A stretch of DNA of 64,000 nt from an uncultured Candidatus Saccharibacteria bacterium. Its GTDB lineage: Bacteria > Patescibacteriota > Minisyncoccia > Minisyncoccales > GWA2-38-27. The stretch covers positions 12,746-76,745 of the forward strand of contig CAYMZK010000004.1 of the NCBI GenBank assembly GCA_964394985.1. Direction: 5' to 3'. Shown here one piece after another: positions 1 through 64,000 of the stretch (position 1 is the first letter of the stretch; each line of letters opens with the position of its first letter). The notes beneath the pieces were generated by a model, which ran no database searches, was not told the origin of the DNA, and was given only the letters and a program-made list of their open reading frames with translations. Made by a program: the position numbers and the translations under genes.

Positions 1-1
1 T

Positions 2-280
2 AATACTCTTACTTCAATAATTATTATTTTAATCGTTTTATGCGCTTTTATTTTTTTGGCTTTGGGTTTTGAAAAAGCAAAACTTTCGGCTTCAATTTCA
101 GCAACTCAGTTTAATCCGATTACTTTATCTCAATGTTATAAAGAAGCATATGAAAATTTTTGCAATCAGTGGAATCAAGAATGTTTTTCAAAAGGGCTAG
201 AAGAAAAATGTAGTCTGCCAAAAGAAATTGCTACAGAATTAAAATCAGAATATCAGGGACTAAAGAATAATTGTCAATGA
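2..280 (+). CDS. hypothetical small Cys-rich membrane-anchored protein, 5'-partial at window edge
   Basis: Frame is open from nt 2 to TGA at 278-280. A hydrophobic stretch (IIIILIVLCAFIFLALGF) is followed by a Cys-rich tail. No family recognised. Confidence 0.35.
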   Translation, partial: NTLTSIIIILIVLCAFIFLALGFEKAKLSASISATQFNPITLSQCYKEAYENFCNQWNQECFSKGLEEKCSLPKEIATELKSEYQGLKNNCQ

Positions 281-1212
281 AGAAATCTTCTAAATTAATT
301 ATTTTAATATTAGCAGTTTTTTTGCTTTTATCTTTTGGAATTATTATTTGGTTAACCTATAACCAAACAAGCAACCAAGAACAAGAGAGAATTTTTTCTT
401 TGAAAGAAACTCAGTTTGATCAAAATAGGACTCAAGAAAGAATAAAACAATTAGAAGATAAAATAAAAGAACTGGAAGAAGAAGATGTTCCTTTTCCTGA
501 CATTAGACCTTCGGTTTTAACTGATAATGAAATAAAATCTGTTGTTGAGTTGTGGTGTCCAGGCGATAATTATGGACGAGGTGATAGTTTTATTAGTATT
601 GGTTCTGGGACTATTATTAGTCCCGAAGGATTAGTTGTTACCAATAGGCACGTTGTTTCTAATGAAGACTGGAGTATTATCTCTGCTACTCCAACTTGTT
701 ATGTTTCGGTGACTGATGATATTTCTGAAAAACCTTCTATTAAGTATTTAGCTAATGTTGTTGCCTATTCTCCTGCTCAAGGAGGAAAGGTTGATTTTGA
801 TATTGCTGTGTTAAAAATATATGATGTTTGCGATTATTGCCAAGGTGCTCCCAAAAAATTACCTTCAGAATTCTCCCACTTAACTATTGGCTATTCAGAT
901 AAGCTAGAGATAGGGGATTACGTAGCCGTTGCCGGTTATCCAGAGATTGGGGGCGGAACCTTTAATTTAACTGATGGTATAATAAGCGGTAGAGTTGGTG
1001 ATTTTGTTTTAAAAACTGATGCAAAAATTGATTCGGGTAATTCTGGGGGAGCGGTTTTAAATAAAAATCATGAGCTGATAGGAGTGCCAACTTGGACTGT
1101 TTCTGGGCTTGCAGAGACAATCGGCTATATTATTGGGATAGATCAGATTTTTGAATGGTATAATAATCAAGTTATAAATTCAGATAAAAAAGAAGTGCCA
1201 TATGAAAACTAA
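277..1212 (+). CDS. trypsin-like (S1C/HtrA-like, no PDZ) secreted serine protease
   Basis: N-terminal TM/signal segment. Catalytic-triad contexts TNRHVV, DFDIAVLKI and DSGNSGGAVL are present. ATG at 277 is preferred over the TTG at 271 used by the ORF track. Confidence 0.8.
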   Translation: MKKSSKLIILILAVFLLLSFGIIIWLTYNQTSNQEQERIFSLKETQFDQNRTQERIKQLEDKIKELEEEDVPFPDIRPSVLTDNEIKSVVELWCPGDNYGRGDSFISIGSGTIISPEGLVVTNRHVVSNEDWSIISATPTCYVSVTDDISEKPSIKYLANVVAYSPAQGGKVDFDIAVLKIYDVCDYCQGAPKKLPSEFSHLTIGYSDKLEIGDYVAVAGYPEIGGGTFNLTDGIISGRVGDFVLKTDAKIDSGNSGGAVLNKNHELIGVPTWTVSGLAETIGYIIGIDQIFEWYNNQVINSDKKEVPYEN

Positions 1213-1297
1213 AATTTTAACCAAAATTCTAGTAGGGGTTGCGCTTTTGCAAGTTGTTCTTGGTTTTGTTCAAATAATTATAATGCTATTTAAATAA
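1202..1297 (+). CDS. possible 31-aa hydrophobic micropeptide (MKTKILTKILVGVALLQVVLGFVQIIIMLFK)
   Basis: ATG overlaps the protease 3' end. Contains a single predicted TM helix. Below the ORF-track size cut-off and has no homology support. Confidence 0.2.
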   Translation: MKTKILTKILVGVALLQVVLGFVQIIIMLFK

Positions 1298-1353
1298 AAT
1301 AGGTTTAAAAAATTCTGCCTATAGCAGGTTTTTTATTTTCTTCATTTTCTGTT

Positions 1354-1677
1354 ATGATGGTAATAATGATGGATTATAAAGAAATCTTAAAAATTATTGC
1401 TACGGCTGGTAAGAATTTGGAAGCGGTTGAAATTTATTATCCAAAAACAGACAATAGTCCGGCTGGCTGGAGAGAGGTTGAGCCCTATAGTTTGACTCTT
1501 GATCCAGGAGAAGGGGCTGAGCATTTAATTTATGGTAAAGATAGATTAAGTCCTGGTCATATTTTTAACGGTCGAATGAAAAGAAGAAGATATTGCAACT
1601 CTTTTATTATTGGTAAGATTAAAAAGGCTAGACTAACTTATAAAAAGTTTGAACCAAAATGGCCAGTAGAGTTTTAA
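1354..1677 (+). CDS. stand-alone WYL-like domain protein (no HTH)
   Basis: The pattern REVEPYSL...HLIYG...SFIIGKIKKARL...F resembles the WYL-domain core (RxVxPYxL ... FxxxRIxxxxL). Several in-frame ATGs lie at 1354-1372, so the start is uncertain. Confidence 0.45.
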   Translation: MMVIMMDYKEILKIIATAGKNLEAVEIYYPKTDNSPAGWREVEPYSLTLDPGEGAEHLIYGKDRLSPGHIFNGRMKRRRYCNSFIIGKIKKARLTYKKFEPKWPVEF

Positions 1678-1701
1678 TTAATAATAATTTAAAATAAAGT
1701 A

Positions 1702-2526
1702 ATGGCTGATTTTGATTTCTCTAAAATTTATTCTTATTCTAAGTTAGATCTTTTTGATCAATGTCCTCAAAAGTATTATTTTAATTATTTAGATCCTGAA
1801 ATTGCTCCAATTAAAAAGCAATTTTTAAAACCTAAGGATTATAATACAAAAGGGAGTGCTGTTCATGGAGCAATTACCCTGTTTTATCATTTACCTAAAA
1901 AAGAGAGAATCTTTGACAACTTAAAAAAATGTTTAAAAGAAGCTTGGTATTCTGAATTAGATATTTATCGACAGCCTCCTTTGGGATTGTTGGGCGGCTT
2001 TAAAGACATTGAACACGAAAGAGAAACTTATTTAGAATCTTTAAGGCAATTACGTAATTTTTTAGAGATTGAAAAGGAAGAAAAGCCTAATCCTTTTTAT
2101 GTTCCAATAAAGACAATCAGAAAATCTTTTAAAGATTATGAGAGAATGATCAAGTTCTTAAATAGCAAAGTAGCCGTTTCTGGAAAATTTGATCGGATAG
2201 ACGAGCTCGAAGACGGTGGATTAAGAGTGGTTGATTTTAAAACCGGAAAAAGTAAAAATGGTATTGATCAATTAGAATTTTATAAGTTATTAGCAGAGAT
2301 GAATTTTAATAAAAAAGTTAAGAAAGTAAGCTATCATTATTTAAATAATGGCAAAGTTGATGATTTTGATGTTTCAAAAACCAAAACAGCAGACATTAAA
2401 AAGAAGATTTTAAAGAAAGTAAAAGAAATAGAAGAGACTAAAGAATTTAATCCTCGGCCAAGCCATCTGTGTAATTACTGCGACTTTAAAGAAATTTGCC
2501 CGGTCTTTAAGCCCATAGAGTCATGA
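1702..2526 (+). CDS. PD-(D/E)XK nuclease, Cas4/AddB-like with 4-Cys (Fe-S) signature
   Basis: Motifs GKFDRID...VVDFKTGK (D..D/ExK) and QLEFYKLL (QxxxY). N-terminal Cys (DQCPQKYY) plus C-terminal CNYCDFKEIC. Confidence 0.7.
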   Translation: MADFDFSKIYSYSKLDLFDQCPQKYYFNYLDPEIAPIKKQFLKPKDYNTKGSAVHGAITLFYHLPKKERIFDNLKKCLKEAWYSELDIYRQPPLGLLGGFKDIEHERETYLESLRQLRNFLEIEKEEKPNPFYVPIKTIRKSFKDYERMIKFLNSKVAVSGKFDRIDELEDGGLRVVDFKTGKSKNGIDQLEFYKLLAEMNFNKKVKKVSYHYLNNGKVDDFDVSKTKTADIKKKILKKVKEIEETKEFNPRPSHLCNYCDFKEICPVFKPIES

Positions 2527-3038
2527 AAAAAGTGAGGGTGAATGATAAAATGCAAAAGGGCTATGTCTACATTTTGTCCGAGCCCAAAGGTAAAAACTTT
2601 GACCTTAATTTTAAGCCAGAATTAACCCCTAAAGAAATGTTAGAATTAGGGGTTTTTGGTGGTCGATATATGAGAGATTGCAAAAAAGAATTTCCTGACA
2701 GCTGGTTTAAAAAAGCTAAGCTTCATAAAGAAGGAGCTCCTGGCCACAATCCAGAATTAAACTATTTTAGTGTTGATGCTAGTCAGCCGTTATCTGTTTG
2801 GCGTAAAAAGGGCTGGATCAATGAAAAACATGATCCTCGTGGTTGGTTTCAATGGTATTGTCGCTACTATGTGGGCAGAAGACTAGAAAGTGAAGATCAA
2901 AAACAAATTAAAAGGTGGAGAGCCATGAAAAGACACATTGCTCAAGTTAAAAAGAATTGCAAAAAGAAAGATTATAATTGTCGAAGAAAACAAAGACAAG
3001 CTTTATTGCATTGGGCCTATGATTCTAGAAAATATTAA
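2523..3038 (+). CDS. conserved hypothetical protein with W/R-rich motif PRGWFQWYCRYYVGRR
   Basis: ATGA overlap with the upstream nuclease gene. I recall a similar uncharacterised DUF family but cannot verify it. Confidence 0.4.
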   Translation: MKKVRVNDKMQKGYVYILSEPKGKNFDLNFKPELTPKEMLELGVFGGRYMRDCKKEFPDSWFKKAKLHKEGAPGHNPELNYFSVDASQPLSVWRKKGWINEKHDPRGWFQWYCRYYVGRRLESEDQKQIKRWRAMKRHIAQVKKNCKKKDYNCRRKQRQALLHWAYDSRKY

Positions 3039-3062
3039 TTGAACTGCTTTTTTTATCCACAG

Positions 3063-3091
3063 TTGACAAGGGTTTTTAATGATAATAAAAT
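3063..3091 (+). promoter_or_regulatory. sigma70-like promoter with overlapping Fur/PerR-box-like AATGATAAT
   Basis: TTGACA (3063-3068), 17-nt spacer, TAAAAT (3086-3091). AATGATAAT at 3078-3086 matches a Fur-box half. Confidence 0.6.
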
Positions 3092-3113
3092 GTAATTAGG
3101 AATAGTTATTATT

Positions 3114-3485
3114 ATGGAAAGATTAACATCTCAAAAAAAGATCATCCTTGATTATTTAAAGAAGAGCAAGAATCACCCTACCGCCGAAACTGTTTTTTTG
3201 GCAGTCAAAGAGAAGCTCCCTCAAATTAGCCAGGCTACTATTTATAGGGTGTTAAATAATTTCAAAGGAAAAGATTTGGCCCAAATAATCAATGTTAAAG
3301 GAATAGCTCATTTTGATGGCGATGTTTCTCCTCATTCTCATTTTATTTGTGAAGAATGTAGCAAGGTTTATGATGTTTTTGATGTTTGTTCAAAATGTAA
3401 TATTTTAAAGAATAAAAAAATAAAGGTCGGGAAAATTAATAAGTATAAAATATATTTTTATGGAAAATGTAAAAAATGCCAGTAG
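3114..3485 (+). CDS. Fur family metalloregulator (PerR/Fur-like)
   Basis: N-terminal winged helix (HPTAETVF...SQATIYRVLN). HSHFICEEC...CKKC metal-binding cysteines. Confidence 0.85.
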   Translation: MERLTSQKKIILDYLKKSKNHPTAETVFLAVKEKLPQISQATIYRVLNNFKGKDLAQIINVKGIAHFDGDVSPHSHFICEECSKVYDVFDVCSKCNILKNKKIKVGKINKYKIYFYGKCKKCQ

Positions 3486-3741
3486 ATGTTTTGACTGCAA
3501 TAAAAAGATTGAGATCAATGGTCAAACAATCAATAATGGCTATCTTCTTTGCTATAAAGATGGCGATGAAGAAATTAAAACATATAAGTGCAAAGAATGC
3601 TATGACAAAAATCCAGCTTTAAGTAATTTCAGGAACTGTGAAGTGTATTCGAGAGTGGTTGGGTATATAAGGCCGGTTAGCCAATGGAATATTGGTAAAA
3701 AAAGAGAATACGGTGATCGTAAAGAATTCACTAATAATTAA
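3460..3741 (+). CDS. stand-alone NrdD C-terminal-like glycyl-radical/zinc-ribbon domain protein
   Basis: CFDC...CKEC zinc-ribbon cysteines, then SRVVGYIRPVSQWNIGKKREYGDRKEF. This closely resembles the class III RNR C-terminus (E. coli NrdD ...RRVCGYLG...FNAGKQEEVKRRVKH). Confidence 0.65.
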   Translation: MENVKNASRCFDCNKKIEINGQTINNGYLLCYKDGDEEIKTYKCKECYDKNPALSNFRNCEVYSRVVGYIRPVSQWNIGKKREYGDRKEFTNN

Positions 3742-3766
3742 TCATTAATAAGTTAAAATAAAACAT

Positions 3767-4048
3767 ATGTTATCACAGCTACCAATTGATTTAAGTAAAA
3801 TAGATAAAAACAATATTAATAAAGAGATTTTAAGAGCAGGAATGATCGCTGAGCTTGACGCTGTTAGTTTTTATGAGCAAATGGCAGCAATGACCGACGA
3901 TGCAAACATTAAAAGAGTGCTTTTAGATATTGCTAAAGAAGAAAAAACTCACATTGGGGAGTTTGAAACAATGCTTTTGAAGATAGATCAAGAGCAGGTT
4001 TCAGAAAACGAAGAAGCTAAAAAAGAAATAGAAGAACTAACTTCTTAA
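3767..4048 (+). CDS. ferritin-like (rubrerythrin/EncFtn-type) di-iron carboxylate domain protein
   Basis: [10 protein letters not shown] ... [10 protein letters not shown] gives an E...ExxH motif pair. Short, all-helical, about 93 aa. Confidence 0.6.
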
Positions 4049-4053
4049 GGATT

Positions 4054-4431
4054 ATGGTAGAACAAAAACAAATATATAAATGCAAAGTTTGCGGAAATAT
4101 TGTTGAAGTTTTACATGTTGGTGGTGGAGAGTTAGTTTGTTGTGGCCAACCAATGGAACTTCAAAACGAAAAAAACCAAGATGAAGGACAAGAAAAACAC
4201 GTTCCAGTAATTGAAAAAACCGATGAAGGTGTTTTAATTAAAGTTGGCTCTAATCCTCACCCAATGGAAGAAAGTCATTACATTGAATGGATTGAAGCTG
4301 TTATTGATGGCAAATATTGTCGTAAGTTTTTAACTCCTTCAGATAGACCAGAAGCATTGTTTCATATTTCTGGAGATAATGTTTCAGCTAGAATTTATTG
4401 TAATATTCATAATCTTTGGAAGAGTTCTTGA
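4054..4431 (+). CDS. dfx: desulfoferrodoxin / superoxide reductase (2Fe-SOR)
   Basis: N-terminal desulforedoxin-like CKVCGN...VCCG. C-terminal [21 protein letters not shown] and YCNIHNLW iron-ligand contexts. Confidence 0.9.
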
Positions 4432-4462
4432 TTTAAACCTGATCGATTGCTATAATTAGATT

Positions 4463-5587
4463 ATGAAAAAGATATTTCTTGCGTTATTTTTTTTACTATT
4501 TGCTTTGCCGGTTTTTGCTCAAGAAGCAGATATAAATTTCTTTTATAGTCCAACTTGTCCTCATTGTCATGAAGAGCAAGCTTTTTTAGATGAGCTAGAA
4601 AAAGAATATCCAGATGTTACCGTTAATCGTTATTCAGTGACCGATAAAGAAAATGTTAAATTGCTAAAAGATTTTTATGATCGCTATGATGTTCCTGATC
4701 ACTACAAAGGAATGGTGCCGGCAACTTTTACTAGAGATAACTATTTTATTGGCTTTAATGACAATGTAGCTAAAGATATTGAGGATTGCTTTTTGCATTG
4801 TACTAAAGAGGATGTCTCTAAGGGAGAGGTTTCAGTTGTAGATATTGAGAGGAATATTACTGTTCCGATAATAGGAAATATTAATATAAAAAAATATTCT
4901 CTACCGGCTTTAGCGGTTATTTTGGGGACATTAGATGGTTTTAATGTTTGTTCTTTGGGTGCTTTAGTTTTGATTTTAGGACTTGTTTTAGCAATTAAGT
5001 CTCGTAAAAAGACTTTGCTTTTTGGCGGAATCTTTATTTTAACTACGGCAATTGTTTATGGTCTTTTAATTTTTATTTGGTATCAAGTATTTTCGTTCTT
5101 TTCTTCTTATTTAAAAATAATGCAGATTATTATTGGCTTAATAGGGATTATTGGCGGAATTTATTTTTTCAAACAATTTTTAAAGTATCGAAAATATGGT
5201 CCAACTTGTGAAGCTGGTGTTGGTAATGACTTGATTTCTAGATTCTCAAATAAATTTAAAAACTCTTTAAGCGAATCAAAAAATATCTTTTTATTAGCAT
5301 TAAGTATTCTTGTTTTTGCTGGCATTATTACTATTGTAGAATTTCCTTGTTCAGCGGTAGTTCCAGTTGCTTTTGCTGGAATATTGGCAGAGGCCAATCT
5401 TTCCGTTTTTTATTATTTGTTATATATAGTAATTTTTGTATTTTTCTATATGCTAGATGAGGTTGTCGTTTTTCTAATTGCTTTCTTTACTATGAAGGTT
5501 TGGTTAGCTTCAAATAAGGTGGTAACTTGGATAACTTTAATTGAAGCCATTGTTTTAATTGGCTTAGGTGTTTATTATTTATTATGA
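4463..5587 (+). CDS. thioredoxin-fold (CPHC) domain fused to a multi-pass CcdA/DsbD-like membrane domain
   Basis: Signal sequence, then FFYSPTCPHCHEEQAFL, then about 6 TM helices with the EFPCSAVVP motif. Confidence 0.65.
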   Translation: MKKIFLALFFLLFALPVFAQEADINFFYSPTCPHCHEEQAFLDELEKEYPDVTVNRYSVTDKENVKLLKDFYDRYDVPDHYKGMVPATFTRDNYFIGFNDNVAKDIEDCFLHCTKEDVSKGEVSVVDIERNITVPIIGNINIKKYSLPALAVILGTLDGFNVCSLGALVLILGLVLAIKSRKKTLLFGGIFILTTAIVYGLLIFIWYQVFSFFSSYLKIMQIIIGLIGIIGGIYFFKQFLKYRKYGPTCEAGVGNDLISRFSNKFKNSLSESKNIFLLALSILVFAGIITIVEFPCSAVVPVAFAGILAEANLSVFYYLLYIVIFVFFYMLDEVVVFLIAFFTMKVWLASNKVVTWITLIEAIVLIGLGVYYLL

Positions 5588-6330
5588 TATTTATTTATAT
5601 AATCACAGCCACTTTAATTATTAGTACCATTTCTTTTATTGGAGTTTTGACTTTAATTTTTAACAAAGATTTACTCAATAGAATATTATTAGGTCTAGTT
5701 TCTTTTTCAGCTGGAGCTTTGTTAGGTGGCGCTTTTTTTCACTTATTGCCAGAATCAATAGAAGAAATAGGGCCAAGTATTAATATTTTTATCGCTTTAA
5801 TTTTTGGTTTTTGTCTTTTTTTTATTCTAGAGCAATTTATCCACTGGCATCATAATCATAAGTGTAAAGGGTGTAAAAAAGTAGCCCCATTTTCTTACTT
5901 AGTTTTAATTTCTGATGGAATTCATAATTTTTTAGACGGGTTTATTATTGCTGCTTCTTTTATTGTTGCTTTTCCGGTTGGCGTTGCAACGACAATAGCA
6001 GTTGCTTTGCATGAAATTCCTCAAGAAATAGGAGATTTTGGTGTTTTAATTTATGGAGGAATGAGAAGGAAGAAAGCATTATTATTAAACTTTTTTTCTG
6101 GTTTAGTGGCCGTAGTTGGAGGAATAGTCGGTTTTTTACTTTCAAATAGTTTAGGAGAATCTGTTATTTATTTGTTGCCTTTTGCGGCTGGTAATTTTAT
6201 TTATATTGCTTCTTCTGATTTAATTCCAGAGATTAAACATGGAGCGAATAAAAAAGAATCTCTATATTGTTTTTTTCTTTTTTTGGTTGGAATAGGATTA
6301 ATGCTTGCTTTTCGCTTTTTTGGAGAGTAA
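5584..6330 (+). CDS. ZIP family divalent metal (zinc) transporter
   Basis: Multi-TM protein with HWHHNHKCKGC loop and the ZIP signature HEIPQEIGDF. ATGA overlap with the upstream gene. Confidence 0.85.
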   Translation: MIFIYIITATLIISTISFIGVLTLIFNKDLLNRILLGLVSFSAGALLGGAFFHLLPESIEEIGPSINIFIALIFGFCLFFILEQFIHWHHNHKCKGCKKVAPFSYLVLISDGIHNFLDGFIIAASFIVAFPVGVATTIAVALHEIPQEIGDFGVLIYGGMRRKKALLLNFFSGLVAVVGGIVGFLLSNSLGESVIYLLPFAAGNFIYIASSDLIPEIKHGANKKESLYCFFLFLVGIGLMLAFRFFGE

Positions 6331-6372
6331 TCAGAGGGTTGATTTTTTTTGGACTTTGATTAAAATAGATAT

Positions 6373-7998
6373 ATGAATACTTTAAAGAAATATTTAAGCG
6401 TGAAGAGGGTAATAATTTTAGTGATTATTGTTGCTCTTGTTTTTGTTGGTTATAGATACTTTAAAAAAGATGGACCAGAATATATCGCCGAAGCAGTCGA
6501 TTATGGCCAAGTAATTAAAGAAGTGTCTGAAACTGGAATGATTAAAGTTTCTGAAGAAACTAACTTAGGCTTTAAAAGTTCCGGTAAAATTGAAACCGTT
6601 TATATCAAGGTAGGAGATAAGGTTTTAGCCGGGCAAGCTTTAGTGGAATTAGACACCGATCAATTAAGAATTGAGCTTTCTGAAGCCAGAGCTAATTTAA
6701 GAGTGGTTGAGGCAGATTATGATGAGCTTTTAGCTGGTAGCTCTGAAGAAGAAATTCAAATAGCAAAAATTGATGTTCTTAATGCTGAAACAGATTTAAG
6801 TAATAAAAAGCAATCTTTAGAAAATATTAAAATTGAATCAGAAGAAGATTTAGTCCAATCCTATGAAAATGCTTATGATGAATTAAGTGATGCTCAATTA
6901 GATATTGCTAATGCTTTATCTCAAGTAGGTATAATAGAAAGTAAATACTTTGGTGGCGTAGATTCTCAAGGATCAACAGTTAGAAACGCTAAAATAGCGA
7001 TTACCAATGCATTAGAGTCAATGAACGATTATTTAAACAACACCAATGCAGGCGAAAGAGGAGAAATAGACCTGGTTTTATCTGAAACTAAAAACTTATT
7101 ATCTAATGTTAGAAATGCTTTAATTGATGTCAAAGGAGCTATGGAGTCACCTTCATATAGTGATGATATTTCTAGTACCGATAAAACGGCTATTGATAAT
7201 CATCGATCATATATTAATACTGCTTATAGCGAAATTTTAGCTAGTCAACAGGCAATCGCAACAGCCAGAATTAATATTAGAACCAATCTCGATGATGCTC
7301 AAGCGCTAGTGACTTCTGCCGAAGTAGCTTTAGAGAGAGCTATAGATCATTTAGCCTTAGTTCAGGCCGATCCGGTACAAGAAACAAAAGAATTGTATTT
7401 AGCTAAAGTAAATCAAGCTCAAACTAAAGTTTCTTTGATTCAGACTAAAATCAATGAAGCAGTTTTGACTAGTCCGGTTGAAGGTCAAATTATTAGGGTG
7501 AATAAGAGAAAAGGAGAGACAGTTCAACTATCAGAGTCAGTGGTTACTATTTTGCCAGAAGGACCATTTCAAGTAGAAGTAGATATTTATGAAGAAGATA
7601 TTGTTGATGTAGATCCTGGTGATAGCGTAATAGTAGAATTGCCGGCTTTTCCTGATAAAAAATTAGAAGGAAGGGTTTTGTCGGTTGACCCAGCTGAAAA
7701 ACTAATAGACGGCATTGTTTATTACGAAGTAAATATTAGCGTAGAGGTTAATGATTTAAATGTTAAGCCGGGGATGACTGCCGATGTTGTTATTGAAACT
7801 AATAAAAAAGAAAATGTTTTGAGAGTGCCAATTGAGGCAATTGAAAGAGAAGATGGTAAAAGAAAAATTAAGGTGTTGGAAAATAATCAATTAGTGTATA
7901 AAGAGGTTGAGTTTGGGCTAGAAGGAGAAGATTATGTTGAAATTATTTCTGGCGTTTCTCAAGGCGAACAAGTGATAATTGGCGAGAATAATGAGTAA
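6373..7998 (+). CDS. HlyD/MacA-family periplasmic adaptor with long coiled coil
   Basis: N-terminal TM, lipoyl-like GKIETVYIKVGDKVLAGQALVELD, long coiled coil and a beta-barrel C-terminus. Precedes an ABC ATPase and an FtsX-type permease. Confidence 0.8.
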   Translation: MNTLKKYLSVKRVIILVIIVALVFVGYRYFKKDGPEYIAEAVDYGQVIKEVSETGMIKVSEETNLGFKSSGKIETVYIKVGDKVLAGQALVELDTDQLRIELSEARANLRVVEADYDELLAGSSEEEIQIAKIDVLNAETDLSNKKQSLENIKIESEEDLVQSYENAYDELSDAQLDIANALSQVGIIESKYFGGVDSQGSTVRNAKIAITNALESMNDYLNNTNAGERGEIDLVLSETKNLLSNVRNALIDVKGAMESPSYSDDISSTDKTAIDNHRSYINTAYSEILASQQAIATARINIRTNLDDAQALVTSAEVALERAIDHLALVQADPVQETKELYLAKVNQAQTKVSLIQTKINEAVLTSPVEGQIIRVNKRKGETVQLSESVVTILPEGPFQVEVDIYEEDIVDVDPGDSVIVELPAFPDKKLEGRVLSVDPAEKLIDGIVYYEVNISVEVNDLNVKPGMTADVVIETNKKENVLRVPIEAIEREDGKRKIKVLENNQLVYKEVEFGLEGEDYVEIISGVSQGEQVIIGENNE

Positions 7999-8704
7999 CG
8001 AGATAATCAAAGTTGAAGATATTTGGAAGACATATAGGCTAGGCGAGGTGAATTTAACTGTTTTAAAAGGAGTAAGTTTTGGAGTTAAAGAAGGTTCTTT
8101 TGTGGCTATTATGGGTCCCTCTGGATCTGGAAAATCTACTCTTTTACATATTATCGGTGCTCTAGACTTGCCTTCTAAGGGCAAGGTCTTTATCGCCGGG
8201 AAAGATATTTCTCAAATGTCAGAAGACGAGCTTTCTATGGTTCGTGGCCAAAAGATTGGTTTTGTTTTCCAACAATTTAATTTGCTTCACAATCTTACTG
8301 CTTTAGAAAATGTTATGTTGCCAATGGTTTTTCAAGGAACTGACGAAAATGAAAGAAAAAAAAGAGCTGAAGAATTGCTTCAGTCTTTAGGATTAGGGCA
8401 TAGATTAAATCATAAACCAAACGAACTTTCTGGCGGAGAAAGACAAAGAATCGCTATCGCTAGGGCTTTGGCCAATAATCCAGATATGATTGTTGCCGAT
8501 GAGCCAACTGGAAATCTGGATTCTTCTACTGGTCAAAAGATAATGGATATTTTAGTTGATTTACATAAGAATCAGAAAAAAACTATTATTGTGGTTACTC
8601 ATGATCCCAACATTGCTGATTACACTGAACATACTATTAGCATTAAAGATGGCCAATTAGTTAAAAATGGGCGTCAAGAAAGCCAAGTTATATGGGAGCG
8701 TTAA
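7991..8704 (+). CDS. ABC transporter ATP-binding protein (MacB/LolD-type)
   Basis: Walker A GPSGSGKST, signature LSGGERQR, Walker B MIVADEPT. ATG at 7991 (MSNEIIKV) is preferred over the TTG at 7979. Confidence 0.9.
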   Translation: MSNEIIKVEDIWKTYRLGEVNLTVLKGVSFGVKEGSFVAIMGPSGSGKSTLLHIIGALDLPSKGKVFIAGKDISQMSEDELSMVRGQKIGFVFQQFNLLHNLTALENVMLPMVFQGTDENERKKRAEELLQSLGLGHRLNHKPNELSGGERQRIAIARALANNPDMIVADEPTGNLDSSTGQKIMDILVDLHKNQKKTIIVVTHDPNIADYTEHTISIKDGQLVKNGRQESQVIWER

Positions 8705-9909
8705 AAGAATATATTAAAATTGCTATAAGGAGTTTAAGGAGAAGTAAAATTAGAAGCTGGCTGACCATGATCGGTGTAGTTATTGGCGTCTTTTTAATTA
8801 TTTCTTTAATGTCTTTGAGTGAAGGATTAAAAGGAGCTATTTTGCAACAATTAAGCATGATTGGAAAAGATGTAATTATGGTCTTTCCGGGTGAAATAAC
8901 TAATCCAGCAGTTACTTTTGGTGGCGATTTAGAACTAAGCAATAATGATATTTCAGCAATTAAGAAAGCAAAAGGAGTAGAGGATATTGTTCCAATGACT
9001 TACAAGGCTTTGGCCGTTCGTTATCAAGGAGAAGTTAAAACTATTTTAATTAATGGGATTTCATTAGAAGAAGGGCTAGATGTTTTACAGGGAGATATGG
9101 GTTGGCAAGCTAGCGATGGTAGGTGGTCTATTCCCGGCAAAAAAGAAATTGTTATTGGTAAGGTTATTCCTGAAGATGTTTTTCCGGGCATTAAGGTTGG
9201 AGATGAAGTTATTATAAACGGAAAAGATTTTGAAGTGGCAGGAATTTTACAATCTTTAGGGAATAAGCAAGACGACTCTTCTATTACTATGGATTTAGAA
9301 ATATTTAGATCGCTGACTGGAGAAAGAGAGGGCGCTAAATTTGTTATGGCTAAAGTAGAGCCAGGATATAATGTTGACACGGTTGCTAAAAACATTGAAA
9401 GAGAATTAGAGGAAAGCAGAAAAAGGGTTAGGGGTGTTGATTCGCCTACTTTTTCGGTGATAACTAGCGAGAAAGCAATTGGAATTGTTGAAGATGTTTT
9501 AGCCATAATCCAAGGAACTATTTTTGGCTTTGCTAGTATTTCTATTATTGTTGGAGCGGTGGGGATTATGAATACAATGTATACTTCAGTCCATGACCGA
9601 ATTAGAGAGATTGGAATTATGAAAGCGGTAGGAGCAAAGAGAAAAACAATTACTTTAATCTTTCTAATTGAGTCTGGCTTTTTTGGATTATTTGGTGGAC
9701 TAGGAGGAGTAATTTTAGGATTAGGATTGGCTAAACTTACCGAAATTATTCTTCAATCAACTGGTGGATTTTATCTTAAAGCTTCAATGAGTCCTTGGTT
9801 AATAATTTTTGGACTAACCTTTTCTTTTATAATTGGGTGTATTGCTGGTTATCTTCCAGCTAAAAGTGCGGCTAAACTAAGACCAGTCGATGCTCTTCGT
9901 TACGAATAG
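8692..9909 (+). CDS. ABC transporter permease, MacB/FtsX-like
   Basis: N-terminal TM, large periplasmic domain and C-terminal 3-TM FtsX domain (IREIGIMKAVGAKR). Confidence 0.85.
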   Translation: MGALKEYIKIAIRSLRRSKIRSWLTMIGVVIGVFLIISLMSLSEGLKGAILQQLSMIGKDVIMVFPGEITNPAVTFGGDLELSNNDISAIKKAKGVEDIVPMTYKALAVRYQGEVKTILINGISLEEGLDVLQGDMGWQASDGRWSIPGKKEIVIGKVIPEDVFPGIKVGDEVIINGKDFEVAGILQSLGNKQDDSSITMDLEIFRSLTGEREGAKFVMAKVEPGYNVDTVAKNIERELEESRKRVRGVDSPTFSVITSEKAIGIVEDVLAIIQGTIFGFASISIIVGAVGIMNTMYTSVHDRIREIGIMKAVGAKRKTITLIFLIESGFFGLFGGLGGVILGLGLAKLTEIILQSTGGFYLKASMSPWLIIFGLTFSFIIGCIAGYLPAKSAAKLRPVDALRYE

Positions 9910-9950
9910 CTCGTATTTTATTAAAAGCTCGTATAGAGGAAGAACACTTC

Positions 9951-9975
9951 GGGGGGGGGGTTAATAACCCCTTTT
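9951..9975 (+). terminator. G10 homopolymer forming a GGGG-TTAATAA-CCCC hairpin followed by TTTTG
   Basis: Ten consecutive G at 9951-9960, CCCC at 9967-9970, then a T-run. Lies downstream of the permease stop. Confidence 0.4.
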
Positions 9976-9981
9976 GTTATG

Positions 9982-10008
9982 GTTTACTATTGACTGTTAA
10001 TAGTAAAC
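9982..10008. promoter_or_regulatory. 10-bp perfect inverted repeat (GTTTACTATT/AATAGTAAAC) overlapping a TTGACT -35; candidate operator
   Basis: IR arms at 9982-9991 and 9999-10008. TTGACT at 9990-9995. Immediately upstream of the HTH-containing gene at 10018. Confidence 0.4.
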
Positions 10009-10017
10009 TATGTTAAT

Positions 10018-11019
10018 ATGTCCCTAAGACTAAGACAAATTATGAAAACAGATACAAGAGAGAAAATTAAAGAATTTATAGCCAAAGAGGGACAAGTCTC
10101 TGCTAAAAAAATTGTTAATCATTTTGACATAAGTAAGCAAGCGGTTTTTAGGCATCTTGCGAAAGAAATTAAAAATAAAGGAATAGCAAAAACGGGTAAA
10201 CCCCCTAAAGTATTTTATTATATTCCTGAAAAGAAAAGGAAAGTAAAAAAATATGCTATTTCTAAAAAACTCGAATCCTTTATTGATGAAAAATTTTTTG
10301 ACATAACTCCAACTGGTGAAATTAATAAAGGTTGGCAAGGTTTTGTGAAATGGTGCTTGAAAAGAGAGCAAGATGTAAAAAAATCAGCAGAAGAATATTT
10401 TAATATTCTTAGTAAATATGAAAAGATTAAAAGAAATGGACTAATAAACGGAAAAGCTAAGATGAAAAATAGTTTTTCAAAGGTTTATCTTGATCAGGTT
10501 TTTTATATTGATTTTTATAGCATTGAGAGGTTTGGCAAAACAAAACTAGGAAAAATTCTACTTTACGCCAAACAAAGCCAAAACAAGAAAATGATAAAAG
10601 AAATTTCGGAGCAAGCAAAACCATATGTTAAATGGCTAATTAGTAAATATAAGGTAGATGCAATTGCTTTTATACCGCCTACAGTGAAAAGAGAAATTCA
10701 ATTTATGAAAGAACTTAAAGGAGATCTAAATATTAATTTGCCTGAAATTAATATTCTTAAAGTGAAAACCGAGATAATAATTCCTCAAAAAACTCTTAAT
10801 AAATTAGAAGATAGGATAGAAAACGCAAAAGCTACCTTTTTTATTGAAGAAAGTAGGAAATTTAAAAATATCTTGCTAATTGACGATGCAATTGGTTCTG
10901 GAGCAACTTTCAATGAAATTGCTTTTAAGATAAAGGATAAAGGAATAGTTAGTGGCAAAATAATAGGACTGGCGATAACAGGAAGTTTAAAGGGCTTCGA
11001 TGTTATTAGCGAAATATAA
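10018..11019 (+). CDS. winged-HTH fused to a ComF-like phosphoribosyltransferase domain
   Basis: N-terminal HTH (SAKKIVNHFDISKQAVFRHL). C-terminal PRTase motif ILLIDDAIGSGATFNE. The start may instead be the downstream Met (MKTDTRE, 10042). Confidence 0.55.
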   Translation: MSLRLRQIMKTDTREKIKEFIAKEGQVSAKKIVNHFDISKQAVFRHLAKEIKNKGIAKTGKPPKVFYYIPEKKRKVKKYAISKKLESFIDEKFFDITPTGEINKGWQGFVKWCLKREQDVKKSAEEYFNILSKYEKIKRNGLINGKAKMKNSFSKVYLDQVFYIDFYSIERFGKTKLGKILLYAKQSQNKKMIKEISEQAKPYVKWLISKYKVDAIAFIPPTVKREIQFMKELKGDLNINLPEINILKVKTEIIIPQKTLNKLEDRIENAKATFFIEESRKFKNILLIDDAIGSGATFNEIAFKIKDKGIVSGKIIGLAITGSLKGFDVISEI

Positions 11020-11158
11020 TTTTTAATTATTCTTAGATCAAATTAAGAATTAAGTATTTCTAGAGGATTTTCAATACAAACAACCCATCTTAAAGTTCGG
11101 AAAATGTCCCATTTAGGGGTTTGACTTGGGATATTTTTATTGGTATCATATAGATATT

Positions 11159-12313
11159 ATGAAAAGAACATATTTAGATTATGCGGCAACAACTCCAACA
11201 GATAAACGCGTAGTAAAAGCTATGCTCCCTTATTTTACCGAAAAGTATGGCAATACGATGTCTATTCATAGTTTTGGGCAAGAAGCTAAGCTTGTTTTAG
11301 AGCAAAGTCGTGAAACTGTGGCTAGCTTGATTAAAGCTAAAGCTAATGAAATTGTTTTTACTGGTTCGGCAACTGAAAGCAATAATACAGTTTTAAAAGG
11401 TGCAAAGAAGGGTCATATTATTATTTCTTCTATTGAGCATCCTTGTATTATGGAAACGGCAGAGTGGTTAGAAAAGAAAGCCATACCTACCGGCAGGCAG
11501 GGGGTTAAAATAACTAGGATTAAAGTAGATAGCAACGGTATTGTTAATCCAGAAGATGTTAAAAGGGCGATTAGAAAAGACACAGTTTTAGTTTCTGTGA
11601 TTCATGCTTCAAATGAAATAGGGACAATTCAAGACATTGCTAAAATTGGCAAGATTTGTCGCCAAAAAGGAATTTTATTTCATACCGATGCTTCTCAAAC
11701 TTTTGGTAAAATTCCAATTGATGTTGATAAAATGAACATAGACTTGCTTACTGCTAGTGCACATAAGATTTATGGACCTAAAGGAGTAGCTTGTTTGTAT
11801 ATTAGAGATGGAGTTGATTTATCTCCACTATTTCATGGTGGCGGTCAAGAAGGAGGATTTCGTCCCTCAACAGTAAATATTCCTGGAATTATTGGCTTTG
11901 CCAAAGCTTGCGAGATTGCTAAAAGTGAAATGAAGAAAGAAACAGAAAGATTAACAAAATTAAGAAAGAAATTAATTAAAGGGGTGCTAAAAATTAAAGA
12001 CTCACATCTAACCGGTCATCCAATCAAAAGACTGCCCAATAATGCTAGTTTTAGATTTGATCATATTGAAGGCGAATCTTTAGCTATTAGATTGGATTTG
12101 CAAGGAATAGCAATTTCTACTGGTTCGGCTTGTTCTTCAATGAAGTTAGAGCCAAGTTATGTTTTAACAGCAACGGGATTGACTCATGGTCAAGCTCATG
12201 GTTCAATTAGAGTTTCTTTGGGAAGACAAACAACAGAAAAAGATATTGATTATTTTTTGAAGGTTTTGCCAGATATTGTTAAAAAATTAAGAGATATTTC
12301 TCCTTTTAAATAA
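11159..12313 (+). CDS. iscS: cysteine desulfurase (NifS/IscS class)
   Basis: MKRTYLDYAATTP..., SAHKIYGPKG (PLP lysine) and SACSS active-site Cys loop. Start moved to ATG 11159. Confidence 0.9.
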   Translation: MKRTYLDYAATTPTDKRVVKAMLPYFTEKYGNTMSIHSFGQEAKLVLEQSRETVASLIKAKANEIVFTGSATESNNTVLKGAKKGHIIISSIEHPCIMETAEWLEKKAIPTGRQGVKITRIKVDSNGIVNPEDVKRAIRKDTVLVSVIHASNEIGTIQDIAKIGKICRQKGILFHTDASQTFGKIPIDVDKMNIDLLTASAHKIYGPKGVACLYIRDGVDLSPLFHGGGQEGGFRPSTVNIPGIIGFAKACEIAKSEMKKETERLTKLRKKLIKGVLKIKDSHLTGHPIKRLPNNASFRFDHIEGESLAIRLDLQGIAISTGSACSSMKLEPSYVLTATGLTHGQAHGSIRVSLGRQTTEKDIDYFLKVLPDIVKKLRDISPFK

Positions 12314-12315
12314 CT

Positions 12316-12753
12316 ATGCCTTATTCACAAAAAGCAATAGAGCATTTTCAAAATCCTCATAATTATGGAAGTATGGATAATCCTGATGCAATTGGTCAGG
12401 TGGGTAATTTAGTCTGTGGAGACGTAATGAAGATGTATATAAAAATTAAAAATGATGTTATTGAGGGTATAAAGTTTGAGACTTTTGGTTGTGCTGCGGC
12501 TATTTCAACCAGTAGTGTGGTTACCGATTTAGCTAAAGGAAAAAAGTTAAGTGAAGCTTTAAAGATTACCAATAATCAAGTCTTAGAAGAATTGAGCGGG
12601 TTGCCTCCGGTTAAAATACATTGTTCTCTTTTAGCCGTTGATGCTCTAAATGAGGCAATTTATGATTATCTTTTAAAGAATAAAAAGAAAATACCCAAAT
12701 CTTTAGAAGAAAAACATCAGATAATTGTCAAAAAACACAATATTGAGAAATGA
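12316..12753 (+). CDS. iscU: Fe-S cluster scaffold IscU/NifU-like
   Basis: NPxNxG, GNLVCGD, FGCAAAI and IHCSLLA conserved Cys contexts. Confidence 0.9.
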   Translation: MPYSQKAIEHFQNPHNYGSMDNPDAIGQVGNLVCGDVMKMYIKIKNDVIEGIKFETFGCAAAISTSSVVTDLAKGKKLSEALKITNNQVLEELSGLPPVKIHCSLLAVDALNEAIYDYLLKNKKKIPKSLEEKHQIIVKKHNIEK

Positions 12754-13919
12754 GAAAACCGGAATTATTAGCTCCTGTTGGTAACTTTAAAACATTGGTT
12801 GCCGCCATTAACGCAAACTGCGATGCAGTTTATTTTGGCCTTCAAGAGTTTAATATGAGAGCTCGAGCCAAGAACTTTAAATTATCAGACTTGCCTAAGA
12901 TAAGAAAGGCTTGTGGGGATGTTAAGATGTATTTAACTTTAAATACCATTGTTTATGATGAAGAGTTAAAGAAAATAGAAAGGATTATTAAAAAAGCTAA
13001 AGATTATGTAGACGCAGTTATTTGCTCTGATTTAGCGGTGATGATGCTTTGCAAGAAGTATAAAGTTCCTTTCCATATTTCTACTCAATGTTCTGTTTCT
13101 AATTTTCAGGTGGCTAAATATTATAAGAAGTTGGGAGCCGAGAGAGTTGTTTTAGCTAGAGAATTGAATTTAAAACAGATTAAGAAAATAGCTAAAATTG
13201 TTCCGGTAGAGATTTTTGTTCATGGAGCAATGTGTGTTGCTATCTCAGGAAGATGTTTTACTTCTCAATTTTTATTTAATCAATCAGCTAATAGAGGTCA
13301 ATGTATTCAGCCTTGTAGAAGGCCTTATGTTGCCAAAGACAATCAAGGAAAAACTTTAAGGGTAACTAATCATCATATTTTTTCAGCCAAAGATCTTTGC
13401 ACCTTGCCTTTTATTGAAAAGCTTAAAAAAGCCGGTATAGTTTCTTTTAAAATAGAAGGGAGAAACAGAGAGCCGGAATATGTAGATACGGTAGTTAGGG
13501 TTTATAGAGAAGCTATTGATAATAATTTAAAAGAAGAAAGAATTAAAGAGTTGCTTTTAGAATTAGAAAAGGTTTTTAATAAGGGGCTTTCTTCCGGGTT
13601 CTTAATTAAACCACCAACAGCCGATGATTTTTCTAATGTAGAAAATAGTAATGCCAAAGAATCTAAAAAGTTTGTTGGAAAGATTTTTCATTACTATAAA
13701 AAGATTGGAGTTGCTTTGGTAAAAATTAACGCTAATAACTTAAGCGCAGGAGACAGGGTTTTAGTTACTGGAAATACTACGCCCGTTTTTAAGCACAAGA
13801 TAAAGAGCATAGAAATAGATAAGAAAGAGACTTCGAGGACCAAAAAAGGACAAATAGTTGGGATTAAAATGCCACTTTGTCGAAAGAATGACGAAGTGTA
13901 TAAAATATATGAGAAATAA
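12750..13919 (+). CDS. peptidase U32 family protein (RNA-hydroxylation-type U32)
   Basis: KPELLAPVGN...CDAVYFG N-terminus and Cys-rich CxxxxGRC...C motif typical of U32. Confidence 0.75.
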   Translation: MRKPELLAPVGNFKTLVAAINANCDAVYFGLQEFNMRARAKNFKLSDLPKIRKACGDVKMYLTLNTIVYDEELKKIERIIKKAKDYVDAVICSDLAVMMLCKKYKVPFHISTQCSVSNFQVAKYYKKLGAERVVLARELNLKQIKKIAKIVPVEIFVHGAMCVAISGRCFTSQFLFNQSANRGQCIQPCRRPYVAKDNQGKTLRVTNHHIFSAKDLCTLPFIEKLKKAGIVSFKIEGRNREPEYVDTVVRVYREAIDNNLKEERIKELLLELEKVFNKGLSSGFLIKPPTADDFSNVENSNAKESKKFVGKIFHYYKKIGVALVKINANNLSAGDRVLVTGNTTPVFKHKIKSIEIDKKETSRTKKGQIVGIKMPLCRKNDEVYKIYEK

Positions 13920-14883
13920 AAAAGTTATTATTGCCATGTCTGGAGGGATTGATTCTAGTGTTGCCGCTGCTCTTTTAAAGAAGCAAGAGTTCGAGGTGAT
14001 CGGAGTTTTTATGAAGCTTTTAGAGGCTGGGCGTTGTTGTACTTTAGAATCAGAAATGAGAGCTAGGTTGGTGGCTCAAAAACTAGATATCCCTTTTTAT
14101 GTTTTAAACTTTGAAAAAGAATTCAAGAGGAGTGTAGTTAATTATGCCCTAGATCAAGAAAAATTAGGATTAACTCCCAATCCTTGCGTTGTTTGTAATA
14201 AAGAGATTAAATTTGGCTTGCTTTTTGATAAAGCTCTTTCTCTTGATGCTGACTATATTGCTACTGGTCATTATGTTAAAGTAGAAGACAGTTTGTTGTT
14301 GAAAGGAAAAGATAAGAATAAAGATCAAAGTTATTTTTTGTGGGGATTAGACAAAAAGGTGTTAGATAGAGTTATTTTTCCGGTGGGTAATTATACTAAA
14401 CCAGAAATAGTGAAAATGGCTAAGAAATTTAATTTACCTGTTTTAGACATTGCTGAGTCTCAAGATGTTTGTTTTAATTTAGAGCATAGTAAAAAGGAAG
14501 GAGAGATTATTGATGATCAAGGACGAGTGGTTGGACGTCATCAAGGTATTTGGTTTTATACCATTGGTCAAAGAAAAGGCATTGGGTTGTCTGGCGGTCC
14601 TTATTATGTTATAGATAAAGACTCCCAAAAGAATCGTTTAATTGTTAGTAAAGACGAAAAAAAACTTAATCAAAAAGAATTAAGTTTTAAATCTTCTAAT
14701 TTCTTTGTTGATCCAGAAGATAAGGTTTATAATATTAAGATAAGATACCGAACAAAAGAAGAAAAAGGAAGGATTAAGGGGAGCAAAGTGATTTTTAATA
14801 ATCCTCAAAGAGCGATTACTCCAGGTCAGTCAGTGGTTTTTTATGATGATAATAAATTAATTGGAGGAGGGATAATAAAATGA
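13909..14883 (+). CDS. mnmA: tRNA-specific 2-thiouridylase MnmA
   Basis: PP-loop AMSGGIDSSV, NPCVVCN, YIATGHY and DQSYFL. ATG at 13909 (MRNKKVIIAM) is preferred over the track start. Confidence 0.9.
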   Translation: MRNKKVIIAMSGGIDSSVAAALLKKQEFEVIGVFMKLLEAGRCCTLESEMRARLVAQKLDIPFYVLNFEKEFKRSVVNYALDQEKLGLTPNPCVVCNKEIKFGLLFDKALSLDADYIATGHYVKVEDSLLLKGKDKNKDQSYFLWGLDKKVLDRVIFPVGNYTKPEIVKMAKKFNLPVLDIAESQDVCFNLEHSKKEGEIIDDQGRVVGRHQGIWFYTIGQRKGIGLSGGPYYVIDKDSQKNRLIVSKDEKKLNQKELSFKSSNFFVDPEDKVYNIKIRYRTKEEKGRIKGSKVIFNNPQRAITPGQSVVFYDDNKLIGGGIIK

Positions 14884-15917
14884 AAAAAGGTATTTTAATT
14901 GCATACGGAGAATTATTCTTGAAATCCGAAGGGGTAAGAAGATTGTTTCAACAAAGGTTGATAAATAATATTAATGCTTTTTTGCCTAAAGCAAAATTTC
15001 AAGTCTCAAGAGAAAGGATCTTTATTCAAGGGGGTAAAAAGAAAAAACTTAAAGAGATTTTCGGCATTGCTTGGATTGCTGATGCTTTTTATTTTGAAAA
15101 CTTAAAAGAATTGTTATCTTTTAATTTTAACGATTATGTTAAAAAAACAGATACCTTTGCTATTAGAATGAAACATGATCGTCAGGTTATAGATAAAGTA
15201 GCCAAGCTGATACCAGCTAAAGTTGATCTGGATAAGCCCAAAAAAGAGATCTTTATTGAAAAAAGAGGCCGAGCTTTCTTTTTATATTTTAAAAAAGAAA
15301 AAGGAGCAGGAGGACTGCCGGTTGGTTCTGGTGGCAAGGTTTTGGCTATGATCTCTGGTGGCATTGATTCAGTTCCCGCCTCTTATCTCTCGGCTAAAAG
15401 AGGAGCTGAAAATGTTTGGATTCATTTTCATAGCTTTCCTTTAGTTTCAAATAAAAGCATTAATAAGGTTAAAGAATTAGCCGAGAAATTTAAAAGATAC
15501 CAAAAAGAGCTTAAAGTTCATTTTGTTCCTTTTGGTGATCTTCAAATGAAGATTAAGGCTAGGGCACCGGCTAAATACCGAGTTTTACTTTATCGAAGGG
15601 CAATGCTTAAAATAGCTGAAAAGGTGGCTAAGAAAGAGGGTTGCGACGCTATAATTACTGGTGAGAGCTTGGGTCAGGTTAGTTCTCAAACTTTAGCTAA
15701 TTTAAAAATAACCGATGAGGCAATAAAATTGCCAATTTTAAGGCCATTGATAGGAATGGATAAAGAGGAGATAATAAGGTTGGCGAAGAAGATAGATGTT
15801 TTTGAGATCTCTATCAAGCCTCAAGAAGATTGTTGCACTTTGTTTGTTCCTAAAAAGCAAACAGCCAAAGGAGATTTAAAATCAGTTAAAAAAATAGAAA
15901 AAGAAGTACTTGACTAG
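14880..15917 (+). CDS. thiI: tRNA 4-thiouridine synthase ThiI (THUMP + PP-loop, no rhodanese)
   Basis: PP-loop AMISGGIDS, GESLGQVSSQT and C-terminal CC motif. Confidence 0.85.
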   Translation: MKKGILIAYGELFLKSEGVRRLFQQRLINNINAFLPKAKFQVSRERIFIQGGKKKKLKEIFGIAWIADAFYFENLKELLSFNFNDYVKKTDTFAIRMKHDRQVIDKVAKLIPAKVDLDKPKKEIFIEKRGRAFFLYFKKEKGAGGLPVGSGGKVLAMISGGIDSVPASYLSAKRGAENVWIHFHSFPLVSNKSINKVKELAEKFKRYQKELKVHFVPFGDLQMKIKARAPAKYRVLLYRRAMLKIAEKVAKKEGCDAIITGESLGQVSSQTLANLKITDEAIKLPILRPLIGMDKEEIIRLAKKIDVFEISIKPQEDCCTLFVPKKQTAKGDLKSVKKIEKEVLD

Positions 15918-16006
15918 TTTTTTTGCTTAAACTAAGGTATAATAAAGGAATAGAAAGCTTAAACCTAATAAAGGTCGTTGTTATAAAGAAAATAATAATC
16001 ATCACT

Positions 16007-16198
16007 ATGGATTACACAGGATATTGCGTAAAGTGCAAAAAAAAGAACGTTAAAATGGAAAATCCTGAACTTGTAAATATGAAAGGTAAAGGCAAGGTTC
16101 AAAGATATGCTATTACCGGAACTTGTCCAATATGTAGTACTAAAATGTTTAAGATTGTTGGAAAAGATACTGCCGAAGAATTTAAAAAAGCTGCTTAG
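16007..16198 (+). CDS. small zinc-ribbon protein (DUF5679-like)
   Basis: MDYTGYCVKCKKK...GTCPICSTKMFKIVGK gives CxxC...CxxC. ATG at 16007 is preferred; the track start adds an implausible AT-rich extension. Confidence 0.6.
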   Translation: MDYTGYCVKCKKKNVKMENPELVNMKGKGKVQRYAITGTCPICSTKMFKIVGKDTAEEFKKAA

Positions 16199-16226
16199 TT
16201 ATTGAATTTAATGGTTCGAATCATTG

Positions 16227-16250
16227 CCCCCTCTATTAGAGGGGGTTTTG
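16227..16250 (+). terminator. rho-independent terminator
   Basis: CCCCCTCT-ATT-AGAGGGGG stem followed by TTTTG. Confidence 0.8.
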
Positions 16251-16265
16251 TGTTAAAATAAATTA

Positions 16266-17084
16266 ATGAGAAAAAAGATATTATTATTTTTAATAATCCT
16301 TCTTCTTTTTTTAAATATTCTTGTTTGGACAGTAATAAAAGAAGAGTCTAATTATTTAGAAGTAGTCTATTTTAATGTTGGCCAGGGTGATAGTATTTTT
16401 ATTGAATTTCCTTCTGAATTTCAAGTTTTAATTGATGGCGGTCCGGACTTAACTGTTTTAGAAAAATTAGGAAAAGAAATGCCTTTCTACGACCGTAGCA
16501 TTGACCTTGTAGTTTTGACTCATCCAGATAGTGATCACCTTTTTGGTTTAATAGAGGTATTGAAAAGATATGAGATTAAAAATATCTTATGGTCAGGAGG
16601 AGAAAAAGACACAGCTTTATTTAAAGAATGGTCTAGGCTGATAGAAGAAGAAGGAGCAAATATTATTATCGCCGACTCTTCAAAGAAAATTTATTACAAT
16701 GATATTAGCATTACAACTCTTTATCCTTTAGATAAGGTAAGCGAAGCTAATAATGATACTTCGGTTGTTCTGGAGCTAAAGTATAGGGACGTATCTTTTC
16801 TTTTTACTGGCGATATTTCCTGTAAGATAGAAAAAGAAATTAATATTGACACTGATGTTTTAAAAGTTGCTCATCATGGAAGCAAAACTTCTACTTGTAA
16901 GTATTTTTTAGAAAAAACTTCTCCGGAATTAGCGGTTATTAGTGTAGGAGAGAATAATTGGAATCATCCGCACCCTGACGTCTTGGCAAACTTGAAAGAA
17001 TTTGGTATAAAGACTTTAATTACCCGAGATTATGGTGATGTAAAGATTATTTCCGATGGAAATAATTTTATTATTAATAAATAG
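16266..17084 (+). CDS. ComEC/Rec2-related metallo-beta-lactamase-fold domain protein
   Basis: N-terminal TM, GQGDSIFI, LTHPDSDHLFG and VAHHGS motifs. Confidence 0.8.
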   Translation: MRKKILLFLIILLLFLNILVWTVIKEESNYLEVVYFNVGQGDSIFIEFPSEFQVLIDGGPDLTVLEKLGKEMPFYDRSIDLVVLTHPDSDHLFGLIEVLKRYEIKNILWSGGEKDTALFKEWSRLIEEEGANIIIADSSKKIYYNDISITTLYPLDKVSEANNDTSVVLELKYRDVSFLFTGDISCKIEKEINIDTDVLKVAHHGSKTSTCKYFLEKTSPELAVISVGENNWNHPHPDVLANLKEFGIKTLITRDYGDVKIISDGNNFIINK

Positions 17085-17110
17085 GCTTCAATAATAAATA
17101 TATAATTATT

Positions 17111-18172
17111 ATGAAAGATTTAGAATTTCCATTATTTAAAACAAGAGTAGAAGATTCTCCTAATTTTGATTTAACCGACCCTGATCAACGTCGAGCTTAT
17201 TTTGAATTAAAAGCTGGAGATGAAATTAAGAAAATAAAAGAATATTTAGAAAGCAATAGTTTTATTGCTTACTTTTTAGGCAAGAAGAACTCTGGGAAAG
17301 GAACTTATGCTAAGATGTTTCGAGAGATCTTCGGGCAAGACAAAATTGCTCATATTTCTATTGGAGATATGGTCAGAGGAGTAGACAAAGAATTACAAGA
17401 TCCAGAGAAAAAAGAAGAATTAGTAAAATTCTTAGAAGAGAATTATAGGGGGTTTGATCCTTTAGATAAAATCATTGAATCTTTAGAAAGCAGAAGCACA
17501 TCTAAATTATTATCTTCTGAATTGATTTTAGCTTTGGCTAAAAGAGAAATTTCTCGATTGGGCAAGAAATCTATTTTTATTGATGGGTTTCCAAGAGACC
17601 TAGATCAAATTTCTTATTCTCTTTTTTTTAGAGATTTGGTTGATTATAGGCAAGATCCAGACATTTTAGTTTTAATTGATGTCCCAGAGCCAGTAATTGA
17701 TGAAAGAATAAAGCATCGAGTTATTTGTCCTTTGTGTAACACTTCTAGAAGTTTAAAGCTTTTACCAACTAGAAAGGTAGAGCATGAAGATGATAAATTC
17801 TATTTATTTTGTGATAGTTCTGAATGTACTGGATCTAGAATGGTTCCCAAAGAAGGAGATGAGTTGGGAATAGAGCCAATTAAAGATAGATTGGCTTTAG
17901 ACGAGAAGTTAATTAAAAGAGCTTTTTCTCTTTATGGTATTCCCAAAGTTCTATTAAGAAACTCTGTTCCTAAAGACAAGGCCGATGAATTGTTAAATGA
18001 TTATGAGATTACTCCAGAATATGATTATGAATTGCAAGACAATGGAGAAATTAAGATAATTGAAAAGCCTTGGGAGGTTCCAGATGATAATGGTGTTGCT
18101 AGTTATAGTTTAATGCCACCTCCAGTAGTCGTTTCTTTGATCAAACAACTTGCCGAAAGTCTTGGTTTATAG
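17111..18172 (+). CDS. atypical long adenylate-kinase-like NMP kinase (353 aa)
   Basis: P-loop GKKNSGKGT, ISIGDMVR, IDGFPRDLDQ and LID-like RVICPLCN. Carries about 55 aa N-terminal and about 100 aa C-terminal extensions. Confidence 0.6.
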   Translation: MKDLEFPLFKTRVEDSPNFDLTDPDQRRAYFELKAGDEIKKIKEYLESNSFIAYFLGKKNSGKGTYAKMFREIFGQDKIAHISIGDMVRGVDKELQDPEKKEELVKFLEENYRGFDPLDKIIESLESRSTSKLLSSELILALAKREISRLGKKSIFIDGFPRDLDQISYSLFFRDLVDYRQDPDILVLIDVPEPVIDERIKHRVICPLCNTSRSLKLLPTRKVEHEDDKFYLFCDSSECTGSRMVPKEGDELGIEPIKDRLALDEKLIKRAFSLYGIPKVLLRNSVPKDKADELLNDYEITPEYDYELQDNGEIKIIEKPWEVPDDNGVASYSLMPPPVVVSLIKQLAESLGL

Positions 18173-18318
18173 CACTTCGTGAGCTTATAATGTCTTAAAT
18201 TTTATATGTTTTGAGCTTTATTTCGAGTTCGAGGCACAGTATGTGATTTTTATCTTATTTATTTAATAAGAATAATTTCTTAATCTTAATTCTTACTTTG
18301 TTTTTTCTAAATATTCTG

Positions 18319-18628
18319 TCTAGGTTCAGATACATATGATACGCTCGCTCAGTTAATGTAATTAGGTTGCTCGGCTTGGCCGAGCAACCTAACGAGGAGC
18401 GTCTAGGTTCAGATAGATATTACACATCTGATTTTGTCCGATTGACCGGTCAATGGGACTATTTTTAGTATGAAGGTAGTATGAAGGTTGAACCTTCATA
18501 TATTGTGTTTTCATTGTTGTGCTCCACCTGGTGGAGCACAATGCTCCACCAGGTGGAGCACAATCGGGCGGAGCACTATGTTTTTCAAGGGGTTAGGTGT
18601 ATCATATCATATGGACCAGTACAAGCAC
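18319..18628 (+). repeat. modular multi-hairpin intergenic element, long copy (type B)
   Basis: Shares its ends and several modules with 57297-57470. Contains a 14-bp stem at 18362-18392, palindrome ATTGACCGGTCAAT at 18441-18454, hairpin ATGAAGGT-TGA-ACCTTCAT and tandem GTGCTCCACC/GGTGGAGCAC palindromes. Confidence 0.85.
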
Positions 18629-18656
18629 TTGACATGGGGGTATAATTTGCTATAAT
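18629..18656 (+). promoter_or_regulatory. sigma70-like promoter (TTGACA-16-TATAAT)
   Basis: TTGACA at 18629-18634 and TATAAT at 18651-18656. Homologous in position to the tRNA-operon promoter at 57471-57499. Confidence 0.7.
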
Positions 18657-18756
18657 GGAGGCAATAGGTAGATAATCTGTATAAACTACGGGTTATGCTC
18701 TACGTGTCAATCAAAAAGGTCCTTTTCGGGATCTTTTTGTTTTGATATAATTAACT

Positions 18757-18843
18757 CGTGGACTCGGGCTCGTAGTTTTATGTAGTTAAAATTCTACCTT
18801 TGACACGTAGAGTAACGGGTGCAAATCCCGTCGAGTCCACGCA
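18757..18843 (+). ncRNA. tRNA-like structured RNA element (non-canonical)
   Basis: 10-bp perfect helix CGTGGACTCG (18757-18766) / CGAGTCCACG (18832-18841). It directly abuts a T-arm-like hairpin ACGGG-TGCAAAT-CCCGT (18815-18831). The D and anticodon regions do not fit a cloverleaf. Confidence 0.4.
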
Positions 18844-18852
18844 CGCACCTAA

Positions 18853-18882
18853 TTGACATTGCTTCGAGTATGGAGTTATAAT
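18853..18882 (+). promoter_or_regulatory. sigma70-like promoter (TTGACA-18-TATAAT)
   Basis: TTGACA at 18853-18858 and TATAAT at 18877-18882. Confidence 0.55.
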
Positions 18883-18885
18883 GAA

Positions 18886-19034
18886 AGTGGACCCTGTGGT
18901 TGTTTGTTAATTCTGGACTATATAGATATATAGGGAATTCCATATAGGCACTTGCCTTGGTAAGTGCTTGCGAAATCCCACTTGGAATTATTTTCCTTAG
19001 AATTTTCAAATATACGCAGGGTTCCGTTTTTTTT
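18886..19034 (+). ncRNA. candidate ~145-nt small RNA with paired 5'/3' ends and U-tract
   Basis: GGACCCTG (18889-18896) pairs with CAGGGTTCC (19017-19025), followed by T8. Internal hairpin GCACTT-N8-AAGTGC. No plausible ORF on this strand. Confidence 0.35.
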
Positions 19035-19043
19035 GTAAAAAAA

Positions 19044-19072
19044 CAATCCCGTTTTATTGGGATTGCTTTTTT
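19044..19072. terminator. bidirectional rho-independent terminator
   Basis: CAATCCC-N8-GGGATTG with an A-run upstream and a T-run downstream. Sits between the sRNA locus (+) and rpmB (-). Confidence 0.75.
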
Positions 19073-19286
19073 ATTTCCCTAGAGCTTTAATACATTTTGC
19101 ACAAGCTTTTACTTTTTGCCCGGCAAATGGTTTGTATTTTGGCTTAGTAATATCTTTAGGGATATATATCCATTGCAGATTAGGATACTTTCTTCTTTTG
19201 ATAGTCGGGTTATATTTTCCCCTTAGTTTTACTCTGTGCCAAACCATCATTGATCCTTTTTTGCAAATTTTACATTCTTTAGTCAT
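19071..19286 (-). CDS. rpmB: 50S ribosomal protein L28 (zinc-ribbon C+ form)
   Basis: KRRKYPNLQ matches the L28 core KRRFLPNLQ. CKIC...CAKC cysteines. The overlapping plus-strand ORF 19057-19314 is spurious. Confidence 0.8.
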   Translation of the reverse strand: MTKECKICKKGSMMVWHRVKLRGKYNPTIKRRKYPNLQWIYIPKDITKPKYKPFAGQKVKACAKCIKALGK

Positions 19287-19369
19287 AATTGATTTTAAAT
19301 TAAAGGTTGTATGATTATCCTAACAGATTATTTTAATTTTGGCAAGACTATGGTATAATTCAAGCAGTT

Positions 19370-19996
19370 ATGGAAATACTTTTTGTAGTCATCATTTTAA
19401 TACTTTCAGTTATTATCCATGAAGTTTCTCACGGAGGAGTGGCTTATTATTTAGGAGACCCAACGGCTAAATATGCTGGTCGTCTTACTTTAAACCCTTT
19501 AAAGCACTTAGATCCAATCGGTTCGGTGATTGTTCCCTTGTTTCTAGTTGTTATGTCTCAATTAGGTGGAGGAGGGATTATCTTTGGTTGGGCTAAGCCG
19601 GTACCAATTAATCCGTACAACTTTAGAGATCAAAAATATGGCTCTTTAAAGGTGGCTTTAGCTGGCCCTTTATCTAATTTGGCAGTAGCTTTAGTTTTTG
19701 GTCTTATTTTAAGATTTGTTCCTCAAGTTACAGCGATTAATGGAGCAATTGTAATATTATCTTATATTGTTTATATAAATATATTGTTGGCTATTTTTAA
19801 CCTTATTCCAGTTCCACCACTAGATGGATCACATATCCTATTTTCTCTTTTACCTCATCAAGCTAGACAAGTAGAAAGATTTCTTCGACAGTATGGAATA
19901 TTTATTCTTCTTTTAATTATCTTTTTTGCTTTCCCTTTTTTGATTAGGATTATAAGTAGTATTTTTAGTTTAATCACTGGCTTCCCTCTTTTCTAA
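19370..19996 (+). CDS. M50-family (site-2 protease-like) membrane metalloprotease
   Basis: HEVSHG zinc motif and NLIPVPPLDGSH. Multi-TM. Confidence 0.8.
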   Translation: MEILFVVIILILSVIIHEVSHGGVAYYLGDPTAKYAGRLTLNPLKHLDPIGSVIVPLFLVVMSQLGGGGIIFGWAKPVPINPYNFRDQKYGSLKVALAGPLSNLAVALVFGLILRFVPQVTAINGAIVILSYIVYINILLAIFNLIPVPPLDGSHILFSLLPHQARQVERFLRQYGIFILLLIIFFAFPFLIRIISSIFSLITGFPLF

Positions 19997-20025
19997 TTTA
20001 CGAATTGCAGGGTGCTTCGCGGTGG

Positions 20026-20054
20026 TTGACATTAGTTTTGTTATTTGCTAAACT
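20026..20054 (+). promoter_or_regulatory. str-operon promoter (TTGACA-17-TAAACT)
   Basis: TTGACA at 20026-20031 and TAAACT at 20049-20054, upstream of rpsL. Confidence 0.55.
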
Positions 20055-20087
20055 TTTTATTAAGCGTATAACGCTAATTTTTTAATT

Positions 20088-20498
20088 ATGCCTACAACAA
20101 GTCAATTAGTTAAAAAACCGAGAAAAAGCAAAAAGAAAAAGAACAAAGCTCCGGCTTTGGCCTTTGGCTTTAACGTATTGAAAAATAGACCAAAGAGATA
20201 TAATTCTCCTTTTAAGAGAGGAGTTTGTTTAAAGGTGTTTACGGTTACTCCTAAAAAACCTAACTCTGCTTTGAGAAAGGTTGCTAGAGTAAGATTGACC
20301 AACGGAATGGAGGTTACAGCCTACATCCCAGGAGAAGGACATAATTTACAAGAGCACTCCGTTGTTCTGTTGAGAGGAGGAAGAGTTAGAGATTTGCCGG
20401 GTGTTAGATACCATGTAGTCAGAGGAGCTTTAGACGCTGGGCCAGTAGATGGCCGAAAACAAGGAAGAAGCAAGTACGGCACCAAGAAACCTAAATAA
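20088..20498 (+). CDS. rpsL: 30S ribosomal protein S12
   Basis: [20 protein letters not shown]...[10 protein letters not shown]...[15 protein letters not shown] ~12-aa insertion lies near the N-terminus. Confidence 0.97.
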
Positions 20499-20499
20499 T

Positions 20500-20961
20500 A
20501 TGAGTAAATATAAGAAACATCCAGTAACTCCAGATCCAAAATATGATAGTGAAGCAGTAGCTAAACTAGTTAATCATATAATGGAAAGAGGTAAAAAAAC
20601 AGTAGCCAGAAAGATAGTTTATGGCGCTTTTGATATTATTGAGAATAAAACTAAAAAAGACCCAATAGAAGTTTTTGAAACAGCTTTAGAGAATACTTCA
20701 CCAAAAATTGAGGTAAAGTCTAAAAGGGTTGGAGGAGCTACTTATCAAGTTCCTATGGAGGTAAGAGGATCAAGAAAGATGACTTTAGCAATGAGATGGA
20801 TAATTACTGGAGCTAAGAATAAAAAAGGAAGTCCAATGAGAGAAAGATTAGCCACCGAATTAATGGATGCTGCTAATAATACTGGTTGGGCTATTAAAAA
20901 GAAATCAGATACACATAGAATGGCTGAAGCCAATCGTGCTTTTGCTCATTTTGCGTGGTAA
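20500..20961 (+). CDS. rpsG: 30S ribosomal protein S7
   Basis: [19 protein letters not shown]...[13 protein letters not shown] at 20500 (MSKYKKH) is preferred over the track start inside rpsL. Confidence 0.95.
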
Positions 20962-20975
20962 TTTAAATAATTTTT

Positions 20976-23096
20976 ATGCCAAGAAAATATCCAATAAAAA
21001 GAGTAAGAGATATTGGGATTATTGCCCATATTGACGCTGGGAAAACAACAGTTTCAGAGCGTGTTTTATTTTATACTGGAATTTCTCACAAAATAGGCGA
21101 AGTTCATGATGGTGGTGCTATTATGGATTGGATGGAACAAGAAAGAGAAAGAGGAATTACTATTACTTCTGCTGCTACTACTTGTTTTTGGGTTCCAAGC
21201 CAGTTCCAAGGAGATAAAGAGCACGAGTATAGAATTAATATTATTGACACCCCTGGTCACATTGACTTTACCGCTGAAGTTCAAAGATCTTTAAGGGTTT
21301 TGGATGGTGCGGTGGTTGTTTTTGATGGAGTGGCTGGCGTAGAACCTCAATCAGAAACTGTTTGGAGGCAAGCAGACAAGTTTAAAGTGCCAAGAATGTG
21401 TTTTATTAACAAATTAGATAGGACAGGAGCTAGTTTTGAGAGGGGTTTCCAGTCAATTTTAGATAAACTTACTCCTAATGCTGTGGCTATGCAGTTACCT
21501 ATTGGACTAGAACAAGAACACAAAGGTGTTATTGACCTATTAAAAATGAAAGCAATTAAGTTTGACGGTGATTTTGGTCAAATTATCAAAGAAGAAGAAA
21601 TTCCGGAAGATTTAAAGGAAGAAGCTAATAAGTGGAGAGATAAAATGATTGAAAAGATTGTTTCAGAAGATAACGAAGCAACGGAGAAGTATTTAAATGG
21701 AGAAGAAGTCTCAGAAGAGAAAATTAAAGAAGTTCTAAGAAAAGCAGTTCTAGATTATAAGTTGGTACCGGTATTTTGCGGTTCAGCTTTAAAGAACAAA
21801 GGAGTTCAGCCAATGTTAGACGCTGTCTGTGATTACTTGCCTAGCCCGATTGACCTACCCCCAATTAAGGGACTTGACCCTAATTTGCCAGCTGGAGAAG
21901 GAGAAGAAACTGAATCAAGAAAAGCTGATGATGATGAGAAGTTTTCTGCTTTAGCTTTTAAAATTGCCACTGATCCTTTTGTGGGATCACTTACCTACTT
22001 CCGTGTTTATTCGGGAACCCTGAAAGCTGGTTCTTATGTTTTAAATCCAAGAACAGGAGACAAAGAAAGAGTTGGAAGAATTGTAAGAATGCACTCAGCT
22101 GAAAGAGAAGAGGTAGACGAGGTTTATGCTGGAGATATTGCTGCTACGGTCGGTCTTAAAAATGTCCGAACTGGTGACACTCTTTGCGATGAATCAGCTC
22201 CTATTATTTTAGAACAAATTACTTTTCCAGATCCAGTTATTGGTATCAGAATTGAACCTAAATCTAAAGCTGATCAAGAAAAGATGGGAATTGCTCTTAG
22301 AAGATTGTCTGACGAAGATCCCACTTTTAGAATTAAGAGTGATTTAGAGACTGGAGAGACTATTATCTCTGGAATGGGAGAGCTTCATTTAGAAGTTTTG
22401 GTTGATAGAATGAAAAGAGAATTTAATGTTGAAGCCTCAGTTGGTCAGCCTCAAGTAGCGTATAAAGAAACCATTAAGGCGGAAGCTCAAGGAGAAGGTA
22501 AATATGTTAAACAGTCCGGAGGTAGAGGGCAGTATGGCCATGCAATGATTAAAATTAAGCCATTAGAGCAGGGCAAGGGTTTTGTTTTTAATGATGAAAT
22601 TAAAGGAGGATCTATTCCAAAAGAATTTATTCCGGCTGTTGAAAAGGGAATTAAAGAAGCTATGGACAAAGGAGTGGTAGCTGGTTATCCAATGGTAGAT
22701 ATTGAAACTACTTTGTATGATGGTTCTTTCCATGAAGTTGATTCTTCTGAAAGCGCTTTTAAAATTGCAGGATCAATGGCCTTTAAGCAAGCCACTAAAT
22801 CTGCTAACGCTATTTTGCTTGAGCCGGTTATGAGATTAGAAGTAATTATTCCTGAAGAGTTTTTTGGAGATATTATTGGAGACTTATCTTCTAGAAGAGG
22901 AAGAGTAGAAAAAACTGATGATCGCCAAAATTTAAAGGTAATTGATGCTTTCATTCCTTTATCTGAAATGTTTGGTTACGCTACTAATTTAAGATCTTTG
23001 ACTGAAGGAAGGGGTAACTTTACTATGGAATTTGATAAGTATGATGAGGTTCCTGGTAATGTAGCTCAAGAGATTATCGAAGGAAAAAGAAAATAA
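20976..23096 (+). CDS. fusA: elongation factor G
   Basis: [29 protein letters not shown] and the full EF-G domain order. Confidence 0.97.
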
Positions 23097-23120
23097 CTAT
23101 GACCGGGGTTGACAAATTTA

Positions 23121-23149
23121 TTGATATCAACTAAGATATCTGATATAAT
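23121..23149 (+). promoter_or_regulatory. internal promoter upstream of tuf (TTGATA-17-TATAAT)
   Basis: TTGATA at 23121-23126 and TATAAT at 23144-23149. A second TTGACA lies at 23109-23114. Confidence 0.5.
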
Positions 23150-23186
23150 TAAAAGAAATAATAAGAACTAATAATTTAATAAAAAT

Positions 23187-24386
23187 ATGGCAGAAAAAGC
23201 TAAATTTGAAAGAGGGAAACCTCATGTAAATGTTGGTACTATTGGTCATGTTGACCATGGTAAAACAACTTTAACAGCTGCAATTTTACACTCTTTAGCT
23301 CTAAAGGGTTTAATTTCAGCTGAGAAGGCAGTTGATCAGATTGATTCAGCTCCTGAAGAAAAAGCGAGAGGTCTTACAATTTCTGTTTCTCATCTTGAAT
23401 ATGAGTCAGAAAAAAGACACTATGCTCACATTGACTGTCCTGGACACGCCGATTACATTAAGAATATGATTACCGGTGCTGCTCAAATGGATGGTGCTAT
23501 TTTAGTAGTATCTGGTCCTGATGGACCAATGCCTCAAACTAGAGAACACATTTTGTTAGCTAGACAGGTTGGTATTCCATCAATTGTCGTCTTTTTAAAT
23601 AAGACTGATCAAGTTGATGATCCAGAGATTCTCGAGTTAGTAGAATCTGAAATTAGGGAGTTATTAAACAAATACGAATTCCCTGGAGACGAAACCCCAA
23701 TTATTAAAGGATCAGCTCTTAAAGCTCTAGAAGCAAGCTCTGCTGATGATGAAAATGTTAAGGCAGTTTTAGAATTAATTCAAAAACTAGATGAATTTAT
23801 TCCAGAGCCACAAAGAGATGTTGATAAACCTTTCTTAATGGCCGTTGAGGATGTTTTCTCAATTGAAGGTAGAGGAACCGTTGCTACTGGAAGAATTGAA
23901 AGAGGAGCTATTAACGCTAATGAAGAAGTTGAATTAGTTGGAATTAAAGACACTACTAAAACAACTGCAGTTAGTGTTGAGATGTTTAACAAGATTCTTG
24001 ATAGGGGTGAGGCTGGAGATAATGTTGGCATTCTTTTAAGAGGGACTAAAAAAGAAGATATTGAAAGAGGTCAGGTATTAGCTAAACCAGGATCAGTTAC
24101 TCCTCATACTGAATTTGAAACTGAAATTTATGTTCTTACCAAAGAAGAAGGGGGAAGACATACTCCATTTTTCAAAGGATATAAGCCACAGTTTTACATT
24201 AGAACCACCGATGTAACTGGAGATGTTGAACTTCCTGAAGGAACTGAGATGGTTATGCCTGGCGATACAGTAACCTTAAAAGTTAAACTAATTGTTCCTG
24301 TTGCTTTAGAGGAAAAACAAAGATTTGCTATTAGAGAAGGAGGAAGAACTGTAGGTGCAGGAGTAGTAACAAAAATTATAAAATAA
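23187..24386 (+). CDS. tuf: elongation factor Tu
   Basis: [26 protein letters not shown] and GGRHTPF. Confidence 0.98.
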
Positions 24387-24395
24387 GAGAACCAG

Positions 24396-24413
24396 CCCCG
24401 ATTTTTATCGGGG
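24396..24413 (+). other. hairpin CCCCGAT-TTTT-ATCGGGG between tuf and rpsJ
   Basis: 7-bp stem with a 4-nt loop and no clear U-tract. Possible processing or pause site. Confidence 0.4.
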
Positions 24414-24435
24414 TTGATTCGTTAAAAAGTTAACA

Positions 24436-24774
24436 ATGCCGGTCAAGCAGAAAAAAGAAGAGTCTGGGGTTAATCAAAAATTAAGAATTAAACTCAGGGC
24501 TTACGATTACAAAGTAATAGACAATAGTGCTCGACAGATTGTTGAGACTGTTTTAAGATTTGGAGTTCAGGTTTCTGGTCCAGTTCCCTTGCCAACGGAA
24601 ATAAAGAAATACACTGTTAATCGTTCTACTTTTGTTCATAAAGACGCTAGAGAGCAGTTTGAAATGAGAATTCATAAAAGATTAATTGACATTATTAATC
24701 CTAACCCGAATGTAATTGATGCTTTGATGAATTTAACCTTGCCTGCTGGTGTTGACATTGAAATTAAATCGTAG
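24436..24774 (+). CDS. rpsJ: 30S ribosomal protein S10
   Basis: [10 protein letters not shown]...GPVPLPT...[28 protein letters not shown]. Confidence 0.97.
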
Positions 24775-24821
24775 TAGGATACTGCTACAAGCATATATCT
24801 GTCCCAATGGGGCGTATGATA

Positions 24822-24845
24822 TGCCTGCCTGCCGGCAGGCAGGCA
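24822..24845. repeat. perfect 24-nt GC-rich palindrome TGCCTGCCTGCCGGCAGGCAGGCA
   Basis: Read directly. Lies in an unusual 117-nt rpsJ-rplC spacer. Its right arm overlaps a second hairpin, GGCAAATG (24842-24849) / CATTTGCC (24868-24875), which is followed by a T-run. Confidence 0.9.
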
Positions 24846-24891
24846 AATGACACAGTTTGAGGCTGGGCATTTGCCCCAGTTTTTGTTTATT

Positions 24892-25467
24892 ATGAGATTT
24901 ATTTTAGGAAAAAAATTAGAAATGTCACAGATATTTGATGAGAATGGAAAGGTTATACCAGTAACCTTAATTGAAGCTGGTCCTTGTTTTGTCACTCAGA
25001 TAAAGAATAATTCTGTTCAAGTTGGTTTTGAAAGACTAAGAGAGAAAAAAGTAAAAAAACCTCAAAAAGACAAGCCTTACAGATATTTTAAAGAACAAAA
25101 AACAAAAAACACCGATCAATTTAAATTGGGAATGAAAATTACTTTAAATGGATTTAAAGAAGGAGATAAAGTAGTTGTTTCTGGCATAACTAAAGGAAAA
25201 GGATTTCAGGGAGGAGTTAAAAGGCATGGTTTTGCTGGAAGAGACGCTACTCATGGAACCAAGCACGAAGAAAGAACTATAGGTTCTATTGGTTCTGGTT
25301 TTCCTCAAAGAGTTATCAAAGGAAGAAAAATGCCAGGAAGGATGGGTAGTGATAGAGTTTCAATTAAGGGATTGAAAATTGTTAAAATAAAAGATAATAT
25401 AGTAGCTATAAAAGGAGCTATTCCAGGCTATAAAGGAACTTTATTAGAGATAAGAACATGCAAGTAA
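24892..25467 (+). CDS. rplC: 50S ribosomal protein L3
   Basis: MRFILGKKLEMSQIFDENGKVIPVTLIEAGPC...GKGFQGGVKRHGF. ATG at 24892 is preferred; the track start lies inside the structured spacer. Confidence 0.95.
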   Translation: MRFILGKKLEMSQIFDENGKVIPVTLIEAGPCFVTQIKNNSVQVGFERLREKKVKKPQKDKPYRYFKEQKTKNTDQFKLGMKITLNGFKEGDKVVVSGITKGKGFQGGVKRHGFAGRDATHGTKHEERTIGSIGSGFPQRVIKGRKMPGRMGSDRVSIKGLKIVKIKDNIVAIKGAIPGYKGTLLEIRTCK

Positions 25468-26081
25468 CAGTTTACAATCAAAATAAAGAAGAGATTAAAA
25501 AGATTGAATTGCCTAAAGATGTTTTTGGCGTAGATTTGAACCTAAATTTAATTCATCAAGTAGTTTTAAGTCAACAATCAAATAGAAGACAAGGAACTGC
25601 TCAAGCTAAAATGAGAGGAGAAGTTAGAGGGGGTGGAAGAAAACCTTGGCGTCAAAAAGGAACTGGAAGAGCTAGGCATGGATCTAATCGTTCTCCGATC
25701 TGGATTGGTGGAGGAGTTACTTTTGGCCCTAGAGCTGATCGAAATTACAAAAAAAGAATTCCAGCTAAAATGAGAAGAAAAGCTTTATTAATGGCTCTTT
25801 CTTCTAAGGCTAAGGATGGATCAATTATTATTATTGATAAATTAGATTTTAATAAACCAAGCACTAAAGAAATGAGTAATGTTTTAAATAAGTTTTTTAA
25901 AGGTTCTGGCTTATTAGTGCTATCTAAAATGAATAAAAGTTTAATTCTTTCAGTTAGAAATATACCAAAGAAAAATTCTATTCAAGCAACAGACTTAAAT
26001 GTTTTAGACTTATTAAATCATAAATATTTAGTTGTTTCCCCGGCGGGAATTAAAAAGATTAAAGAAACATTTGTAAAATAG
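25458..26081 (+). CDS. rplD: 50S ribosomal protein L4
   Basis: RRQGTAQAKMRGEVRGGGRKPWRQKGTGRARHGS. Confidence 0.96.
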   Translation: MQVTVYNQNKEEIKKIELPKDVFGVDLNLNLIHQVVLSQQSNRRQGTAQAKMRGEVRGGGRKPWRQKGTGRARHGSNRSPIWIGGGVTFGPRADRNYKKRIPAKMRRKALLMALSSKAKDGSIIIIDKLDFNKPSTKEMSNVLNKFFKGSGLLVLSKMNKSLILSVRNIPKKNSIQATDLNVLDLLNHKYLVVSPAGIKKIKETFVK

Positions 26082-26082
26082 C

Positions 26083-26463
26083 ATGGCTTTAAAGAATATA
26101 TTTAAACATAAAAAAGAGGAGCCAAAGAAAGAGATTAAGAAAGAGATTAAGAAAGAAGTGGTTAAAAAACCAAGTAGTTCCAAGTTGGCTTATAAGGTTA
26201 TTGAAGCGCCACATATTACCGAAAAAGCTACTGTTTTAGCTGAAAGTAATAAGTATGTTTTTAAAGTTTTTCCTAGAACAAATAAAGTAGAAATTAAAAA
26301 AGCGATTGAAGATCTTTATGGAGTAGAGGTAATTGGCGTAAATATTATCAAAGTACCAAGAAAGAGAAAAAGAATCGGTCGAACCAGAGGTTTTAAAAAG
26401 GGCTACAAAAAAGCTGTAATTGAAATTAAAAAAGGGCAAAAAATAGAAATAACAGCAAGATAA
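26083..26463 (+). CDS. rplW: 50S ribosomal protein L23 (Lys-rich N-terminal extension)
   Basis: PHITEKA...KYVFKV...[17 protein letters not shown]. Operon position. Confidence 0.93.
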
Positions 26464-26464
26464 T

Positions 26465-27262
26465 ATGAGAAGAAAAAAGGTATCAGCAAAAAAGATATTA
26501 AGCAAAAAAGAACCTGAAAAAGGACTGCTTTTGACCTTAAAATCTAGAGCCGGTAGAGGAAATTCTGGAAAAATTACTGTTCGTCATAAGGGAGGGGGAG
26601 TTAAAAAAAGATATCGAGTAGTAGATTTTAATCAAAAAAGAAAAGATATGAAAGCTAAGGTTGTTGCTTTAGAGTATGATCCTTATAGAACTGCCTTTTT
26701 GATGCTTTTAGAATATGAAGATAAAAGCAAAAGATATCGAATTGCGCCAGATGGAATTAAAGTTGGTGATACAGTTATTTGTTCTCCAAAAGCAGAAATT
26801 AAAGATGGTAATCGAACTTTAGTAGGCAATATTCCAGTAGGAACCTTAATCTATAATATTGAACTAATTCCAGAGCATGGTGGTAAAATCGTTAGATCAG
26901 CTGGAAGCTCAGCCAAGGTTTTAGCTAATGAAGGAAAATACACTAACTTAGAAATGCCGTCAGGAGAGATCAGGAGAGTTTCTCAGAAATGTTATGCTAC
27001 TATTGGAACAGTTTCTTATCCAGAATGGAGATATGTTAATATCAAAAAAGCAGGAAGCAAGAGATTAAAAGGAGTTAGGCCAAAAGTTAGAGGAAGTGCT
27101 ATGAATCCAGTTGATCATCCTCATGGAGGGGGAGAAGGAAGAACAGGAATTGGACTAAAGCATCCAAAAACCCCCTGGGGAAAACCTGCTCTAGGAGTTA
27201 AAACTAGAAAAAGAAAGAAATGGACAAATAAATTAATCGTTAAAAGAAGAAAGAAGAAGTAA
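26465..27262 (+). CDS. rplB: 50S ribosomal protein L2
   Basis: [16 protein letters not shown]...[19 protein letters not shown]. Confidence 0.97.
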
Positions 27263-27264
27263 TT

Positions 27265-27540
27265 ATGTCAAGAAGCATTAAAAAAGGTCCATACGTAGAT
27301 GAAAGATTATTAAAGAAAGTTGAGAAGTCTGATCAAAATCAAGTAATTAAAACTTGGTCTAGATCAGCTACTGTTGTTCCAGAAATGATTGGATATACTT
27401 TTGGAATTCATAATGGAAAAGAACATATTCCAGTAAAAATAACAGAAGAAATGGTTGGTCATAAATTAGGTGAATTTTCTCCGACCACTAAATTTTCAAG
27501 GCATGGAGGTAAAATGCAAAGAGAATTAGAAAAGAAATAA
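27265..27540 (+). CDS. rpsS: 30S ribosomal protein S19
   Basis: [11 protein letters not shown]...TWSR...[10 protein letters not shown]. Confidence 0.97.
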
Positions 27541-27541
27541 T

Positions 27542-28024
27542 ATGAAAGTTCAAAGTCAGTTAAAATATTTAAGAATTGCACCAAGAAAGGTTAGATTAAT
27601 GGCCGATATGATTAGAGGGAAAAAAGTTGAGGAAGCTCAAACAGCTTTAAGCTTTACTGTTAAAAAGTCATCTGAGCCATTATTAAAACTTTTAAATACT
27701 GCTATTTCTGACGCAAAGAATAATTTTCAGTTAGACCCAAGTAATTTAATTATTTCTGAGATAAGGGTTGATGGCGGTCCAATATTAAAAAGATGGAGAG
27801 CTAGATCAAGAGGGATGGTGGCTCCGATCCAAAAGAAAACTTCCCATGTCACTGTAATTTTAAATGAAATAGAGGCTGGAAAAAGAATTAAAAAGAAAGA
27901 AGTTAAAAAAGAAGAAAAGGTAATTAAAGAAGAAAAACCCAAAACCAAAAGACCGGTAATTGAAACACCAAAGCCAAAATCATCTAAGGGATTAAAAAAG
28001 ATATTTAGAAGAAAATCCATATAA
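27542..28024 (+). CDS. rplV: 50S ribosomal protein L22 (Lys/Glu-rich C-terminal extension)
   Basis: LRIAPRKVRLMADMIRGKKVEEA...RWRARSRGMVAPIQKKTSH. Confidence 0.95.
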   Translation: MKVQSQLKYLRIAPRKVRLMADMIRGKKVEEAQTALSFTVKKSSEPLLKLLNTAISDAKNNFQLDPSNLIISEIRVDGGPILKRWRARSRGMVAPIQKKTSHVTVILNEIEAGKRIKKKEVKKEEKVIKEEKPKTKRPVIETPKPKSSKGLKKIFRRKSI

Positions 28025-28137
28025 AATGCCAATCTACAAATGATACGCAAATACTACGAATTTTCAGGAAAATTATTAATTATTTAAATTATTCGTATCA
28101 TTTGCATAAATTCGCATTAAATTAGCATTATAACACT
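28025..28137 (+). repeat. type A ~110-nt hairpin element, copy 1 (between rplV and rpsC)
   Basis: Near-identical to 31923-32039, with 4 substitutions. 11-bp stem CAAATGATACG (28037-28047) / CGTATCATTTG (28094-28104). Phased GCATWA triplet near the 3' end. Confidence 0.9.
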
Positions 28138-28782
28138 ATGTCACATAAAGTACACCCAAAAGCTTATAGAATTAAAGGATTAAGTGATTGGCAGTCACGG
28201 GGTTTTTATAATAATCCAGCTATTCAACTAGAAGAAGATTATAAAATAAGAGAATATTTAACTAGAAAATTAAAGAGTCTTGGCGTTGAAAAAATAGAGA
28301 TTGAAAGATATACCAACAAAATGAATATTATTATCTTTAGCTCTAGACCAGGATTAATTATTGGAAGAGGGGGTGAAGGAGTCGAAAAACTTAAACAAGA
28401 ACTAGAGAATAAGATTATTAGACCAACAAAAAGGAAGTTTGAATTAAGGTTAGAAATTAGAGAAATTAAAGATCCGTGGACTTCTGCTAGTTTAAGTGCT
28501 CAGTCTATTGCTCAGCAAATTGAAAAAAGAATGCCTTATCGAAGAGTGTTAAAGCAAGCCTTAAGTAAAATAATGACCCACAAAGAAATTAAAGGAGCTA
28601 GAATCCAAGTTTCTGGAAGATTAAATGGAGTAGAGATCGCTAGAAGAGAGTGGGTTGGAAAAGGTCAGCTTCCCCGTCAAACAATTAGAGCGGATATTGA
28701 TTATTACCAGGTCAACGCAGTTTGTTCTTATGGAGTGATTGGAGTAAAAGTTTGGATATATAAAGGTGAAAAATTTGAATAA
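28138..28782 (+). CDS. rpsC: 30S ribosomal protein S3
   Basis: MSHKVHPKAYRI...GRGGEGVEKLK (KH domain)...GRLNGVEIAR. Confidence 0.96.
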   Translation: MSHKVHPKAYRIKGLSDWQSRGFYNNPAIQLEEDYKIREYLTRKLKSLGVEKIEIERYTNKMNIIIFSSRPGLIIGRGGEGVEKLKQELENKIIRPTKRKFELRLEIREIKDPWTSASLSAQSIAQQIEKRMPYRRVLKQALSKIMTHKEIKGARIQVSGRLNGVEIARREWVGKGQLPRQTIRADIDYYQVNAVCSYGVIGVKVWIYKGEKFE

Positions 28783-28785
28783 TTT

Positions 28786-29193
28786 ATGTTACAGCCAAAA
28801 AAAGTAAAACATAGAAAAAGATTTGTTGGAACTTCTAGAAAAGGTGTTGATCAAAGATCAAATACTGTTGATTTTGGTAGTTATGGACTAAAGGCTATGG
28901 GAGAAAAATGGATTACTTCTAGACAAATAGAATCAGCAAGAAGGGCAATTATTAGATATTTAAGAAAAGGGGGAAAGCTTTGGATTAGAATTTTTCCAGA
29001 TAAACCAGTTACTAGAAAAGGAACTGAAGTTCCAATGGGAGGTGGAAAGGGAGCAGTAGAGTTTTATGTTTTTCCAGTTAGGCCAGGTAGAATTCTCTTT
29101 GAATTAGAAGGTATTCCAGAAGAAATGGCTAGAGAAGCTTTTAGAAAAGCTGGTGATAAGTTGCCAATTAAAACTAAGTTTATAAAGAGATAA
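28786..29193 (+). CDS. rplP: 50S ribosomal protein L16
   Basis: [11 protein letters not shown]...[10 protein letters not shown]...PMGGGKG. Confidence 0.97.
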
Positions 29194-29351
29194 TGAAAGA
29201 ATCAATTAAACAATTAGAAGAAAAAAGAGAAAAGCTAAGAGAGCTTAGATTTGACTTATCAGCTGGAAAAATTAAGAATGTAAGAGAGATAAGAAAGATT
29301 AGAAAAGAAATTGCCAGAATATTAACTAAGCTAAATAATAAACATGCCTAA
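29193..29351 (+). CDS. rpmC: 50S ribosomal protein L29
   Basis: Not in the ORF track (52 aa). Translated by hand as [57 protein letters not shown] overlap with rplP and overlap with the rpsQ start. Confidence 0.85.
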   Translation: MKESIKQLEEKREKLRELRFDLSAGKIKNVREIRKIRKEIARILTKLNNKHA

Positions 29352-29571
29352 GAGAAGATTAAAAGGAATTATAATTTCTAATAAAATGCAGAATACTGTG
29401 GTTGTTAAGGTTGAAAGAATTAAAGAACATCCAAAGTATAAAAAAAGATATCGATTTCATAAAAACTATAAAGCTCATTATGATAAAGGAGATTATAAAA
29501 TAAATGATGAAGTGATAATTGAAGAAACAAAACCAATTAGTAAAGATAAAAAATGGATAATTATACAATAA
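29344..29571 (+). CDS. rpsQ: 30S ribosomal protein S17
   Basis: [29 protein letters not shown]...ISKDKKW. Confidence 0.95.
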
Positions 29572-29572
29572 T

Positions 29573-29944
29573 ATGATTCAACCAGAGACAGTTTTAAAAG
29601 TTGCAGATAATTCAGGAGCCAAGGTGATTAAGTGCATCAAGGTTTTAGGTGGATCTAAGAAAAGATATGCTCGAATCGGGGATATTGTTGTTGCTAGCGT
29701 TAAGGTGGCTGAACCACGAAGACCAGTTAAAAAGCACGACGTGATTAAAGCAGTAATTGTTAGGCAGAAAAAAGAACTAAGAAGGCCTGATGGATCATAT
29801 ATTAGATTTGATGATAACGCGGCTATTATTCTTGAATCTTCTGGAAACAATCCAAGAGGGGGGAGAATTTTTGGTCCAATTGCTAGAGAATTAAGAGAAA
29901 AAGGTTTTAGTAAAATTATTAATTTAGCTAATGACATTGTATGA
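29573..29944 (+). CDS. rplN: 50S ribosomal protein L14
   Basis: [17 protein letters not shown]...IRFDDNAAI...GPIAREL. Confidence 0.97.
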
Positions 29945-30246
29945 AGATTAAGAAAGGTGACCAAGTTTTAATAATATCAGGAAAAGATAAAGGTAAGAAA
30001 GGTAAGGTTATTGAAGCTCTTCCAAAAGAAGATAGAATTATAGTTGAGAATGTTAATTTAAAGAAAAAGCATGTTAGGCCCAAGAAGTCTGGAGAAAAAG
30101 GACAAATGGTTGAACTGGCTATGCCCTTTGATGTTTCTAATGTAAAAGTAGTTTGCTCTAAGTGTAGCAAAGCTAGTCGGGTGGGGTACAAAAAGGAAGG
30201 TGATAAAAAACATAGAATTTGTAAAAAATGTAATCAAGTAATATGA
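29941..30246 (+). CDS. rplX: 50S ribosomal protein L24 (C-terminal CxxC...CxxC)
   Basis: [22 protein letters not shown] (KOW). C-terminus has CSKC...CKKC. Confidence 0.95.
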
Positions 30247-30791
30247 TTGAAATTAAAGAAAATTACAAGCAAATAATCCCAGAATTAAAAGAGAAGTATC
30301 AGAATATAATGGCTATTCCTCGTATAAAGAAGGTGGTTGTTAATACTGGACTGGGAAAAATGGTGGCTACAGCTACTTCAGATGAAAAGAAAAAGACTCT
30401 TGAAGCGGTGATAAACGATCTTAGCGCTATTTGCGGTCAAAAGGTGGTTTTAACTAAAGCTAAAAAATCTATTGCTGGCTTTAAGTTAAGAGAAGGAATG
30501 CCTGTCGGAGCGAAAGTTACCTTAAGGGGCCCTATAATGTATGACTTTTTAAGCAGATTAATTAACATTGCTCTTCCAAGGTCTAGAGACTTTCAAGGAA
30601 TTAGTTTAAATTCTTTTGACAATCAAGGGAATTTAACTATTTCTATTAAAGAACAGATTATTTTTCCAGAAATTTCTCCAGAAAAAGCTAAAAAAATATT
30701 TGGATTTGAAATTACAGTTGTTACCAGTGCTAAAAGAAAAGAAGAAGGACTAGAGCTATTTAGATTATTAAAGTTTCCATTAAAAAAATAA
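30243..30791 (+). CDS. rplE: 50S ribosomal protein L5
   Basis: [14 protein letters not shown]...[18 protein letters not shown]...RDFQG. Confidence 0.96.
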
Positions 30792-30796
30792 TTATT

Positions 30797-30982
30797 ATGG
30801 CCAAGAAATCAGATATTGCAAAAGCAAATAAAAAACCAAAGTATAGTTCTAGAAAAGAGAATCGTTGTTTCAAGTGTGGTCGAAGACACGGATATATTAG
30901 AAACTTTGGCTTATGTCGAGTTTGTTTTAGAGAGATGGCTAATAAAGGTGAAATTCCTGGAGTTAAAAAATCATCTTGGTAA
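30797..30982 (+). CDS. rpsN: 30S ribosomal protein S14 type Z (zinc-binding, 61 aa)
   Basis: [23 protein letters not shown]. Confidence 0.96.
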
Positions 30983-30988
30983 AAAAAT

Positions 30989-31369
30989 ATGACAGATCCA
31001 ATTACAGACATGTTAAATAGAATAAGAAATGCCCAAGCTGTTTCACGCAAAACAGTAGAGGTTCCTTTTTCAAAAATTAAGTTTGAGATTGCTAAAATAT
31101 TAGAACAGCAAGGTTTTGTTAACTCTGTTGTCAAAAAAGGCAGAGTTCCTAGTAAGATAGTTGAAATTAGCTTAAAATATCCTTCAACTATTTTAGGGCT
31201 TAAGAGAGTTTCTAGGCCAGGACAAAGAATTTATTCTGGCTTTAAAACTATTAAAAGTTCTAAAGGTAAATATGGTTTAGTAATTATTTCTACCCCGAAG
31301 GGGTTAATGACTGACAGAGATGCTAGGAAAAATAAAATTGGAGGAGAAATAATTTGTGAAATTTGGTAA
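30989..31369 (+). CDS. rpsH: 30S ribosomal protein S8
   Basis: MTDPITDMLNRIRNA...ISTPKGLMTDRDARKNKIGGEIICEIW. Confidence 0.97.
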   Translation: MTDPITDMLNRIRNAQAVSRKTVEVPFSKIKFEIAKILEQQGFVNSVVKKGRVPSKIVEISLKYPSTILGLKRVSRPGQRIYSGFKTIKSSKGKYGLVIISTPKGLMTDRDARKNKIGGEIICEIW

Positions 31370-31376
31370 TAATATT

Positions 31377-31922
31377 ATGTCAAGAATAGGTAAAAAAGAA
31401 ATTTTAATACCGAAAGAAGTAACTGTTGAAATAACAGATAATAATAAGGTTTCGGTAAAAGGACCCAAGGGCGAATTAGAAAGATACATTCGACCGGAAA
31501 TTAAGATTGAAAAAAAAGATGATCAGATTGCTGTTCAACCTTACAAGGAAACCAAGCGAACTAAGTCCTTTTGGGGTTTGAGCCGAACTATAATCGCTAA
31601 TATGATTAAGGGCGTAACTGAAGGATATGAAAAGAAATTAGAAATTAATGGCGTTGGTTATCGAGCCAATTTAGAGGGAGAGAACCTAGTATTGTTGGTA
31701 GGTTTTTCTCATCCAGTAAAGATAGAAAAAGTAGAAGGAATTAAGTTTGAAGTAGAAAAAAATATTGTTACTGTTTCCGGAATAGACAAAGAATTAGTTG
31801 GTCAAGTTGCTGCTAAAATTAGAAAAGTTCGTCCACCAGAGCCATATAAAGGAAAGGGTATTAGATATGTGGGTGAATATGTAAGAAGAAAATCAGGTAA
31901 AAAGGCCGTAGGCGCTGAGTAG
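31377..31922 (+). CDS. rplF: 50S ribosomal protein L6
   Basis: MSRIGKKEILIP...VKGPKGEL...GVGYRA...PEPYKGKGIRY. ATG at 31377 is preferred. Confidence 0.95.
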   Translation: MSRIGKKEILIPKEVTVEITDNNKVSVKGPKGELERYIRPEIKIEKKDDQIAVQPYKETKRTKSFWGLSRTIIANMIKGVTEGYEKKLEINGVGYRANLEGENLVLLVGFSHPVKIEKVEGIKFEVEKNIVTVSGIDKELVGQVAAKIRKVRPPEPYKGKGIRYVGEYVRRKSGKKAVGAE

Positions 31923-32039
31923 AAAAAATGCCAATCTACAAATGATACGCAAATACTACGAATTTTCAGGAAAATTATTAATTATTTAAATTATTCGCAT
32001 CATTTGCATAAATTCGCATTACATTTGCATTATAACAAT
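31923..32039 (+). repeat. type A ~110-nt hairpin element, copy 2 (between rplF and rplR)
   Basis: Near-identical to 28025-28137, in the same orientation and the same position relative to the downstream ATG. Confidence 0.9.
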
Positions 32040-32360
32040 ATGTTAGAGAAAAAAGTTAAAAAAAATAGAAGACATAGAAGGGTTAGAGCTAAAATTAAAG
32101 GAACAGCTGAGATTCCAAGGCTTTGTATTTTTAGATCTAATAGGTATATTTATGCTCAAGCTATAAACGACGATAATGGTCAAACTTTAATGAGTGCTAA
32201 AGGAGAATTAACTAAGGCTAAAGATGTTGGTCAAATTATCGCCAAAAAGGCTTTAGAGAAAAACATTAAGAAAATAGTCTTTGATCGAGCTGGATATAAA
32301 TATCATGGTCGAGTTAAAGATTTGGCTGAAGGAGCTCGTGAAGCTGGATTAAATTTTTAA
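32040..32360 (+). CDS. rplR: 50S ribosomal protein L18
   Basis: [31 protein letters not shown]...[27 protein letters not shown] at 32040 is preferred; the track start lies in the repeat. Confidence 0.95.
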
Positions 32361-32365
32361 TAATT

Positions 32366-32836
32366 ATGAAAAAGAATTTTAAGAAAAAATCATTTGAGAA
32401 AAAAGACGAATTTGATTCCAAGCTTTTAGATTTAACTAGAGTAATGAGAATGACTGCTGGAGGAAGGCGTTTTAGATTTAGGGCTGGAGTAGTAGTTGGG
32501 AACAAAAAAGGAAAGATTGGTTTTGCTGTTGCTAAAGGAGCTGATGTTGCTCAAGCTATTGAAAAAGCAACTAGAATTGCTAAAAAAGATTTAGTAACCG
32601 TTCCGATGGCTAACGAAACCATTCCTCATCCAGTAGAAGCAAAGTTTGGAGCAGCTAGAGTAGTTTTAAAGCCTCAGAGAAAAGGAAGAGGTTTAGTGGC
32701 TGGAGGAACAGTGAGGGTGATTTGCTCAATGGCTGGAATTAGAAATATTTCTTCAAAAAAGCTAGGTAAAACATCAAATAAAGTTAATAATGCTAAGGCA
32801 ACTATTTCTGCCTTAAAGAAATTAAAAGCATCTTAA
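32366..32836 (+). CDS. rpsE: 30S ribosomal protein S5
   Basis: RVMRMTAGGRRFRFRAGVVVGNKKGKIGFAVAKG... Confidence 0.96.
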   Translation: MKKNFKKKSFEKKDEFDSKLLDLTRVMRMTAGGRRFRFRAGVVVGNKKGKIGFAVAKGADVAQAIEKATRIAKKDLVTVPMANETIPHPVEAKFGAARVVLKPQRKGRGLVAGGTVRVICSMAGIRNISSKKLGKTSNKVNNAKATISALKKLKAS

Positions 32837-32838
32837 TT

Positions 32839-33252
32839 ATGCAATTACACGAACTAAAATCTAAAAAATTAAAGACTCGAAAAAGAATTGGTCGTGGTGG
32901 TAAAAGAGGAACTTATTCTGGCAGAGGAATGAAGGGCCAGAAATCAAGAGCAGGAACTAGAAAGTTTGCTCCTGTTATTCGTGGTTTGATTAAAAAATAT
33001 CCTAAACTAAGAGGTTATCGAAATCAAAAAAAAGAACTTCCTTATTTTGTAGTTAATCTTGGTGATTTAGATAAAGCTTACAATGATTCAGAGATAGTTA
33101 ATCCTAAAACCTTGATTGAAAAGGGATTAGTGACTAAAATGAAAGGAAGGTTGCCTAAGATAAAGATTTTAGGAAACGGAAAATTAACTAAAAAAGTAAA
33201 AATAGAAGACTGTAAGCTATCTAAAAAAGCTCAAGAAAAATATGCTAAATAA
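32839..33252 (+). CDS. rplO: 50S ribosomal protein L15
   Basis: RIGRGGKRGTYSGRGMKGQKSRAG. Starts 3 nt after the rpsE stop, so no rpmD lies between. Confidence 0.95.
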   Translation: MQLHELKSKKLKTRKRIGRGGKRGTYSGRGMKGQKSRAGTRKFAPVIRGLIKKYPKLRGYRNQKKELPYFVVNLGDLDKAYNDSEIVNPKTLIEKGLVTKMKGRLPKIKILGNGKLTKKVKIEDCKLSKKAQEKYAK

Positions 33253-34534
33253 GTTAATTCAAATTTTTAAGATAAAAGATTTACGTAAAAAGATATTATT
33301 TATTCTTCTGATTTTTGTTATTTTCAGACTAATGGCTAATATACCGATGCCAGGAATTAACCCAGAGAACCTTCAGGAATTTTTTGCTCGATTTAAAATG
33401 TTAGGATTTTTAAGTGTTTTGACCGGAGGCGCTCTAAGTAGGTTTTCTATTATTATGCTTGGTATTGGACCATACATTACTGCTGTGATTATTTTACAAC
33501 TTTTGACAATGATTTTTCCGGCCTTAGAAAGAATGTATAAAGAAGAAGGAGAAGCAGGTAAAAAAAAGTTTAATCAATGGGGAAGATTATTGACCATTCC
33601 CATGGCTTTTTTGCAAGGATATGCAATGCTTGGCTGGCTTCAAAGACCGCCAACACCAGTTATTTCTCCACCATTGGAGTTTTTTGAAACTATCGCTGCT
33701 CTTTTAACTATTACCGCCGGAACAGTCTTTTTAATGTGGTTAGGAGAATTGATTACTGAAAAAGGAATTGGAAATGGTGTTTCTTTGTTGATTTTTGCTG
33801 GAATTGTAGCTTCCTTGCCAATGAATATTTTCCAGGCTTTTCAGGATGTTAGTGTTGACCCAAGTAAAATAACTAGTTATGTTTTATTCTTTGTTATTTC
33901 TCTAGTAATTATTGCCGGAGTAGTTTTGATAACTGAGGGAAGAAGAAATATTCCAATTTCTTATGCTAAAAGAGTAAGAGGGAATAAAATGTATGGAGGA
34001 GTTTCTACTTATCTGCCAATGAATGTCAATCCGGCTGGAGTTATCCCAATTATTTTTGCCATGTCCATTTTGTTGCTCCCAGAAATGGTAGCCAATTTTT
34101 TAGGTGGAGCTGGAGGATTTGTTGGTGGTGTCGCTCAAGCGGTGGCTAATTTTATGGTTAATCCGTGGGCTAGAGGAGGACTTTATTTTGTCTTTGTTAT
34201 CCTCTTTACTTATTTTTATACTGCTGTTACTTTTGATCCGAAAGCTATCTCTGAAAACTTGCAGAAGATGGGCGGTTTTATTCCAGGAATTAGACCGGGA
34301 GAATCTACCGCCAAATTTATCAAGTACATCTTAAACAGAGTCCTTCTTATTGGTGCTTTGTTTTTAGGATCAATTGCGGTTATGCCTTCTATTGTTGGCG
34401 GGCTTACCGGTGTTCAGAATGTTTTCGGATTCTTAGTTGGAGGAACTTCTGTTTTGATTGTTGTTTCCGTTGTTTTAGAAACAATGAAACAAATCAACGC
34501 TCAGCTCCAAATGAGAGAATACGACACTTTTTAA
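33242..34534 (+). CDS. secY: preprotein translocase SecY
   Basis: 10-TM protein with GINP...GPYITA...GELITEKGIGNG. Operon position. Confidence 0.96.
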   Translation: MLNKLIQIFKIKDLRKKILFILLIFVIFRLMANIPMPGINPENLQEFFARFKMLGFLSVLTGGALSRFSIIMLGIGPYITAVIILQLLTMIFPALERMYKEEGEAGKKKFNQWGRLLTIPMAFLQGYAMLGWLQRPPTPVISPPLEFFETIAALLTITAGTVFLMWLGELITEKGIGNGVSLLIFAGIVASLPMNIFQAFQDVSVDPSKITSYVLFFVISLVIIAGVVLITEGRRNIPISYAKRVRGNKMYGGVSTYLPMNVNPAGVIPIIFAMSILLLPEMVANFLGGAGGFVGGVAQAVANFMVNPWARGGLYFVFVILFTYFYTAVTFDPKAISENLQKMGGFIPGIRPGESTAKFIKYILNRVLLIGALFLGSIAVMPSIVGGLTGVQNVFGFLVGGTSVLIVVSVVLETMKQINAQLQMREYDTF

Positions 34535-34628
34535 GAAAAGAACATAAATCTTATCTTTTTTGGGTAGGGTCTGGTGGCTTCACTAGCTTTTAAGTATTAG
34601 TTATGTTATAATTAATGTATATAAAGTT

Positions 34629-34910
34629 ATGAAAAAAGTTTCGGTAAAACTACCAGTTTCAATTATTAAGGAAGGAGAAAGTTACATTGCCTACACTCCA
34701 GCTTTAGATTTGTCTACTTGTGCAAATAGTTATGAAAAAAGTAAAAAAAGATTTGGAGAAGCTGTAGCAATATTTTTTGAAGAAACTATGAAAAAGGGAA
34801 CGTTAGAAGATGCTCTAATTGATCTTGGTTGGAAAAAGGTAAAATCAAAATGGAGCCCTCCCGTTGTTGTTTCTCAAGAATTGCAAGAGGTTTGTGTGTC
34901 AGTAAAATAA
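34629..34910 (+). CDS. HicB-like (UPF0150-type) antitoxin candidate
   Basis: IKEGESYIAYTPALDLSTCANSYEKSKKRFGEAVAIFFEE fits the HicB N-domain pattern (xGxYxAxxPxLxxxxxxGxTxEEAxxxxxEAI). Confidence 0.5.
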   Translation: MKKVSVKLPVSIIKEGESYIAYTPALDLSTCANSYEKSKKRFGEAVAIFFEETMKKGTLEDALIDLGWKKVKSKWSPPVVVSQELQEVCVSVK

Positions 34911-34911
34911 T

Positions 34912-35100
34912 ATGCCTCATTTTGTTGGTTGTGAATTTCAAAGAGAAAAAGGAGATCATAGAATATATTGGAGAAGTGATTTAAAAAGGCCGGTAGTTGT
35001 TCCAAGAGACAAAGAATTACCGGTTTTTGTTATTAAAAATAACATTAGATTATTAGAAATTAGTTCTGAAGAATATCTTGAAATATTAAAACAAATTTAG
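34912..35100 (+). CDS. HicA/YcfA-like mRNA-interferase toxin candidate
   Basis: REKGDHRIYWRS...VVVPRDKELPVFVIKNNIRLLEI resembles the HicA core (kGSHxxy...vPxHxxkel..gtl..Il). Starts 1 nt after the upstream stop. Confidence 0.45.
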   Translation: MPHFVGCEFQREKGDHRIYWRSDLKRPVVVPRDKELPVFVIKNNIRLLEISSEEYLEILKQI

Positions 35101-35116
35101 TAATTAAAACAAAAAT

Positions 35117-35824
35117 ATGAATAAGCAAACAGTTGTATTATTTGGCCCGCCAGGGGCTGGAAAAGGAACGCAATCAGAGTTATTAAAGGATAAACTAGGA
35201 TTGTATTATTTTGAAACAAGTAAAATATTAGAAAGAACGTTTTCTAGAGCAGAAAATCTTCCAGGAGATTCTTCGGAAAGATACGTTGAGGTTGACGGAG
35301 AAAAATTCGATGTTATGCAAGAAAAACAACTTTGGTTAGATGGAAAATTATGTGATCCACCATATGTTACTTATTTAGTTAAAAAAGAAATCAAAGAATT
35401 AGCAAATCAAGGAGAAAGCATAGTTTTGTCCGGATCTCCAAGAACAGTTTACGAAGCCGAAAAAATCATCCCTTTGTTAAAAGGGCTTTATGGAAATAAT
35501 ATTAAGGTAGTTTCAATGGAAATTAGCCCAGAAACAACTATTTATAGAAACTCAAATAGAAGACTTTGTGAATTAGTTCGTCACCCAATTTTATTTTCTG
35601 AACAGACTAAAGACTTAAAAAATTGCCCAATAGACGGATCTAAATTAGTTAAAAGAGATGGCCTGGATAATCCCGAAACTATTAAAACTCGACTAGAAGA
35701 ATACAAAAATAGAACTTATCCAGTGCTAGAAGTTTTTGAAAAAAATGAAATACTAGTCAAAAAAATTAACGGAGAGCAGTCTCCGGCAGACGTCCATCGA
35801 GCTATTCTTTCTGAAATTATCTAA
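35117..35824 (+). CDS. adk: adenylate kinase
   Basis: VVLFGPPGAGKGTQ...GSPRT. Canonical position after secY. Divergent LID. Confidence 0.85.
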   Translation: MNKQTVVLFGPPGAGKGTQSELLKDKLGLYYFETSKILERTFSRAENLPGDSSERYVEVDGEKFDVMQEKQLWLDGKLCDPPYVTYLVKKEIKELANQGESIVLSGSPRTVYEAEKIIPLLKGLYGNNIKVVSMEISPETTIYRNSNRRLCELVRHPILFSEQTKDLKNCPIDGSKLVKRDGLDNPETIKTRLEEYKNRTYPVLEVFEKNEILVKKINGEQSPADVHRAILSEII

Positions 35825-35827
35825 ATT

Positions 35828-36571
35828 ATGTCAATAAGAATTAAGACAGAAAAAGAAATAGAGGTAATGGCTGAAGGTGGGCATATTTTGGCTAGAATAA
35901 TGAATAAGCTTATTGAAAAGTCTAAGGCCGGCATTACTACTCAGGAATTAGACGAGGTTGCCAACAACCTTATTTTAAGTCATGGCGGAAAACCTTCCTT
36001 TAAAGGACATAATGGCTTTCCAGCTACTATTTGTGCTTCTATTAATAATGAATTAGTTCATTGTGCTCCTTCAGAAAGAAAACTTAAAGAAGGAGACATC
36101 TTTTCTATAGATATAGGGATGAAGTATAAAGGGTATCATACCGATATGGCAGTAACTATTCCTATCGGAGAAGTAGATCAAGAAGCTATGAGATTGATTA
36201 GAATAACCAAAAAGGCTCTTAAGAGAGGAATAAAGAAGTCTAGAATTGGTAATACTTTTGGCGATGTTGGCAATACTATTCAAAGATATGTTGAAGATCA
36301 AGGTTTTGAGGCTATCCGAGATTTATGCGGTCATGGTATTGGAAAAGATCTTCATGAAGATCCTCAAATTATGAATTACGGAAGAAGAAAAACTGGACCA
36401 GAAATTAAAAAAGGAATGGTTTTTTGTCTTGAGCCAATGGTTGCTATGGGGGATTGGAATATTGAAAAAAGTAGTGACGGCCACGGCTTTAAAACAAAAA
36501 AGCTCTCAGCTCATTTTGAGCACACAATAGCTATAAGTAAAAATGGCTTGAAGGTTTTAACCCTGTTATAG
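35828..36571 (+). CDS. map: methionine aminopeptidase type I
   Basis: IKTEKEIEVMAEGG...FSIDIG...GYHTDMA...CGHGIG...EPM...FEHT. Confidence 0.95.
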   Translation: MSIRIKTEKEIEVMAEGGHILARIMNKLIEKSKAGITTQELDEVANNLILSHGGKPSFKGHNGFPATICASINNELVHCAPSERKLKEGDIFSIDIGMKYKGYHTDMAVTIPIGEVDQEAMRLIRITKKALKRGIKKSRIGNTFGDVGNTIQRYVEDQGFEAIRDLCGHGIGKDLHEDPQIMNYGRRKTGPEIKKGMVFCLEPMVAMGDWNIEKSSDGHGFKTKKLSAHFEHTIAISKNGLKVLTLL

Positions 36572-36614
36572 TTGTGCTTGTTTTTATTTCTTTGATTGGT
36601 ATAATAAAAACAAC

Positions 36615-37304
36615 ATGGAAAAACTAATTATTGCCAATTGGAAAATGAACCCGAAAAGTTTTAAAGAAGCCGAAGAGCTTTTTGAAGCTGTTAAAGGAAT
36701 AGATTCGGTTATTTGCCCTCCTTTTGTTTATTTACAAAAATTGGGAACTTTAGGGGGTTCTGTGAAACTTGGATCTCAAGATATTTTTTGGGAAGATAGC
36801 GGAGCTTTTACCGGAGAGGTTTCTCCGGCGATGGTAAAAAATTTAGGATGTCAGTATGCTATTATTGGCCATTCTGAAAGAAGAAAATATTTCTATGAAA
36901 CGGATCAAATGGTTAATGATAAGGTTTTGGCTTCTCTAAAAGCTGGACTTACTCCAATTGTTTGTATTGGAGAAACAGAACAAGAAAGAGAATTGGGTCA
37001 AACAGAAGAGATTCTAGAAAGAGAAATAGCTGAAGGACTAAAAGATATAGACTGCTCTAAAATAATTATTGCTTATGAGCCAATTTGGGCTATTGGAACT
37101 GGTAATGCTTGTGATATAGAAGAAGCTAAAAAAGTAAAAGATGTTATTAAACAAATGACCTTAAAAGATGTTAAGGTGCTTTATGGTGGAAGCGCTAAAG
37201 CAGAAAATGCTGGTGGCTATTTAAATGAAGCTGGATTTGACGGTCTCTTAGTTGGTGGCGCCTCTTTAAAGCCGGAAGAATTCAAAAAGATTTGTGAAAT
37301 ATGA
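36615..37304 (+). CDS. tpiA: triosephosphate isomerase (short, 229 aa)
   Basis: IIANWKMN...IIGHSERR...AYEPIWAIGTG...YGGS. Confidence 0.92.
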   Translation: MEKLIIANWKMNPKSFKEAEELFEAVKGIDSVICPPFVYLQKLGTLGGSVKLGSQDIFWEDSGAFTGEVSPAMVKNLGCQYAIIGHSERRKYFYETDQMVNDKVLASLKAGLTPIVCIGETEQERELGQTEEILEREIAEGLKDIDCSKIIIAYEPIWAIGTGNACDIEEAKKVKDVIKQMTLKDVKVLYGGSAKAENAGGYLNEAGFDGLLVGGASLKPEEFKKICEI

Positions 37305-39061
37305 AATCTGAAGAACTGCGAAGTAAATTTTTAGACTATTTTAAAAGAAAGGGGCATAGAATTGTGCCCTCTAGCTCTTTAATTCCTCAAGATAATACCG
37401 TGCTTTTAACTACAGCTGGAATGCAACAATTTGTTCCTTATCTTTCTGGAGAAAAAGATCCGGTTGAAGATCTTGGATCTTTGCATTTAGTTTCGGTTCA
37501 AAAGTGTTTTCGGACTCCGGATATTGATGAAGTTGGCGATGATACTCATCATACTTTTTTTGAAATGCTTGGTAATTGGTCTATTGGCACAGATGAAAAG
37601 GGAAACTATTTTAAAGAAGGAGCTATTAAGCTTGCTCTAGATTTTTTCCTAAATGAAATTGGACTAGATAAAGAAAGGATTTATGTTACTGTTTTTAAGG
37701 GCGAAGGAGATATTCCTAAAGATACCGAAGCAATAGAAATTTGGAAAGAAAATGGTATTTCAGAAGAAAGAATTAAAGAATTTGGCCTAGAAGATAATTT
37801 TTGGGGACCAACAGCTGAAACTGGTCCTTGTGGTCCTTGCTCTGAAATTCATTATGATAGAGGAGAGTATTATGGTTGTGGAAAAGAATGCGGACCTAAT
37901 TGCGAAGAATGCAAAAGGTTTGTAGAACTCTGGAACTTGGTTTTTATGGAGTATAACAAGAAGACTGATGGGACCTTTGAGAAATTATCACAAACTAACA
38001 TTGATACTGGTATTGGCTTTGAAAGATTGCTTTCTCTATTAAACGATAAAGATTCGGCTTATGAAACTGATTTGTTTGATGAGATTATCGGGAAAATAGA
38101 AGATCTTTGTGATAAAGAATATGGGGAGAACAAAAAAGCCTTTAGAGTAATTGCTGATCATATTAAGGGAGCTTGTTTTCTAGTTGCCGATGGTGTAGTT
38201 CCAAGCAATACCGAAAGAGGGTATATTTTAAGAAGAGTTTTAAGAAGAGCGATTAGGTTTGGTAAGTTGTTGGGAATGGAAAACTTTTTAGCTGATGTTG
38301 CTAAGGTGGTAATAGATAAATATGGAGATATCTATTCTGAATTAAGAAGAAGCGATCTTTTAGATATAATTAAAGAGGAAGAGGAGAAGTTTGAAAAAAC
38401 TTTAGAAAATGGCTTAAAACAATTTGAGAAATTAAATAAAATTACCGGAGAAAGCGCCTTTGATCTTTATCAAACTTATGGTTTTCCTTTAGAGTTAACT
38501 GAAGAACTAGCCAAGGAGAAGGGAATAGAGGTAGATAAAGATTCTTTTAAAAAAGCCCTAAAGAAACATCAAGAGATATCTAGGGCTGGGGCTGAAAAGA
38601 AGTTTAAGGGAGGACTAGCTGATACTTCTGATCAAGTAGTTAAATATCATACTACTAACCACTTGCTTTTAGCGGCCTTAAGAGAGATTTTAGGTGATCA
38701 TGTAGAGCAAAAAGGAAGTAATATTACAGCCGAGCGCTTACGTTTTGATTTTTCTCATTCAGAAAAGCTTACCAACGAAGAGATTAAAAAAGTAGAAGAT
38801 TTGGTTAACAAAAAGATTGAAGAAGATCTAGAAGTTAGCTTTGAAGAGATGTCTTTAGAGGAAGCAAGGGCAAAAGGAGCAATGGGTGTTTTTGGAGAAA
38901 GATATGGAGAAGTTGTCAAAGTTTATTCTATTGGAGATTTTTCAAAAGAGATTTGTGGTGGTCCTCATGTTAAAAGAACTTCTGAATTGGGGAAGTTTAA
39001 AATAGTTAAAGAAAAATCATCTAGCTCCGGTATCCGGAGAATAAAGGCTATTTTGGAGTAA
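37301..39061 (+). CDS. alaS: alanyl-tRNA synthetase, truncated form lacking the C-Ala domain (586 aa)
   Basis: RSKFLDYFKRKGHRIVPSSSLIP...TTAGMQQF...CGPCSEIHYD. Editing-domain HxxxH (TTNHLLLAAL) and CGGPHV are present. Ends soon after. Confidence 0.9.
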   Translation: MKSEELRSKFLDYFKRKGHRIVPSSSLIPQDNTVLLTTAGMQQFVPYLSGEKDPVEDLGSLHLVSVQKCFRTPDIDEVGDDTHHTFFEMLGNWSIGTDEKGNYFKEGAIKLALDFFLNEIGLDKERIYVTVFKGEGDIPKDTEAIEIWKENGISEERIKEFGLEDNFWGPTAETGPCGPCSEIHYDRGEYYGCGKECGPNCEECKRFVELWNLVFMEYNKKTDGTFEKLSQTNIDTGIGFERLLSLLNDKDSAYETDLFDEIIGKIEDLCDKEYGENKKAFRVIADHIKGACFLVADGVVPSNTERGYILRRVLRRAIRFGKLLGMENFLADVAKVVIDKYGDIYSELRRSDLLDIIKEEEEKFEKTLENGLKQFEKLNKITGESAFDLYQTYGFPLELTEELAKEKGIEVDKDSFKKALKKHQEISRAGAEKKFKGGLADTSDQVVKYHTTNHLLLAALREILGDHVEQKGSNITAERLRFDFSHSEKLTNEEIKKVEDLVNKKIEEDLEVSFEEMSLEEARAKGAMGVFGERYGEVVKVYSIGDFSKEICGGPHVKRTSELGKFKIVKEKSSSSGIRRIKAILE

Positions 39062-39088
39062 TTATTTTTTCTGTGGTATAATTAATAA

Positions 39089-39766
39089 ATGAGAAGTTTT
39101 TTAAAAAAACCTTTTCTAGTTTTAGATGTTGATCAAGATTTGATAAAAGCTTTAATCCTTGAACAAAAAGGCAAAGATTTGGTTGTTTTAAGAAATCATA
39201 TTAACAAAGAAGGAATTTTAAGTTCTTTGCAAGAAATTCAAGAAGGATTTAGAAAAGACATAAAAAAAATACCTTTATTAGTTTGTCCTCCTTCTAATCT
39301 TTTAAGAGCTAGGGCCATTGATTTTTCTTTTAATAGAAAGATTGATTGCCCAATTGATAAAAAGGAAGAGATGGATTTAATGGGAAAAGTTTTAGATTCA
39401 GTTAAAAAAAGAGTTAGTCAAGAGTTTTTAAGAGATTGCGGTATTTTGCCAGAAGACCTTCATTTTACTAATTTTAAAGTAACTGAGAGAAAGATTAATG
39501 GCTATCTAGTGGATAGATTAGCTGGTTATAGTGGTCTAGAATTAGACCTTAAAGTTTTAGTTAGCTTTATTCCCAAAAGAGACTTTAAGAAGATAAATTT
39601 TACTTTTGATCAAGCGGGTGTTAAAATTGATAAAATAGCCCATTTATCTGAAGCTTTATCTGAAGTGAGCTATTTAAGAGATTTTAAGCATATCAAGCCT
39701 ATATCAAATGATAGGCGCTATTTATCAAGCTTATTAATGTCATACTATGCCAAAGAAGTTTTATGA
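39089..39766 (+). CDS. hypothetical protein (possibly a divergent actin-fold FtsA/PilM-like N-domain)
   Basis: LVLDVDQDLIKALILEQ weakly resembles the phosphate-1 strand of actin-fold proteins. No confident family. Confidence 0.3.
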   Translation: MRSFLKKPFLVLDVDQDLIKALILEQKGKDLVVLRNHINKEGILSSLQEIQEGFRKDIKKIPLLVCPPSNLLRARAIDFSFNRKIDCPIDKKEEMDLMGKVLDSVKKRVSQEFLRDCGILPEDLHFTNFKVTERKINGYLVDRLAGYSGLELDLKVLVSFIPKRDFKKINFTFDQAGVKIDKIAHLSEALSEVSYLRDFKHIKPISNDRRYLSSLLMSYYAKEVL

Positions 39767-41000
39767 TATCATGCCACCGGGAAAAAAAATAGAACCAGTG
39801 GAGACAAATCCTCAAGAAGAGATTTCTCTAAAGGTTAAAACCCCCGGAAAAAAAAGAAAATGGATTATTGGTTTAGTTGTCTTTCTTCTTTTAGTCGGAG
39901 TTTCTCTTTGGGTTTCTTTTGCTTTTTCTGAAGTCAAAATAGCTATTTTTCCTAAATTAGATAAAGTGGCTTTAACTGAGACAGTAACGGTTAAACTAGA
40001 CTCTTCTTTGGATTTAGAAAATAATATTATTCCTGGTCAAAAGGTAGATAATGAAAAGATTTTAGCTCAAGATTTTCAGGCTACCGGGAAGGCGACCAAA
40101 GAAGCCAAAGCTACGGGAACAATTACAGTATACAATGCTTATTCCTCAACTCCAAGAACTTTTATTCCTTCTCGTTTTGTTTCAGCCGATGGCAAATTGT
40201 TTTGGTCAACTGAAAAAATTAGCGTGCCTGGATATACTAAAGAGGGGAATAAAGTTATTCCTGGAGAGGTTCAAGTCCCTGTTATTGCTAGTGAAGCTGG
40301 GCCAGAGTATAATATAGAGGCGACTACTTTTGCTATGCCGGGATTAGCTGGAACAGCTCTTTATACCACTATTTATGCTAAGTCTTTTGAGCCGATGACT
40401 GGTGGCTATATTGGTGAGTCAAGAAAGATTACAGAATCAGATTTAGAAAATGCTAAAAATGTCTTAATTGATAAGACCAAAGTTGAGGGTAAAGAGATTT
40501 TAAAAAAATCTTTACCCTTAGATCTTGTTCTTCTTGAAGAAACTTTAACTCAAGAAGTTTTAGAAGGTAAGTTTTCTCATTCATTGAGTGACGAAGTGGA
40601 TAATTTTAATTATGAAGTAAAGGTTAGATCTGAAGGGGTTGCTTTTAGTCGGTTAGATATAGAATTATTAGCTAAAGAAAGAATTAATTCAATAATTGAT
40701 AAAGATAAAACAATTAAAAAGGACAGTTTTAAGATAGAGTATAATTTAAAGGAAGTTAGTCCTGATGAAATGACTATTGAAATAGTTTTTAGTGTTGATG
40801 TATATACTGATATTAACTTAGAAGAAGCTAGAAAGGCTGTTACGGGGAAGTCTTTAGAGGAAACCTCTTTATTTTTAAAGTCCTTGTCTGGAATAGAAAA
40901 GGTTAAAATAGATAAAGGTAGCTTTATGCGAAGAAGCGTTCCAAGCTCTTTAGATAAAGTGAAAATCGATCTAATACTTGACCCCGCAGAAGAAATTTGA
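39747..41000 (+). CDS. hypothetical membrane-anchored protein (N-terminal TM, large extracytoplasmic domain)
   Basis: MPKKFYDIMPPGKK, then a TM helix, then a beta-rich domain. The last 5 codons and the stop lie inside the repeat element at 40982-41057. Confidence 0.5.
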   Translation: MPKKFYDIMPPGKKIEPVETNPQEEISLKVKTPGKKRKWIIGLVVFLLLVGVSLWVSFAFSEVKIAIFPKLDKVALTETVTVKLDSSLDLENNIIPGQKVDNEKILAQDFQATGKATKEAKATGTITVYNAYSSTPRTFIPSRFVSADGKLFWSTEKISVPGYTKEGNKVIPGEVQVPVIASEAGPEYNIEATTFAMPGLAGTALYTTIYAKSFEPMTGGYIGESRKITESDLENAKNVLIDKTKVEGKEILKKSLPLDLVLLEETLTQEVLEGKFSHSLSDEVDNFNYEVKVRSEGVAFSRLDIELLAKERINSIIDKDKTIKKDSFKIEYNLKEVSPDEMTIEIVFSVDVYTDINLEEARKAVTGKSLEETSLFLKSLSGIEKVKIDKGSFMRRSVPSSLDKVKIDLILDPAEEI

Positions 41001-41057
41001 TTTAGATTTTTTTAAAAAAATCTAAACTGTGGAACAGATCAAATTTTCTCTGCGGGG
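40982..41057. mobile_element. short (76-bp) member of the CCCCGYAGA-TIR MITE-like family
   Basis: TIRs CCCCGCAGAAGAAATTTGAT / ATCAAATTTTCTCTGCGGGG, flanked by TTGA on both sides. Internal palindrome TTTAGATTTTTTT/AAAAAAATCTAAA. Confidence 0.7.
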
Positions 41058-41086
41058 TTGACTAAATAATTGGATTTTGTTAGACT
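41058..41086 (+). promoter_or_regulatory. promoter upstream of infA (TTGACT-17-TAGACT)
   Basis: TTGACT at 41058-41063 and TAGACT at 41081-41086. Confidence 0.45.
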
Positions 41087-41097
41087 TATTACCATAA

Positions 41098-41322
41098 ATG
41101 GATAATCAGAATAAAAACACAATTAAAAAACAAGGCACCGTTTTGGAAGCTTTGCCAAGTACTCATTTTAAAATAGAATTAGAAGATGGTAAGGTTATTA
41201 TCGCTCATTTGGCTGGTAAAATGAGAATTCATAGAATTAAAGTTTTGCCGGGAGATAAAGTTACTGTTGAAATGAGTCCTTATGATGAAAACCGTGGAAG
41301 GATTGTCTATCGCGGTAAATAG
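41098..41322 (+). CDS. infA: translation initiation factor IF-1
   Basis: [51 protein letters not shown]...GRIVYRGK. Confidence 0.97.
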
Positions 41323-41323
41323 T

Positions 41324-41440
41324 ATGAAAGTAAGAGCATCGGTAAAAAAAATTTGTCGAGACTGTAAAATCGTCCGAAGAAAGGGACGAATTTATGTTAT
41401 TTGCAAAAAGAATCCAAAACACAAACAGCGCCAAGGTTAA
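41324..41440 (+). CDS. rpmJ: 50S ribosomal protein L36 (zinc form)
   Basis: Not in the ORF track. Hand translation: [38 protein letters not shown]. Confidence 0.93.
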
Positions 41441-41447
41441 AAATATT

Positions 41448-41837
41448 ATGCCAAGAATTGCAGGAGTAAATATACCTAATGACAAAAAAATAGTAATCGC
41501 CCTAACCTATATCTTCGGAATAGGTCTTTCTTCTAGTAAGAAAGTTTTAAAACAAACTGGAATTGATCCTAATCTTAGGGCGTCAGAATTAAAAGCTGAC
41601 CAAATTAATACTTTAAAAGATGTAATTGAAAAGAATTACCGAATTGAAGGTGATTTAAAAAAAGACTTAATTACAGATGTTAGAAGATTAAAAGACATTA
41701 GTTGTTGGCGAGGAGGCCGTCATATTAAAAACCTTCCAGTTAGAGGTCAAAGAACTAAAACTAACAGTAGGACTATTAGGGGGAATACTAGAAAAACTGT
41801 TGGTTCTGGCAGGAAAGGCGCTCCAGCTCCTAAATAA
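41448..41837 (+). CDS. rpsM: 30S ribosomal protein S13
   Basis: MPRIAGVNIPNDKKIVIALTYIFGIG...CWRGGRH. ATG at 41448 is preferred. Confidence 0.96.
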   Translation: MPRIAGVNIPNDKKIVIALTYIFGIGLSSSKKVLKQTGIDPNLRASELKADQINTLKDVIEKNYRIEGDLKKDLITDVRRLKDISCWRGGRHIKNLPVRGQRTKTNSRTIRGNTRKTVGSGRKGAPAPK

Positions 41838-41842
41838 TAAAT

Positions 41843-42292
41843 ATGGGGAAAAAGAGAATTATTCAAAAAAGTGAAGAAGAGTTAATTAAAGAAAGAGAGC
41901 AAGTAGATGCTGGCGTTAAAGGTGTTAAGGTTAAAAAATCTGCTAAAACTAGAGAGGGTCGTGTTTATATTTCTTCTTCTTATAATAATACCCTTATTAG
42001 CTTAACTGATGATAGAGGGAATAAGCTAGCGGCTGCTAGTGCTGGATCAATTGGTTTTAAGGGGGCCAAAAAAGCTACTCCTTTTGCTGCCTCTAAAGTA
42101 GCTGAAAGTATTTGCTTAGTGGCTCAGAAGATGAGAATAGAAAGTGTTTCAGTTTTTGTTAAAGGAATTGGGTCTGGAAGAGATTCGGCCATAAGATCAC
42201 TAGCCAATCATGGCTTAGAGATATTAGCAATTAAAGATGTTACTCCTATTCCGCATAATGGATGTAGGGCTCCTAAGCCAAGAAGAGTATAA
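41843..42292 (+). CDS. rpsK: 30S ribosomal protein S11
   Basis: GRVYISSSYNNTLISLTD...GFKGAKKATPFAA...DVTPIPHNGCRAPKPRR. Confidence 0.97.
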   Translation: MGKKRIIQKSEEELIKEREQVDAGVKGVKVKKSAKTREGRVYISSSYNNTLISLTDDRGNKLAAASAGSIGFKGAKKATPFAASKVAESICLVAQKMRIESVSVFVKGIGSGRDSAIRSLANHGLEILAIKDVTPIPHNGCRAPKPRRV

Positions 42293-42294
42293 TT

Positions 42295-42924
42295 ATGCAA
42301 AATAATAAATGTAAAATTTGTAGAAGGTCAGGAATTAAGCTTTTTTTAAAGGGGGAGCGTTGTTTTTCGCCAAAATGTGCCATTATTAAAAGACCCTATG
42401 CTCCCGGACAAAAAGCGAAAAAAAGAAGAAGAAATATCTCAGAGTTTGGTAAAGAATTAAAAGAAAAACAAAAGCTAAAGAACTGGTATAATTTAAACGA
42501 AAAACAGTTTAGCTCTTATGTAAAGGAAGTTTTAAATAAAGGCTCGGAGACAATTGATGCTGGAACCGCGCTTTTAGCTAAATTGGAGAGTCGTTTTGAT
42601 AATGTTATTTTTCAAGCTGGCTTTGCTAGCTCTAGATCGCAAGCTAGACAACTAGTAGGCCATGGATTTTTTATGCTTAATGGCAGAAAAGTTAATGTTC
42701 CTTCTGTAAATATTAAAAAAGGAGATAAGATAACTCTTCATTCAAAGGTAACTAAAAAGAAATCTTTCACTAATCTTTCAACTTATTTAAAAAAACATAA
42801 AGCACCTTCTTGGATTAGGGTAAATACTGAAAAGTCAGAAATAGAAATTATTGGTCAGCCAGGATTGGAAGATACTGCTTCGCCAGCAGAACTTTCTTCA
42901 ATCTTTGAGTTTTATTCTAAATAA
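42295..42924 (+). CDS. rpsD: 30S ribosomal protein S4
   Basis: CKICRRSGIKLFLKGERC...LESRFDNVIFQAGFASSRSQARQLVGHG (S4 domain). Confidence 0.96.
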   Translation: MQNNKCKICRRSGIKLFLKGERCFSPKCAIIKRPYAPGQKAKKRRRNISEFGKELKEKQKLKNWYNLNEKQFSSYVKEVLNKGSETIDAGTALLAKLESRFDNVIFQAGFASSRSQARQLVGHGFFMLNGRKVNVPSVNIKKGDKITLHSKVTKKKSFTNLSTYLKKHKAPSWIRVNTEKSEIEIIGQPGLEDTASPAELSSIFEFYSK

Positions 42925-42948
42925 ATAGTTATAAAATAATTAAAAAAT

Positions 42949-43698
42949 ATGATTCCTTTACCAAAAAAACCAAAAATTGTTAAAACAAAGGATAACTGGG
43001 CTCAATTTGAAATAGAGGGGCTTTATCCTGGTTATGGTGTTACTCTTGGAAATTCTTTAAGAAGAGTTTTGCTTTCTTCTCTAGAGGGGGCCGCTGTAAC
43101 TCAAGTTAAAATCAAAGGAGCTCAACATGAATTTTCAACAATTTCCGGGGTTTTAGAAGATGTAATTACTATTATTATGAACTTAAAACAATTAAGGTTT
43201 AAAGTTTATTCAGAAGAACCTCAAAAGGCTACTTTGAAAATAAAAGGAGAAAAAAAGGTAAAAGGTAAAGATTTAAAGTTACCAACTCAATTAGAATTAA
43301 TGAACAAAGAGGCTCATATTGCTACTCTAACTAGCTCTAAGTCTGACTTCGAAATGGAAATTCAAATAAAAAAAGGGATTGGCTATGAGCCAGTGGAAAG
43401 AAGAAAAAAAGACAAGAAGCTAGAGATTGGAGTTATTCCGATAGACGCTATTTATACTCCAGTTAAAAGAGTAAGTTATAATGTAGAGAATATGAGAGTT
43501 GGAGAAAGAACAGATTTTGATCGCTTGAATTTAGAAATTGAAACAGATAGCATTATTTCTCCAGAAGAGGCTCTAGAGCAATCAGCAGATATTTTAGTCA
43601 AGCACTTTTCTTTATTGACTAAAGAAGAAGAAAAAGAACCCGCTAAGACTAAAAGTTCAGGAGAAACAAAGAAGAAAGAAGAGAAAAAGAAGAAATAA
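42949..43698 (+). CDS. rpoA: DNA-directed RNA polymerase alpha subunit, N-terminal domain only (249 aa, no alpha-CTD)
   Basis: GYGVTLGNSLRRVLLSSLEGAAVT...IPIDAIYTPVKRVSYNVE...TDFDRL. Ends in a Lys/Glu tail (KEEEKEPAKTKSSGETKKKEEKKKK) directly before rplQ. Confidence 0.9.
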   Translation: MIPLPKKPKIVKTKDNWAQFEIEGLYPGYGVTLGNSLRRVLLSSLEGAAVTQVKIKGAQHEFSTISGVLEDVITIIMNLKQLRFKVYSEEPQKATLKIKGEKKVKGKDLKLPTQLELMNKEAHIATLTSSKSDFEMEIQIKKGIGYEPVERRKKDKKLEIGVIPIDAIYTPVKRVSYNVENMRVGERTDFDRLNLEIETDSIISPEEALEQSADILVKHFSLLTKEEEKEPAKTKSSGETKKKEEKKKK

Positions 43699-43700
43699 TT

Positions 43701-44048
43701 ATGAGAAAATTAAAGCAAGGTAGAAAATTTGGTAGAGAAAAAGATCAAAGGAAAGCTTTAAAGAAATCTTTAGCTAGATCCTTGTTTTTGTATGGCAAAA
43801 TAACAACTACTGAAGCCAAAGCCAAAGAGCTTTCTAGTTTTGCCGAAAAGATGATTACTAAAGCTAAAAATAATACTTTGGCTTCCAGAAGGGCTTTAAC
43901 TACTTATTTCTCAAAAGATTTAACTAAAAAATTAATTGAAGAAATTGCTCCTAAATACCAAGAAAGAAAGGGAGGCTATACTCGAATTATTAAAAAGGGT
44001 CCAAGGAGTTCCGATGGAGCTAAAATAGCTATAATTGAATTAGTTTAA
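43701..44048 (+). CDS. rplQ: 50S ribosomal protein L17
   Basis: KLKQGRKFGREKDQRKALKKSLARSL...GGYTRIIK. Confidence 0.95.
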   Translation: MRKLKQGRKFGREKDQRKALKKSLARSLFLYGKITTTEAKAKELSSFAEKMITKAKNNTLASRRALTTYFSKDLTKKLIEEIAPKYQERKGGYTRIIKKGPRSSDGAKIAIIELV

Positions 44049-44052
44049 AGTT

Positions 44053-44400
44053 ATGGAAAGAAAAACACATACAATTGATGCTGCAAATAAGGTCTTGGGA
44101 AGATTGGCTGTTGAGATTGCTGGTCTATTAAGAGGAAAGAGTAAAGTGGACTTTAGACCTAATAAAGACGATGGAGATGTTGTTATTGTTAAAAATGCTG
44201 ACAAGATTATTATTAGTGGTAAAAAGTTTGACAACAAAGTTTATTACCATCACTCCGGCTATTTGGGAGGGTTGAAAGAAACTCCTTACAAGAAAGTTTT
44301 TAAAAATGATCCTGGAGAAGTTATCAGAAGAGCAGTTTATGGAATGATGCCTAAAAATAAATTAAGAGATATACAAATTAAACGTTTAAAGTTTGAATAA
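44053..44400 (+). CDS. rplM: 50S ribosomal protein L13 (short)
   Basis: IDAANKVLGRLAVEIAGLLRGK...YYHHSGYLGGLK...MMPKNKL. Confidence 0.95.
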   Translation: MERKTHTIDAANKVLGRLAVEIAGLLRGKSKVDFRPNKDDGDVVIVKNADKIIISGKKFDNKVYYHHSGYLGGLKETPYKKVFKNDPGEVIRRAVYGMMPKNKLRDIQIKRLKFE

Positions 44401-44840
44401 TGGAAGAAACAACTACAACAACAAAAGAAATTACCTTTAGCCTTCCAAAAGATAAATATGTTGAAGCTATTGGTAGGAGAAAAACCAGCACTGCTAGGGT
44501 TCGTCTTTTTGGCTCTAAAGACAAAGGAATAATTGTAAATGATAAAGATTATAAAGATTATTTTCAAAGTCCAGAACTTCAAAGTATAATTACTGACGCT
44601 CAAGAAACAATGAAGGTTTTAGGGAAGTTTGCTATTTCAGTTAAAGTAAAAGGAGGAGGAATTAATGCTCAAGCAGAAGCAGTAAGACATGGAATTGCCA
44701 GGGCATTAGTAGAAATTAATCCGGACTCTAGAAAAAAATTAAGAAGAATTGGTTATTTAACTAGAGATCCAAGAATGAGAGAAAGAAAGAAATTTGGGCT
44801 TAAAAGAGCTAGAAGAGCACCTCAATGGTCTAAGAGATAA
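44400..44840 (+). CDS. rpsI: 30S ribosomal protein S9
   Basis: GRRKTSTARVRL...KGGGINAQAEAVRHGIARAL...GYLTRDPRMRERKKFGLKRARRAPQWSKR. Confidence 0.97.
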   Translation: MEETTTTTKEITFSLPKDKYVEAIGRRKTSTARVRLFGSKDKGIIVNDKDYKDYFQSPELQSIITDAQETMKVLGKFAISVKVKGGGINAQAEAVRHGIARALVEINPDSRKKLRRIGYLTRDPRMRERKKFGLKRARRAPQWSKR

Positions 44841-44847
44841 AAAAAGA

Positions 44848-44877
44848 ACCCTCCGATGTTTTATCGGAGGGTTTTTG
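44848..44877 (+). terminator. rho-independent terminator ending the alpha/L13-S9 operon
   Basis: ACCCTCCGAT-GTTTT-ATCGGAGGGT (10-bp stem) followed by a T-run. Confidence 0.85.
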
Positions 44878-44886
44878 GTTGCTTAA

Positions 44887-45090
44887 TTAATCGCAGGGCA
44901 TCGGAATTTCAACGATTCGTTTGTACCAGTGAGAGAAAAACCCCTCCTGGTCTGCTATTCTAGAGGCAATAAAGCGATTAATTACTTCTTCATTTGCGGA
45001 CGCTCTTGTTTCTAACAAGAGATTGTTGTCCGCAAGAATCTCGGCGACCTTCCGATCGTTTTCTGCCTTTACGGCAACATATAATTTCAT
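44887..45090 (-). CDS. hypothetical 67-aa protein (visibly higher GC than its surroundings)
   Basis: Consensus promoter on the minus strand (TTGACA-17-TATAAT, plus-strand coordinates 45132-45160). GGAG lies 9 nt before the ATG. No family recognised. Confidence 0.6.
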   Translation of the reverse strand: MKLYVAVKAENDRKVAEILADNNLLLETRASANEEVINRFIASRIADQEGFFSHWYKRIVEIPMPCD

Positions 45091-45131
45091 AAGACAATCT
45101 CCAAAAAAAGAACAAGTTTTTGGTTTTCTTT

Positions 45132-45160
45132 ATTATACTTGATTATTATCTTTATGTCAA
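45132..45160 (-). promoter_or_regulatory. consensus sigma70 promoter for the 67-aa minus-strand gene
   Basis: The minus strand reads GGGGTTGACA-taaagataataatcaag-TATAAT. Confidence 0.7.
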
Positions 45161-45187
45161 CCCCACCTTAAAACAGAATTAAATGCA

Positions 45188-45207
45188 CCGATTGACCGGT
45201 CAATCGG
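45188..45207. promoter_or_regulatory. perfect 20-nt palindrome CCGATTGACCGGTCAATCGG between divergent promoters; candidate operator
   Basis: Read directly. The core ATTGACCGGTCAAT recurs at 18441-18454. The plus-strand promoter TTGACT (45209-45214)-17-TAAAAT (45232-45237) follows. Confidence 0.55.
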
Positions 45208-45244
45208 TTTGACTGTTTTGGGGGGATGAATTAAAATAAAAGAT

Positions 45245-45934
45245 ATGTTAAAGGAAGTTATTGATAAATATTATTTAGATAGTAGAAAAACTAGAGAACA
45301 AACTCATTTCTATATCAGTCAAGCTGGGAAGTGTCCTCGTTCTATTTTTTTTAAATTCAAGGGGGTCCCCGAAAAAGAATTAGAGCCTCATATTTTAAGA
45401 TTGTTTGAACATGGTGATCATATGCATCAATTAATAATGAGTGCCTTGCTAAGTGCTCGTGATATTCATGTAGTCGCTTCTGAAGTTAAAATTCCTCCTC
45501 AAGAATTAATTTCTGGAAGAGCTGATGCGGTTTTAAGCGACGGTGATCAATTATATGTTTTAGATATTAAAAGTATGAATAGTATGGTGTTTAGGTCTTT
45601 AAAGGAACCTAAGCCAGAAAATGTTCAACAAATACAACTTTACCTCTATTATTTTAAAATTCCAAAAGGAATATTGCTTTATGTGAATAAAGATAATTTA
45701 CAATTAAAGGAGTTTGTTTTTGATTATGATGCCCAACAAGCCAGGTGTTTAATTGATGAGATGAACCTCTTAAAAGAACAAATAGATACTAATATTATTC
45801 CTAAAAGGTTAGAAGATTATCCTAATAATTGGCAGTGTCGTTATTGTCAATATCGATCGGTTTGTGATATGGCCTCTCCTTTAGAAATGAATTGGGGTGA
45901 TTTTAAATCTCAAATTAATTCATTGGAAGAATAA
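45245..45934 (+). CDS. PD-(D/E)XK nuclease, Cas4-like with 4-Cys signature (second copy in window)
   Basis: GKCPRS (N-terminal Cys), GRADAV...VLDIKS, QQIQLYLYY and CRYCQYRSVC. Confidence 0.7.
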   Translation: MLKEVIDKYYLDSRKTREQTHFYISQAGKCPRSIFFKFKGVPEKELEPHILRLFEHGDHMHQLIMSALLSARDIHVVASEVKIPPQELISGRADAVLSDGDQLYVLDIKSMNSMVFRSLKEPKPENVQQIQLYLYYFKIPKGILLYVNKDNLQLKEFVFDYDAQQARCLIDEMNLLKEQIDTNIIPKRLEDYPNNWQCRYCQYRSVCDMASPLEMNWGDFKSQINSLEE

Positions 45935-47292
45935 AGAACTCCTTCAGAGAGAAGATAGAGCTTTCCATTAGTAAAGAGTATTTCTTGATGAGGGGATTCA
46001 GTTAAAGTAACAATGTTTAATTTATCTCTGTTGTCTAATTCAGAAACCTTTATTTTATCTCCAAGATCAAAGATAAGGTAGTGGTTATTGTACCAGAAAA
46101 CTTTATTAATTTTTTCAGAAAATCTAGTTAAAAATAATATTCCTCCTTTTTCTTTTTGTGGTTGTTCATATTGTTTTTCTAAGTAAATAACCTTTATTTC
46201 ATTATTGGTATAGTAAGTTAGTTTTTTTTGATCTGGAGATACTCGATATCCTTTAATTGAATCAGAAAGCTTTTTAAATGATTTGGTTATTTCATCTAAA
46301 AAATAAAGACTATCCTTTTCCATTAAAAAGAAATTAGAATTAAAGACAATTAATTGATATTTAATTTCCTCTTTAATTGGAAAACTGATTATATTACTCT
46401 CTTTAAATTCGTCTCCATTAGATTCTAAAATATATCCTTCTTGATTAAGACAATAAATAGAGCTTTTAATAGAGCAGGTGATAACTTCTTTTAATAATGG
46501 AGCCAATATTTCTTTTTCTTTGATTTCTACTTCGTTTAGAGTTTTAAAGGTTTTACTTTTTTCGGTTACTGATTGAATAATATATATTTTATTATTATCT
46601 CTTGGATGAAAGATTATTTCTTCCGGAGAGCCGATAAAATCTAGACGGTTGATAATTGTTGGGCTTTGACTAATATCTAAAAGAAAATACTGGACTTTCT
46701 CTTTTAGTCCTAGCTCCAAAAGAACTTTTTCTTCATTAGGAGATATTTTTAAATCATAAAAAACAATATTGCTTTTAGAAAAGTCTTCTTTGTCAATAAT
46801 GTGACTTTTTAAATTATTTTTAGTGTCATAAAGTTTTAAACTCCAATCTTTTTCTCCTTCTTTGACAATAACAATATTATTGCTTTGAGAAACAAAAAAA
46901 TCTTCTACATTTTCTAAAAGTTCGTCAAAATTAATTTCGGCAGGGATTAAGGTTATATTGCTAGCCTCGGTTGCTTCCCCTTTTTTAATTTCAAGATTTT
47001 TAGACCAATTATGATAGTTCTCTTTTTGGATTTCTATTTTATAGTTTCCAGGAATAAGATTATCTATCAAAGAAGACCCAAAGAAAATATCTGTACGATC
47101 TTTGAATTCGTTGTTGACATAGATTGCTAAACCCTTGGGTTGAGCTTTAAAATAAAAAAGACCGGTTTGGACAAATTTTAGTTCTTGCCAATCAAAGCGC
47201 CAGCCAAGAGAATAAAAGACTACTAACGGAGCAATGATTAAAAAAGAAACAAGTAAAATTCCAAATATTATATTACTAACTTTCTTGTTCAT
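45910..47292 (-). CDS. membrane-anchored PEGA-domain / beta-propeller-like protein
   Basis: N-terminal TM. PEGA-like segment GLAIYVNNEFKDRTD...GNYKIEIQKENYHNW. Long repetitive beta-rich C-terminus. Confidence 0.6.
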   Translation of the reverse strand: MNKKVSNIIFGILLVSFLIIAPLVVFYSLGWRFDWQELKFVQTGLFYFKAQPKGLAIYVNNEFKDRTDIFFGSSLIDNLIPGNYKIEIQKENYHNWSKNLEIKKGEATEASNITLIPAEINFDELLENVEDFFVSQSNNIVIVKEGEKDWSLKLYDTKNNLKSHIIDKEDFSKSNIVFYDLKISPNEEKVLLELGLKEKVQYFLLDISQSPTIINRLDFIGSPEEIIFHPRDNNKIYIIQSVTEKSKTFKTLNEVEIKEKEILAPLLKEVITCSIKSSIYCLNQEGYILESNGDEFKESNIISFPIKEEIKYQLIVFNSNFFLMEKDSLYFLDEITKSFKKLSDSIKGYRVSPDQKKLTYYTNNEIKVIYLEKQYEQPQKEKGGILFLTRFSEKINKVFWYNNHYLIFDLGDKIKVSELDNRDKLNIVTLTESPHQEILFTNGKLYLLSEGVLYSSNELI

Positions 47293-47372
47293 ATTAACCT
47301 TATTTTATCACTTGTTCTTGTTGAAATCAAGAACTTGATTTTATCTGAATATTATTTTAGAATAAGTACATG

Positions 47373-47510
47373 CCCCGTAGAGAAATTTCAATACATTCGC
47401 TGTAAGCGAATAAAAGAATACGGGGAATAATAAAGTATAATTAATAAATAGAAAAACAAACATAAGAATTTCAAGAAAGATGAGCAAACTAATTGAAATT
47501 CTTCTACGGG
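47373..47510 (+). mobile_element. CCCCGYAGA-TIR MITE-like element, full-length copy 1 (upstream of murA)
   Basis: Differs from 52208-52346 by 2 substitutions and 1 terminal nt. TIRs CCCCGTAGAGAAATTTCAAT / ATTGAAATTCTTCTACGGG. Flanked by ACATG (47368-47372) and ACATG (47511-47515). Confidence 0.8.
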
Positions 47511-47512
47511 AC

Positions 47513-48790
47513 ATGGAAGAAAAATTTATCATCAAAGGAGGAATTCCTTTAAAGGGAGAAGTAGGAGTAAGAGGAGCTAAAAATGCCGCCTTTCCAATTT
47601 TGGCCGCTTCTTTACTAACCAAAGAAACTTGCACTATAGATAATTTACCTTTAATAGAAGATGTCTTAAAGATGATCAGGATTTTAGAAAATATGGGTGC
47701 TGAGATTTCTTGGGTTGGCAAAAGAAAAATAGAAATAAATTGTTCTAAGATAAAGCCTTCTAAAACACCTTATGATTTAGTAAAATGTTTTCGAGGCTCT
47801 GTTTTGTTGTTGGGGGGATTGTTGGGAAGATTTAATAATGTTAGAATTCCTAAGCCAGGAGGTTGTGTTATTGGTTCTCGTCCAATTGATACTCATCTAG
47901 ATGCTTTTGATCAGTTAGGGATAAAGATTCACAAAACAGGCCAGTTTTACAATTTTAAAAAGAATAAAGATAATAATTCTAAAGAAGTTGTTTTAAAAGA
48001 AATTAGCGTTACGGCCACTGAAAACGTTTTACTCTATGCCACTAGTAACTCTAAACAAAAAACAACTCTTAAAATAGCCGATCAAGACTATCAAGTTCAG
48101 GATTTAATTAGGGTGTTAGAGAAAATGGGAGCTAGTATTAAGAATACCGGGATTAGGGAATACGAAATAACTGGTAAAAACAACTTAAAGGGTTTTAGTC
48201 ATAGTATTGTTAATGACCCTATTGAGGCCGGAACTTTCATTGTTGCGGCTTTAGCTACTAATGGAGAAGTTTTGGTTAAAAATGCCGAGTTGCAATATTT
48301 AGACTTGTTTCTAAAAAGATTAAAAGATTTTGGCGCAAAGTATAAAGTGATAGACGCAAAGACAATAAAAGTTTTACCTTCTAAAAAAGATTTAAAAATA
48401 GACAAAATTCAAAGCTTGCCTTATCCAGGAATTCACTCAGATCTTCAGCCGGAATTAGGGGTATTAGCTACTCAAACTAAAGGACCGACAATGATTCATG
48501 ATCCGCTTTTTGAAGGAAGATTAAGATATTTAAATGAGTTAAACAAAATGGGAGCTGATATCATTTTTTGTGATCCTCATAGAGCGATTGTTTATGGTCC
48601 TACTAAACTTCAGGGAGCTAATATCCCAAGTTTAGACTTAAGAGCAGGAGCAGCAGTGATTATTGCCGGTTTGATTGCTAAAGGTACGACTAATATAAAT
48701 AATATTTATCAAATTGATAGGGGTTATGAAAAAATAGAAGAACGTCTTAGTGATTTGGGGGCTGATGTTAAAAGGAGAATTAAAAAGTAA
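47513..48790 (+). CDS. murA: UDP-N-acetylglucosamine 1-carboxyvinyltransferase
   Basis: MEEKFIIKGG..LKGEVGVRGAKNAAFPILAASLL aligns to the MurA N-terminus (MDKFRVQG...ISGAKNAALPIL). The track start at 47480 lies inside the repeat. Confidence 0.93.
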   Translation: MEEKFIIKGGIPLKGEVGVRGAKNAAFPILAASLLTKETCTIDNLPLIEDVLKMIRILENMGAEISWVGKRKIEINCSKIKPSKTPYDLVKCFRGSVLLLGGLLGRFNNVRIPKPGGCVIGSRPIDTHLDAFDQLGIKIHKTGQFYNFKKNKDNNSKEVVLKEISVTATENVLLYATSNSKQKTTLKIADQDYQVQDLIRVLEKMGASIKNTGIREYEITGKNNLKGFSHSIVNDPIEAGTFIVAALATNGEVLVKNAELQYLDLFLKRLKDFGAKYKVIDAKTIKVLPSKKDLKIDKIQSLPYPGIHSDLQPELGVLATQTKGPTMIHDPLFEGRLRYLNELNKMGADIIFCDPHRAIVYGPTKLQGANIPSLDLRAGAAVIIAGLIAKGTTNINNIYQIDRGYEKIEERLSDLGADVKRRIKK

Positions 48791-48792
48791 TT

Positions 48793-49803
48793 ATGTTAAA
48801 GAAGAAAATAGGTATTGATCTGGGAACTTGTAACTCCATCGTTTTTACTCCTCAAAAGGGAGTGGTTTTAAGCGATCCTTCGGTTGTAGCAGTAAGTTTA
48901 GATGACAACAGAATTTTAGCAGTTGGTAAAGAAGCCAAGGAAATGACTGGTAGAACACCGGACACCATTAGAATTTATCGCCCCTTAAAAGACGGCGTTA
49001 TTGCTGATTATCGAGTAACTGAAGCAATGATTAGGTATTTTGTTAAAAGCGCCGGATCTAAATTTCGTTTTTTAAAGCCAGAGTTATTAGTAGGAGTCCC
49101 AGCCGGAATTACTTCTACTGAAAAAAGAGCAGTGATTGAAGCGGGAATGGCTGCTGGCGCCAAAGGAGTTTATGTTGCCAAAGAGCCGGTTTTAGCGGCT
49201 ATTGGAGCTGGTATTCCTATTAATTCTTGCTCTGGTCATATGATTGTAGATATCGGCGGGGGAACTGCTGAAGTGGCCGTTATTTCTTTGGGTGGAATAG
49301 TTACAGCTAAATCTTTAAGAGTGGCTGGAGACAAAATGGATAGAGCTATTTCAGAATACATTAAAAAGAAGTATAATTTAGTTGTTGGAGAGCAAACGGC
49401 GGAAGAAGTTAAAATTAAAATCGGGACTGCTGTTCCGGAAAAAACTCCAAGAGAAATTGAGATTAGAGGAAGAGATATGATTTCTGGCTTGCCTCAAAAC
49501 ATTAAGGTTAATTCTAATGAGGTTTGTGAGGCGATATCAGAAAGACTTTCAGATATCGTTCAAACCGTTAAAGAGGTTTTGAGAGACACGCCACCAGAGT
49601 TGTCGGCTGATATTATGGACAAGGGAATGATTATCTCTGGAGGCGGAGCTTTAGTTAGAAATATTGACGAACTAATTGCTGAATCAACTGGCGTCCCCTG
49701 CTTTATAGCCGAAGATCCCTTGCTTTGTGTTGCCAAGGGAACCGGAGCGGTATTGGACAACCTTGAAGCTTACAAAAAGAGCATAATGTCAAAAAGAAAA
49801 TAA
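48793..49803 (+). CDS. mreB: rod-shape protein MreB (paralog 1)
   Basis: IGIDLGTCNS...DGVIADY...VDIGGGTAEVAVISLGG...GGGALV. Confidence 0.93.
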   Translation: MLKKKIGIDLGTCNSIVFTPQKGVVLSDPSVVAVSLDDNRILAVGKEAKEMTGRTPDTIRIYRPLKDGVIADYRVTEAMIRYFVKSAGSKFRFLKPELLVGVPAGITSTEKRAVIEAGMAAGAKGVYVAKEPVLAAIGAGIPINSCSGHMIVDIGGGTAEVAVISLGGIVTAKSLRVAGDKMDRAISEYIKKKYNLVVGEQTAEEVKIKIGTAVPEKTPREIEIRGRDMISGLPQNIKVNSNEVCEAISERLSDIVQTVKEVLRDTPPELSADIMDKGMIISGGGALVRNIDELIAESTGVPCFIAEDPLLCVAKGTGAVLDNLEAYKKSIMSKRK

Positions 49804-50522
49804 TGCATGAAAAACAAAGGAAGTTTTTAGTAGAATCAATTGAGCTTGGGAGATTGCCCCATGCTCTTTTATTCTACGGTCAAGAAAAACTGGGTAAAAA
49901 AGATTTTGCTATTGATTTTGCTAAACATTTAGTCGGAGAGTTAAAAAACAACCCGGACTATTTATTAATTGAAGCAGAAAGTAAAGAAATTCAAATTAGC
50001 CAAATTAGAGACTTGGTTTCTAAGCTTTCTTTTAAGCCCCATCAATCAGATTATAAAGTAGCGATTATTGATAAGGCTCATTTAATGACTACTGAAGCAC
50101 AAAACTGTTTTTTAAAGTTTTTAGAAGAACCTACTGGAAAAACCCATTTAATACTAATTACTGAATATCCAGCCATTTTATTACCAACTATAACTTCTCG
50201 GGTTCAGAGAATAAGGTTTTATCCCGATAAGGGGTTTCAATCAATAGAATCAAAGGAGAATATAGAAGAGCTAGAAAAGCTTCTTAATTCAGATTTAGCT
50301 TATCGGTTTCAATATGTTAAAAAAATAACTGATAAGAACTCAGATTATAACTTAAAAGAGATACTGGATTCTTGGTTGAGTTATTTTAGAAAGAAGATGC
50401 TTTCTAGTAATGACTCTAAATATTTAAACATAGTCAAAGAAATACAAAAAACTCAAGTTTTACTTTCAACAACTAATACTAATTCTAAAATAGCTTTAGA
50501 GATACTCTTAATGAAACTTTAG
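49803..50522 (+). CDS. holB: DNA polymerase III delta-prime subunit
   Basis: LPHALLFYGQEKLGKK...AIIDKAHLMTTEAQNCFLKFLEEP...SRVQRIRF. Confidence 0.8.
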   Translation: MHEKQRKFLVESIELGRLPHALLFYGQEKLGKKDFAIDFAKHLVGELKNNPDYLLIEAESKEIQISQIRDLVSKLSFKPHQSDYKVAIIDKAHLMTTEAQNCFLKFLEEPTGKTHLILITEYPAILLPTITSRVQRIRFYPDKGFQSIESKENIEELEKLLNSDLAYRFQYVKKITDKNSDYNLKEILDSWLSYFRKKMLSSNDSKYLNIVKEIQKTQVLLSTTNTNSKIALEILLMKL

Positions 50523-50578
50523 TTTGGCAAGAGGGGAATAATTTGATATAGTGGAAGATAGATAAATATAATAAAAAT

Positions 50579-51136
50579 ATGGATTATAAAGAAATAATAA
50601 ATAGAGTAAAACCAGAAATGGACAAAGTAATCTCTTTTTTAGAAAGAGAGCTTTCTAAAATTAGAACAGGGAGAGCTTCGTCTAGTTTAGTAGAAGATAT
50701 TGTTGTTGATTGTTTTGGTCAGAAGCTTCCTTTGAAGCAATTAGCTTCTATCTCTTCACCAGAGCCAAAACAAATCATTATTCAGCCTTGGGATAAATCA
50801 TATATTGAGTCAATAGAAAAAGCTATTTCTCAATCTAGCCTAGGAACTTCTCCTATTGTTGATAAAGATATGATCAGAATATCTTTGCCTCCTTTAAGTG
50901 ATGAGTATAGAGAAACTTTAAAAAGAGTTATTTCTGAAAAACAAGAAGAAGCAAGAAAAACTATTAGGCATTGGCGAGGAGAAGCTTGGGATGAAGTTCA
51001 GGCTAAGACCAAAGAAGGGGAGATTAGAGAAGATGATAAATTTAGAGCTAAAGACGAACTTCAAGATTTAGTTGATGAGTATAATAAAAAAATAGAGGAT
51101 TTGGGCGAGAGAAAACAAAAAGAGATCTCTCAATAA
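50579..51136 (+). CDS. frr: ribosome recycling factor
   Basis: IRTGRASSSLVEDIVVDCFGQKLPLKQLASIS...IQPWD...NLGTSP-like...IRISLPPL. Confidence 0.95.
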   Translation: MDYKEIINRVKPEMDKVISFLERELSKIRTGRASSSLVEDIVVDCFGQKLPLKQLASISSPEPKQIIIQPWDKSYIESIEKAISQSSLGTSPIVDKDMIRISLPPLSDEYRETLKRVISEKQEEARKTIRHWRGEAWDEVQAKTKEGEIREDDKFRAKDELQDLVDEYNKKIEDLGERKQKEISQ

Positions 51137-51139
51137 AAT

Positions 51140-52207
51140 ATGACAATTGTTATTGCAATAATATCTCTAATCTTTTTAATAATTTTTCATGAATTAGGCC
51201 ATTTTCTTTTTGCTAAAAAGTTTGGCGTTAGAGTAGATGAGTTTGGGATTGGCTATCCGCCTAGGGTTTGGGGTAAAAAGATTGGAGAAACTCTTTATTC
51301 TATCAACCTTCTTCCTTTAGGGGGGTTTGTTAAGATTTATGGTCATGAGGAAAGAATTGAAGAATCAGATAGTTTTACCACTAAGCCTTTTTGGCAGAAA
51401 TCTATAATCATTTTAGCGGGAGTGGCTGTTTTTTGGGTAATTGCCGCTATTTTATTAAGTGTAGTCGTCTATATCGGTGCTCCCTCAGCTATTAGTGATA
51501 ATGAAGTAACTGGATTTCAAGATCCTAAGGTTCAAATAATTAGTATTGCTGACAGCTCTCCAGCTTCAGGGTCTAATTTAAAAGTGGGAGATATCATTAA
51601 ATCAATTAATGATCAAGAAATAGATAAAGTTTATCAGGTTCAAAATTTAGTTTCTGAAAATAAAGGAGAAGAGATTATTTTAACTGTTCAAAGAGGACAA
51701 AAGTTAGAAGATATTAAAATAACTCCTCGCTTAGATTATCCTCAAGAAGAGGGCTCTATGGGGGTGGGTCTATTAAGAACCGGGCTGAAAAAAACAGTTT
51801 GGTATAAGGCGCCAGTTAAAGGAGTAGAGGCAACCGTTAATTTAACCAAAGCAGTTGTTGGTGGTTGGATAATTACTATAAAAGGATTAGTTCAGAACGG
51901 TGAACTTCCAGCTGGAGTAGAGGTGAAGGGTCCTATTGGAATATTTGAGCTTTTTAATAACTTTGGCGGATTGGGTGTTAGTTATTTTTTGCAATTTGTA
52001 GCCGTAATTGCTATTTCTTTGGCTTTAATTAATATTTTACCAATTCCTGCTCTAGATGGTGGTTGGTTTTTGTTCTTGGTTATTGAAAAAATAATAGGAA
52101 GACCATTGAATCAAAAATGGGTCCAAAATATTAGTGTCTTTTTCTTCTTTCTGTTAATTTTATTGTTAATTTGGGTAACTGTAAAAGATGTAATCGGGCT
52201 ATTATGA
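51140..52207 (+). CDS. rseP: RIP metalloprotease RseP (M50 with PDZ)
   Basis: HELGHF, central PDZ (GDIIKSINDQEI) and NILPIPALDGG. The TGA stop lies within the left TATGA repeat. Confidence 0.9.
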   Translation: MTIVIAIISLIFLIIFHELGHFLFAKKFGVRVDEFGIGYPPRVWGKKIGETLYSINLLPLGGFVKIYGHEERIEESDSFTTKPFWQKSIIILAGVAVFWVIAAILLSVVVYIGAPSAISDNEVTGFQDPKVQIISIADSSPASGSNLKVGDIIKSINDQEIDKVYQVQNLVSENKGEEIILTVQRGQKLEDIKITPRLDYPQEEGSMGVGLLRTGLKKTVWYKAPVKGVEATVNLTKAVVGGWIITIKGLVQNGELPAGVEVKGPIGIFELFNNFGGLGVSYFLQFVAVIAISLALINILPIPALDGGWFLFLVIEKIIGRPLNQKWVQNISVFFFFLLILLLIWVTVKDVIGLL

Positions 52208-52346
52208 CCCCGTAGAGAAATTTCAATACATTCGCTGAAAGCGAATAAAAGAATACGGGGAATAATAAAGTATAATTAATAAATAGAAAAACAAATATAA
52301 GAATTTCAAGAAAGATGAGCAAACTAATTGAAATTCTTCTACGGGG
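52208..52346 (+). mobile_element. CCCCGYAGA-TIR MITE-like element, full-length copy 2 (between rseP and proS)
   Basis: TIRs CCCCGTAGAGAAATTTCAAT / ATTGAAATTCTTCTACGGGG. Flanked by TATGA (52203-52207) and TATGA (52347-52351). Confidence 0.85.
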
Positions 52347-52347
52347 T

Positions 52348-53538
52348 ATGAGACAATCAAATCTTTTTTACAAAAGCTTAAAAGAAACACCTAAGGATGC
52401 TGAGGCCATTTCTCACATCCTTTTGTTAAGAGCCGGCTTTATTGATCAAACAGCAGCCGGAATTTTTAGTTTTTTACCTTTAGGATTAAAGGTTTTAAAA
52501 AACATTGAAGAGATTATTAGAGAAGAAATGGAAGCTGTTGGTGGTCAAGAAATTTTAATGCCGGCCTTAACTCCAAAGGAAAATTGGGATAAAACTGGAA
52601 GATGGGACGCTTTTGATGTTTTGTTCAAGTTAAAAGGAGGAAACAAAAAAGAGTATGCTTTGGGTCCAACTCACGAAGAAATAATTTCTCCCTTGGTAAA
52701 AAAACATATTTTATCGTATAAAGACTTGCCTTTTTCTTTGTTTCAAATTCAAACTAAATTTAGAAATGAATTAAGAGCCAAATCCGGGCTTTTAAGAACA
52801 AGAGAGTTTTTAATGAAAGATCTTTATTCTTTTCATATTGACCAGAAAGATCTAGATAACTATTACGAGAAAGTTGCCAAAGTTTACTTTGGGATTTTTA
52901 AAAGATGCGGATTGAAGGTGTATAAGACTCTAGCTTCTGGTGGTAGTTTTTCTAAATATTCTCATGAATATCAGGTAATAACTGGAGCTGGTGAAGATGT
53001 AATTTATCTTTGTGATAAATGCGGAATAGCTATAAACAAAGAAATAAAAGAGAAGAAGTGTCCTGAATGTGGCGGGACTAAATTTAAAGAAACTAAAGGA
53101 ATAGAGGTGGGAAACATTTTCAAATTAAAAGATAAATATTCTCTTCCTTTCCAACTAACCTTTAAAGACAAAGATGGTAAAGAAAAACCAGTTTTAATGG
53201 GTTGTTATGGAATTGGTCTAAGTCGAGTATTAGCCGCTATAGTTGAAACCAATAATGATGAGAATGGAATTATTTGGCCAAAAGAAGTAGCTCCTTTTGA
53301 TATTCATTTAATTTCTTTGAATAACATTAAGGCCGATAAAATTTATTCTAAATTAATTAAAGAAGGAAAAAGAGTGTTATACGATGATAGAAAAGAAGTT
53401 AGCGCTGGTCAAAAATTAGCCGAAGCTGATTTAATTGGAATTCCGGAAAGATGGGTGGTGAGCAAGAAGACTTTAGCTAAAAAATCAGTTGAAATTAAAA
53501 AAAGAAATCAAAAGAAAGTAAAATTGACAAAGATCTAG
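52348..53538 (+). CDS. proS: prolyl-tRNA synthetase, bacterial-type N-terminus, INS editing domain absent (396 aa)
   Basis: MRQSNLFYKSLKETPKDAE aligns to ProRS MRTSQYLLSTLKETPADAE. FRNELRAKSGLLRTREFLMKDLYSF. A CDKC...CPEC knuckle sits where INS normally lies. The track start at 52315 lies in the repeat. Confidence 0.9.
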   Translation: MRQSNLFYKSLKETPKDAEAISHILLLRAGFIDQTAAGIFSFLPLGLKVLKNIEEIIREEMEAVGGQEILMPALTPKENWDKTGRWDAFDVLFKLKGGNKKEYALGPTHEEIISPLVKKHILSYKDLPFSLFQIQTKFRNELRAKSGLLRTREFLMKDLYSFHIDQKDLDNYYEKVAKVYFGIFKRCGLKVYKTLASGGSFSKYSHEYQVITGAGEDVIYLCDKCGIAINKEIKEKKCPECGGTKFKETKGIEVGNIFKLKDKYSLPFQLTFKDKDGKEKPVLMGCYGIGLSRVLAAIVETNNDENGIIWPKEVAPFDIHLISLNNIKADKIYSKLIKEGKRVLYDDRKEVSAGQKLAEADLIGIPERWVVSKKTLAKKSVEIKKRNQKKVKLTKI

Positions 53539-53559
53539 GTTAAAAGTTATAATTAACTT

Positions 53560-53919
53560 ATGACAAACGACTTTTCAGAATTAATAGAATATTTAGATCA
53601 AAAATTCTCTAAAATAGACGAGAGGTTTTCTAAAATAGACGAGAGGTTTTCTAAAATAGACGAGAGGTTTTCTAGGATAGATAACAAGTTATCTGGTATA
53701 GATGGCAGGCTTTTTTCTTTGGAATCTAAAGTAGAAGATCTTCAAGAGACTAAAGCGGATAAAGAAGATGTTAATAATTTATTAAACGCTGTTGATGCTT
53801 ACGCTAAAAAATCAGATACTTATTTTCAAGAAATGACAATGCTATCTCATAAAGTAGATCGTCATGAAAGGTGGTTTCAACAAGTAGCTCAAAAGTTAGA
53901 CATTAAGCTTGAACACTAA
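53560..53919 (+). CDS. coiled-coil protein with tandem heptad repeat FSKIDER
   Basis: Three near-perfect 21-nt units at 53605-53667 plus two degenerate units extending to 53709. The remainder is helical. Confidence 0.6.
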   Translation: MTNDFSELIEYLDQKFSKIDERFSKIDERFSKIDERFSRIDNKLSGIDGRLFSLESKVEDLQETKADKEDVNNLLNAVDAYAKKSDTYFQEMTMLSHKVDRHERWFQQVAQKLDIKLEH

Positions 53920-53922
53920 TTT

Positions 53923-53951
53923 CTCCAGAGGCTAGGCCTCTGGAGTTTTTT
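53923..53951 (+). terminator. rho-independent terminator
   Basis: CTCCAGAGGC-TAG-GCCTCTGGAG followed by T6. Confidence 0.85.
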
Positions 53952-54000
53952 CTTGCTTGAAAAAAGAGTTTCTGCTAAGATAAATTATAACCCTTAATTT

Positions 54001-55053
54001 ATGTTAGATAAACTTTTTTCATATATTTCTCATAATATTGCTATAGACTTAGGAACTGCCAACTCTCTTGTCTATGTTCAAGGCAAGGGCATCGTCATAA
54101 ATGAGCCCTCCGTTGTTGCCGTAAACCAAAAAACAGGACAGGTTTTGGCTATTGGTGAAGAGGCTAAAAGAATGGTTGGCAGAACACCAGCTCATATTGT
54201 CGCTACTCGTCCTTTGGTGGATGGTGTGGTTTCAGACTTTGAAGTTACTGAGCAAATGCTTAAATACTTTATTGAAAAAGTTCACAAAAGAAAGTTTCTT
54301 TTAGGTCCTCGGCCAAGAGTTATTGTTGGAATACCTTATGGCGTTACCGAAGTAGAAAAAAAGGCTGTAAAGGACGCAGCTAGAAATGCTGGAGCCAGGG
54401 AGGTGTTTTTAATTGAAGAGCCGATGGCGGCAGCCATTGGCTCTCGACTAGCAGTTCAAGAAGCTGGTGGTAATTTCATAATTGATATTGGAGGAGGAAC
54501 AACCGAGGTCGCTGTTATTTCTCTTGGAGGAGTAGTTTTGGCTAAGAGCTTAAGAGTGGCTGGCGATAAGTTAAATGAGGACATCGTTCGTTTTGCTCAA
54601 AACGAGTATAAGTTGCTGATTGGTGAAAGAGCGGCAGAAAGTGCTAAAATAGGAATAGGATCGGCTTATCCTTTAAAAGAAAAAAGAGAATTACCATTAA
54701 GGGGTAGAAATATTGTTACTGGTTTGCCAGAAGAAATTTTAGTCAATGACGAAGGAATTAGAAAGGCGATGCAAAAGTCAGTTAAGCAAATAGTTACGGC
54801 AATAAAAACTACTGTTGAAGAAACTCCACCAGAACTGTTGGCTGATATTATGGCCAAGGGAATCTTTTTGTGTGGCGGTGGCAGCCTTTTGAAAGGATTA
54901 GATATTTTAATTCAAGAAGAGGTTAAGATTCCAGTTAAAATTATTGAAGATCCAATGACGGCGGTGGTTAGAGGAGCTGGGGTGGTTTTAGAAAATATCG
55001 ATCAGTTATCAGAAACCTTAACTGAAACCGAGGAATTAGCTCCTCCTAAATAA
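54001..55053 (+). CDS. mreB: rod-shape protein MreB (paralog 2)
   Basis: IAIDLGTANS...DGVVSDF...IDIGGGTTEVAVISLGG...CGGGSLL. Confidence 0.92.
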   Translation: MLDKLFSYISHNIAIDLGTANSLVYVQGKGIVINEPSVVAVNQKTGQVLAIGEEAKRMVGRTPAHIVATRPLVDGVVSDFEVTEQMLKYFIEKVHKRKFLLGPRPRVIVGIPYGVTEVEKKAVKDAARNAGAREVFLIEEPMAAAIGSRLAVQEAGGNFIIDIGGGTTEVAVISLGGVVLAKSLRVAGDKLNEDIVRFAQNEYKLLIGERAAESAKIGIGSAYPLKEKRELPLRGRNIVTGLPEEILVNDEGIRKAMQKSVKQIVTAIKTTVEETPPELLADIMAKGIFLCGGGSLLKGLDILIQEEVKIPVKIIEDPMTAVVRGAGVVLENIDQLSETLTETEELAPPK

Positions 55054-55070
55054 CAAAATAAATAATTATT

Positions 55071-55364
55071 ATGATTGGCAAAGAAGAAGTTAAACATATT
55101 GCCAAATTGGCTCGTCTGGGAATATCTTCCCAAGAAGAGAAAAAGTTTCAAAAAGATCTTTCTTCTATCTTAGATTACATTGACTCTTTAAACAAAGCTG
55201 ACGTTTCTGGAGTTAATCCGCTTTATCATCCGATGGAAGAGTTTTTTGATGAAAATGTGACCAGAGAAGATATTGATCAAGAACAAGAAATAGCTGATAA
55301 GTTGATTGAATCGGCTCCGGATAAAAAGAAAAGATATATTAAAGTAAAATCTATACTAAAATAA
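55071..55364 (+). CDS. gatC: Asp/Glu-tRNA amidotransferase subunit C
   Basis: [31 protein letters not shown]...D. Confidence 0.9.
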
Positions 55365-56752
55365 TGGATTTAAATTTAACCATTAAAGAAGCTCATGATA
55401 AGTTGAAAAAGAAGGAATTTACTGCTTTTGAATTAACAAAAGCTTTTTTAGATAGAATTGAAAAAGAGGACGATCAAATAAATGCCTTTTTAACCGTAGA
55501 TAGAGAAGGGGCTCTAGAGCAAGCCAAGCAAGCAGATAAAAGGATTATGAAGGGCGATATGGGGGTTTTGACTGGGATGCCGGTAGCGATTAAAGATAAT
55601 ATGTTAGTTAAAGGATTAAAAAACACTTGCGCTTCTAAGATTTTAGAAAACTATATTGCTCCTTATAATGCTACGGTAATTGAGAAGTTTAAAAAAGAAG
55701 GAGCTATTATTTTAGGCAAAACTAATTTAGATGAATTTGCTATGGGCTCTTCAACAGAGAATTCTGCCTTTGGAGTTACTAAAAATCCCCATGATCGAGA
55801 AAGAGTTCCTGGTGGTAGTTCTGGAGGGTCAGCGGCAGCTGTTGCTCATAATTTTTGCGTGTTTGCTCTTGGGTCAGATACAGGCGGTTCAATCAGGCAA
55901 CCAGCTAGTTTTTGTGGAATAGTGGGTCTAAAGCCAACCTATGGAGCAGTTTCTCGTTATGGATTAGTGGCTTTTGCTTCTTCTTTTGATCAAATAGGAC
56001 CAATGACCAAAACAGCTCAAGATGCTCAGATTGTTTTTGAAACTATTAGTGGTCAAGATCCTAAAGATTCAACTAGTCTAGAGCCAAAAATTCAAAATTC
56101 AAAATTCAAAATTCAAAATTTACGCATAGGAGTGCCTAAAGAATATTTTGAGGGAGATTTTGAAACTAAGTCAGGAATATTAAAATCATTAGAGCTAGCC
56201 AAAGCTAAAGGAGCTCAGATAGTAGATATTAGTTTGCCGAATACTAAATACGCTCTATCTTCATATTATATTCTTACTCCTTCTGAGGCCTCAGCTAATT
56301 TATCCAGATATGACGGAATAAAGTTTGGCTTGTCTGAAGAGGGTAAAGATTTAATGGATGTTTATTTAAATACTAAAGAAAAAGGATTTGGTGCTGAAGT
56401 TAAAAGAAGAATTATGATTGGAACTTATGCCTTGTCTTCCGGATACTATGATGCCTATTATTTAAAAGCGCAAAAAGTAAGGAGTTTAATTAAACAAGAC
56501 TTTCAAAAAGCTCTTGAGAAAGTAGACATTATTGTTACTCCGACTACTCCGACTAAAGCCTTTAAAATAGGAGAAAAGATGGATCCTCTTTCAATGTATC
56601 TTTCAGACATTTTCACTGTTTCGGCTAATTTGGCGGGACTGCCTGCTGTTTCAATTCCTATTGATTCCGATGATCTTCCAATTGGTTTGCAAATTATTGG
56701 AAAACCCTTTGAAGAGAAGGGGATTTTAGAAATAGCTAAAATGTATGAATAA
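55364..56752 (+). CDS. gatA: Asp/Glu-tRNA amidotransferase subunit A
   Basis: Amidase signature [12 protein letters not shown]...[16 protein letters not shown]. Contains the AAAATTC heptamer repeat at 56087-56121. Confidence 0.95.
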
Positions 56753-57287
56753 GATTTATCAGTTAGCAGATCTCTCAACTATTTATTATGCTAATTTTTT
56801 AGAAATAATAAATTCTCAAAACTTTATTTTTTTTCTAAAGGCCATTTTTTTAATTATTAGTTTATTGCTTTTGATATTAATTGCTGTTCTTTTTAAAAAA
56901 ACAAAATGGTTTAAAGATATTTATGGTGAAAACTTAGTGGAATTTGTGGCTAGTAGACCTTATGGGGTTCAAAAGACTTTTAAAGATTGGGGAAAGATTG
57001 TTAGTAGAATCAAGGGGGAGAAAGAAGAAGATTACAAAATGGCTATTATTGAAGCCGATGACTTATTAAAAGAAATTCTTTTAAAGATGAACTTTAAGGG
57101 AGAAACTATGAACGATCTTTTATCTCAAGTAGATGAAAAGAGTTTGCCTAGTATTGAAGATGTTTATTATGCTCATGGACTTCGTAATAATATAGTTCAT
57201 AATCCTGATTATGATTTGAATATAGATCATGCCAAGAAGTCCTTGAAGATCTATGAACAAGCCTTCCGTGACCTTCAATTATTTTAG
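56745..57287 (+). CDS. hypothetical membrane protein
   Basis: One TM helix followed by a helical cytoplasmic domain. No family recognised. Confidence 0.5.
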
Positions 57288-57296
57288 AGAACTCTA

Positions 57297-57470
57297 TCTA
57301 GGTTCAGATACATATGATACGCTCAGTTAATTTATTACGTTTGGTAACTGGGTTGCTCGGCTTGGCCGAGCAACCCTGGGACTATTTTTAGTATGAAGGT
57401 TGAACCTTCATATATTGTGCTTCAAGGGTCTTTTGGTGTATCATATCATATGGACCACCAGTACAAGAAC
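57297..57470 (+). repeat. modular multi-hairpin intergenic element, short copy (type B)
   Basis: Collinear with 18319-18628 minus three inserted modules. Closing helix CATATGATAC (57311-57320) / GTATCATAT (57438-57446). Confidence 0.85.
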
Positions 57471-57499
57471 TTGAGTTTTTTTCTTTAATATACTATAAT
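57471..57499 (+). promoter_or_regulatory. tRNA-operon promoter (TTGAGT-17-TATAAT)
   Basis: TTGAGT at 57471-57476 and TATAAT at 57494-57499. The first tRNA nucleotide lies about 6 nt downstream. Confidence 0.7.
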
Positions 57500-57504
57500 G
57501 GTTG

Positions 57505-57575
57505 TGCGGGGTGGAGAAGTAGTATCTTGTGAGGCCCATAACCTCAAGACGCGGGTGCAATTCCCGCCCCCGCAA
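57505..57575 (+). tRNA. tRNA-Met(CAT), initiator-like, with atypical D- and T-loops; no encoded CCA
   Basis: Cloverleaf folded by hand. Acceptor TGCGGGG/CCCCGCA, D-stem GAGA/TCTT (A11:T24), anticodon loop CCCATAA, T-arm GCGGG-TGCAATT-CCCGC. Resembles E. coli tRNA-fMet ends (CGCGGGGTGGAG...CCCCCGCAA). Confidence 0.7.
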
Positions 57576-57584
57576 CAAGCATGA

Positions 57585-57656
57585 GCCGGTGTAGCTCAGT
57601 GGTAGAGCAGCGGGATCATAATCCGCGTGTCGGGGGTTCAATTCCCTCCATCGGCA
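57585..57656 (+). tRNA. tRNA with CAT anticodon (elongator Met or Ile2/lysidine type); no encoded CCA
   Basis: GCCGGTG-TA-GCTC-AGTGGTA-GAGC-A-GCGGG-ATCATAA-TCCGC-GTGTC-GGGGG-TTCAATT-CCCTC-CATCGGC-A. Confidence 0.85.
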
Positions 57657-57665
57657 CTTTATTTT

Positions 57666-57742
57666 GGGGGCGTAGATCAATTGGTTAGATCATTTCCCTG
57701 TCACGGAAAAGGTTGCCGGTTCGAGTCCGGTCGCTCCCGCCA
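57666..57742 (+). tRNA. tRNA-Asp(GTC) with encoded CCA
   Basis: GGGGGCG-TA-GATC-AATTGGTTA-GATC-A-TTTCC-CTGTCAC-GGAAA-AGGTT-GCCGG-TTCGAGT-CCGGT-CGCTCCC-G-CCA. Confidence 0.9.
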
Positions 57743-57750
57743 GAAAAAGA

Positions 57751-57780
57751 AGCTGTCTGTTCAAACAGGCAGCTTTTTTA
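57751..57780 (+). terminator. rho-independent terminator of the tRNA operon
   Basis: AGCTGTCTGT-TCAA-ACAGGCAGCT followed by T6. Confidence 0.85.
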
Positions 57781-57836
57781 TTAACATTTCAGGGATTGAA
57801 TTAAAGTATAATTTAGGGTAAAATAAAGGTATAGTT

Positions 57837-58628
57837 ATGAAAAAGAAGCCACTTAAAATTAGTACTAGAAGTGATTTATTTGATATTACTGTTCCTGGAG
57901 AAAAACAAGAAACAGGAACTCTGCATCCCTTAACTTATATTAGAAGAACCGTTGAAGATATTTTTAGATCAATGGGTTTTGCTATTGTTGAAGGTCCTCA
58001 AATTGAAAATGAATGGTATAATTTTGATGCTTTAAATATTCCTAAAGATCATCCGGCTAGAGATATGTGGGATACTTTTTGGCTTAAAGATGGAAGATTA
58101 TTAAGAACTCATACTTCTCCGGTTCAAATTAGGTTTATGGAAAATCATCAGCCCCCTTTCAGAATAGTTGCTCCAGGGAGAATCTTTAGACATGAAGCTA
58201 CTGATGCTAGCCACGAAACTAATTTTTATCAAATGGAAGGGTTGATGGTTGGAAAAGATATTTCAGCTTCTAATTTTAAGGCAATGATTCAAGAGTTCTT
58301 GTCTAAGTTTTTTAATAGCAAAATAGATATTCGTTTAAGGCCAAGCTTTTTTCCTTTTACCGAACCAAGTTTTGAAGTTGATATTTCTTGTTTGGTTTGT
58401 AATGGTAAGGGTTGTAGTGTTTGTTCTAAGACTGGTTGGCTAGAGTTGATGGGAGCTGGTATGGTCCATCCTAATGTTTTAAAAAATAGTGGAATTAATT
58501 CTAAGAAATGGCAGGGATTTGCTTTTGGAGTTGGAATGGATAGATTGGCAATGATGAAATACAAAATAGATGATATTAGATTGCTCTATTCCGGGGATTT
58601 AAGATTTTTAAAACAATTTAGAAAATGA
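57837..58628 (+). CDS. pheS: phenylalanyl-tRNA synthetase alpha subunit (short, catalytic core only)
   Basis: HPLTYIRR...FDALNIPKDHPARDMWDTF...LRTHTSPVQIR...FRHEATDASH...FFPFTEPS...GAGMVHPNV. Confidence 0.93.
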   Translation: MKKKPLKISTRSDLFDITVPGEKQETGTLHPLTYIRRTVEDIFRSMGFAIVEGPQIENEWYNFDALNIPKDHPARDMWDTFWLKDGRLLRTHTSPVQIRFMENHQPPFRIVAPGRIFRHEATDASHETNFYQMEGLMVGKDISASNFKAMIQEFLSKFFNSKIDIRLRPSFFPFTEPSFEVDISCLVCNGKGCSVCSKTGWLELMGAGMVHPNVLKNSGINSKKWQGFAFGVGMDRLAMMKYKIDDIRLLYSGDLRFLKQFRK

Positions 58629-60580
58629 AGTTTTCGTATAATTGGTTAAAAGAATATGTTGATTTGCCTAAACCAAAAGAGTTGGTTGAGCTTTTAACTA
58701 TGCATGCTTTTGAAGTGGAAGGAGTAGAAAAGATAAAAGGTGATTATGTTTTAGATATTGATGTCTTGCCAAATAGAGGGTCAGATTGTTTTTCTTGTAT
58801 CGGTATGGCTAGAGAGATTTCAGCAATTACTAATAAAAAGCTTAAATTGACTAATTCTAAAGTAAAAGAAAGCAGTAAATCATACGCTAAAGATTTGGTT
58901 TCGGTTTATGTTAAAGAAAAGAATCTTTGTGATCGATATTCAGCCAGAGTGGTTTTAGATGTGAAAGTTAAAGAATCGCCTAAAAAAATTAAAGATTATT
59001 TAATTGCTTGTGGTCTAAAACCGATTAACAACATTGTTGATTTAACTAATTATGTTATGCTTGAAACTGGCCAACCTCTACATGCTTTTGATTTGGATAA
59101 AATAGAAGGGGAGAGGATCTTTGTTAGAAAAGCTAATAAAAAAGAAAAGATTACTAGTCTAGATAACAAAGAGTATGTCTTAAATGAAGGTATTTTAGTT
59201 ATAGCTGACAATAAAGAACCTCTGGCTATTGCTGGAATTAAGGGCGGTAAAAAGGCAGAAATAGACAAAAATACTAAAAGAATTGTGGTGGAATCAGCTA
59301 ATTTTAAGCCTAGCTTAATTCGTCAAACTTCAAAAGAGATTAATTTAAAAACTGATGCTTCTTGGAGGTTTGAGCATAAAATTGATCCCGACTTAACTTC
59401 TATTGCCCTAGATCGTTTTGCTAGCTTGGTTGATGGCGAAGTTTCTAAGGGGATAGTTGATATATATAACTTTAAGAATAAACCAAGAAAGATAAAGTTA
59501 AATATGGATTATGCCCGAGACTTATTAGGGCTTGATATTAACAAAAAAGATGTTTTAGATATTTTAAAAAGATTAGGATTTAAATATTCTAATGGTTTTG
59601 TCACTGTGCCGGAATTTAGATTAGATATTAATATAGAAGAAGATCTAATAGAGGAAATTGGCCGACTTTATGGTTATGAAAAAATTCCTTCCGTTTTCCC
59701 AATTGCCTTATTATCGCCACCAGAAAGAAACCCTAATATTTATTGGCAAAACTTTATCAAAAATACCTTGAAAGAACTTGGTTTTTCAGAAGTATATAAT
59801 TATTCTTTTGTTAGGGAGGCTAAACTTTTTGGGGGAGCAATTGAGCTAGAAAATCCAATTAGTTCTGAGCAAAAATACTTAAGGCCAAGTTTAATTTCTA
59901 ATTTGTTAAAGAATGTTGAGACTAATTTTAAGTATTTTGATCAGTTTAAAATTTTTGAACTAGGAAAAATCTTTACTAATAAGGGAGAAAAAAATATGCT
60001 TTCAGGTTTAGTAGCTAAGAAAAATCCAAGTAAGCAAGATTTTTATTACCTAAAAGGGGTGATTGATTCTTTGTTAAATAAAATAGGGATAACAGATATT
60101 TATTATGATGATTATAAGCCGACTCCAGAAGATAGCAGTCTTTCTATTTGGAACCAAAAAGAAATAGCTGAAATTCAGGCCAATGGAAAAGAAATTGGTT
60201 TTATTGGTAGGATTGGCAAGGCGGTTCTCTTTGATATTGATTTTGATTTGCTTCAAAAACTTAGTTCTGAAGAAAATATTTATCAACCAATTTCTCAATA
60301 TCCATCTGCGGTAAGAGATATAGCCGTTTTAGTTCCGCTAGAAATAAAAGTAGTTGAGGTTATGAATTTAATTAATAGTGTTGAGCCAAAATTAATTAAA
60401 GACATTGATTTGTTTGATATTTATGAAGGAGAAGGAATTCCAGGTGGAATGAAGAACTTGGCTTTTCATATTATCTATCAAGCCGAAGATAGAACCTTAA
60501 GTTCCTCCGAGGTTAATAAGTTACAAGACAAAATAATTAAAGCTTTAGAGCAAAAATCACAATGGCAGGTAAGAAAATAG
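58625..60580 (+). CDS. pheT: phenylalanyl-tRNA synthetase beta subunit (no N-terminal tRNA-binding domain evident)
   Basis: MKFSYNWLKEYVDL. B3/4 and B5 regions, then the C-terminal FDX-ACB-like AFHIIYQAEDRTL. Confidence 0.9.
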   Translation: MKFSYNWLKEYVDLPKPKELVELLTMHAFEVEGVEKIKGDYVLDIDVLPNRGSDCFSCIGMAREISAITNKKLKLTNSKVKESSKSYAKDLVSVYVKEKNLCDRYSARVVLDVKVKESPKKIKDYLIACGLKPINNIVDLTNYVMLETGQPLHAFDLDKIEGERIFVRKANKKEKITSLDNKEYVLNEGILVIADNKEPLAIAGIKGGKKAEIDKNTKRIVVESANFKPSLIRQTSKEINLKTDASWRFEHKIDPDLTSIALDRFASLVDGEVSKGIVDIYNFKNKPRKIKLNMDYARDLLGLDINKKDVLDILKRLGFKYSNGFVTVPEFRLDINIEEDLIEEIGRLYGYEKIPSVFPIALLSPPERNPNIYWQNFIKNTLKELGFSEVYNYSFVREAKLFGGAIELENPISSEQKYLRPSLISNLLKNVETNFKYFDQFKIFELGKIFTNKGEKNMLSGLVAKKNPSKQDFYYLKGVIDSLLNKIGITDIYYDDYKPTPEDSSLSIWNQKEIAEIQANGKEIGFIGRIGKAVLFDIDFDLLQKLSSEENIYQPISQYPSAVRDIAVLVPLEIKVVEVMNLINSVEPKLIKDIDLFDIYEGEGIPGGMKNLAFHIIYQAEDRTLSSSEVNKLQDKIIKALEQKSQWQVRK

Positions 60581-62487
60581 AAAAACAAGCCTATACGGCT
60601 AAAGATATTTATGTTTTAGAAGGTCTTGATCCGGTAAGGAAAAGACCGGGAATGTATATTGGATCAACTGGTCCAGATGGTCTCCATCATTTAATTTGGG
60701 AGGTAGTAGATAATGGTCTTGATGAGGCCATGGCTGGTCATGCTGATGAAATTCAAATTACTTTATTATCTAACAATAGAGTTAAGGTTTCTGATGATGG
60801 AAGAGGGATTCCGGTTGAAAAACACTCGCAAACAGGAAAGTCAGCTCTAGAAACGGTAATGACTACCCTTCATGCCGGAGGTAAGTTTGGCGGTGAAGCG
60901 TATAAGGTTTCTGGAGGATTGCACGGAGTGGGTGTTTCAGTTGTTTGTGCTCTGTCTAATTACACTAGAGCTGAAATTTGTCGAGGAGGGACTAAATATT
61001 ATCAAGAATACGCTAAAGGAAAAGTAAAGACCAAATTAAAAAAAGATGGTAAATGCAAGAAAAGTGGAACAACTATTATTTTTGAACCAGACGATACTAT
61101 TTTTTCTGAAACAGAATTTAATAAGAAAAAGATTTTAACTCATTTACGTCAACAAGCTTATTTAACCAAGAGTGCTAAAATTACAGTAAGAGATGAAAGA
61201 GGAAAAATTCCAGAGAGCTACAGTTTCTATTTTGAGGGAGGACTAGCTTCTTATGTTAAGTATTTAATTGGCAACAGTACTCTACGTCATCCAAATAGTT
61301 TCTATTGTTCAGCAGAAAAGAATGATATTTTAGTTGAAGCAGCTTTTCAATATACCGAGGAATATGAATGTCACGAACAAAGCTTTGCTAATAATATTTT
61401 TACCGGCGAAGGAGGAACTCATTTAACCGGTTTTAGAACGGCTTTGACTAGAACCTTAAATGATTGGGCTAGAAAAAATGAGATTTTAAAAGATTCAGAC
61501 AATAATTTGTCTGGAGAAGATATTAGAGAGGGTTTAACCTCTGTTATTTCTATTAAAATAAAAGAGCCTCAATTTGAAGGTCAGACTAAAGCTAAGTTGG
61601 GAAATGTTGAAGCAAAAACGGCGGTTGATCAGGCAGTCTCAGAAAGTTTAACTGATTTTCTTGAAAGAAACCCTCAAGATGCCAAAGCTATCATTGAGAA
61701 ATGTCTTTTAGCTTCAAGAGCTAGAAAAGCTGCTAGAGCTGCTAGAGAAACAGTTTTGCGTAAAGGTGCTCTAGAGGGGCTAGCTTTACCAGGAAAACTA
61801 TCTGATTGCTCTTCTAAAAAACCGGAAGATTCTGAGCTCTTTATAGTTGAAGGAGAAAGTGCTGGTGGTTCTAGTCGTCAGGGAAGAGACAGAAAACATC
61901 AAGCTATTTTGCCCTTAAGGGGTAAGATTTTAAATGTAGAAAGAGCTAGGCTAGATAAAATTCTTAACTCTAAAGAAATTAGAGCTTTAATTATTGCTCT
62001 AGGAACTGCTATTGGTGATGATTTTAATATAGATAAGTTGAGATATCACAAGATTATTTTAATGGCTGATGCAGACTCTGATGGAAATCACATTAAAACC
62101 CTACTTTTAACTTTGTTCTTTAGGCACTTTAAACCAATCATTGAACAAGGTTATCTTTACGCTGCTCATCCGCCTTTGTACAAAATACAACTAGGTAAAA
62201 AGGTAGAATATGCCTATACCGAATCAGAAAAAGAAGATATTCTTAAATCTTTAGAGAAAAGCAAAATTTCTCCCTCGGTTCAAAGGTATAAAGGTTTAGG
62301 TGAAATGAACCCCAATCAATTATGGGAAACAACTATGGATCCGGAAAATCGGATTTTAAATCAAATTACTATTGAAGACGCCAAAGAAGCAGATGAAACC
62401 TTTGATACTCTAATGGGGAGTGAAGTGCCAGCTAGAAGAAAGTTTATTCAAACTCACGCTAAAGGAGTTAAAAATCTTGACATTTAA
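60562..62487 (+). CDS. gyrB: DNA gyrase subunit B
   Basis: LEGLDPVRKRPGMYIGST...HHLIWEVVDNGLDEA...GGLHGVG...EGESAGGS...PLRGKILNVE...DADSDGNHI. Confidence 0.96.
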   Translation: MAGKKIEKQAYTAKDIYVLEGLDPVRKRPGMYIGSTGPDGLHHLIWEVVDNGLDEAMAGHADEIQITLLSNNRVKVSDDGRGIPVEKHSQTGKSALETVMTTLHAGGKFGGEAYKVSGGLHGVGVSVVCALSNYTRAEICRGGTKYYQEYAKGKVKTKLKKDGKCKKSGTTIIFEPDDTIFSETEFNKKKILTHLRQQAYLTKSAKITVRDERGKIPESYSFYFEGGLASYVKYLIGNSTLRHPNSFYCSAEKNDILVEAAFQYTEEYECHEQSFANNIFTGEGGTHLTGFRTALTRTLNDWARKNEILKDSDNNLSGEDIREGLTSVISIKIKEPQFEGQTKAKLGNVEAKTAVDQAVSESLTDFLERNPQDAKAIIEKCLLASRARKAARAARETVLRKGALEGLALPGKLSDCSSKKPEDSELFIVEGESAGGSSRQGRDRKHQAILPLRGKILNVERARLDKILNSKEIRALIIALGTAIGDDFNIDKLRYHKIILMADADSDGNHIKTLLLTLFFRHFKPIIEQGYLYAAHPPLYKIQLGKKVEYAYTESEKEDILKSLEKSKISPSVQRYKGLGEMNPNQLWETTMDPENRILNQITIEDAKEADETFDTLMGSEVPARRKFIQTHAKGVKNLDI

Positions 62488-62511
62488 TCAGTTCTCGGCT
62501 ATCATAGAGGT

Positions 62512-62531
62512 GAGGCCGAAAGGCTGTTTTT
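62512..62531 (+). terminator. small GGCC-GAAA-GGCT hairpin followed by a T-run after gyrB
   Basis: Short stem with a GNRA loop followed by GTTTTT. A weak terminator candidate. Confidence 0.35.
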
Positions 62532-62537
62532 AAAACC

Positions 62538-62738
62538 ATGAAAATTGTAAATAAGATAAAATCATTTCCAAACTTTTTAAGAGAGGTTATTCTGGAAATG
62601 AAAAAGGTAAATTGGCCTACTAAAAAAGAAACGATAAAATACACCCTTATCGTGGTTTTGGTTTCTTTTGTTATAGCTGCTTTTCTAGGTGGGCTAGACT
62701 ATTTATTTTCTACTATTATTAATAGAATAATGTTGTAA
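62538..62738 (+). CDS. secE: preprotein translocase SecE
   Basis: FLREVILEMKKVNWPTKKETIKYTLIVVLV followed by a single TM. Precedes nusG. Confidence 0.9.
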   Translation: MKIVNKIKSFPNFLREVILEMKKVNWPTKKETIKYTLIVVLVSFVIAAFLGGLDYLFSTIINRIML

Positions 62739-62740
62739 TT

Positions 62741-63286
62741 ATGCCAAAACAACAATTACCACAACAAAAAAACTGGTATGTTATTCACACTTATTCTGGA
62801 TATGAGGATGCTGTTGCTAAAGGACTTCAACAAAGAGTGGAGAGTTTAGGCATGGAAGATAAGATCTTTAGCGTTATTGTTCCTAAAGAAAAAAAGATTA
62901 AAATTAAAGCAGGAAAAAGAAAAGTTGTTGAAGAAAAAATTTATCCAGGCTATGTTTTAGTTGAAATGGTTGTTACTGATGATTCTTGGTATGTTGTTAG
63001 AAATACCCCTAATGTAACTGGTTTTGTGGGAGTAGGAACTACCCCAGTACCAGTTTCTTTAAAAGAAATAGAAACCCTAAAGAAAAGAATGGGAGTTGAA
63101 GCTCCTAAGCACAACATTGAAGTTAAAATTGGAGATGCGGTTAAGATTATTGATGGTCCTTTTAAAGACTTTGATGGAAAGGTTTCTGGCATTGATCCTG
63201 AAAGAGGTAAGATTAAAGTATTAGTTAATATGTTTGGCAGAGATACCCCAGTGGAATTGGACTCTCTACAAATTAAAAAAATATAA
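62741..63286 (+). CDS. nusG: transcription termination/antitermination factor NusG
   Basis: [13 protein letters not shown]...[11 protein letters not shown] motif [18 protein letters not shown]. Confidence 0.95.
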
Positions 63287-63288
63287 TT

Positions 63289-63711
63289 ATGCCAAAAGTA
63301 ATTGCAAAGATTAAACTTCAAATTCCAGCAGGAAAAGCAACACCAGCTCCGCCGGTTGGTCCAGCTTTAGCTCCTCATGGAATTAATATGTCTGAGTTTT
63401 GTCAGAAATTTAACGATGTAACTAAAGAACAATCTGGATTTAAAATTCCGGTTGAGATTTATGTTTTTGAAGATAGAAGTTATGACTTTAAAGTAAAACA
63501 GCCACCAGCCTCCGAATTAATTAAAAAAGAGATTGGATTAGAAAAAGGATCAGGCGTTCCTAACAAAAAGAAAGTTGGTAAAATTACCGAAGCTCAATTA
63601 AGAAAAGTGGCTGAAAGAAAAATGCCAGACCTAAACACTGACGACGTTGAGCAAGCCATGAAGATTATTGAAGGGACGGCTAAGAATATGGGGGTTGAAA
63701 AAACAAAATAA
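63289..63711 (+). CDS. rplK: 50S ribosomal protein L11
   Basis: [35 protein letters not shown]... Confidence 0.97.
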
Positions 63712-63723
63712 TTTTAAACAAAC

Positions 63724-64000
63724 ATGGAAGAAGAAAACACAAAACCTAAATATATTCGTCCTAGTTGGGATGAATATTTTTTATCTCTAATAGATCTAAT
63801 TGGCGCTAGAGGAACTTGTGATAGGGGAAGAAGCGGGGCTTTGATTGTTAGTCCTGGAAACACGATTTTAGCTACTGGTTATGTAGGATCTCCTCCAGGA
63901 CAACCTCATTGTGATGATGTTGGTCATTTAATGATTACTGTTATTAAAGATGACGGAGAAGAATCTCAACATTGTGTCAGAACCCTACATGCCGAAGAAA
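63724..64000 (+). CDS. dCMP deaminase-like (CMP/dCMP deaminase zinc-binding), 3'-partial at window edge
   Basis: RPSWDEYFLSLIDLIGARGTC.R...GA.IV......ATGY.G.P.G...C......HAEE. Occupies the slot where rplA normally follows rplK. Confidence 0.8.
   Translation, partial: MEEENTKPKYIRPSWDEYFLSLIDLIGARGTCDRGRSGALIVSPGNTILATGYVGSPPGQPHCDDVGHLMITVIKDDGEESQHCVRTLHAEE

What the first reader, a model, noticed from the sequence alone, without database searches (positions are those of the whole stretch)
40978..41061. Short 76-bp relative of the element has rewritten the 3' end of a gene and abuts the infA promoter
The 40982-41057 segment has TIRs CCCCGCAGAAGAAATTTGAT and ATCAAATTTTCTCTGCGGGG, about 17/20 identical to the long-copy TIRs. 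Its core is unrelated and is an A/T palindrome, TTTAGATTTTTTT/AAAAAAATCTAAA. TTGA flanks both ends. The upstream ORF (39747-41000) now reads through the left TIR, ending ...LILD-PAEEI-stop. Removing the element gives ...CTT GAC TAA, so the ancestral protein would end ...LILD. The right TTGA is part of the TTGACT -35 of the infA promoter. Conserved termini with variable cores are the expected pattern for a MITE family. This copy also shows the family can contribute coding sequence.
Basis: partly seen in the sequence, partly recalled or inferred. Interest (0 to 1): 0.55.

Follow-up and report, generated by a model that had tools for sequence, protein, structure and literature searches.

The report
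Mobile hairpin inside the infA promoter
A 76-base hairpin-shaped piece of mobile DNA has inserted into the first four bases of the infA promoter, adding five amino acids to the gene upstream. It belongs to an apparently undescribed family, widespread in Patescibacteria, whose gene-carrying members encode only a tiny GIY-YIG nuclease.

Summary
Window 40982-41057 is a 76-bp hairpin element with 20-nt arms (18/20 paired) and two inner hairpins, flanked by a TTGA duplication.

- **Insertion:** the closest non-identical orthologous locus is an exact empty site (...CTTGACTAA...). 97 of 119 orthologs end at ...LD, and the PAEEI tail is read from the left arm.
- **Promoter:** the right-hand TTGA restores a conserved infA promoter, TTGACT-17-TGnTAGACT.

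New results:
1. Six other lineages carry different hairpin inserts at exactly the same position, so the site is a recurrent hotspot.
2. The family is widespread in Patescibacteria (145 distinct sites found). 29% of short copies have a TTGA duplication; all of these sit in TTGAC, and 75% have a -10 box at the right spacing.
3. The short class has a Y-shaped fold supported by covariation.
4. Members of about 310 bp with the same arms encode only an 87-aa GIY-YIG nuclease resembling Slx1 and UPF0213. They sit on host start codons with a TATG duplication, and some use the duplicated host ATG as their own start.
5. The ~135-bp "long copies" are deletion derivatives of those members.

The finding is therefore a non-coding relative of an apparently undescribed GIY-YIG mobile-element family. 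That the nuclease mobilises it is inferred, not shown.

The parts
40978..40981 (+). Left copy of the 4-bp target-site duplication, TTGA
   Evidence: The empty site in L004 has a single TTGA.
40982..41001 (+). Left arm, CCCCGCAGAAGAAATTTGAT ('arm A' type, AGAAGAA). Its first C completes the Asp codon. It then encodes P-A-E-E-I (40983-40997) and the new stop TGA (40998-41000).
41001..41026 (+). Large inner hairpin: a perfect 13+13 A/T palindrome, TTTAGATTTTTTT/AAAAAAATCTAAA
   Evidence: The equivalent hairpin covaries in 78 family members.
41027..41037 (+). Small inner hairpin, CTGT-GGA-ACAG (4-bp stem, 3-nt loop)
   Evidence: It is conserved as a structure across the family.
41038..41057 (+). 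Right arm, ATCAAATTTTCTCTGCGGGG (reverse complement is the 'arm B' type, AGAGAAA)
41058..41061 (+). Right copy of the target-site duplication, TTGA
41058..41086 (+). Predicted infA promoter: -35 TTGACT (41058-41063), 17-nt spacer, TG (41078-41079), -10 TAGACT (41081-41086)
   Evidence: It is conserved in 8 orthologous loci once the inserts are removed. No transcript data are available.
41098..41322 (+). infA (translation initiation factor IF-1)
   Evidence: Pfam PF01176, E = 3e-25.
39747..41000 (+). 417-aa conserved Patescibacteria membrane protein of unknown function. Its last five codons and its stop codon come from the element.
47373..47511 (+). Long (139-bp) family member sitting on the murA start codon, flanked by (A)CATG
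   Evidence: 33.7 bits. murA identified by Pfam.
52208..52346 (+). Long (139-bp) family member, 97% identical to the first. It sits on the ATGA overlap between the stop of an M50-peptidase gene and the start of a class-II aminoacyl-tRNA synthetase gene (proS-like by N-terminal sequence). The TATGA is duplicated (52203-52207 and 52347-52351).
56744..56748 (+). Unoccupied TATGA at the overlap of the gatA stop and the next ORF's start. It is the orthologous empty site for the GIY-YIG-coding family member found in MAG JAHJUH01 (L268).

Best explanation
The 76-bp segment is a non-coding (MITE-like) member of a family of hairpin-ended mobile elements that is widespread in Patescibacteria.

**Shown**
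- It inserted between TTGA and C of the sequence CTTGACTAA. That sequence is both the last codon plus stop of a 417-aa gene and the -35 hexamer of the infA promoter.
- The insertion duplicated TTGA. The left copy now lets the ORF read GA|C-CCC-GCA-GAA-GAA-ATT-TGA through the left arm, giving +PAEEI. The right copy rebuilds TTGACT at the correct 17-nt spacing from the -10 box.
- The same position has been hit independently in several other lineages.
- Family members with the same arms, about 310 bp long, carry a single ORF: an 87-aa stand-alone GIY-YIG nuclease.
- Those coding members sit exactly on host start codons with a TATG or TATGA duplication, always co-oriented with the host gene.
- The ~135-bp 'long copies' in this window are deletion derivatives of such coding members.

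**Inferred**
- infA expression should be unaffected, and the insertion is close to neutral.
- The short elements are moved in trans by the GIY-YIG nuclease. Its nearest structural relatives are Slx1-type nucleases that act on branched DNA.
- The nuclease recognises the folded arms (a cruciform or Y shape). This would explain why the inner hairpins are kept by compensatory changes.
- The apparent preference for promoters combines a sequence preference for TTGAC with purifying selection in a very compact genome.
- The only likely effect on the host is a very stable hairpin (-38 kcal/mol) at the 3' end of the upstream transcript. This may insulate or stabilise it.
For: **Insertion and duplication**
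- Empty site in L004 compared with filled sites in the window and L001.
- 97 of 119 orthologs end at the conserved ...LD, and 10 have DP tails.
- In four further loci reached through tailed orthologs (L123-L126), and in L107 found by tblastn, the hairpin is flanked by TTGA at the same position. Inserts are 80, 32, 24, 66 and 78 bp, with both arm orientations and at least three sequence types.
- Filled states are scattered on the ortholog tree next to empty sister lineages.

**Family**
- 145 distinct insertion sites in Patescibacteria contigs from two independent collections.
- The most common duplication length is 4 bp.

**Target**
- 24 of 83 short copies have a TTGA duplication, against 1.5% expected (p = 2e-24).
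- All 24 sit in TTGAC: 16 TTGACA, 6 TTGACT and 2 TTGACC.
- 18 of 24 have a -10-like hexamer at 16-18 nt, against 17.5% of 1404 background TTGAC sites (p = 1e-9).

**Fold**
- Core fold z-scores have a median of -2.9 over 78 copies.
- 96% of pair cells are canonical, and inner-hairpin pairs show 3-4 pair types each.

**Coding relatives**
- Members of 296-390 bp encode a GIY-YIG domain (PF01541, E = 1e-15 to 1e-17).
- Five of five homologs chosen without looking at their DNA are bounded by the same arms, with a TATG or ATG(A) repeat on both sides.
- More such cases, including arm variants, appear.
- In one MAG, a long MITE shares 74 of 75 nt with the 3' end of a coding member.
- The orthologous empty TATGA is in this window.
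- Catalytic motifs are invariant in 30 homologs.
- Four elements start translation at the duplicated host ATG and read through the arm.
- A model with pLDDT 91.7 matches UPF0213 and Slx1 better than I-TevI.

**No classical transposase found**
- None in the window.
- None between any arm pair or in the ORFs of at least 200 aa from 121 loci.
Against: - No GIY-YIG gene lies in this 64-kb window, so any mobilisation would be in trans or in the past.
- No GIY-YIG nuclease is known to carry out integration that leaves target duplications (own knowledge). Its role here rests on association only.
- Coding and long members use TATG, whereas short members favour TTGAC and other 4-mers. One enzyme would need to accommodate both.
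- 20 of 83 short copies show no exact duplication, and duplication lengths range from 3 to 6 bp.
- The minimal coding elements lack the inner hairpins. The covarying Y-shaped core may therefore serve something other than recognition by the nuclease.
- The window and L001 copies share site and orientation, so those two could descend from one old insertion.
- Promoter function and the translated tail are predictions. No expression data were available.
Confidence: 0.8

Rival explanations
1. It is an ordinary conserved terminator or regulatory hairpin that belongs between the 417-aa gene and infA, not an insertion.
For: It is a very stable hairpin directly after a stop codon and before a promoter. 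Hairpins occur at this spot in several lineages.
Against: - Most orthologs lack it (97/119 end at LD), and there is an exact empty site.
- It is flanked by a TTGA duplication.
- Inserts at the site differ in sequence, size and orientation.
- The same element type occurs at about 145 unrelated sites.
- No U-tract follows the stem, and the terminator scan does not report it.
- No Rfam family reaches its threshold.
Confidence: 0.03
2. It is a classical MITE moved by a conventional transposase (for example a DDE enzyme giving 4-5-bp duplications) that was not sampled. The GIY-YIG gene would be only a passenger or an independent selfish gene that uses the same ends.
For: - Terminal inverted repeats plus 3-5-bp duplications are typical of DDE transposition (own knowledge).
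- Short copies occur in both orientations relative to TTGAC (17:6 by arm type).
- GIY-YIG enzymes are not known integrases.
Against: - No transposase was found between any arm pair, in about 800 kb of element-bearing loci, or in the window.
- Every arm-bounded element that has an ORF carries GIY-YIG and nothing else.
- Five of five blindly chosen homologs have the arms.
- A long MITE is a direct deletion derivative of a GIY-YIG element.
Confidence: 0.2
3. It is a single-strand-DNA element of the REP/REPIN-RAYT or IS200/IS605 (PATE) type. These are recognised as hairpins by an HUH Y1 transposase and insert next to a specific tetranucleotide.
For: - A GTAG motif lies near the ends of most copies (GCAG in this one).
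- The hairpins are conserved as structures.
- There is a tetranucleotide target preference.
Against: - A true duplication is proven by an empty site.
- The arms are 20-nt terminal inverted repeats.
- Both orientations occur relative to the target.
- No RAYT or TnpA gene was seen.
Confidence: 0.04
4. The short Y-shaped elements have been co-opted as functional RNA or DNA modules, for example transcriptional insulators, 3'-end stabilisers or RNase III sites placed just upstream of promoters. On this view, selection rather than insertion preference explains their position and their conserved fold. This is compatible with a mobile origin.
For: - Covariation in the inner hairpins indicates selection on the folded state.
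- 75% of TTGA-type copies abut a complete promoter.
- Correia elements provide a precedent for processing by RNase III (own knowledge).
Against: - The position is exact to the nucleotide (TTGA|C). Selection for 'somewhere upstream of a promoter' would not produce that.
- Copies also sit in hairpin loops, in -10 boxes, at start codons and nested in each other.
- Presence is patchy among orthologous loci.
- No expression data are available.
Confidence: 0.12

Closest known systems
Correia elements (CREE/NEMIS) of Neisseria
   Same: Both are hairpin-forming MITEs of 100-155 bp in compact intergenic regions. They are co-transcribed with neighbouring genes and can alter gene ends and promoter context. 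Their long stems are RNase III substrates (own knowledge).
   Different: Correia elements duplicate TA, have 26-bp arms of unrelated sequence and are confined to Neisseria. Here the duplication is TTGA (most often 4 bp), the preferred target is TTGAC, and the core is a covarying Y shape. The coding relative is a GIY-YIG gene.
Rickettsia palindromic elements (RPE)
   Same: Both are palindromic repeats that become part of protein-coding sequence (own knowledge). Here the arm supplies five codons and the stop codon.
   Different: RPEs insert in frame inside ORFs, and their transposition signature is unclear. Here only the 3' end is rewritten, and the duplication and empty site are explicit.
Free-standing GIY-YIG homing endonuclease genes (phage T4 seg genes, I-TevI family)
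   Same: The coding relatives are small selfish GIY-YIG nuclease genes wedged between host genes.
   Different: Homing endonucleases have a C-terminal DNA-binding domain. They home to one cognate site by homologous repair and have no inverted repeats or duplications (own knowledge). Here the protein is the 87-aa catalytic domain alone, the element has 20-nt arms and a TATG duplication, and it occupies many different loci. It also has non-coding derivatives.
UPF0213 (YhbQ-like) proteins and the Slx1 structure-specific nuclease domain
   Same: These are the nearest relatives of the encoded nuclease by sequence and fold: 1ZG2 and 1YWL by sequence, and 6SEH, 7CQ3 and 4XLG with TM 0.62-0.69 and probability 1.0. 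Slx1 cuts branched and stem-loop DNA (own knowledge).
   Different: UPF0213 proteins have no assigned function and are not described as bounded by inverted repeats. Slx1 is a eukaryotic repair enzyme that needs Slx4. The similarity is weak by E-value (1.6e-3 to 1e-2).
IS1397/ISKpn1, which insert into loops of REP/BIME palindromes
   Same: Some short copies lie in the loops of other hairpins, including the small hairpin of other family members. Their duplications are CAAAG, CTTCG or CGAAG.
   Different: IS1397 and ISKpn1 are IS3-family DDE elements. Loop insertion is a minority target here, and the main target is TTGAC.

Membership tests
MITE (non-autonomous inverted-repeat element) | Small size and no coding capacity of its own | tested here: met
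   76 bp with no internal ORF.
MITE (non-autonomous inverted-repeat element) | Terminal inverted repeats | tested here: met
   20-nt arms, 18/20 complementary. Two matches in the window against 0.01 expected.
MITE (non-autonomous inverted-repeat element) | Target-site duplication confirmed by an empty site | tested here: met
   TTGA on both sides. L004 has a single TTGA at the orthologous position.
MITE (non-autonomous inverted-repeat element) | Multiple dispersed copies forming a family | tested here: met
   Three copies in the window and 145 distinct sites in Patescibacteria contigs.
MITE (non-autonomous inverted-repeat element) | Shares its ends with a protein-coding element able to mobilise it | tested here: inconclusive
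   The same arms bound elements of about 310 bp whose only ORF is a GIY-YIG nuclease. Whether that protein mobilises them is untested. No recognised transposase was found.
Correia element (CREE/NEMIS) | TA duplication and the Correia 26-bp inverted-repeat consensus | tested here: not met
   The duplication is TTGA and the arms are CCCCG(C/T)AGA....
REP/REPIN mobilised by RAYT | No target duplication; RAYT (Y1 HUH) gene in the genome | tested here: not met
   A duplication is present, with a matching empty site. No HUH gene is present in the window or sampled loci. The whole genome is not available.
IS200/IS605-derived PATE | No terminal inverted repeats and no duplication; fixed orientation 3' of a tetranucleotide target | tested here: not met
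   20-nt inverted repeats, a true duplication, and both orientations relative to TTGAC (17:6).
Intrinsic (Rho-independent) terminator | G+C-rich stem followed by a U-tract | tested here: not met
   The stem is followed by TTGACTAAAT. The terminator scan does not report it.
Free-standing GIY-YIG homing endonuclease gene (for the coding relatives) | GIY-YIG catalytic domain | tested here: met
   PF01541 at 56-62 bits against a cut-off of 22.6. The Y..Y, Y.G, R and E motifs are invariant.
Free-standing GIY-YIG homing endonuclease gene (for the coding relatives) | Separate DNA-binding domain; homing to one cognate site without inverted repeats or duplication | tested here: not met
   The protein is 86-91 aa, the catalytic domain only. 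At least 8 different host loci are occupied, with 20-nt arms and a TATG duplication.
Any curated RNA family (Rfam 15) | Score at or above the family's gathering threshold | tested here: not met
   Only tRNAs pass in the window. The best sub-threshold hits over the element are generic hairpins of 18-27 bits against thresholds of 37-90.

The most novel reading that the evidence does not exclude
The family may be a new class of prokaryotic transposable element whose only protein is an 87-aa GIY-YIG nuclease of the Slx1/UPF0213 type, not a DDE, HUH, serine, tyrosine or Cas1 enzyme.

- The nuclease would recognise the folded arms (a cruciform or Y shape) rather than a long DNA sequence.
- Coding members insert exactly on host start codons. 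They borrow the host promoter and, in one subfamily, even the duplicated host ATG, and they hand translation back to the host gene. Read-through of the right arm in some gene calls could end at a stop overlapping the host ATG (TATGA).
- Stripped-down 76-bp derivatives such as this one insert into the first four bases of -35 hexamers, where the duplication repairs the promoter.
Probability: 0.4. Interest if true: 0.9.

Novelty: new variant of a known kind. Interest (0 to 1): 0.72.

Why it matters
At this locus the result is modest. It is a clean, nucleotide-exact example of a mobile hairpin that rewrites a gene's C-terminus while leaving the next gene's promoter intact, in a genome with almost no intergenic space.

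The wider family matters more, for four reasons.

- Mobile DNA in the Candidate Phyla Radiation is poorly charted. I found no description of this family in the searchable literature.
- The only gene these elements ever carry is a minimal GIY-YIG nuclease. If it is the mobilising enzyme, a further enzyme class is added to those known to move prokaryotic transposons.
- The elements sit on the core signals of gene expression: -35 hexamers, -10 boxes, start codons, and ATGA stop/start overlaps. This shows how a parasite can persist in a streamlined genome by duplicating the very signal it interrupts.
- The many 'GIY-YIG nuclease family protein' annotations in Patescibacteria genomes, and short C- or N-terminal extensions such as PAEEI, PVEKF and MPRREIS, can now be read as footprints of these elements. 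This helps annotation and studies of assembly breaks.

Tried and rejected
- **Rfam.** At gathering thresholds and at permissive E-values, nothing beyond generic hairpin noise was found.
- **Viral contigs.** A scan with the arm pattern gave 20 single matches and no inverted pairs, so they were treated as chance.
- **Long-range arm pairs (0.4-4 kb) as candidate autonomous elements.** The pairs in L112 and L113 are chance hits in Acidoferrum and Pseudomonas, and L181 is a phage-like contig. All other such pairs are two separate small elements flanking ordinary genes.
- **Transposases.** A Pfam scan of 38 window ORFs found no transposase or recombinase, only two PD-(D/E)XK nucleases. Clustering 446 ORFs of at least 200 aa from 121 element-bearing loci gave only housekeeping families.
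- **Consensus folding.** RNAalifold on a MAFFT alignment recovered only the outer stem, because the inner hairpins were out of register. This was solved with a covariance model and my own pair count.
- **Orientation.** The idea that orientation relative to TTGAC is strict was rejected. It is 17:10 by core order (hand count) and 17:6 by arm type.
- **Target.** The idea that TTGAC is the only target of the short class was rejected by the metagenome set, where it accounts for about a quarter of copies.
- **Outward promoter.** A search by eye for a convincing outward promoter in the long class found nothing decisive.
- **Literature.** Searches for MITEs in the CPR, for the arm sequence, and for GIY-YIG combined with inverted repeats, duplications or MITEs found no description of the family. 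The arm-sequence hits are the Tn3 end in cloning vectors (my reading of the titles; the papers were not opened). One paper notes GIY-YIG-coding insertions in CPR rRNA genes that are not introns and do not look like homing (PMC11270868).
Full report
**1. The observation**

The sequence is as described.
- A 76-bp segment at 40982-41057 has 20-nt arms, CCCCGCAGAAGAAATTTGAT and ATCAAATTTTCTCTGCGGGG. They are 18/20 complementary.
- Allowing three mismatches, the arm sequence occurs only at these two places in 64 kb, against 0.01 expected.
- Inside lie a perfect 13+13 A/T palindrome (41001-41026) and a 4-bp mini-hairpin, CTGT-GGA-ACAG (41027-41037).
- The whole segment folds into a Y shape at -38.4 kcal/mol as RNA (z = -8.2) and -26.4 kcal/mol as DNA (z = -9.4).
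- TTGA flanks both ends.
- The 417-aa ORF (39747-41000) reads through the left arm and ends ...LILD-PAEEI.
- The right TTGA begins TTGACT, followed by 17 nt and TG-n-TAGACT, 11 nt before the infA ATG.
- Identity to the arms of the two 139-bp copies (47373-47511 and 52208-52346, which are 97% identical to each other) is 16/20 without gaps and 12/13 at the tips.

**2. It is an insertion**

A search with the 417-aa protein returned 120 proteins: one identical copy, which also carries the PAEEI tail, and 119 relatives, all from Patescibacteria-type sources.
- 97 of the 119 end exactly at the conserved hydrophobic-Asp/Glu/Asn position.
- The closest non-identical relative (52% identity; L004) reads ...ctaatacTTGActaaaatgctggattttgtTAAACT...ATG. 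This is the window minus the element and one TTGA.
- The identical protein, including its tail, occurs on an independent assembly (P0001), so this is not an assembly artefact.

**3. The site is a hotspot**

- Ten of the 119 orthologs have tails that begin with Pro after the terminal Asp.
- I read the DNA for six of them. L001/P0007 carries a 75-bp family member, giving the tail PVEEI.
- Four others also carry a hairpin bounded by CCC...GGG between TTGA and TTGAC at the identical position: an 80-bp family member in the opposite arm orientation (PVEKF), a 66-bp element with different arms (CCCCGTTAGAGG...), an unrelated 32-bp perfect palindrome, and a 24-bp remnant. In the sixth (L127/P0095) the contig ends inside the insert.
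- L107, a Parcubacteria MAG whose ortholog is only 35% identical, has a 78-bp member there as well.
- With the inserts removed, all eight loci align as cTTGA|CT(a/g)...TT(T)G(T/C)TAAnnT...ATG (GTG in L107). The L107 copy is more diverged and has TAATAT as its -10. The promoter is therefore conserved.
- On a neighbour-joining tree, filled loci are scattered and have empty sister lineages. The window pairs with empty P0002, and P0007 pairs with empty P0009.
- Several independent gains are needed to explain this. The window and L001 copies share orientation and could share ancestry.

**4. The family**

- An arm pattern scanned against one genome per species gave inverted pairs only in Patescibacteria MAGs (Nealsonbacteria, Parcubacteria, Minisyncoccales, Magasanikiibacteriota and others). 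Single matches in other phyla look like chance.
- A stricter pattern in metagenome contigs added 97 elements.
- After de-duplication there are 145 insertion sites: 83 short (at most 100 bp, mostly 69-83 bp) and 62 longer. The most common duplication length is 4 bp, then 5 bp.
- All members share a conserved asymmetry between the arms: AGAAGAA in one and AGAGAAA in the other. In the folded stem this gives an A·C mismatch next to a G·T pair.

**5. Target choice of the short class**

- 24 of 83 short copies have a perfect TTGA duplication, against 1.5% expected (p = 2e-24).
- In all 24 the next base is C. Sixteen read TTGACA, six TTGACT and two TTGACC.
- 18 of 24 have a strict -10-like hexamer 16-18 nt downstream, against 17.5% of 1404 other TTGAC sites in the same loci (p = 1e-9).
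- Other targets include TATAA inside TATAAT, TATG, TAAA, and the loops of other hairpins, including nested insertions into the small hairpin of other family members.
- Orientation relative to TTGAC is biased but not fixed: 17 to 6 by arm type (p = 0.035). The window copy has the minority orientation.
- I read this pattern as a real sequence preference combined with selection. In genomes this compact, most tolerable TTGAC sites are -35 boxes, and the duplication restores the box.

**6. The cores are structured**

- The cores of 78 distinct short copies fold better than shuffled versions (median z = -2.9; 79% below -2). Most show one small hairpin (4-bp stem, 3-nt loop) and one large hairpin (8-11 bp).
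- I built a covariance model from 44 copies and used it to align copies in register.
- I then counted pairs on the 78 distinct best-strand rows. 96% of cells are canonical pairs.
- Inner-hairpin positions show three or four pair types each, for example GC 26, AT 12, TA 12, CG 11 at one position.
- Caveat: the alignment was fitted to the structure.
- Covariation of this kind points to selection on a folded single strand or cruciform, not on a protein-binding sequence.

**7. The coding relatives**

- Family members of 296-390 bp each contain one ORF of 86-90 aa that is a stand-alone GIY-YIG catalytic domain (PF01541, 56-62 bits).
- A protein search found 1414 relatives. The top 120 are 71-100% identical and are named 'GIY-YIG nuclease family protein' from Patescibacteria, Paceibacterota, Doudnabacteria and Buchananbacteria. 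Many lie on short contigs.
- I picked five of these without looking at their DNA. All five are bounded by the same arms, with a TATG or ATG(A) repeat on both sides, in five different gene neighbourhoods. One lies between gatA and the next gene, one between gvpL/F and gvpG, and one directly on the fpg start codon (MPELPEVE).
- Further examples carry arm variants that share only CCCCGTAG.
- The ORF is always co-oriented with the downstream host gene.
- In four elements the ORF has no start codon of its own. Translation must begin at the duplicated host ATG and read through the arm (MPRRRILTWHYVYI...). Some database gene calls of the other subfamily do the same (MPRREIS...). Others run through the right arm (...SKFFYGV).
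- The catalytic Tyr, Gly, Arg and Glu positions are invariant.
- The nearest solved relatives are UPF0213 proteins. A confident model (pLDDT 91.7) matches the Slx1 nuclease domain (TM 0.62-0.69) better than I-TevI.

**8. Links between the classes**

- In MAG JAHJUH01, a 142-bp long element shares its last 75 nt (74/75 identical) with the 3' end of a 351-bp coding element.
- The long class has the same arm polarity and the same start-codon position as the coding class. In oriented copies, the right flank is (T/C)ATG followed by a long ORF.
- Short copies have arms identical to those of coding copies and can be nested in them (L255).
- This window contains the orthologous empty site for the JAHJUH01 coding element...aaaatgTATGAataag... 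at 56744-56748.
- In the filled genome the gatA end is rewritten to ...KLYAP-stop by the arm. This is the same kind of effect as in the present finding.

**9. What was not found**

- No transposase, recombinase or GIY-YIG gene lies in the window.
- No other ORF lies between any pair of arms.
- There are no paired copies in viral contigs.
- There is no Rfam family match.
- I found no paper describing the family. One study of CPR rRNA insertions notes GIY-YIG-coding insertions that are neither introns nor typical homing elements (PMC11270868).

**10. Verdict**

The 76-bp segment is a MITE-like insertion that extended a gene by five codons and regenerated the infA -35 box.

It is best described as a non-coding member of a GIY-YIG-associated family of hairpin-ended mobile elements in Patescibacteria. 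That the nuclease moves these elements, and that it recognises their folded ends, is inference from exclusive association, fold similarity and covariation. It has not been demonstrated.

Noticed in passing
window 47373-47511 and 52208-52346: The two 139-bp 'long copies' sit exactly on the start codons of murA and of a class-II aminoacyl-tRNA synthetase gene (proS-like). At the second copy, TATGA, the ATGA stop/start overlap with the upstream M50 peptidase gene, is duplicated. The left duplicated ATG opens an 11-codon ORF, MPRREISIHSL-stop, which looks like a relic of the nuclease N-terminus read through the arm. An internal ATG gives an in-frame 11-aa extension (MSKLIEILLRG/D) to both host proteins.
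   Followed up: partly
window 47330-47372: Upstream of the murA copy lies TTGATT-17-TAGAAT, only 6 nt before the original ATG. This suggests a leaderless mRNA. Similar -10 boxes 6-9 nt before the left ATG occur at several long and coding elements in other genomes. These elements may often sit at the transcription start of leaderless genes.
   Followed up: partly
L124:1509-1548, L126:2428-2501, L125:2370-2401: Other hairpins occupy the same TTGA|C site with a TTGA duplication: a 32-bp perfect palindrome (CCCTTCACCTTAA...TTAAGGTGAAGGG), a 66-bp element (CCCCGTTAGAGGTT...) and a 24-bp remnant. They may be further families that use the same insertion route.
   Followed up: partly
long-class alignment, e.g. 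window 47423-47428: Long-class elements keep an internal ACGGGG about 50 nt from the 5' end. It could pair with the 5' CCCCGT in place of the 3' arm, giving a possible alternative fold that would free the region next to the host start codon.
   Followed up: no
window 28023-28149 and 31925-32051: A second repeat family, unrelated to the first (127 nt, 94% identical), lies in the ribosomal-protein cluster. Each copy ends just before the start codon of the next gene (rpsC-like and rplR-like).
   Followed up: no
window 18315-18620 and 57293-57470: A repeated structured region of 180-300 nt lies upstream of two tRNA loci. It shares the blocks TCTAGGTTCAGATACATATGATACGCTC, GGTTGCTCGGCTTGGCCGAGCAACC and GTATGAAGGTTGAACCTTCATA. 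The first copy also has a 22+22 perfect palindrome at 18517-18563.
   Followed up: no
window 24822-24847; L018:5464-5672: A G+C-rich palindrome, CCTGCCTGCCGGCAGGCAGG, lies between rpsJ and rplC next to ATG triplets. Nearly the same palindrome is embedded in a 209-bp family member in another genome. It may be another small mobile hairpin.
   Followed up: no
L179:6231-6434 and L231:812-1045: Two more distant GIY-YIG homologs (44-48% identity) have no recognisable arms. Not every small GIY-YIG gene in these genomes belongs to the arm-bounded family.
   Followed up: partly
window 1702-2526 and 45245-45934: The window holds two PD-(D/E)XK (Cas4/RecB-like) nuclease genes. The second is syntenic in L001. 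No link to the elements was seen.
   Followed up: no

Follow-up and report, generated by a model that had tools for sequence, protein, structure and literature searches.

The start codon of murA in this genome is directly preceded by a repeat of 139 nt, which raises the question of whether the gene carries a regulatory leader or has been hit by a mobile element. The repeat is present twice in the window (the whole 64,000-nt stretch of DNA analysed; all coordinates refer to its + strand), at 47373–47511 in front of murA (copy A) and at 52208–52346 in front of proS (copy B). The copies differ at three positions over the 139 nt (97.8% identity), namely 47403 (T/A), 47461 (C/T) and the last base 47511 (A/G), and an ungapped alignment including the flanks gave 97% identity over 143 nt. 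The 29-mer at the left end occurred twice in the window compared to 0.00 occurrences expected from shuffles, and neither a profile search nor a 9-mer search detected a third copy or a remnant in the 64 kb. Copy A is flanked by ACATG at 47368–47372 and 47511–47515, which can equivalently be read as CATG (47369–47372 and 47512–47515) with the A as the last base of the element, and copy B is flanked by TATGA at 52203–52207 and 52347–52351. Because these duplications of 4–5 nt contain an ATG, murA (47513–48790) and proS (52348–53538) keep their start codons, which lie in the right flank repeats at 47513–47515 and 52348–52350, respectively. The left repeats hold the displaced start-codon context of murA and, at proS, the stop codon TGA of rseP (52205–52207). 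A promoter-like site of murA (TTGATT-17-TAGAAT, 47335–47363), which is a consensus match only, lies upstream of the insertion, with its end at a distance of 9 nt from the left ATG copy. The positions, the near-identity of the copies and the ACATG flanks with the right one supplying the murA ATG agree with the preliminary description of this DNA; its discrete element bounded by TIRs and direct repeats was likewise borne out and could be refined to 20-nt TIRs carrying a 2-nt swap.

The TIR arms of the two copies match at 17–18 of 20 positions. In copy A, the left TIR of the GA type (CCCCGTAGAGAAATTTCAAT) occupies 47373–47392 and the right TIR of the AG type (ATTGAAATTCTTCTACGGGA, with A instead of G as the last base) 47492–47511, while those of copy B are at 52208–52227 and 52327–52346. 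Between the arms, we located hairpin H1 (ATTCGCT-GTA-AGCGAAT, 47395–47411; 52230–52246 in copy B), a TACGGGG motif (47419–47425) that complements the first 7 nt of the element and is invariant in a subfamily of eight members, a TATAAT hexamer (47436–47441), and the stretch AAGAATTTCAA (47464–47474), which complements the inner part of the right TIR and offers a local alternative hairpin. Both copies contain an internal ATG (47480–47482; 52315 in copy B), whose reading frame is that of the host ATG simply because the two junctions share the same geometry. The pairing of CCCCGTA with TACGGGG, the hairpin previously written as ATTCGCT-GNRA-AGCGAAT, the second hairpin AAGAATTTCAA/TTGAAATTCTT, the internal ATG and the TATAAT are all present as first described, and the substitution at 47403 is indeed the reported loop change from GTAA to GAAA.

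The 139-nt copies code for nothing beyond a run of 11 codons that leads in frame into the host gene; relatives lack it, and the public annotation includes it at the N-terminus of MurA (MSKLIEILLRD). A functional N-terminal extension of MurA was rejected because 119 of the 119 other MurA homologues listed begin at MEEKF-like termini without it, and judging from these homologues, the extension is a by-product of gene calling. The internal ATG proved to be unique to the window's genome and is not a feature of the family. The element causes mis-annotated N-termini: the public MurA has 436 rather than 425 aa, and ProS would likewise have 407 rather than 396. Exact-protein look-ups with MurA (both starts) and protein P0121 returned no record.

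Both sites are empty in two syntenic relatives with 80–82% MurA identity (L082 and L085), which lack copy A in front of murA and copy B at the rseP-proS junction. In another relative (L034), this murA site is occupied by a diverged copy, flanked by TATG instead of the CATG of the window and about 80% like the window copies, compared to 98% between the window's own two. This difference in the flank together with the low likeness points to independent hits rather than to a retained regulator. The reciprocal case is found at the rpsL start, where a 143-nt copy is present in L028 but not in the window. In keeping with a MITE, the 139-nt copies are short (below ~300 bp), non-coding, bounded by TIRs and flanked by a target-site duplication, and they show filled versus empty sites and have a coding counterpart with the same ends (see below). 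At the level of sequence, the murA and proS copies are shown to be two recent insertions of a MITE from a Patescibacteria (CPR) bacterium.

Scanning genome and metagenome collections with a pattern of the TIRs only yielded 34 non-redundant copies of 67 to 326 nt, almost all from Patescibacteria assemblies; as an exact-match pattern, it samples only copies with conserved TIRs. Five genome matches in non-CPR taxa (L003, L005, L007, L009 and L013) consisted of a single arm only and were treated as chance, and two matches in GC-rich DNA of viral contigs were judged likewise. The family TIR reads CCCCGTAG..., and at the junction of the element TATG is directly followed by CCCCGTAG. Positions 10–11 of the TIR carry a fixed 2-nt swap (GA vs. 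AG) in 39 of 39 copies, and changes at other TIR positions occur jointly in both arms. About 20 of the 34 copies abut the (T)ATG of a gene, always with the same end, and 23 independent sites show the AG-type end right before the (T/C)ATG of an ORF (gene starts being ORF-based calls); the target genes include murA, proS, rpmG, rpsL, tsaD, fpg (MPELPEVE) and hrcA. The tsaD start is occupied in both L051 and L053, and the murA start likewise in different lineages. Other copies are located within TTGACA-like (−35-like) boxes or at the ends of tRNA genes. The flank duplications range from 3 to 6 nt, are TATG in most members and contain no ATG in one third of the copies. As judged from these junctions, the element is shown to insert into the (C/T)ATG start-codon context of the host and to duplicate 4–5 bp; the left ATG now leads into the element, and the right one still starts the gene. 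Only 57 of the 106 non-coding TATG sites in the window are start codons, and the enrichment at start codons could partly reflect survivorship, given the 92% coding density of these genomes.

Instead of being a mere insertion, the element may be, or may have become, a cis-regulatory cassette which acts as an RNA fold switch upstream of the AUG or as a promoter and is kept at murA and proS for this reason. The preliminary description had similarly suggested RNA-level constraint and a portable promoter, 5'-UTR or structure cassette. The alternative folds it predicted were reproduced, with −31.0 kcal/mol for the global TIR stem and −26.0 kcal/mol for the two local modules, and such a small distance of no more than 5 kcal/mol would suit a switch. 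The expected covariation among additional copies was found for H1: across 11 related copies, 90% of the cells pair, compared to 68% in shuffles (none of 500 reached the observed value) and 40–55% in slid controls, which supports a structural constraint on this hairpin. The interiors of 31 copies also fold better than shuffles, with mean z values of −2.2 for the sense and −2.06 for the antisense strand, but there was no strand asymmetry among these copies, sense being better in 17 and antisense in 12. Because both strands fold equally well, an RNA level of constraint is inseparable from a DNA level, so the constraint itself stood and its assignment to RNA did not. Further points in favour of regulation are the substitutions A to G and C to T in the internal arm pairing with the right TIR, which would retain G.U pairs on the sense strand, the presence of a (T/C)ATAAT-like hexamer in six of the eight subfamily members, and the diverged copy at the murA site of L034, which is offset by its different flank and low likeness. 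However, the hexamer is conserved in part only and lacks a −35 partner, and a promoter/terminator scan called no promoter inside the element. A search of Rfam with the whole window at the gathering threshold returned nothing but four tRNAs, and the region 47250–47600 gave no match even at E ≤ 1. The loop type is not conserved either, since H1 of relatives carries CGA, TG, CAT, AG, AAA, TGAAA or TTAAG, so the GNRA loop is no family-wide feature, and the same applies to the internal ATG. Moreover, the element also precedes unrelated genes and occurs at tRNA ends and in −35-like boxes, and close syntenic relatives have it at neither locus, which leaves the portable cassette unsupported. We therefore regard a regulatory role as unlikely. 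The element behaves as a selfish insertion which the host tolerates at start codons, and its effect on the expression of murA and proS is probably neutral to mildly harmful.

The long versions of the element (295–345 nt) contain a single ORF coding for an Slx1/UPF0213-type GIY-YIG nuclease of 86–92 aa. These cassettes consist of a 20-nt TIR, a spacer of ~6–45 nt, the nuclease ORF and a second TIR 0–8 nt past the stop codon, and they are inserted in the same mode and orientation as the short copies, immediately 5' of the host ATG. The TIR-enclosed ORFs of L001, L018 and L020 matched the Pfam GIY-YIG family with E values of 1e-12 to 1e-16, and the partner ORFs scored 48–59 bits against PF01541 (cut-off 22.6). 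Five loci chosen by protein similarity alone (L068, L077, L080, L081 and L086) all showed TIRs and TATG flanks, with the host ATG directly after the TIR in every case. The catalytic residues Y3, Y5, Y16, G18, R26, H30 and E50 (Y, Y-x-G, R, H, E) were invariant in 18 sequences. In a comparison with PDB, the nuclease profile matched the UPF0213 entries 1zg2 (6.6e-10) and 1ywl (3.1e-9), SLX1 (1.5e-4) and I-TevI (8e-4); on these matches, the partner nuclease is closest to the Slx1-like stand-alone proteins and not to the UvrC/I-TevI branch. The nuclease has more than 1159 homologues, which are recorded in Patescibacteria under the name GIY-YIG nuclease family protein, and a protein scan of viral contigs retrieved only relatives of 36–39%. 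Some related GIY-YIG ORFs (L008/L059, L011 and L012) adjoin tRNA genes, with no recognisable TIRs. The 87-aa nuclease has no separate DNA-binding domain.

No family nuclease gene was found in the 64-kb window by tblastn and a profile HMM against all six-frame ORFs (best E 0.89), nor in the 2.2 kb beyond it, which were accessible on a 7.9-kb contig reached via the L11 gene; an identical L11 gene is present in reads of SRR7048227. Because the window encodes no such nuclease, we assume that it is supplied in trans. The same result could be explained if the element were the MITE of a conventional insertion sequence whose transposase shares these TIRs, the GIY-YIG gene being cargo or a nested insertion. 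To our knowledge, every well-studied TIR element of bacteria that duplicates its target relies on a DDE-type or another dedicated transposase, and GIY-YIG enzymes are hydrolytic nucleases for which we know of no strand-transfer or DNA-joining activity. Yet eight independent TIR-bounded coding units contain a GIY-YIG ORF only, which in each case points in the direction of the host gene that follows and fills the interval between the TIRs but for a few bases; in the 566 kb of loci retrieved, TIR pairs enclosed no other ORF type or gene. The nuclease ORF is also under purifying selection, which argues against mere cargo, and we consider a conventional transposase to be improbable. A search for larger TIR-bounded units with another enzyme yielded only pairs of separate small elements. 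Less probable still is a free-standing homing endonuclease gene that spreads by break repair at cognate sites and leaves decayed remnants as short copies: the GIY-YIG domain is classic for such enzymes, the profile matches I-TevI, and different lineages carry insertions at identical gene starts (murA; tsaD in L051 and L053), but the more than 20 unrelated target genes have only (T)ATG in common, TIRs and flank duplications are not homing features, near-identical short copies at two loci of one genome cannot be cassettes decayed in place, and the short interiors consist of hairpin modules rather than ORF debris.

The best explanation, to which we assign a probability of about 0.7, is that the murA and proS copies are MITEs at start codons which belong to the GIY-YIG cassette family and depend on the nuclease acting in trans. 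The 139-nt copies appear to be MITE-type derivatives of the cassette and are probably mobilised by a nuclease provided from elsewhere in the genome. The start-codon site and the fixed orientation would allow the promoter-less cassette to be expressed via the initiation signals of the host gene: translation would start on a short leader ORF at the left ATG, proceed to the nuclease ORF, stop 17–27 nt before the host ATG and re-initiate there. This route seems workable because the host shows almost no Shine-Dalgarno motifs (before 1–3% of genes, compared to a background of 8–12%) and its genes are only a few bases apart, with a median intergenic gap of 5 nt; a T is present at −1 in 49 of 71 starts. 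Displacement of a Shine-Dalgarno motif was rejected as the chief cost of insertion because the host barely uses them. The element would be co-transcribed with murA and proS and may fold into a rod of the TIR stem and the internal hairpins. Regarding the hairpins and the 2-nt swap in the TIR stem, recognition by a structure-specific nuclease on folded DNA is more likely than RNA regulation. The chemistry could be a staggered cut followed by joining and fill-in, or the nuclease could cleave TATG sites, with a TATG-flanked donor then serving as the source for microhomology-templated copying.

Tentatively, and with slightly less than even odds, we propose that these elements represent an undescribed class of prokaryotic transposable elements. 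The 139-nt copies would be its non-autonomous members, and the autonomous unit of ~300 bp, smaller than any known insertion sequence, would code for an ~87-aa Slx1-like GIY-YIG nuclease as its sole protein. This enzyme would recognise folded 20-nt TIR stems with a fixed central mismatch, and the element would insert specifically at start codons, be expressed by translational coupling and regenerate the host ATG. If the link to the nuclease holds, it would provide a new enzymatic basis of bacterial DNA transposition and the smallest self-contained mobile element there. The ~90-aa GIY-YIG proteins that abound in Patescibacteria, a large and unexplained family, would gain a function, and the element would illustrate how selfish DNA can persist in genomes of ~92% coding density, namely by landing at the one base-precise site at which duplication of 4 bp makes the gene whole again. 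In practical terms, the element probably breaks assemblies, and as a natural start-codon-targeting insertion system it is worth testing.

A literature search returned nothing on GIY-YIG proteins with TIRs, on MITEs in CPR or on start-codon targeting, the nearest reports being PMC11270868 and PMC1564403, and we found no description of a TIR-bounded start-codon element combined with a lone gene for an ~87-residue GIY-YIG nuclease. The best sequence match of the partner nuclease is to stand-alone Slx1-like GIY-YIG proteins (UPF0213: BH0048, EF2693; YhbQ type), and both are minimal GIY-YIG domains of ~90–100 aa with no accessory domains. However, the stand-alone proteins are described as inherited vertically with a probable role in repair, and not as multi-site insertions bounded by TIRs (PMC1564403). 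The non-intron insertions encoding GIY-YIG proteins in CPR rRNA genes, which according to their authors resemble neither intron group and do not appear homing-like (Tsurumaki et al. 2024, PMC11270868), share the bacterial group and the protein domain with our element; compared by their description only, they differ in that no TIRs, duplications, short derivatives or start codons of protein genes are reported. Homing endonucleases of the GIY-YIG type, free-standing or intron-borne (I-TevI, Seg proteins), have the catalytic domain in common with the partner nuclease and likewise occur as selfish genes between or before conserved genes, but they carry long DNA-binding extensions, address one cognate site via flanking homology, which our element does not, and have no TIRs, target duplications or short non-coding derivatives.

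Among the small repeats, the Correia elements of Neisseria (CREE/NEMIS) are similar in being non-coding TIR elements of ~100–155 bp which occur in many copies next to genes, are co-transcribed, form long TIR hairpins and can change the expression of neighbouring genes. They have 26-nt TIRs and a TA duplication, and we know of no coding partner. In contrast, the present element differs in TIR sequence and length, duplicates 4–5 nt including the ATG, is located exactly at start codons, and has a coding partner and a Patescibacteria host. REP/BIME sequences and their RAYT genes (REPtrons) are likewise small, dispersed palindromic intergenic repeats, with a small nuclease-type gene between inverted repeat copies as their presumed mobiliser in trans. 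RAYTs belong to the HUH/Y1 enzymes and are relatives of TnpA of IS200/IS605, and REPs have no target duplication, whereas our element combines a GIY-YIG nuclease with 20-nt TIR ends and duplications. The IS200/IS605 elements and their palindromic derivatives, finally, are also very small, depend on folded DNA hairpins at their ends and use short fixed target motifs. They have a Y1 HUH transposase, subterminal hairpins but neither TIRs nor a duplication, and a size of at least ~700 bp, in contrast to the ~300-bp cassette with its true 20-nt TIRs and flank duplications.

A 139-nt sequence was present twice in the window, at 47373-47511 before murA (copy A) and at 52208-52346 before proS (copy B). 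The repeat finder gave an ungapped identity of 97% over 143 nt, and base-by-base comparison revealed three differing positions, 47403 (T/A), 47461 (C/T) and the last base at 47511 (A/G), confirming the two substitutions and one terminal nucleotide reported in the preliminary description, whose named sequence features were all found in place. The 29-nt left end occurred twice in the window vs. 0.00 times expected from shuffles, and a family-built profile run over the 64 kb detected neither a further copy nor a fragment. The flank repeats are ACATG/ACATG for copy A (CATG/CATG if its odd last base A is counted as part of the element) and TATGA/TATGA for copy B. The right flank repeat of copy A indeed supplies the murA ATG (47513), that of copy B contains the proS ATG (52348), and the left TATGA of copy B includes the rseP stop codon.

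In two syntenic relatives (L082 and L085; MurA 82% and 80% identical, about 15 genes in the same order), the murA site is uninterrupted, with ...aaagtatacttATGgaagaa and ...atataatatATGgaagag upstream of the gene, as is the rseP-proS junction (...ttttaa gatTATGaaacaatc and ...ttctaa aaTATGtatcaa). The reciprocal case is provided by rpsL, whose start lacks the element in the window (ctaattttttaattATGcc) and is filled in locus L028 (ctaattttttaattATA[143-nt element]TATGcc). Synteny with window positions 43396-48896 extends to another relative, L034 (71-80% identical at the nucleotide level), whose murA start is likewise occupied, by a 143-nt copy with TATG as flank repeat and an interior about 80% identical to the window copies. 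The 98% identity of the window's copies to each other, together with a flank repeat that is different in L034, makes independent hits on the murA site in the two lineages probable. The sequences show that the element is an insertion, bounded by terminal inverted repeats (TIRs) and accompanied by a duplication of 4-5 nt at the start codon.

The family was searched for by the TIR pattern alone (CCCCGTAGARRAATTTCAA), which is unbiased for flanks and content. Scanning one genome per species and the JGI metagenomes yielded 13 and 54 loci, respectively, and arm pairing resulted in 47 elements of 67-326 nt, 34 of them non-redundant. The latter reside almost exclusively in assemblies labelled Patescibacteria/CPR, and single-arm matches in other phyla look like chance; the window itself was placed near Nealsonbacteria-like Patescibacteria by its MurA homologues. 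In about 20 of the 34 copies, the ATG of an ORF comes 0-1 nt after the AG-type arm (AG at positions 10-11), mostly with a 4-nt TATG duplication, and in two further copies (L033, L063a) the terminal G of the element joins a TG to give a GTG start. Eight short copies split TTGACA-like hexamers after TTGA, in either orientation, and restore the hexamer. Three copies adjoin tRNA genes. In L012 (512-654), a 73-nt copy lies 9 nt into tRNA-Pro(GGG), where the element-terminal CGGGG and a duplicated CGTG recreate the 5' end, such that ARAGORN calls the tRNA across the junction. The target in this tRNA gene (ACGGGGCGTG) is similar to the element's own end. A preference for TATG combined with the loss of insertions within genes does not account for the start-codon placement, because non-coding TATG sites in the window are split 57 to 49 between start codons and other places, and all of the approximately 21 TATG-type insertions are at start codons, in a single orientation.

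Three longer TIR-bounded units, L001 (317 nt), L018 (306 nt) and L020 (326 nt), each contain one ORF of 87-91 aa matching Pfam GIY-YIG with E values of 1e-12 to 1e-16. A protein search returned more than 1159 homologues of 86-100 aa, the named ones being GIY-YIG nuclease family proteins from Patescibacteria lineages. Five loci picked by protein similarity only (L068, L077, L080, L081, L086) all showed the order TATG(A), TIR, 6-45 nt, nuclease ORF, 0-8 nt, TIR, TATG, the last TATG being the start of the next host gene in every case. These host genes include gvpG, hrcA and fpg, the true start of the last being fixed by its N-terminal MPELPEVE. The nuclease ORF always has the orientation of the downstream gene, and its stop codon lies 17-27 nt upstream of the host ATG; in L001 and L086, the left ATG opens an 8-codon ORF, MPRREI(S/L)N, with a stop codon 2 nt upstream of the nuclease start. 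The nuclease's catalytic residues do not vary, and among solved structures the closest are the stand-alone Slx1-like proteins 1zg2 and 1ywl, followed by SLX1 and then I-TevI. No other kind of gene was found between TIR pairs in 566 kb of fetched DNA, and sequence comparison shows a family-wide partner cassette encoding only a GIY-YIG nuclease. Because no nuclease of this family is encoded in the 64-kb window, its two copies are non-autonomous. In L001 (3739-4055), the YIG-motif DNA at codons NLYVGY (AGAAATCTCTACGTGGGCTAC) resembles the element end (GAAATTTCTCTACGGGG), possibly by coincidence. Related GIY-YIG ORFs of 44-55% identity with no recognisable TIRs adjoin tRNA genes at L008 41-522/L059 9028-9401, L011 2655-2897 and L012 7715-7948; in L008/L059, the ORF is bordered by tRNA-Leu on one side and by a duplicated 3' piece of this tRNA gene on the other, with a 76-nt short copy after the fragment.

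In 39 copies from the window and L001-L086, the match between the TIR arms covers positions 1-20 and ends there. The arms disagree at position 10 in all 39 copies and at position 11 in 36, always as a GA/AG swap, whereas other changes affect both arms together. In the folded strand, the swap places a tandem G.T(U)/A.C at the centre of the 20-bp stem. As RNA, both window copies fold best into a long stem formed by the TIRs (z −5.7 and −4.4), which is lengthened by the flank repeats, with the host AUG predicted at its base. The mutually exclusive folds proposed previously are real on paper: folding the halves separately gives −26.0 vs. −31.0, a predicted cost of 5 kcal/mol. The proposed covariation check on related copies turned out positive for the internal hairpin (47395-47411 in copy A), with 90% of cells paired vs. 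68% for shuffles (0/500) and 40-55% for slid controls, and double changes in five of five pairs. When the TIRs of 31 short copies were removed, the remaining interiors also folded better than shuffles, on both strands alike (z −2.2 and −2.06; 17:12). Because the strands fold equally well, the constraint is structural and cannot be assigned to RNA, so only the structural part of the earlier RNA-level claim stands; a structure-specific Slx1-like nuclease working on folded DNA would explain it at least as well. The GNRA loop, internal ATG and TATAAT box of the preliminary description are not features of the family, and the suggested promoter function was not supported by a promoter scan, which called none inside the element. 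Rfam contained no match for it.

With 71-83 genes called, the host context is compact: 92% of the window is coding, the median intergenic gap is 5 nt, and one strand carries 70 of 71 genes. Shine-Dalgarno motifs precede 1-3% of genes vs. a background of 8-12%, and T occupies position −1 in 49 of 71 starts. Because the organism is almost devoid of such motifs, parting a gene from its upstream bases costs no Shine-Dalgarno sequence. Several genes have TATAAT 6-9 nt before their ATG, which suggests leaderless or near-leaderless mRNAs. The public MurA annotation (P0121, 436 aa) starts at the element's internal ATG with MSKLIEILLRD, and ORF callers likewise place MurA at 47480-48790 and ProS at 52315-53538, the latter start being one that would add MSKLIEILLRG. 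Because all 119 other homologues listed lack the extension and show a MEEKF-like start, 47513 is the real murA start. Two MurA homologues outside the window (P0144, P0221) have in-frame insertions of about 20 aa directly after or at the N-terminal MEEKF motif; small elements of other kinds may have entered there in frame, close to this start codon.

The window contains further repeats. An unrelated 118-nt repeat (28023-28140 and 31925-32042, 96.6% identical) occupies the rplV-rpsC and rplF-rplR intergenic regions, and the downstream ATG follows immediately on each copy. The repeat contains an inverted repeat of its own (CAAATGATACG...CGTATCATTTG) and a promoter-like 3' end (TTGCAT-N17/18-TATAAC), and no fetched locus has a copy of it. 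A repeat of about 60 nt (18315-18374, 18401-18425, 57293-57352) occurs upstream of tRNA genes (18766; 57505-57739), and a perfect 20-nt palindrome, CCGATTGACCGGTCAATCGG, at 18438-18464 and 45181-45207 could be an operator.

We infer that the nuclease acts in trans to move the short copies, with the hairpins and the TIR mismatch serving as recognition features and the start-codon position serving expression of the element; termination-reinitiation could plausibly support translation of both nuclease and host gene. Insertion might proceed by a staggered cut with joining, which would be new for the GIY-YIG enzyme class, or by cleavage at TATG and subsequent microhomology-templated copying of a TATG-flanked donor, which would need a nuclease only and would explain the uniformity of the flank repeats.

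The closest published statements concern two groups of proteins: GIY-YIG ORFs are known from non-intron insertions in CPR rRNA genes, where they "seem outside the context of homing" (PMC11270868), and bacterial stand-alone Slx1-like proteins have been described as minimal, vertically inherited, repair-type enzymes (PMC1564403). Full-text literature searches retrieved no account of GIY-YIG cassettes bounded by TIRs, of MITEs in CPR bacteria or of insertion targeted to start codons. The window feature was filed as a MITE, and we put the odds that the family represents a new class of transposable element at roughly even. In form, the element works in a similar way to the Correia elements and the REP/RAYT systems, but lacks the defining features of either.

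Follow-up and report, generated by a model that had tools for sequence, protein, structure and literature searches.

A probable MITE family flush with start codons in a clade of Patescibacteria

Introduction

Bacterial MITEs are generally shorter than 200 bp, reaching up to about 400 bp, and are characterized by terminal inverted repeats (TIRs), a target-site duplication and the absence of a transposase gene (Delihas 2011, PMC3184786). They occur as dispersed copies with a long RNA stem-loop, and a cognate IS with matching ends is usual but not obligatory (PMC3184786). Here, we analyze a 139-bp element between rseP and proS in a 64,000-nucleotide stretch of genomic DNA (the window), which is very probably one copy of a MITE family (139-146 bp, non-coding) of a Patescibacteria clade (Parcubacteria, near Nealsonbacteria). 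The element agrees with the description of MITEs in its size, TIRs, duplication, lack of a transposase gene, dispersal with presence and absence at the same sites, and RNA stem-loop. MITEs as such are already well known; the position of all eight copies flush with a start codon, and their uniform orientation, are new at the level of the family. Literature searches yielded no description of a MITE in Patescibacteria/CPR, and we know of no family in which every sampled copy sits on a start codon rebuilt by its own target duplication.

Several described groups of small repeats share part of these features. The Correia elements of Neisseria (CREE, nemis; about 104-157 bp) often lie 5' of genes and are co-transcribed with them (Delihas 2011, PMC3184786). 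The Neisseria hairpins are RNase III substrates and influence mRNA level (PMC3184786, citing De Gregorio 2002, Siddique 2011). The present element resembles Correia elements in its small size, TIRs, target duplication, lack of a transposase gene, location 5' of a gene and long RNA hairpin. Characteristic of Correia elements are a TA duplication, TIRs of 26 bp with an unrelated sequence, an IHF site and promoters of measurable activity. Here, in contrast, the duplication is 4-5 bp long and includes the start codon, no consensus promoter was found, all copies are ATG-flush in one orientation, and the host is a Patescibacterium. Membership in the Correia/CREE group was rejected on the duplications (TATG, CATG, TGAA and TATGA) and the lack of a consensus promoter.

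REP2 (CREN) of Neisseria and the IR elements of Borrelia lie directly upstream of ORFs, with internal stem-loops near the 5' end and a start codon at the 3' edge (PMC3184786). These repeats lack TIRs and themselves supply promoter, RBS and ATG, whereas the element described here has TIRs, takes its ATG from a variable duplicated target that is already present in empty sites, and has no recognizable promoter; its host does not use an RBS. The TIRs, together with an ATG that belongs to the target, rule out a gene-start cassette of the REP2/CREN type. ERIC/IRU and the YPAL-type MITEs of Yersinia are imperfect palindromes of about 127-168 bp in transcribed regions, and their orientation-dependent RNA folding alters mRNA fate (PMC3184786). 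Unlike the present element, they are found in either orientation, chiefly 3' of genes or between cistrons, are flanked by TA and do not occupy start codons.

Rickettsia palindromic elements (RPEs) are likewise small palindromic repeats that are tolerated in or at the edge of essential genes with the reading frame kept. They are translated as internal in-frame peptide insertions, whereas the present element lies outside the ancestral ORF and has stops upstream of its last 23-27 codons. The palindrome elements derived from IS200/IS605 have no TIRs and no target duplication. They insert 3' of a fixed tetra- or pentanucleotide, and the present element, which has TIRs and variable duplications on either side, is not of this type. 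An integron attC site was rejected on end structure and duplications, and a described cis-regulatory RNA (riboswitch, T-box, r-protein leader) on the lack of an Rfam match and the absence of the element at rseP-proS in all relatives sampled.

Structure of the element at the rseP-proS junction

The element (52208-52346) is bounded by imperfect 20-nt TIRs, CCCCGTAGAGAAATTTCAAT on the left (52208-52227, forward strand; the same in 9/9 aligned copies) and ATTGAAATTCTTCTACGGGG on the right (52327-52346, forward strand), which are complementary at 18/20 positions, with one G.T and one A/C mismatch at positions 10-11. TATGA flanks it on both sides. The left duplicate (52203-52207) carries the stop codon TGA (52205-52207) of the rseP-like M50 protease gene upstream (51140-52207; PF02163 in syntenic genes), and the right one (52347-52351) carries the native ATG (52348-52350) of proS, which opens MRQSNLFYKSLKETPKDAE and gives a prolyl-tRNA synthetase of 396 aa (52348-53538); both duplicates and both genes are on the forward strand. 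These parts, including the division of the rseP stop and the proS start between the duplicates, had been recognized in an earlier sequence-only reading of the window, and all were read directly here. Allowing up to three mismatches, the TIR 20-mer matches the window four times against 0.02 matches expected from shuffles, and the four are both ends of two copies. Coding capacity is absent: there are stops in all frames, and the longest open stretch is 23-27 codons.

Within the element (all parts on the forward strand), the hairpin ATTCGCT-GAA-AGCGAAT (52230-52246) contains four pairs with compensatory changes across the family, and in other members its sequence is changed while self-complementarity is kept (CCCGCC/GGCGGG, CATCCGCC/GGCGGATG, CATTTTTCT/GGAAAAATG). 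The motif TACGGGG (52254-52260), invariant in the family, offers a second partner for the 5' terminal CCCCGTA; when the two pair, they close off a 5' domain as an alternative fold. The TIR core occurs a third time as AAGAATTTCAA (52299-52309), and if this copy pairs with the 3' arm (UUGAAAUUCUU), an alternative 3' hairpin arises in which CUACGGGG-U-AUG is unpaired. Finally, an ATG borne by the element itself (52315-52317), found only in the subfamily of this genome, is in frame with proS and gives an MSKLIEILLRGM extension.

Copies in the window and in metagenomes

A second copy, 97-98% identical to the first, lies on the forward strand at 47373-47511, flush with the start of murA (ATG 47513). 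Its flanks read CATG/CATG; with the last base assigned to the flank they become ACATG/ACATG. At 40982-41057 there is a related 76-bp element with the same TIR core (CCCCGCAG...CTGCGGGG; compensatory T>C and A>G) and TTGA/TTGA flanks. This short element is inserted 4 nt ahead of the stop codon that ends the upstream ORF, and it restores TTGACT, the -35 box of the infA promoter. Extension of the source contig through its edge proteins gained 5.5 kb of new sequence, in which no further copy was present.

A position-blind TIR scan of metagenomes revealed six further insertion sites, one of them on two contigs, at rpsO, rpsL, rplY, ftsZ, murA and a membrane-protein gene. All six have duplicated flanks, five with TATG, among them an imperfect TATA/TATG pair at rpsL (contig L005), and one with TGAA. 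Together with the window copies (CATG at murA, TATGA at proS), there are thus eight long copies of 139-146 bp at eight sites and seven different genes. The search for further TIR-bounded copies that the sequence-only reading had proposed uncovered them at unrelated genes, each with a flanking duplication. A target-site duplication is present in 8/8 long copies and in both short copies, with a length that is not uniform but 4 or 5 bp; the 5-bp duplication first noted at proS holds for that site, where TATGA is the long variant of a duplication that in the family is mostly 4 bp.

Orientation is the same in all eight long copies, whose right ends lie 0-1 nt from the downstream start codon, and the downstream genes are mostly highly expressed and essential. 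The related 72-76-bp elements with the same ends occupy TTGA sites (-35 boxes) and point either way with respect to the promoter. Copies are 92-98% identical within a genome as against 70-90% between genomes. This 70-90% conservation holds where murA DNA is only 75% identical, and is as high as that of the adjoining coding gene. The covarying internal hairpin and the conservation of the whole element suggest a constraint beyond transposition.

Filled and empty sites

Among relatives, the proS, murA and rpsL sites each occur both filled and empty. As the sequence-only reading had anticipated, empty rseP-proS sites exist: they were found in five related lineages with the same murA-mreB-holB-frr-rseP-proS synteny (L014, L015/L022, L016-18, L019), where the gap is only 4-19 nt and ProS starts with MKQS or MRQS. 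That reading had also derived the junction from an ancestral ATGA stop/start overlap. Removal of the element and one TATGA does reconstruct such an overlap, and 8/8 other junctions named as examples read ATGA; the sampled relatives, however, have TAA, 4-19 nt and ATG, with no overlap.

The murA site is empty in two relatives, L019 and the P0125 genome. At 90% MurA identity, the latter is the genome most closely related to the filled P0123 genome, and its flanks can be aligned. The two lineages with a filled site are not nearest relatives of one another, so that either a hotspot or precise losses are needed. Odd MurA N-termini in P0126 and P0144 proved unrelated to the element: one reflects a TTG start that was called wrongly, the other an in-frame insertion of 63 nt. 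At rpsL, the window has an empty target, TATG at 20087-20090 (forward strand), which is filled in L005 (...ttaattATA[E]TATGccc), and this pair shows the TATG duplication directly.

Searches for mobility genes and signals

Neither in the window nor in related loci totalling about 250 kb was a cognate transposase or an autonomous IS with matching ends detected. A TIR scan of genome contigs gave three single matches only (a Clostridia MAG, a Chloroflexi contig and a Saprospiraceae CRISPR array), all due to chance, and a scan of viral contigs gave none. Single-TIR matches in metagenomes were rejected as ends of an autonomous IS: L008 and L012 (GC-rich Chloroflexi) are chance matches in unrelated organisms, and L010 is an unrelated contig of 38-54% GC with no transposase. 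Rfam searches with the window copies and six related loci returned no match at E <= 1 or 0.5, and exact-protein look-ups for RseP and P0001 returned no record. An outward promoter was rejected, as four loci contain no consensus -35/-10 pair and only AT-rich -10-like hexamers. An antisense intrinsic terminator was likewise discarded as the cause of the orientation bias, since a consensus scan flags none on either strand. Overall, the earlier assignment to MITEs is supported by the duplicated flanks, the empty orthologous sites, and the lack of an Rfam match, of coding capacity and of a recognizable internal promoter.

Start context and target choice

In this host, 50/82 starts read TATG. Shine-Dalgarno-like 4-mers precede 8/82 genes, compared with a background of 17%, and Shine-Dalgarno is barely used. 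Many genes look leaderless, and the distance from the -10 box to the ATG is 6-7 nt. Of the W6-TATG sites in the window, 20 fall at starts, 31 in coding sequence and 4 in intergenic positions. At four insertion sites a -10 box is found exactly 6 nt before the duplicated ATG, which places the insertion at +3/+4 of a leaderless start. Insertion aimed at the transcription starts of leaderless genes is nevertheless contradicted by rpsL, with its leader of about 38 nt, and by proS, located within an operon without a promoter; the common factor is therefore the ATG context and not the transcription start. A preference for A/T-rich...TATG, combined with purifying selection, is enough to account for the start-codon bias. 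The uniform orientation (8/8) is not predicted by a cut-and-paste DDE mechanism, and selection must be invoked for it.

Predicted RNA folding and gene starts

The RNA of the proS copy is predicted to fold into a long hairpin of -31 kcal/mol (z = -6.2), and fold energies across the family range from -31 to -41.5 kcal/mol. Three invariant internal and terminal motifs permit an alternative two-domain fold, which is the MFE structure in L011 and lies within 5-7 kcal/mol of the MFE in the other copies. The computed energy for opening the start region is 8.6-17 kcal/mol with the element and 0.5-5.5 kcal/mol without it, and the start region is strongly occluded at equilibrium in both predicted folds. 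In 6/8 copies, the opening energy is lower in the natural orientation than after in-silico inversion. Only on the sense strand are the variants of the 3' hairpin compatible with G.U pairing. An RNase III gene, sought by its signature motif, was absent from the sequence fragments examined, a result that is uninformative for fragments.

The N-terminus MSKLIEILLR(G/D)M that the ORF track shows for both proS and murA is real: the in-frame ATGs at 52315 (proS copy) and 47480 (murA copy) would add 11 residues to ProS and MurA, and the database proteins P0001 (407 aa) and P0121 (436 aa) have the same N-terminal extension. Because the rebuilt ATG is always 1 nt from the element end, the in-frame position in both copies is one coincidence and not two. 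The MSKLIEILLRGM extension had been called artefactual; it is lineage-specific and not ancestral, other subfamilies lacking the ATG, but it need not be an artefact. In the predicted fold the internal AUG lies in an unpaired part while the native AUG abuts the 20-bp stem, so that the internal AUG could serve as a working start.

Origin of the element and alternative explanations

For the MITE family, the following course of events would fit these observations. A putative transposase acting in trans would make a staggered cut at an A/T-rich ...T-A-T-G target, which in this Shine-Dalgarno-less genome would also be the consensus translation-start context. Insertions within genes would be lost, while those at start codons would survive because of what the duplication preserves: at the right end an intact ATG (or, at ftsZ, a GTG made of the last G of the element and TG), and at the left end either the stop of the gene that precedes it (here rseP) or a promoter-proximal ATG. 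The downstream gene would then be transcribed across the element, from its original upstream promoter or by read-through from rseP, and the element would thereby become a structured leader. Its TIR stem would bury the start region at equilibrium and might be opened in three ways: by a change to the alternative two-domain fold, by melting of the stem base through ribosomes terminating or initiating at the left duplicate, or by RNase III cleavage of the stem, as in the Correia elements of Neisseria.

The alternative that survives best, although we consider it rather unlikely, is that the element is a domesticated mobile leader, in which two near-isoenergetic folds bury or expose the start codon and act as an RNA switch. 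Such a switch would provide co-ordinated translational control of murA, proS, ftsZ, S12, S15 and L25 without Shine-Dalgarno, and it is compatible with a transposon origin. The placement of all eight copies in one orientation flush with start codons would be expected, and the compensatory changes in the internal hairpin, the invariant motifs that permit the two-domain fold (MFE in L011), the sense-strand-only G.U compatibility of the 3' hairpin, the lesser occlusion of the start in the natural orientation, a conservation equal to that of the neighboring coding gene and the choice of mostly highly expressed essential genes all point in the same direction. However, the nearest relatives have an empty site and evidently manage to express these genes with no element, and both folds leave the start strongly occluded at equilibrium. 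There is neither ligand-pocket-like conservation nor an Rfam match, the sample is small (eight sites, only four covarying pairs), and the position is already explained by the A/T-rich TATG preference and selection.

A more far-reaching version, to which we give little credence, would see a mobile 5' leader that inserts itself, directed by start context, and makes leaderless or coupled housekeeping genes of Shine-Dalgarno-less Patescibacteria switch-gated. The gate could lie in a choice between TIR stem and two-domain fold, with either RNase III or ribosomes at the left duplicate opening it. If insertion were directed to the start-codon context, the same genes, such as murA, would be struck repeatedly.

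It is improbable that the bias is mechanistic and not selective, with integration machinery that recognizes a feature of the start region such as an extended start-context motif or a promoter-proximal DNA structure. The location of 8/8 copies at start codons, the occupation of murA in two lineages with the sister lineage empty, and the exact 6-nt spacing from the -10 box at four sites would suit such machinery. The leader of about 38 nt at rpsL and the promoterless, intra-operonic position of proS do not, and neither do the 72-76-bp elements, which have the same ends yet lie at TTGA in both orientations relative to the promoter; moreover, DNA transposition cannot sense translation.

A vertically inherited cis-regulatory leader or attenuator of proS (T-box-like or riboswitch), suggested by the high structure of the element and its place directly upstream of an aminoacyl-tRNA synthetase gene, is very improbable. 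The sequence-only reading had named conservation of the 139 nt at rseP-proS across distant lineages as the mark of such a leader; instead, the element is absent from this junction in every related lineage sampled, so that it is not a vertically inherited leader, and the empty sites already refute this explanation. A near-identical copy before murA, diverged copies before unrelated genes, the duplicated flanks and the lack of an Rfam match also contradict it. An assembly artefact, with a repeat collapsed or mis-joined in a metagenome-assembled contig, can be dismissed almost entirely: repeats do break short-read assemblies, and the start of Logan contig L031 inside the element is expected for a repeat, but the filled murA site has the same flanks in independent assemblies from four sources (ENA, two JGI samples, Logan), and stop codons, start codons and both reading frames are intact at the junctions.

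Implications

For the MITE family as preferred here, there are consequences both for annotation and for the biology of the host. The element corrupts gene calls, as database proteins of the contig carry a false or at least non-ancestral 11-residue N-terminus, and it breaks short-read assemblies. It also poses a puzzle, in that a 20-bp stem is predicted to bury the start codons of essential genes (murA, proS, ftsZ and those for S12, S15 and L25) in a host without Shine-Dalgarno. Taken together, the family would represent a selfish element that persists in a streamlined, about 91%-coding genome by taking the start-site consensus of its host as target.

An inserted element at the proS start codon

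The junction between the rseP-like ORF (51140-52207) and proS holds a 139-bp element (52208-52346), which starts with CCCCGTAGAGAAATTTCAAT, ends with ATTGAAATTCTTCTACGGGG and is flanked on both sides by TATGA (52203-52207 and 52347-52351). Its terminal inverted repeat (TIR) arms are complementary at 18 of 20 positions. The left duplicate supplies the TGA stop of the rseP-like ORF, and the ATG of the right one begins the proS reading frame MRQSNLFYK.... The sequence-only reading had described this same layout and interpreted it as a mobile element lodged in a stop/start junction; direct reading matches the layout, and the interpretation is supported, with caveats. With up to 3 mismatches, the TIR 20-mer has four matches in the window against 0.02 expected, and these are the ends of two element copies, namely the proS element and a copy 97-98% identical to it directly before murA (47373-47511). 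The RNA of the proS element folds with -31 kcal/mol (z = -6.2), and compensatory changes preserve pairing in an internal hairpin. The N-terminus MSKLIEILLR(G/D)M, which the earlier reading had noted as common to murA and proS, is real in the ORF track and comes from an in-frame ATG of the element; it is now present in public protein sets (P0001, 407 aa; P0121, 436 aa). Other subfamilies lack this ATG, which is a possible start in the subfamily of the window genome.

Further copies and their duplicated flanks

Metagenome contigs were scanned with the degenerate TIR CCCCGTAGARRAATTTCAAT, a scan that is blind to position. This revealed six more sites with a full element, of which one is represented by two contigs (L009/L011), and the leftover matches were due to chance. 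Copies flanked by TATG on both sides precede rpsO (L004), a gene for a 123-aa membrane protein (L006), murA (L007, the same site as in L028-31) and rplY (L009/L011, flanks from L009). The copy before rpsL (L005) lies between TATA and TATG, that before ftsZ (L013) between two TGAA, and the window copies between two CATG (murA) and two TATGA (proS). In L013, the GTG start of ftsZ is rebuilt from the last G of the element and the following TG. Duplicated flanks are thus present at every copy in the window and the metagenome contigs, and the occurrence of further copies at unrelated genes bears out the proposed mobility. Identity between copies is 98%, 97% and 92% within genomes and 70-90% between genomes. 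Furthermore, a Logan short-read contig (L031, 1-101) has its first base within the element, 100 nt ahead of murA; in that genome, the family is repetitive enough to interrupt assembly.

All reading frames of the element hold stops, and Rfam returned no matching family. The element has the small size, TIRs, target duplication and all other features that define bacterial MITEs (Delihas 2011, PMC3184786). No cognate transposase was found in the window and ~250 kb of related loci, and public scans gave chance matches. The element represents a MITE family that is new, and literature searches returned no MITE described from this phylum.

Empty sites

Orthologous empty sites were found for three genes, proS, rpsL and murA. 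The proS site is empty in five related lineages with murA-mreB-holB-frr-rseP-proS synteny, where the rseP-proS gap is 4-19 nt and ProS begins MKQS or MRQS. The window itself contains two mreB paralogues (48793-49803 and 54001-55053, 5.2 kb apart, with DNA stretches 73-79% identical), a duplication kept in syntenic loci of relatives. The rpsL site is empty in the window (...ttaattATGcct) and filled in L005 (...ttaattATA[E]TATGccc, E being the element). The murA site is filled in the window lineage and in that of P0123, whose MurA proteins share 82% identity. It is empty in L019, as it is in the P0125 lineage, which has 90% MurA identity to P0123 and alignable upstream flanks. This points either to two independent insertions at one start codon or to one old insertion followed by precise losses. 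The murA gene of yet another lineage is interrupted in frame, directly behind codon 5, by 63 nt (L032, 1516-1578; MEEKF-NSRLYDYSLTNQGSRAKREVL-IIKGG) that are unrelated in sequence to the MITE family.

Host genome and insertion contexts

By its homologues of ProS and MurA, the contig falls within Patescibacteria, near proteins named Nealsonbacteria and Staskawiczbacteria. The window has 33% G+C and is ~91% coding. A Shine-Dalgarno-like 4-mer precedes only 8 of 82 genes, against a background of 17%, and the genome appears almost free of such sequences. Starts are stereotyped, with TATG in an A/T-rich context at 50 of the 82 genes. At several strong promoters only 6-7 nt separate the -10 box from the ATG, a spacing which implies that many mRNAs would be leaderless. 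The starts at 4463, 39089, 45245, 50579 and 53560 are examples of this window-wide pattern.

All eight long copies share one orientation relative to the downstream gene, and their right ends lie 0-1 nt from the start codon. Sites at murA, ftsZ, rplY and in L006 are leaderless promoters with a -10 box 6 nt before the duplicated ATG, rpsL is a leadered gene, and proS is an intra-operon junction. Since these settings differ, what the copies have in common is the context of the start codon rather than a transcription start. The two strands of the window together hold 477 TATG, of which 50 lie at starts, 378 within coding sequence and 48 in intergenic DNA; preceded by six A/T bases, TATG occurs at 20 starts, 31 coding and 4 intergenic positions. 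As most insertion sites also have A/T-rich upstream flanks, a preference for A/T-rich...TATG, together with loss of within-gene insertions and rescue of starts by the duplication, is enough to explain the position. A cut-and-paste mechanism leaves the uniform orientation unaccounted for, and we attribute this bias to selection.

Short elements and other repeats

Related short elements of 76 bp (window 40982-41057) and 72 bp (L013, 11773-11844) match the long family in ~13 terminal nt and in the conserved G.T and A/C imperfection at positions 10-11. In the window element, T>C and A>G changes in the two arms compensate each other. Both are flanked by TTGA on the left and TTGAC on the right, so that a -35 box is rebuilt, and they have opposite orientations relative to the promoter each abuts. 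In the window, the rebuilt box is TTGACT of the infA promoter; the element sits 4 nt before the stop of an upstream 417-aa ORF, changing ...LD* to ...LDPAEEI*.

A second, unrelated family (28023-28141 and 31925-32043; ~119 nt, 97% identical) lacks an obvious TIR. Internally it has an inverted repeat, AAATGATACG/CGTATCATTT, together with three TT(T/C/A)GCAT motifs with 11-nt spacing. Both copies begin directly after an ATG and end exactly where a ribosomal-protein gene of the S10/spc cluster starts with TATG (MSHKVHPK..., 28138; MLEKKVKK..., ~32041), so that a second repeat family of the same genome abuts start codons. Palindromic ATTTGCAT/TTATGCAAA-like motifs, repeated in the native sequence upstream of rpsO and of rpsL (L004, 1-112; L005, 1100-1230), recall its TTNGCAT motifs and could represent a shared operator. 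Another segment, repeated upstream of tRNA genes (18315-18480, tRNA-Ser at 18766; 57293-57400, tRNA-Met at 57505), includes TCTAGGTTCAGATACATATGATACGCTC as well as a strong hairpin, GGTTGCTCGGC-TTG-GCCGAGCAACC.

Predicted folds and expression

Neither strand of the element contains a consensus sigma-70 promoter or an intrinsic terminator, and transcription that starts at the native promoter or arrives from rseP most likely runs through it. Opening positions -12 to +12 costs 8.6-17 kcal/mol with the element versus 0.5-5.5 kcal/mol in reconstructed empty sites; in these models, the TIR stem is predicted to bury the start region at equilibrium. Two invariant internal motifs, TACGGGG (52254-52260) and AAGAATTTCAA (52299-52309), complement the 5' end and the 3' arm of the element, respectively. 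They permit a predicted two-domain fold in which CUACGGGG-U-AUG stays unpaired; this fold is the minimum free energy (MFE) structure in L011 and elsewhere lies within 5-7 kcal/mol of it. Inverting the element in silico occluded the start more than the natural orientation in 6 of 8 cases, a possible cause of the orientation bias.

Several routes of stem opening can be proposed. The two-domain fold may be kinetically trapped during transcription. Ribosomes may instead melt the base of the stem as they finish rseP or begin at a leaderless ATG, in either case at the left duplicate, which faces the true start across the helix. Alternatively, RNase III might cut the stem, as it cleaves Neisseria nemis/Correia hairpins (De Gregorio 2002, as cited in PMC3184786).

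Comparison with known elements

The element works like Correia/ERIC-type MITEs, and in position it is similar to the REP2 cassettes of Neisseria and the IR cassettes of Borrelia, yet it belongs to neither group. It does not duplicate TA, no promoter can be recognised in it, it has TIRs, and the ATG belongs to the target. What is unusual about the family, in an unbiased sample, is the placement of every copy at a start codon that the copy's own duplication restores.
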